From Candidatus Sysuimicrobiota bacterium (GTDB lineage: Bacteria; Sysuimicrobiota; Sysuimicrobiia; Sysuimicrobiales; Sysuimicrobiaceae), in contig PSLI01000047.1 in the NCBI GenBank assembly GCA_040289515.1, forward strand, positions 1-12,894: DNA of 12,894 nt, in the 5' to 3' direction. The notes under the pieces are model-generated. The model searched no databases. It had not been told where the DNA came from and saw nothing but the letters and a program-made list of their open reading frames with translations. The first letter of the stretch is position 1; each line of letters opens with the position of its first letter. The translations under genes were made by a program, and so were the position numbers. Shown here piece by piece: positions 1 to 12,894 of the stretch.

Positions 1-1
1 T

Positions 2-94
2 GTCGCCCACATAGAACACGACCGCCGTGGTGACCGCGACCGCCGAGACCAGGAGGCCAAGGACGGCGATGATGCGCGCTTGCGCCGGTGTCAC
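2..94 (-). CDS. 5' end of a hypothetical membrane-anchored or secreted protein (runs off the left edge)
   Basis: GTG at 94-92 with GGGAG 6 nt upstream (101-105). The open frame MTPAQARIIAVLGLLVSAVAVTTAVVFYVGD has a basic residue followed by a ~20-residue hydrophobic segment. It is absent from the ORF track because it is truncated. Confidence 0.65.
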   Translation of the reverse strand, partial: MTPAQARIIAVLGLLVSAVAVTTAVVFYVGD

Positions 95-146
95 CGCAGG
101 CTCCCAAGAGTGGACCTGCCCAGCTTACGCCAGGCGGTCTTCGTGA

Positions 147-157
147 ATGGTATCACA
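147..157 (-). promoter_or_regulatory. Putative extended -10 promoter (TGTGaTACCAT) for the gene starting at 94
   Basis: Minus strand reads TGTG-A-TACCAT, matching TRTG-n-TAnnnT, about 50 nt upstream of the GTG. No recognisable -35 element. Confidence 0.4.
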
Positions 158-248
158 GCCGTCGCGGCCGTATGGGGAGGCGACGCATGAGCGCGACTGG
201 GGAGTATGGCCTCTTAGGGATAAGGGTCCACGCGATCAGGCGCCCACG

Positions 249-2090
249 CTACTCCACGGTCACCGTTTTGGCCAGGTTGCGCGGCTGGTCTACGTCCTTG
301 CCCAGCCAGACGGCGAGCTCGTAGGCGAGGAGCTGGAGCGGCACCACCGTGACCAAGGGTAGGAGCAGCGTCGGCACGTCCGCTGGCACGGTGAGCACGT
401 GCTCTGCCACGGCAGCCAGTCGCTCGTCCCCCTCGCTGCCCACGACCACCACGAACCCATCCCGCGCGCGCACCTCTTGGATGCTGTTGACCATCTTCTC
501 GAACAGGCCATCACGCGGCGCCAGGGCGACCGTAGGCATGTCCCGGTCGATAAGCGCCAGCGGACCGTGTTTGAGCTTGCCAGCCGGGTAGCCCTCGGCA
601 TGGATATAAGACAGCTCCTTGAGCTTGAGCGCCCCTTCCAAGGCAACCGGAAATTGCAGGCCGCGGCCCAAAAACAACGCCGAGTGCGTATGCGCCAACC
701 GGCGCGCGATCTCTTTGACCGGGCCGGGACGGGCTACGGTTCGCCCTACCAGGTCGGGTACGCGGGCAAGGTCGGCGAGCAAGCCGCCCAGGCGTTCCTC
801 GTCCACGGCACCGCGGGCCTCGGCCAGCCAGCAAGCGAACAGATACAGCACGCTCACCGAAGCCACGAAGGTCTTGGTGGAAGCAACGCTGCGTTCCGGG
901 CCGCAGAAGGTGTACAGCACACCGTCGGCGATGCGGGTGGAGGCGGCGCCCGGTGTGTTGCACACGGTGAGCACGGTGGCACCCCGCCGTTTGGCCTCGG
1001 CCATCGCCTCCAGCGTATCGGCGGTCTCACCGGACTGGGCCACGGAGATCACGAGTGTATCCGCATCGAGCACAGGGTCGCTGTAGCGGAACTCGGAGGA
1101 GTCCTCGGCGAGGGCGGGGAGGCGGGCGATACGCTCCAGGTACAGGCGGCCGAGCATCGCCGCGTGCTCAGAGGTACCCATTCCCACCAGCACGACACGC
1201 CGAAAGGCGGCCGCCCGTGCCGGTGTGAGCGGCGCCTCTAACCGCACGCGGGGCGGCATGAGCGAGAGGTAGGGGCGGATGGTGGCGAGCAGGGCGTCCG
1301 GCTGCTCGTGCACCTCCTTCTCTAGAAAGTGGCGGTAATTGCCTTTCTGGGCCTGCCACTCGTCATACGGCACGGTCTGTGGCGTCTTGCTCACCGGGGT
1401 ACCGGTGGCATCCACGTAGCGGGCGCCGGTCTGATCGAGGCGGACGAACTCCCGGTCGTGGAGAAAGGCTACCCGGCGGGTGTGTGGCAAGAGGGCGATA
1501 AGGTCGGAGGCGAGCAGCATTTCGCCCTCGCCGTAACCCACCACGATGCCGCCGGCGTTGCCTAACCGCGCGGCCACCAGCACGCGTGGCTCACTGCGTG
1601 CCATGGCCACGATGGCGTTTGCCCCGCGCAATTCGGCGGCGGCCAGGCGCAGGGCGGTGAACAGGTCGGCCTCGGCACGCCGATGCTCCTCCAACAGATG
1701 GGCGATCACCTCGGTATCGGTCTCGGAGACGAAGCGGTGACCGGTGGCCAGCAGGCGCGCGCGCAGCTCGGCGAAGTTCTCCACGATGCCGTTGTGGATC
1801 ACGACCACATCGCCGTGGCAGTCGCGGTGGGGGTGGGCATTGGTATCGGTCACCGCGCCGTGCGTGGCCCAGCGGGTGTGGCCGATCCCCACCGTGCCCG
1901 GCAGCGGGTCCTGTTCCAACAGCTCCCGCAGCCGCGACAGCTTGCCCGCGGCCTTGCGCACCCGCACGGTGCCGTCGTGGGCCACCGCCACCCCCGCGGA
2001 GTCGTAACCCCGGTACTCCAGCCGGCTCAGCCCGTCCAGCAGGATGGGGGCGGCGGACCGACCGCCGATGTAGCCCATGATGCCGCACAT
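249..2090 (-). CDS. glmS: Glutamine--fructose-6-phosphate transaminase (isomerizing)
   Basis: 613 aa. N-terminal nucleophile MCGI, LEYRGYDSAG, GHTRWATHG, HNGIVEN, SIS-domain QSGETADT, VASTK, EGALKLKELSYIHAE, KHGP and C-terminal PRNLAKTVTVE. RBS GAGGAG upstream of the ATG. Confidence 0.99.
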   Translation of the reverse strand: MCGIMGYIGGRSAAPILLDGLSRLEYRGYDSAGVAVAHDGTVRVRKAAGKLSRLRELLEQDPLPGTVGIGHTRWATHGAVTDTNAHPHRDCHGDVVVIHNGIVENFAELRARLLATGHRFVSETDTEVIAHLLEEHRRAEADLFTALRLAAAELRGANAIVAMARSEPRVLVAARLGNAGGIVVGYGEGEMLLASDLIALLPHTRRVAFLHDREFVRLDQTGARYVDATGTPVSKTPQTVPYDEWQAQKGNYRHFLEKEVHEQPDALLATIRPYLSLMPPRVRLEAPLTPARAAAFRRVVLVGMGTSEHAAMLGRLYLERIARLPALAEDSSEFRYSDPVLDADTLVISVAQSGETADTLEAMAEAKRRGATVLTVCNTPGAASTRIADGVLYTFCGPERSVASTKTFVASVSVLYLFACWLAEARGAVDEERLGGLLADLARVPDLVGRTVARPGPVKEIARRLAHTHSALFLGRGLQFPVALEGALKLKELSYIHAEGYPAGKLKHGPLALIDRDMPTVALAPRDGLFEKMVNSIQEVRARDGFVVVVGSEGDERLAAVAEHVLTVPADVPTLLLPLVTVVPLQLLAYELAVWLGKDVDQPRNLAKTVTVE

Positions 2091-2143
2091 CTCTGTCTCC
2101 TCAGGCCCGGACGTCGGGCGGACCTCCGGTGTGACCGGCCGGG

Positions 2144-3271
2144 CTAGCCTGCGGCCGCCGGCTCTGCCTCGCGCGTCAGCACGAACTCCTTCTCCAGTGC
2201 CTCCAGACGCGCCACGATACCCCCGTACTCCAGCTCCGACATGGGCAGCATGGCCGGCCCGAAGAATCCCTGCCGGCGCATCTCCATGGCCTTGCTGGCC
2301 GCGTGCAGACGCACCTGGGCCCAGAAGGGGTCCGCGAACAGGTCCGTGGGCTCCGTGAAACGGCCTTCGTGTACGGAGAAGGCCAGCCCCGACACCATGG
2401 GCACGCAGAAGAAGGTGCTGGCCGGGGTGTTGATGGGCACCGGCATCAGGGGCAGGTTGTGGCTCCCCCGAGTGTCCCCGGCCACAAAGGGCGCCAGGGC
2501 GAAGGGAGGCCCGAACTCCTCCGTGGCGGGGAAGATCTTCTGTACCCGCACCACGGCCACGGGGTCGTCCTTGCCCACGTACCGTCCCGCGATGTTGCGC
2601 AGCCGGGTGGTGGACACGGCCGCCGCCTGCTCGTGGGGGTACTTGCGGGACCAGATGGACTCGATCACGTACCGGTGCGTGTCCCGCAGCAGCGCCGCGA
2701 TGTCGTACAGGCGCTCGGGTGCATCGAGGGTGATGAACCGGTCGCCCTCCGTGTAGTCCACGTCCATGATGCGGAACCGGAACCCCTGGTGCAGGTCCGG
2801 CGACAGGAGCAGCCCCGAGGAGTACATGGGGTCTGCGAAGGCCAGATAAAGGGGCAGGTTGAAGGCCCCCGGCTCCGTCTTGTCCGCGGCGAACACCACC
2901 ACCGCCTCGTTGGGCCGCTCCTCGAACTCCATCTCCGCCGCCGCGGGCCCCAGGCCCCGCACGTTGCCGGAGAAGGCATCCTTCAACAGGTCCTGGCCCG
3001 CCCCGTACAGCCCCTGTTGCCAGGCCACCTCAGCGCCCGCTCGGAACGCCTCCCACGCCAGGGCGTGCACCTCCGGGTGGCCCACCCCGTGACGGTGGGA
3101 CAGGATGAGGCACACGTCGTCCCCGGTGTGGGCCACGTAGGCGTCCTCCAGGAGCTTACCGCGCTGCGCGAAAACCCGGTCCCGCACCGCCTCCAGGACC
3201 CGCTGGCTGGGCTGGGTGTGCCCGCCCACGCTCCCAATGTCCGCCTTGATGACGCTCAGGGTGGTTCGCAT
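2144..3271 (-). CDS. fbp: Bifunctional fructose-1,6-bisphosphate aldolase/phosphatase (class V FBPase)
   Basis: 375 aa from ATG 3271, preceded by a strong RBS (GAGAGGAGGGG). Family motifs KADIGSVGGH, HTGDD, GLYGAGQDLLKDAFSGNVRG, DKTEPGAFN, RLRNIAGRYVGKDDP (Schiff-base Lys and catalytic Tyr) and RGSH. The ORF-track start at 3325 is an upstream extension. Confidence 0.97.
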   Translation of the reverse strand: MRTTLSVIKADIGSVGGHTQPSQRVLEAVRDRVFAQRGKLLEDAYVAHTGDDVCLILSHRHGVGHPEVHALAWEAFRAGAEVAWQQGLYGAGQDLLKDAFSGNVRGLGPAAAEMEFEERPNEAVVVFAADKTEPGAFNLPLYLAFADPMYSSGLLLSPDLHQGFRFRIMDVDYTEGDRFITLDAPERLYDIAALLRDTHRYVIESIWSRKYPHEQAAAVSTTRLRNIAGRYVGKDDPVAVVRVQKIFPATEEFGPPFALAPFVAGDTRGSHNLPLMPVPINTPASTFFCVPMVSGLAFSVHEGRFTEPTDLFADPFWAQVRLHAASKAMEMRRQGFFGPAMLPMSELEYGGIVARLEALEKEFVLTREAEPAAAG

Positions 3272-3303
3272 GCTCGCTCCCCTCCTCTCACACCTTAAGA
3301 TGA

Positions 3304-3336
3304 CCTCCGGCCCCACGGACACCACGTGGGCCGAGG
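3304..3336 (-). other. GC-rich stem-loop in the fbp 5' leader
   Basis: Minus strand CCTCGGCCCACG-TGGTGTC-CGTGGGGCCGGAGG gives about 12 bp with two bulged G and a 7-nt loop. No U-tract follows. Confidence 0.5.
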
Positions 3337-3414
3337 ACGTTCGAAGTTATCCACTGAGCGGGACCCGCCGCGCAAAGGTGGGACGCCTGGCGCGACAGTC
3401 AGCGTGGCGTTCAA

Positions 3415-3605
3415 AACCGGCCGGCAGCCTTTTGTCCCGAGGTCGCCCCCAAGGCTTTGTCAGCTGCCTTTTGCGTACCGGATGGGTTTCCGGAGGCCCG
3501 CCGGTCAGCCTGAGGTCACCCGCCGAGCAGGAGGTTTTTCGCCTCCCGTCGAGATCCCTCACCTCGTCAGCCCGCGGCCCAACCGCCGCCACGGGCCCTG
3601 GCGCT
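3415..3605 (-). ncRNA. glmS ribozyme (GlcN6P-activated self-cleaving riboswitch, Rfam RF00234 family)
   Basis: Minus strand elements: cleavage motif A^GCGCC (3605/3604). P1 GCCCGUGGC/GCCGCGGGC (3596-3588/3578-3570). Conserved GACGAGG (3568-3562). P2 UGAGG/CCUCA (3561-3557/3515-3511). P2.1 CGAG/CUCG. P2.2 strand UCGGCGGGUG (3526-3517). P3 GGCU/GGCC, whose loop GACCGGC (3506-3500) pairs with 3' GCCGGUU (3421-3415) as the P3.1 pseudoknot. P4 GGCAGCU/GGCUGCC with A-rich internal loop ACAAAG/ACAAAA. P4.1 capped by a GCGA GNRA tetraloop. Confidence 0.95.
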
Positions 3606-3654
3606 CAAACCCAGGTGGTCCCCTCCCACCTCCTTCCCCGCAGCTCTGCCTTGT

Positions 3655-3683
3655 TGTGTACCACCTCGGGCTGGATCCCGCAA
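3655..3683 (-). promoter_or_regulatory. Putative sigma70/sigmaA promoter for the ribozyme-fbp-glmS transcript
   Basis: TTGCGG (-35, 3683-3678), 17-nt spacer ending in TGG, then TACACA (-10, 3660-3655, extended TG). The final T of the -10 consensus is missing. It would start transcription about 45 nt 5' of the cleavage site. Confidence 0.45.
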
Positions 3684-3762
3684 CCGACCAGCTGGTAATT
3701 TCCCACCCTCCGAACGACGCGCCGCACGGACCACAGGTGCCCGCCCGCGGTGCCGGCTAGGT

Positions 3763-4137
3763 CTAGCGCCCGACGCCAGCCTGCCATACCCCCACCGCCA
3801 CCAGCCCCAGGACCACCGCCAACAGGTTCACCAGCAGGTCCTCCAGCTGCGCGGCCCGGTAGGGCAAACACCGCTGCACGCCCTCCAGCAGCAGCCCGTA
3901 CAGCCACGCAAGCACCGCAGCGCGGGCCGGCGGCAGCCTCTGCGCCAGGAGCACCGTGAGCCCCGAGAAACCCACCAGGTGGTAGCCGGGACCGCCGGGC
4001 TGCAAGCCGTGAGGCCCCAGGGGCGGCAGCACCCCACCCACCGCGGTGGCCAGCATCCATGCTCCCGTCACCAGGCGCCAGCGGTCCTGCCTCCCGGAAG
4101 GCCCCGCATGCCGCGGCCTGCGCCACCCGCGGGTCAC
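3763..4137 (-). CDS. VanZ-like family small membrane protein
   Basis: 3' part of ORF 3763..4905. Hydrophobic helices with YHLVGFSGL and LEGVQRCLPYRAAQLEDLLVN (E-x-x-Q-x-x-x-P-x-R...D...N pattern of VanZ-like proteins). GTG overlaps the glmM stop (GTGA). An alternative ATG at 4056 has a GGGAG RBS, so the start is uncertain. Confidence 0.75.
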   Translation of the reverse strand: MTRGWRRPRHAGPSGRQDRWRLVTGAWMLATAVGGVLPPLGPHGLQPGGPGYHLVGFSGLTVLLAQRLPPARAAVLAWLYGLLLEGVQRCLPYRAAQLEDLLVNLLAVVLGLVAVGVWQAGVGR

Positions 4138-5495
4138 AAGCGGCAGTTCTCCCGCAGGAACTCCGCGAGCTCTTCCGCCGCGCGGCGTGCGAACTCTGGG
4201 TCCTCGTGTTCCACCATCACCCGTACCACGGGCTCGGTCCCGGAGGCGCGTACCAGGACGCGACCACGGGCTCCCAGGGCCCGCCGTGCGGCCTCCACCC
4301 GTGCTTGAACTTCCGGATCCTGCAATCGCACGCCAGCTGCGGGACCCGCGGGCACGTTCACCAGCACCTGCGGGTAGCGGGGGATCCCCACCACCAGCTG
4401 GGACAGGGGGCGGCAAGACTCCTGCATCACCCGCACCAGCTGCAAAGCCGTGAGGAGGCCGTCGCCCGTGGTGGCCAGGCGTCGGAAGATCACGTGCCCG
4501 CTCTGCTCCCCACCCAGCACCGCGCCCAGCTCTTCCATGCGTTCCAGCACGTACCGGTCTCCCACCGGCGTGCGTTCCAGCTGGATCCCCTCCGCCTGCA
4601 GGGTCAGCTCCACCCCGAGGTTGGTCATGACGGTGGCCACCACCACGGGCGGGTCCAGCTGCCCGCACGCCCGCAGGTGCCGCGCGCACGCCGCCAGGAT
4701 CAGGTCCCCGTCCACCACCGCACCGGTTTCGTCCACGGCCACCACGCGGTCCGCGTCGCCGTCGTGGGCGAAGCCCACGTGCGCCCGGTGCTCCACCACG
4801 GCCCGCTGCAGGATCGAGGGGTGGGTAGACCCGCAGCCCACGTTGATGCGGGAGCCGTCCGGCTGCGCGTGCAGGGCCACCACGTGGGCCCCCACAACGT
4901 CCCACAGCCGCGGAGCCAGCCGGTACGCGGCCCCGAAGGCGCAGTCCACCACGACCCGCAGCCCTCTGGCTTCCGGCGCGTGGCGCAGCAGGTAATGCAG
5001 GTAACGGTCCTCCGCGTGGGGGAAGTCCTCCGCCAGCCCCACCTCCAGACCCACCGGGCGCGGGATGCTCTGCGCGAGGGCTGCCTCGATCCGGTCCTCC
5101 AGCTCATCCGGGAGCTTCCGGCCGTCCGGGCCGAAGAACTTGATGCCGTTGTCCTCGATGGGGTTGTGGGATGCCGACACCACCACACCGGCCCGCGCGC
5201 TCACCTGGCGGACGAGGTACGCCACCGCGGGGGTCGGCAGCACGCCCGCCCGCAGCACCCGGGCGCCCCCGGAACACAGGCCGGCCACCAGGGCCGCCTC
5301 CAGCATGGGACCGGACAGGCGGGTGTCACGCCCCAGCAGGAACGTGCCACGACCCAGAACCTCCGCCGCGGCCCGGCCCACGGCCAGTGCCAGCTCCGGC
5401 GTTAGCGTGTCGTTGGCCACCCCGCGGATGCCGTCCGTGCCAAACAACCGCTGCGGCCCGTTGTGGCCTGCCCCGCGAAATCCTGGAGCCTGCAC
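4134..5495 (-). CDS. glmM: Phosphoglucosamine mutase
   Basis: RLFGTDGIRG, phosphoserine loop SASHNP, metal loop DGDADR, GGEQSGH and RASGTEP. GGGGAGG RBS (5507-5501) directly after the cdaR stop, before GTG GTG (start 5498 or 5495). Gives about 453 aa. Confidence 0.97.
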   Translation of the reverse strand: MQAPGFRGAGHNGPQRLFGTDGIRGVANDTLTPELALAVGRAAAEVLGRGTFLLGRDTRLSGPMLEAALVAGLCSGGARVLRAGVLPTPAVAYLVRQVSARAGVVVSASHNPIEDNGIKFFGPDGRKLPDELEDRIEAALAQSIPRPVGLEVGLAEDFPHAEDRYLHYLLRHAPEARGLRVVVDCAFGAAYRLAPRLWDVVGAHVVALHAQPDGSRINVGCGSTHPSILQRAVVEHRAHVGFAHDGDADRVVAVDETGAVVDGDLILAACARHLRACGQLDPPVVVATVMTNLGVELTLQAEGIQLERTPVGDRYVLERMEELGAVLGGEQSGHVIFRRLATTGDGLLTALQLVRVMQESCRPLSQLVVGIPRYPQVLVNVPAGPAAGVRLQDPEVQARVEAARRALGARGRVLVRASGTEPVVRVMVEHEDPEFARRAAEELAEFLRENCRL

Positions 5496-5506
5496 CACGT
5501 CCTCCC

Positions 5507-6685
5507 CTACCGGCGGGCGGTGTGCACGGTAACCTCGGGCGGGTCTACCCACGCCACCACGATCCCTTCGGGGGGCCTCACCCGCACCGAGACCCGCGCG
5601 CTGCCGGCCGCGGGCGGGGTCACGAACGCCTGCACTTGATCGGGCTGCAGGCGCTCCACCGCCTCCTTCGGCCCCACGATGGCCACCCGCACCACGGCGG
5701 GATCTACCGTGGCCTGTACACCCGGTTCCGCTCGCACCGACACCTGCACCTCCACCTCCCGCGAGATGGGAGTGGGCAGCACCGCCACCCGCACCGACAC
5801 GGAGGCACCTCCGTCCACCTGCACCCGCGGAGGGACCCGCAGCCGCACGATGCGTCGGACCTCTCCCTCCACCGCGCTCACGTCCACGGGCTCCGTGAGG
5901 AGCACCGACAAATTCGCCACCGCCCCCTGCGGGCCCCGGACAACCACCGCCGAAGGGGTCGCCTCCAGGAGCGCCACCGACAGGCCCGGAGCGGGCCGAC
6001 CGGTCACCGTGGGTACCACCGGTACGGTGCGCGCCAGCACGCCTTCGGCCACGGGCAAGCTCACCTGCACCTGAGGGGGCTGCGTGGAGATCCCCTGCAG
6101 CTCCGCGCCGTTCTGGTCCTCCACGCGCACCCGGAGGCTCTGCGTGAGGGAGGTGCGCAGCCCCGTCACATCCAGCGCCACCCACGCCCGCTGCACCTGC
6201 TGCACCAGGGAGCGCGGACCCTGTACGGTCACGCGGGCCGGCTGCACCGTGGGGGGCCCCAACACCGTGCCGGGAGCCGGGCGGCCCTGCAGGACCACCT
6301 CCACGGGCACCTGTCGGCGCGCCACCGCGTCCACGCCCACCACCACCTCCTCCGGCTGCACGCCCAGCAGCCGCAGGCCCGGGGGGGTCCGCACGCGGAC
6401 GGGGACGCGGTACTCACCGGGCTCGGTGACCTGCCACAGCTCCACGTACGCCTCCAGGCCGTCGGTGTTCAGCTCCGCCACCGCGGACCGCGGCCCGCGC
6501 ACTCTGGCCTCCACCCGGGAGGGCAAAGAGAGCAGCATCAGTCCCGGACTCAGCCCCCTTGTGCGCAGCTCCAGGACGACCGTGCGCTCCACCTGCGGGT
6601 TGCGGTTCGCGGCCACCATGTACCACAGGGCCACCGCCACCGCCAGGGACAGCACCCGGTACAGGTTACGCTCCGCCCGGCTCAC
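5507..6685 (-). CDS. cdaR: CdaR / YbbR-domain regulator of diadenylate cyclase
   Basis: 392 aa. N-terminal TM segment (VLSLAVAVALWYMV) followed by repeated beta-rich YbbR-like units (V-x-V-x-G-P in VRVRGP-type motifs RVRGP, TVQGP, VVRGP, AIVGP). Canonical position between cdaA and glmM. Confidence 0.92.
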   Translation of the reverse strand: MSRAERNLYRVLSLAVAVALWYMVAANRNPQVERTVVLELRTRGLSPGLMLLSLPSRVEARVRGPRSAVAELNTDGLEAYVELWQVTEPGEYRVPVRVRTPPGLRLLGVQPEEVVVGVDAVARRQVPVEVVLQGRPAPGTVLGPPTVQPARVTVQGPRSLVQQVQRAWVALDVTGLRTSLTQSLRVRVEDQNGAELQGISTQPPQVQVSLPVAEGVLARTVPVVPTVTGRPAPGLSVALLEATPSAVVVRGPQGAVANLSVLLTEPVDVSAVEGEVRRIVRLRVPPRVQVDGGASVSVRVAVLPTPISREVEVQVSVRAEPGVQATVDPAVVRVAIVGPKEAVERLQPDQVQAFVTPPAAGSARVSVRVRPPEGIVVAWVDPPEVTVHTARR

Positions 6686-6694
6686 CGCAGGACC

Positions 6695-7498
6695 TCACCC
6701 CGCGCGCCTCCACGGCCACGGGGTCGCGGGCCGGGCGGGGGTGGGGGCCAGGAGCCGGAGCAGTTCGGCCCGCACCTCCTCCTCCTGCAGGCCGCGGGTC
6801 AGAGCCCCCTCTCGGGCCAGGGACACCGTGCCCGTCTCCTCGGATACCACCACGGCCACCGCGTCCGTGCCCTCCGTGATGCCTACCGCGGCACGGTGCC
6901 GGGTGCCCAGGGCCCGGCTCAGCAGGGGACTGTCGCTCAGCGGCAGCACGCAGCCCGCGGCCAGCACGCGGTTGCCCCGTACCATCACCGCCCCATCGTG
7001 CATGGGCGTGTTGGGGTGGAAGATGTTGAGCAGCAGCGGCACGCTCAGCAAAGCGTCCAGCCGGATGCCCGTTTCCGCGAAGTCTGCTAACCCCGTGCGG
7101 CGCTCCAGCACGATGAGAGCACCGTAGCGGCGCTCCGCCAGCACCCGGGCGGCGCGGGCCACGTCGTGGGCCAGACGCAGGGCCACCTCCCGCTCCAGGG
7201 CGCTGGGCGGCCACAGGAGGCGCCCGCGTCCGATCTGCTCCAGGATCCTACGCAGCTCCGGCTGGAACAGGACCAGCAGGGCCACGGGGATGATGGCCCC
7301 CAGGTAGCCCAAGATGGCTTGGAGGGTGTGCAGACCCAGGGCGCTGGCGGCCGCGTACACCACGAACAGCACTCCCATCCCCTGCACCAGCTGCACGGCC
7401 CGCGTGCCGCGGATGAGCAGCATCAGCTGGTAAATCACGAACGCCACGATGGCGATGTCCACCAGGTCGTTGGGCCGTACGGCCACGGGCAAGAACAC
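6695..7498 (-). CDS. cdaA: Membrane-bound diadenylate cyclase (CdaA/DacA)
   Basis: 267 aa. Three N-terminal TM helices, IRGTRAVQL, FQPELRRILEQIGR, and DAC motifs HDGA, LGTRHRAA and VSEETG. RBS GGAGGGAG. Confidence 0.97.
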   Translation of the reverse strand: MFLPVAVRPNDLVDIAIVAFVIYQLMLLIRGTRAVQLVQGMGVLFVVYAAASALGLHTLQAILGYLGAIIPVALLVLFQPELRRILEQIGRGRLLWPPSALEREVALRLAHDVARAARVLAERRYGALIVLERRTGLADFAETGIRLDALLSVPLLLNIFHPNTPMHDGAVMVRGNRVLAAGCVLPLSDSPLLSRALGTRHRAAVGITEGTDAVAVVVSEETGTVSLAREGALTRGLQEEEVRAELLRLLAPTPARPATPWPWRRAG

Positions 7499-7511
7499 CT
7501 GCTCCCTCCGC

Positions 7512-8444
7512 TTAAAGAACGAGGGCTAGCAGCGCTTTCTGCACGTGCAGCCGGTTCTCCGCCTGGTCCAGGACCGCCGACTGCGGCCCGTCCAGCACCT
7601 CGTCCGTGATCTCCTCCCCCCGGTGAGCGGGCAGGCAGTGCAGCACCACCGCGTGGGGGTGGGCCCGGCCCAGCAGCTCCCGGCTCACCTGGTAAGCCTG
7701 GAAGGCCCGGCGCCGCTCCTCCCGCTGCGCCTCCTGCCCCATGCTGGTCCACACGTCGGTATACACCACGTGGACGCCCGCCACAGCCTCCCGGGGGTCC
7801 GTGAGGACCCGGATGGAGCCACCCCACCGCGCCGCCTCCGCCTGCGCGGCGGCCACCACCTGGGGATCCGGTCCGTAGCTGGGCGGGGTCGCCACGGTCA
7901 CGGACAGCCCCACCCGGGAAGCAGCCAGCAGAAAGGAGTGGCAGACGTTGTTCCCGTCCCCCACCCAGGCGGCCTGCACTCCCGCGAAACCCCCGAAGCG
8001 CTCCTCCACCGTCAGCAGATCGCCCAGGGCCTGGCACGGATGCTCGTGGTCCGACAGGGCGTTGATCACGGGCACGCTGGCAGCCTGCGCCAGCTCCACC
8101 ACCGTGGCGTGGCGGTTTACCCGCGCCGCGATGCCGTCCACCCACCGGGACAGGTTGCGGGCAACGTCCGGCACCGTCTCCCGGACCCCCAGCTGCACGT
8201 CCTGCGGGGCCAGGTACACGCAAAAGCCTCCCAGCTGCCGCACCCCCACCTCGAAGGTGACCCGGGTGCGCAGGGAGGGCGTCTCAAACAGCAGCGCCAC
8301 CGTCTTGCCACCGAGCAGCTCGTGGCGGATCCCGGCTCGGTGCTCCCGCTTCAGGTGGCGGGCCACGTCCAGGACCTGCCGGACCTCCTCCGCAGACAGG
8401 TCCCGGATGCTGACCACGTCACGTCCCCGAAGGCTGCCGCCCAT
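7512..8444 (-). CDS. argF: Ornithine carbamoyltransferase
   Basis: 310 aa from ATG 8444 with RBS AAGGGAGGA. Carbamoyl-phosphate motifs SLRTR and HPCQ, GDGNNV, ornithine-binding DVWTSMG and HCLP, and QAENRLH. Confidence 0.96.
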   Translation of the reverse strand: MGGSLRGRDVVSIRDLSAEEVRQVLDVARHLKREHRAGIRHELLGGKTVALLFETPSLRTRVTFEVGVRQLGGFCVYLAPQDVQLGVRETVPDVARNLSRWVDGIAARVNRHATVVELAQAASVPVINALSDHEHPCQALGDLLTVEERFGGFAGVQAAWVGDGNNVCHSFLLAASRVGLSVTVATPPSYGPDPQVVAAAQAEAARWGGSIRVLTDPREAVAGVHVVYTDVWTSMGQEAQREERRRAFQAYQVSRELLGRAHPHAVVLHCLPAHRGEEITDEVLDGPQSAVLDQAENRLHVQKALLALVL

Positions 8445-8515
8445 GCTTCCTCCCTTTCGCAGGCGCGTGGTGGAGGAGTTCTGCACGGTGCCCCGTCAGT
8501 CCTGTGCCGGGGAGC

Positions 8516-11245
8516 CTAACCCGTGGTCTGCAGCCCCGCGGCGATCCCGTTGACGGTCCGGTGCAGCAGCTCCGCCACCTGGGGGTCCTCGGGATGGGCC
8601 CGGCGCTCCCGCAGCAGGCGCACCTGCAGGTAGCTGATCGGGTCCACGTAGGGGTTGCGCAGCCGCACGGACCGTTGCAAGATGGGCGAGTTGTCCAGCA
8701 GCTCCCGCTGACCCGTGAGCTCCAGCACCCGCTGGACGGTGACCTCGTACTCCTCCCGGATGCGGCAGTACAGGCGCTCCCGCACGGGCTCGTCCACCAG
8801 CTCCGCGTACAGCCGCGCTACCTCGAGGTCCGCGGTGCCCAAACTGATCTGGGCATTGTCCACCACGGACCGGAAGAAGGGCCACGCCGCGTACATGGCC
8901 CGCAGCTCCGCCATGGCCCCGGGGGTTTCCCGGGCGAATCCGTCCAGGGCGCTTCCCAAGCCGTACCAGCCGGGCAGGTTGGTGCGGGTCTGCGTCCAGG
9001 CGAACACCCAGGGGATGGCGCGCAGATCCTCCACCCGTCCGAAGCCCGTGCGGGACGCGGGCCTTGACGCCATGGTGGTGCGGCCGATCTCCTCGATGGG
9101 GGTGGCCTGCACGAAGTAACGCGGGAAGTCCGGGTCGTCCACCAGGGCCCGGTAGGCTCTCCGGCTGTCCTCGGCCAGGTCATCCATGATCGCCTCCCAC
9201 CGACGCAGGGCCTCGGGGTCCTGCGTGGGGGTTGGCGCCAGGGCGGCCCGCAGGACGGCCCCGGTGAGCTGTTCCAGGTGGCGACGCGCGATGCGCGGGT
9301 TGCCGTAGCGTGCTGCCAGCACCTCGCCCTGCTCCGTGAGCTTGAGCCTCCCCTCCCTCGCCGCCTCCGAGGGCTGGGCCAGGATGGCGCGCTCCGTGGG
9401 TCCGCCGCCCCGGCCGATGGCGCCCCCACGGCCGTGGAACAATCGCAGGCTGCAGCCGTGGCGGCGCGCCACCTCCGGCAGGACCTTCTGCGCCCGGTAC
9501 AGGGCCCAGTTGGCTGCCAGGTACCCGCCGTCCTTGTTGCTGTCGGAGTACCCCAGCATCACCTCCTGCACGTCCCCCCACGCCCTCAGGTGGGCGCGGT
9601 AGGCGGGGGTACGCAGCAGCTGGTCAAGGATGTACCCACAGCGCCGCAGCTCCTCCACGCGTTCAAACAGGGGCACCACCTGCAGCCGGCTCGTGACCCC
9701 CTCGCCCTGCCGTCGGTACAGACCCGCCAAGCTGGCCAGCCACAGCACCTCCAGCACGTCGCTTGCAGACTCCGTGAGGCTCACGATGTACGTGCAGCAC
9801 GCTTCCAGGCCGAAACGCTCCTGCCACCGCGGCAGGGCCCGGAACAGCCGCACCACCTCCGCGGCCTCCGGGTCCTCCGGCTCCACCTCCAGGGCAGGGG
9901 CGTCCAGGAGCCGTTCCAGCAGGCTAGAGCGCTGCTCCTCGGGCAGGCCCAGGTAGTCGTCCGCCACACCGGCTCTGCGGAGCAGGTGAGCCACCGTGCG
10001 GCCGTGCACCTCGCTGGCCTGGCGCAAATCCAAACTGGCGAAGTGGAAGCCGAAGGTGTGGACCCGTACCACCAGGTCCTGCAGGCGGCCCCGGGCCAGA
10101 CGGCGCCCCCGGTGCGCTTCCAGGCTGCGCTGCAGGACTTCTAGGTCCTGCAACAGGGCGCCGGGCGCTGCGTACCCTCCCGGCAGATACTGCAGCGTGC
10201 GCCGCAAGCGCTCCCGCACCACCCACAGCTTGCGGCGGTACGGCTCGGTGGCGGGAGGGAAGTCGGGCTGCAGGCGCAGGTGCGGGAACCTTTCCAGGTC
10301 GCGCTGCAAGGATTCTGCCAGTTCGCTACTCACCCCCGCCCGACGTGCCGACACAGCCAGTTCCCGGGCCAGGACGTCCACCTCCTCAAGGTACAGATGC
10401 AGCACCCGCTCCCGCTGCAGCTCGAGGGTCCGCTCGGTAACCTCCACCGTCACCAGGGGATGCCCGTCCCGGTCCGCCCCCATCCACGAGCCGAAACGCA
10501 GAAACGGGCGTACCGCCCCCTGTGCCTCGGGCGCGTAGTGCTCCACCGCCTCCTGCAGGTCCCGGAACAGGACCGGGGCCACCCGCCACGCGCTGCGCTC
10601 CAGGTAGTACAGGCCGCCCAGCACCTCGTCCAGGGGTGTGGGCCGGCGGGCGCGCACATCGTCCACCTGCCACACAGCTGTGATCTCCGCCAGCAGGCCG
10701 TCCAGGGCCCTGCGGCGTTCCTGAGGGGTGGACTCGGCGTCGTTGAGGACCTCCAGCAGGTCCGCCACCGCCCTCAGGTGGACCATTACCGCGGCCCGGC
10801 GCGCCTCCGTGGGGTGCGCGGTGAACACCGGGCCCACCTCCAGGCCTTCCAGCAGGGAAGCCACCCGTCCGGCGGGAACCCCTTCCGCCCGCAGGGCTCT
10901 CAACGCCGCGGCCACGGACTCCGGCCGCGGTGCCGGATCTCCGCGGATCTCCCGATCCCGCAGGGTGCGCAGGCGGTGGTGCTCTTCGGCCAGGTTGATG
11001 AGGTGGAAGTACAGGGTAAAGGCGCGGATCACCGCATCCGCCTCCGCCAGGTCCAGGGATCCCACCAAATCCCGGAAGGCGCGTTCCCGCTCCGGCGATG
11101 GGTCGGTCCTCCGGGCGATGGCCAGCCGGCGGATGGCCTCCACCCGCTCCAGCAGCTGCGGGCCACCTTGCTCCTGCAACACCTGCCCCAGGAGGCTGCC
11201 CAGCAGCCGCACGTCCTCCCGGAGGCGTTCGATGGGGACGCGCAC
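8516..11245 (-). CDS. ppc: Phosphoenolpyruvate carboxylase (bacterial type)
   Basis: 909 aa. VFTAHPTE, SWMGADRDG, QEVMLGYSDSNKDGG, FHGRGGAIGRGGGP, TEQGE, SRPASR, LRAIPWVFAWTQ, LRNPY and C-terminal GIAAGLQTTG. Confidence 0.98.
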   Translation of the reverse strand: MRVPIERLREDVRLLGSLLGQVLQEQGGPQLLERVEAIRRLAIARRTDPSPERERAFRDLVGSLDLAEADAVIRAFTLYFHLINLAEEHHRLRTLRDREIRGDPAPRPESVAAALRALRAEGVPAGRVASLLEGLEVGPVFTAHPTEARRAAVMVHLRAVADLLEVLNDAESTPQERRRALDGLLAEITAVWQVDDVRARRPTPLDEVLGGLYYLERSAWRVAPVLFRDLQEAVEHYAPEAQGAVRPFLRFGSWMGADRDGHPLVTVEVTERTLELQRERVLHLYLEEVDVLARELAVSARRAGVSSELAESLQRDLERFPHLRLQPDFPPATEPYRRKLWVVRERLRRTLQYLPGGYAAPGALLQDLEVLQRSLEAHRGRRLARGRLQDLVVRVHTFGFHFASLDLRQASEVHGRTVAHLLRRAGVADDYLGLPEEQRSSLLERLLDAPALEVEPEDPEAAEVVRLFRALPRWQERFGLEACCTYIVSLTESASDVLEVLWLASLAGLYRRQGEGVTSRLQVVPLFERVEELRRCGYILDQLLRTPAYRAHLRAWGDVQEVMLGYSDSNKDGGYLAANWALYRAQKVLPEVARRHGCSLRLFHGRGGAIGRGGGPTERAILAQPSEAAREGRLKLTEQGEVLAARYGNPRIARRHLEQLTGAVLRAALAPTPTQDPEALRRWEAIMDDLAEDSRRAYRALVDDPDFPRYFVQATPIEEIGRTTMASRPASRTGFGRVEDLRAIPWVFAWTQTRTNLPGWYGLGSALDGFARETPGAMAELRAMYAAWPFFRSVVDNAQISLGTADLEVARLYAELVDEPVRERLYCRIREEYEVTVQRVLELTGQRELLDNSPILQRSVRLRNPYVDPISYLQVRLLRERRAHPEDPQVAELLHRTVNGIAAGLQTTG

Positions 11246-11278
11246 GGTTCTGTGTGACCCTCGTAGGCTTTGCTCAGG

Positions 11279-11308
11279 AGCTTAGCGGAGCCTGCCGGTC
11301 GGAGTCGA
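11279..11308 (-). promoter_or_regulatory. Possible promoter for ppc
   Basis: TCGACT - 18 nt - TAAGCT in the 69-nt gap between the kinase stop and the ppc GTG. Only a moderate consensus match. Confidence 0.3.
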
Positions 11309-11314
11309 GGGCCG

Positions 11315-12263
11315 TCAGGCCTCGCGGCCTGTGTGGCGGGCCAGGAAGCCCTCTACCTGTTCACGGGTGGGCAGGGCCGTGGTGGCACCCACACCCGGGG
11401 TGACCAGGGCCCCGACCGCGTTGGCGAACCGCGCCACCTCCTCTAACGATCGGCCCGCGAGCCACTCCACCACGAAGGCGGCGTCGAAGGCGTCTCCCGC
11501 ACCCGTGGGGCCTACCGCGTGCACCGGCCAGGCGGGTACGGTCAGCCGCTCGCCCTCCGCCGTGGCCACCACGCAGCCGCGCTCCGCGCACTTCAACACC
11601 GCCACCCGCATACCCGCGTCGACCACCGCCTGCAGGGTCTCTGTCTCGTGCCGGTCACCCAACACGTACCGGGCGTCCTCCGTGCTGAGGAAGGCCAGGT
11701 CCACCAGGGGGAGCGTCTCCAGCACCAGCACGCGGAAGCGTTCCACGGGCAACAGCTTGGGCCGCACGTTCAGGTCGTAGCTCACCACCACGCCCTTGCG
11801 CCGCGCCCGCTCCATGGCCCAGCACACCGCCTCCCGTGCCGAGGCGGAAGTGGCCTGGCTGATCCCGCTGGTATGCAGCAGGCGCGCCCCCTCCACGGCC
11901 TCCACGGGCACCTCCCGGGCCGACAGACGGCTGGCTGCCGATCCCGCTCGGTAGTACGCGTGAGATGGCTCGTGCCCTTTTCGTCGCACGCAGGAAGTAG
12001 ATGCCCGTGGGCTCGTCCCGAGCCACCTGTACGTAACAGGTGAGCACACCCTCGTGTTGCCACATCCGCAGGAGGGCCCGGCCGAACTCGTCGTCGCCCA
12101 CCCGGGTGACGTACCCCACTTGGGCACCCACGCGCGCGGCGGCCACGGCGAAGTTAGAGGTATCCCCGCCGAAGCCGCGCCGGTACGTGGCGGCGTCCTC
12201 CAGGGAGCCGCCTACCGCGGCGAACTCCACCAGGGGCTCGCCCAGGGAGATCAGGTCCGCCAC
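11315..12263 (-). pseudogene. PfkB-family sugar kinase (2-keto-3-deoxygluconate kinase-like), frameshifted
   Basis: The N-terminal part (GTG 12263: ADLISLGEPLVEF...GFGGDTSNFAVAAAR...VGDDEFG...PTGIYFL) is in the frame of ORF 11655..12872. The C-terminal part (YYRAGSAASRL, LHTSGISQA, SYDLNVRPKL, TGAGDAF, FANAVGAL) is in the frame of ORF 11315..12127. Removing 1 nt near 11960-11990 restores a 315-aa protein. Confidence 0.85.
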
Positions 12264-12270
12264 GCCGCCC

Positions 12271-12894
12271 TCACGCTTCCGGCTGGCCGCGCCCGACCGC
12301 GCCCTGTGACAGCCGTGGGCTCGTTCCCCCGCGAGGCGCCGGCCGGGACTCCTCGGGCCCGGTACGGCCTCGCGCCACGGCATGACGCGGACGCCGGCCT
12401 CGGCGAGGCGGTCGAGGCGCTGACGGTGCTCCAGTGCCCACAAGCGTAGCGCCAGAGCCTCCGCGGGGCTGCGCGCGGGCACGGCATCGCCTGGTGCAAC
12501 GTAGAGCGCGAGCGCCTCGAACCCCCGCGCCCGAAGCTCCGCGAGCACGGCGTCGATCCGCGGGTCGACCAGTGACGTGATCGCGACCACCAGCGCCCGG
12601 GGTGGCAGGATGCGTCGCGGCACGAAGCGGAGATCCTTGCGGACGAAGGCGGGGACCACCGAGGCGTCGCGCAGCCGCCGCAGCAGCCGCCAGGCTTGCC
12701 AGCGGCCGTGGCCCGGTCCCACCCAGTCCAGCACGCCCCCGTAGCGGATCATGCCCACGCGGTGGCCGGACGCCAGCAGGTCCAGGCCCAGCGCAGCCGC
12801 CACCCGCACGCAAGCGTCGAGCGTGGTGGCACCGTCCTCGCCGTGGTTGGCCAGCTCGTCAAGCGGGAGCACGGCCTCGACGTTGCGGAGGGCG
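12271..12894 (-). CDS. C-terminal part of a DUF58-like protein (truncated by the window edge; 3' end irregular)
   Basis: Frame open from the edge: ALRNVEAVLPLD...AAALGLDLLASGHRVGMIRYGGVLDWVGPGHG...LPPRALVVAITSLVDPR...LRARG. This resembles the vWA-like C-terminal half of DUF58 proteins. There is no stop in this frame before the kinase start, so the end coordinate uses the alternative-frame TGA at 12273-12271. Confidence 0.7.

Follow-up and report, generated by a model that had tools for sequence, protein, structure and literature searches.

A glmS ribozyme followed by fbp, with glmS only in second place, raises the question of what this ribozyme controls. The arrangement is found in the window, which is the whole 12,894-nucleotide stretch of DNA analysed here. 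According to a review excerpt, the glmS ribozyme is confined to the 5' UTR of glmS mRNA (PMC6765202). The ribozyme does not stand directly before glmS here, as is usual for RF00234; fbp intervenes in 12/12 genomes of the family, and glmS is second. We consider it probable, with clear reservations, that the locus is a ribozyme-led fbp-glmS unit into which fbp was relocated, and that GlcN6P would exert feedback on both genes.

The RF00234 model matches the minus strand of the window at 3616-3413 with 45 bits (gathering score 37, E 5.9e-8) over its whole length (positions 1-167), and this is the single match in the source genome. The cleavage-site motif, the core motifs and helices P1-P4.1 were all located. 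With A-1 at 3605 and G+1 at 3604, the cut lies 333 nt from the fbp ATG (3271), in agreement with an earlier sequence-only reading of this DNA. The three core motifs occur in 64/64 leaders analysed (two of the three by construction of the search), and in the 12 family genomes the stems differ in sequence while their pairing is preserved. The core base at 3553, which sits before the P2.1 3' strand and by our own count corresponds to B. subtilis A52, is a C, whereas 94/97 ribozymes sampled from elsewhere have an A. The C is an order-wide variant, found in 46/47 loci of the order. The RNA is best explained as a canonical, presumably GlcN6P-activated, ribozyme of the glmS type.

Table 1 Features of the ribozyme-fbp-glmS locus in window coordinates.
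Feature	Position	Strand	Basis or remark
glmM	4134-5492	-	TIGR01455 above cut-off; upstream of ribozyme promoter-like site
VanZ-like ORF	3763-4083	-	PF04892 below cut-off; upstream of ribozyme promoter-like site
Promoter-like site of ribozyme transcript (putative function)	3655..3683	-	-35 at 3683-3678, 17-nt spacer, extended -10 at 3660-3655
Shine-Dalgarno-like element without start codon	3626..3634	-	~29 nt 5' of cut
Extra helix P0 (name given here), 5' strand	3607..3613	-	Partner is loop 3489-3483; helix crosses cut
Predicted self-cleavage site, A-1 / G+1	3604..3605	-	Rfam alignment and coordinates
glmS ribozyme	3417..3605	-	RF00234, 45 bits; core motifs
Ribozyme P1	3598-3569	-	
Ribozyme core	3568-3562	-	
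Ribozyme inserted hairpin	3547-3530	-	
Ribozyme P2.2 3' strand	3526-3519	-	
Ribozyme P3	3511-3494	-	
Ribozyme extra hairpin after P3	3493-3478	-	
Ribozyme P4	3468-3423	-	
Ribozyme P3.1 3' strand	3422-3417	-	
Hairpin 3' of ribozyme, C-rich anti-SD-like loop	3367..3396	-	Motif search; 20/22 distinct family leaders
fbp ribosome-binding site	3281..3287	-	Seen in 12/12 family genomes
fbp, class V fructose-1,6-bisphosphate aldolase/phosphatase, 375 aa	2144..3271	-	NF041126, PF01950
fbp-glmS spacer with glmS ribosome-binding site	2091..2143	-	No U-tailed hairpin
Native 5' part of glmS, codons 1-78	1856..2090	-	Continues on contig C36
Foreign DNA, very probably joined by the assembler	1..1855	-	3' part of Chloroflexota-type glmS (to 249) and flank

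The fbp product passes NF041126 (523 bits, cut-off 520) and PF01950 at full length, matches PDB entries 3r1m, 1umg and 3t2b with E <= 5e-88, and is 78-95% identical across the family; its earlier identification as an FBP aldolase/phosphatase is thus upheld. The Schiff-base and metal-binding motifs align with it, with residue roles that we take to be the familiar ones. Say and Fuchs reportedly described the class V enzyme, in 2010, as a one-way aldolase plus phosphatase. The SD of fbp scores -11.4, compared with -9.4 to -10.3 for glmS SDs in sister families. The fbp stop and the glmS ATG (2090) are 53 nt apart, as had been read, and this spacer is 43-152 nt long in 11/11 family genomes with DNA there. 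It folds no better than shuffles and holds no promoter-like site common to the family; furthermore, the consensus scan found neither a promoter-like site between fbp and glmS nor a terminator-like site anywhere between ribozyme and glmS.

The glmS frame that had been read through the window is only partly native: its start (2090-1856) belongs to this organism, while 1855-1 comes from another. The native part ends in 32 nt (1887-1856) that recur as the first 32 nt of its continuation on C36. The GlmS encoded in the window equals P0001 over residues 85-613 (100% as listed), with a different N-terminus in P0001, and the P0001 cluster includes a Chloroflexota MAG protein. The segment 1..1855 was not found in 5/5 congeners, and GC3 of the foreign glmS part is 0.84 versus 0.92-0.96. 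A true glmS replacement in this genome and a second paralogue were set aside in favour of misassembly, which is very probable; recombination in part of the population is an unlikely source of the join. The GlmS sequence from this contig is an assembly chimera, unsuitable for trees. The ribozyme-fbp-glmS order is unaffected, because the native glmS start lies in the window.

The sole conserved promoter-like site precedes the ribozyme. Measured from the cut, it recurs at -52 to -55 in 8/8 genomes of genus g1, the leader of G009 has TATAAT at -54, and the g1-type motif is present in 16/22 distinct family leaders. The promoter scan is crude, and this site falls below the threshold of the generic consensus scan, which gave 0 promoter-like sites in window 1-4300. 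The sequence-only reading had named a dominant independent promoter at 3415-3271 as its own predicted refuter, and sequence scans of the family genomes revealed no conserved promoter between ribozyme and fbp. Upstream, on the same strand, glmM belongs to argF-cdaA-cdaR-glmM (block 3763..5492, including the VanZ-like ORF). At three metagenome loci (L312, L313 and L321) glmM is missing from the 2.5 kb upstream, and in L312 and L313 the promoter-like site, ribozyme and fbp remain together behind another upstream gene. The three consecutive steps earlier proposed as one regulated unit are not one, because glmM lies upstream of the ribozyme's promoter-like site and is absent at these loci; glmM is outside the predicted ribozyme switch.

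The arrangement is not a one-off among relatives. The family genomes with ribozyme directly before fbp span three genera of what is probably HRBIN32 (Sysuimicrobiota), and glmS comes next in 11/11 whose contig reaches that far. The same ribozyme-fbp order is found at 14/80 metagenome fbp loci (an Rfam check on 20/80 showed no ribozyme missed by the pattern search), and contigs of three public runs bridge ribozyme to fbp. The four public runs examined are DNA contigs of relatives, of which X1 offers 2 short pieces only. Elsewhere in the order, fbp is beside the ribozyme in 0/57 ribozyme-bearing genomes; glmS is first behind it in 35/35 loci by tblastn and in a further 18/20 by start motif, the other 2 running off the contig. 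Non-family fbp, where examined, stands alone between cca and/or parA, mostly with its own -10-like site (read by eye), and cca and parA abut without fbp in 11/12 family genomes. In a tree, the family fbp sequences sit among those of the order and are not resolved as a single clade. Because of the family-wide order, the empty cca-parA site and the single conserved promoter-like site before the ribozyme, fbp most likely moved from the cca/parA site into a ribozyme-led transcript. This is one evolutionary event; therefore, 12/12 does not represent 12 independent tests of benefit. Among ribozymes sampled from other phyla 0/66 lead fbp, so no convergence is seen; another first gene behind glmS ribozymes is nagB.

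The leader has several elements besides the ribozyme. The best anti-SD site lies at -36..-24 from the cut in 58/64 leaders of the order, with a mean of -14.5 kcal/mol versus -9.7 in shuffles; G017 (divergent core), G085 (masked, contig ends) and G064:C29, a family-type RNA in an f5 bin with 6% contamination, were left out of these counts. A start codon at normal spacing is missing in 61/64, and an upstream ORF beginning at this element was ruled out, since such a start occurs in 3/64. P0 forms 4-6 contiguous pairs in 22/22 distinct family leaders; in G009 both strands have changed (covariation), and in f2/f5 leaders a different sequence pair occupies both places (31/31). The hairpin with the C-rich loop varies in its stems and keeps its pairing; alone, it is no more stable than shuffles (z -1.34). 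A translational switch, in which the SD-like element decoys the C-rich loop until the cut frees the loop to block the fbp SD, is not supported for now. In f1, duplexes of the two elements reach -25.3 for cognate, -24.7 for other-genus and -24.1 for shuffled pairs, the cognate duplex is better than the other-genus mean in 6/12 only, and access to the fbp SD does not change on cutting (0.45 vs 0.42, in folds that ignore pseudoknots). The cut lies 315-334 nt from the fbp start in 21/22 family leaders, compared with 240-431 nt in ribozyme-glmS leaders, and the last ~100 nt of the family leader are not conserved in sequence.

Gene order, family-wide conservation, the empty ancestral site and the intact ribozyme motifs are observed; from these we infer a single transcript, its cleavage and decay, an effect on fbp and any benefit. 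In the model, the family ancestor would have taken its own fbp, without the fbp promoter, out of the cca-parA site and placed it just downstream of the ribozyme leader. One mRNA would then run from the upstream promoter-like site through the ribozyme leader and fbp into glmS. At high GlcN6P the leader would cut itself and decay of the fbp-glmS message would start at the newly made 5' end, with RNase J as the nuclease in genomes that have it intact; Fru6P supply from triose phosphates and Fru6P use by GlmS would both be turned down. At low GlcN6P, both genes would rise. On gluconeogenic substrates, B. subtilis has ~16-fold less Fru6P and its GlmS turns limiting, according to an excerpt of PMC6171935, which is a reason to co-regulate fbp and glmS. 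GlmR is found in 11/12 family genomes, so the operon does not replace it; its loss as a driver of the arrangement was ruled out, GlmR being present in 89/94 genomes overall. Searches of the source genome, which the earlier reading had proposed for a further FBPase, found neither a second FBP aldolase nor GlpX or a class I FBPase; in the family, GlpX occurs in 5/12 genomes. Because of GlpX, a second fbp copy or fragment in two family genomes and a Pfk of the reversible PPi type, fbp is not the sole route to Fru6P everywhere, and its description as the committed step is weakened.

Against the model count these alternative routes, the C at 3553 in place of the usual core A, and the decay of RNase J in the source genome, G000, where two large deletions and four frameshifting indels leave the gene (C34:48948-50164) a pseudogene; the RNase J read-out that had been assumed is thus broken there. 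An amino sugar shutting off the only aldolase found could also be costly for the cell. The alternative routes and the decayed RNase J suit an explanation that we hold unlikely, namely that fbp landed once behind the leader and was kept since its own promoter was lost: the ribozyme would cut and fbp would hardly change, a weak or missing RNase J and a strong fbp ribosome site leaving no real feedback on gluconeogenesis. The single origin, the lack of convergent cases and a 1-nt deletion in rnj of G005 speak for it as well. However, ribozyme core, P0 and SD-like element are kept in 22/22 family leaders while adjoining leader sequence drifts, RNase J is above cut-off in 8/12 family genomes (8/11 other than G000), and decay from the 5' end must cross fbp before reaching glmS. 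A further point against the favoured model is that ribosomes on fbp could shield glmS from such decay, judging from an excerpt of PMC10810187; the fbp SD is stronger than the glmS SDs of sister families. A promoter for fbp inside the leader, or another decoupling that makes the ribozyme an upstream relic, is very unlikely: ~145 nt separate ribozyme end and fbp ATG, and G003 and G011 each have one promoter-like hit there, but these hits (2/12) differ in sequence and are missing in the other 10, the leader is as long as ordinary ribozyme-glmS leaders, and the ribozyme is conserved. That the order is an assembly artefact is practically negligible and already refuted: the contig is misjoined at 1856, but this join lies within glmS, downstream of the unit, and the order recurs in 11 other genomes, the metagenome loci and the public-run contigs.

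A doubtful though credible route would regulate fbp without the Bacillus mechanism, and is compatible with the favoured model. Here, the intact transcript would be protected or primed by a 30S subunit sitting on the start-less SD. The cut would remove this cap, which P0 holds near the core; RNase E/G or RNase Y could then attack the message, or its translation would fall. RNase J is above cut-off in 0/22 genomes of f2 and 3/34 of f5, both of which keep ribozyme leaders and have the strongest SD-like elements at the fixed distance; G035 and G026 have truly lost it, as their syntenic site shows, and RNase E/G and RNase Y were each found in 5/5 genomes tested. In B. subtilis, the 5'-OH cleavage product is trimmed to a 5'-monophosphate without RNase J, as an excerpt of PMC11780869 reports. 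On the other hand, the SD-like element is not special to RNase J loss, because it is kept in RNase J-bearing f4 and enriched in other phyla (61/96 ribozymes at <= -8 kcal/mol); folding gives unchanged access to the first gene's SD after the cut, and P0 has just 4-6 pairs at ~70 C. A bolder reading is rather unlikely: in this family a cofactor-using ribozyme would dictate how much is made of the only enzyme found joining triose phosphates into hexose phosphate, a cell-wall precursor thus governing gluconeogenesis, and in lineages of the phylum that lost RNase J it would do so by cutting off a ribosome-loaded, start-less SD cap that a helix not yet described keeps at the core.

A whole hot-spring bacterial family thus has a central-carbon gene first behind the ribozyme. 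If the model is true, GlcN6P feedback would act on the supply of substrate as well as on the branch-point enzyme, and a cell-wall precursor probably limits the flow from central metabolism that feeds its own synthesis. A literature search for glmS together with this class of enzyme gave no match, but this carries little weight, since the enzyme name without glmS was equally blank. The phylum is a natural test of a ribozyme working without RNase J, with a family in which none was found keeping the ribozyme and a source genome whose RNase J is being lost; short RNAs would allow both P0 and the start-less SD to be tested.

Strong SDs without a start codon near the 5' end are known as STAB-SD stabilisers, e.g. 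in cry3A. The SD-like element described here is likewise strong and start-less but lies on the piece that the ribozyme would cut off. Class V FBP aldolase/phosphatases are matched at full length, but fbp here is placed behind a metabolite-activated ribozyme, while it stands alone in sister families. In ribozyme-nagB-acetyltransferase-glmM loci of rumen Clostridia (L130, L154 and L156), the first gene behind the ribozyme is likewise not glmS; there, glmS is replaced by nagB, whose product itself forms or degrades GlcN6P, whereas fbp serves central metabolism one step earlier and still has glmS behind it. The B. subtilis ribozyme, as described in excerpts (cdaA-cdaR-glmM-glmS, RNase J1 read-out; RF00234; PMC10810187, PMC6171935, PMC6765202), is of the same RNA class with all eight helices, and shares the cdaA-cdaR-glmM neighbourhood and glmS on the same predicted mRNA. 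The locus described here differs from it in having fbp as the first gene, hairpins added within the core and following P3, the cut-spanning helix P0, a C at 3553 where A is usual, and a broken RNase J in the source genome. Finally, the B. subtilis GlmR checkpoint, in the excerpt available (PMC6171935), likewise couples gluconeogenic Fru6P shortage to GlmS flux, but by activation of GlmS at the protein level, unlike the RNA switch predicted here.

The placement of fbp, the class V FBP aldolase/phosphatase gene, directly behind a glmS ribozyme is real, derived and common to the whole of family f1, the family of the window: a known ribozyme with a new first target. The order comprises 94 genomes, with a ribozyme match in 69 and fbp in 71 (G023 is one row in the order-wide counts of gene order, RNase J, start motif and Shine-Dalgarno (SD) sequence, and G076 enters only the tallies; neither is the sole basis of any claim). 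The ribozyme precedes fbp in all 12 family f1 genomes, which represent 3 genera, and glmS is the next gene in 11 of 11 whose contig extends that far. The synteny, whose conservation in relatives the sequence-only reading had left to be checked, is thus no one-off. Outside the family, glmS is the first gene behind the ribozyme at 35 of 35 loci and, by its start motif, at 18 of 20 further loci, the other two ending with the contig; these counts leave out four ribozyme-bearing genomes. By coordinates, fbp adjoins the ribozyme in 0 of the 57 ribozyme-bearing genomes outside the family. Second ribozyme copies occur in G060, which has two glmS loci (L073/L074), and on G064:C29 (L287), where a copy of the family f1 type in a bin of family f5 is probably contamination.

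Metagenome fbp loci, which may partly stem from the same samples as the genomes, have the ribozyme upstream in 14 of 80, and a native-type glmS follows in 12 of 12 ribozyme-fbp loci with downstream DNA. A pattern scan of species genomes, a small sample, gave at least 120 matches, 80 of them with flanks, and the cleavage motif is found in 66 of these 80. Among the 66 listed, the first gene is glmS in 60, nagB in 3 and a glmS without the N-terminal domain in 1, while one ribozyme stands before an ORF of no assigned family and one lies at a contig end; fbp follows none of them. The nagB loci are from rumen Clostridia (L130:1226-2017, L154:2346-3170 and L156:2367-3158), and in L130 and L156 nagB is followed by an acetyltransferase gene and glmM. 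The ribozyme-led GlmS at L191:2336-3460 lacks the glutaminase domain, the unassigned ORF (L146:1614-2105) encodes 163 aa, and in L233 glmM is behind the ribozyme.

Nineteen other fbp loci were inspected. All 18 outside the family adjoin cca and/or parA, as named from translations; the remaining one is a second copy in G002, sited elsewhere. In the genome of the window, G000, and in 11 of the 12 family f1 genomes overall, cca and parA abut without fbp. A tree of 30 sequences places the fbp of family f1 among those of the order, with family f1 not recovered as a single clade. Because the ribozyme directly precedes glmS in the sister families and in other phyla, the simplest reading is that fbp moved once, in the ancestor of family f1. 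The second fbp copies, of 76% identity, are L118 (G002:C318), between transketolase-like and rpe-like ORFs, and G001:C8:156013-156825. A PPi-dependent phosphofructokinase gene (G000:C8:10436-11950) adjoins the cca-parA site that fbp would have vacated.

The ribozyme of the window is the only RF00234 match in an Rfam search of G000. Its predicted cleavage site (the cut, 3605/3604) lies 333 nt from the ATG of fbp, which encodes 375 amino acids, and 53 nt separate the fbp stop from the glmS start; the coordinates first assigned to ribozyme, fbp and glmS are correct. Upstream of the ribozyme are argF, cdaA, cdaR, glmM and a VanZ-like ORF. At the 90% level the fbp product shares a cluster with a protein named after bacterium HR32; going by this name, family f1 is probably HRBIN32, in phylum CSP1-3 (Sysuimicrobiota). 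HRBIN32 is described in PMC11962464 as an early-diverging hot-spring family with an optimum near 70 °C.

Features of the window
Feature	Coordinates	Strand	Remarks
glmS ribozyme RF00234	3616-3413	-	Rfam, 45 bits; single match in window
Start-codon-less SD element	3626-3634	-	near universal in order
fbp	2144-3271	-
PEP carboxylase	8516-11245		upstream of argF-cdaA-cdaR-glmM, strand shared
PfkB-family sugar kinase	11315-12872		broken across two frames; frameshift or assembly error possible

Identity between the window GlmS and its congener counterparts is only about 51%, as against 89-95% for fbp. The first 32 nt of contig C36 equal window 1887-1856 exactly, and C36 continues as the native glmS (G000:C36:49534-47914), with about 81% identity to congener loci over 5 kb. 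Past the 32-mer, the window encodes a protein listed at 100% to residues 85-613 of the database protein P0001, which differs from the window GlmS at its N-terminus and shares a cluster with a protein from a Chloroflexota MAG. A search for such a glmS paralogue found none in 5 of 5 congeners. Such 32-mers, which mark graph branches when found at contig ends, are common to 33 contig ends of the G000 assembly. Given the shared 32-mer, the identity to P0001, the absence from congeners and the branching contig ends, window 1-1855 is foreign, very probably joined by mis-assembly. The chimeric 613-aa GlmS is apparently present in a public protein collection (P0145).

The leader has further RNA elements. 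In 58 of 64 leaders a strong SD without a start codon stands 24-36 nt 5' of the cut, exceeding the SD of the first gene in strength; in other phyla such an SD is enriched 25-50 nt 5' of the cut (61 of 96; L127-L245). An extra helix, P0, spans the cut and pairs the bases immediately 5' of it with the segment after P3. All 31 leaders of families f2 and f5 carry the four core pairs unchanged, and 23 of the 31 have a Watson-Crick fifth pair (G-C, C-G or U-A), an outcome reached in 0 of 5000 shuffles, a test in which related leaders are not independent. The sixth pair is Watson-Crick in 16 of 31 and the seventh is at chance. The P0 of family f1 has different letters and pairs into a hairpin loop, with 4-6 pairs in 22 of 22 and a two-sided change in G009; P0 is absent from the leaders of family f4. 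The hairpin directly 3' of the ribozyme has a C-rich loop and, as a candidate switch, failed two folding tests. A core A of the ribozyme is replaced by C throughout the order. In G017, of family f7, P1 of the ribozyme (L297:650-1000) is very long, and the core holds an inserted hairpin between P2 and P2.1. In the f2 leaders L046, L060, L063, L065 and L070, short tandem repeats fold into long hairpins, both within P1 and 3' of P4.

A promoter-like site is located 52-55 nt 5' of the cut in 8 of 8 genomes of genus g1 and in G009, and at -99 in G010; a crude scan found none upstream of the ribozyme in G008 and G011. It is very improbable that an internal promoter drives fbp: matches inside the leader occur in only 2 of 12 family genomes on a crude scan, and are mutually dissimilar, and those within fbp and the spacer are scattered over 3 of 11 genomes. 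A terminator scan gave no shared U-tailed hairpin, and on these scans the earlier statement that no U-tailed terminator or obvious promoter separates fbp from glmS holds. At L312 and L313, a gene other than glmM precedes the promoter-like site, the ribozyme, fbp and glmS; the unit is therefore self-contained, and glmM, which the sequence-only reading had included as a third step, lies outside it. Downstream of the native glmS on C36, and in its orientation, lie Trm112-like, acpS, nnr and alr genes (named from translations), so the transcript may be longer than fbp and glmS. Searches of G000 (96.7% complete) found neither GlpX nor a class I FBPase nor a class II aldolase; its single DeoC-family match is a deoxyribose-phosphate aldolase, and its Pfk is of the PPi-dependent type (NF041103 above cut-off). 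Since class II aldolase is found in 0 and GlpX in 5 of the 12 family genomes, the fbp product is, by gene content, the sole aldolase found and in some of these genomes not the sole phosphatase; the earlier question of another FBPase is answered in the negative for G000 as regards GlpX and class I FBPase. GlmR is present in 11 of the 12 family f1 genomes. In B. subtilis on gluconeogenic substrates, GlmS is limited by shortage of its substrate Fru6P (PMC6171935), which makes joint control of fbp and glmS plausible. That fbp is a passive passenger behind the ribozyme is unlikely, and regulation of fbp by GlcN6P, the GlmS product, is the reading we favour with some reserve.

How GlcN6P control of fbp would be read out may differ among genomes. 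In B. subtilis, RNase J1 degrades the 3' cleavage product, and early cutting may precede ribosome loading (PMC10810187). The RNase J gene of G000 is a pseudogene (C34:48948-50164; L271) that has lost two stretches, of about 210 and 135 nt, and carries four indels that shift the frame, and the RNase J1-type decay assumed in the sequence-only reading would probably fail here. Of the 11 other family f1 genomes, 8 have an RNase J match above cut-off, among them G005, whose copy has a 1-nt deletion; the copies of G002 and G006 are truncated by contig ends, and the locus is absent from the G011 assembly. The Bacillus route is available to most of the family and probably not to G000. An RNase J match above cut-off occurs in 22 of 23 f4, 3 of 34 f5 and 0 of 22 f2 genomes, and the ribozyme is kept in 15 of 22 f2 and 20 of 34 f5 genomes despite this scarcity. 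RNase E/G and RNase Y were found in the genomes tested. A cap model independent of RNase J, compatible with GlcN6P control of fbp, is conceivable and rather doubtful.

In the 2011 survey of McCown, all but two of 463 glmS ribozymes were reportedly in glmS mRNAs. Titles and abstract openings gave no case of fbp behind a glmS ribozyme, and a direct search was uninformative, its control being equally blank. A word search of the available article text of PMC11962464 and PMC11604079, supplements aside, returned no mention of glmS or riboswitch. The ribozyme-fbp arrangement is likely unpublished; reviews describe the ribozyme as an element of the glmS 5' UTR (PMC6765202, PMC5473149, PMC9495366, PMC2211319, PMC1635283).
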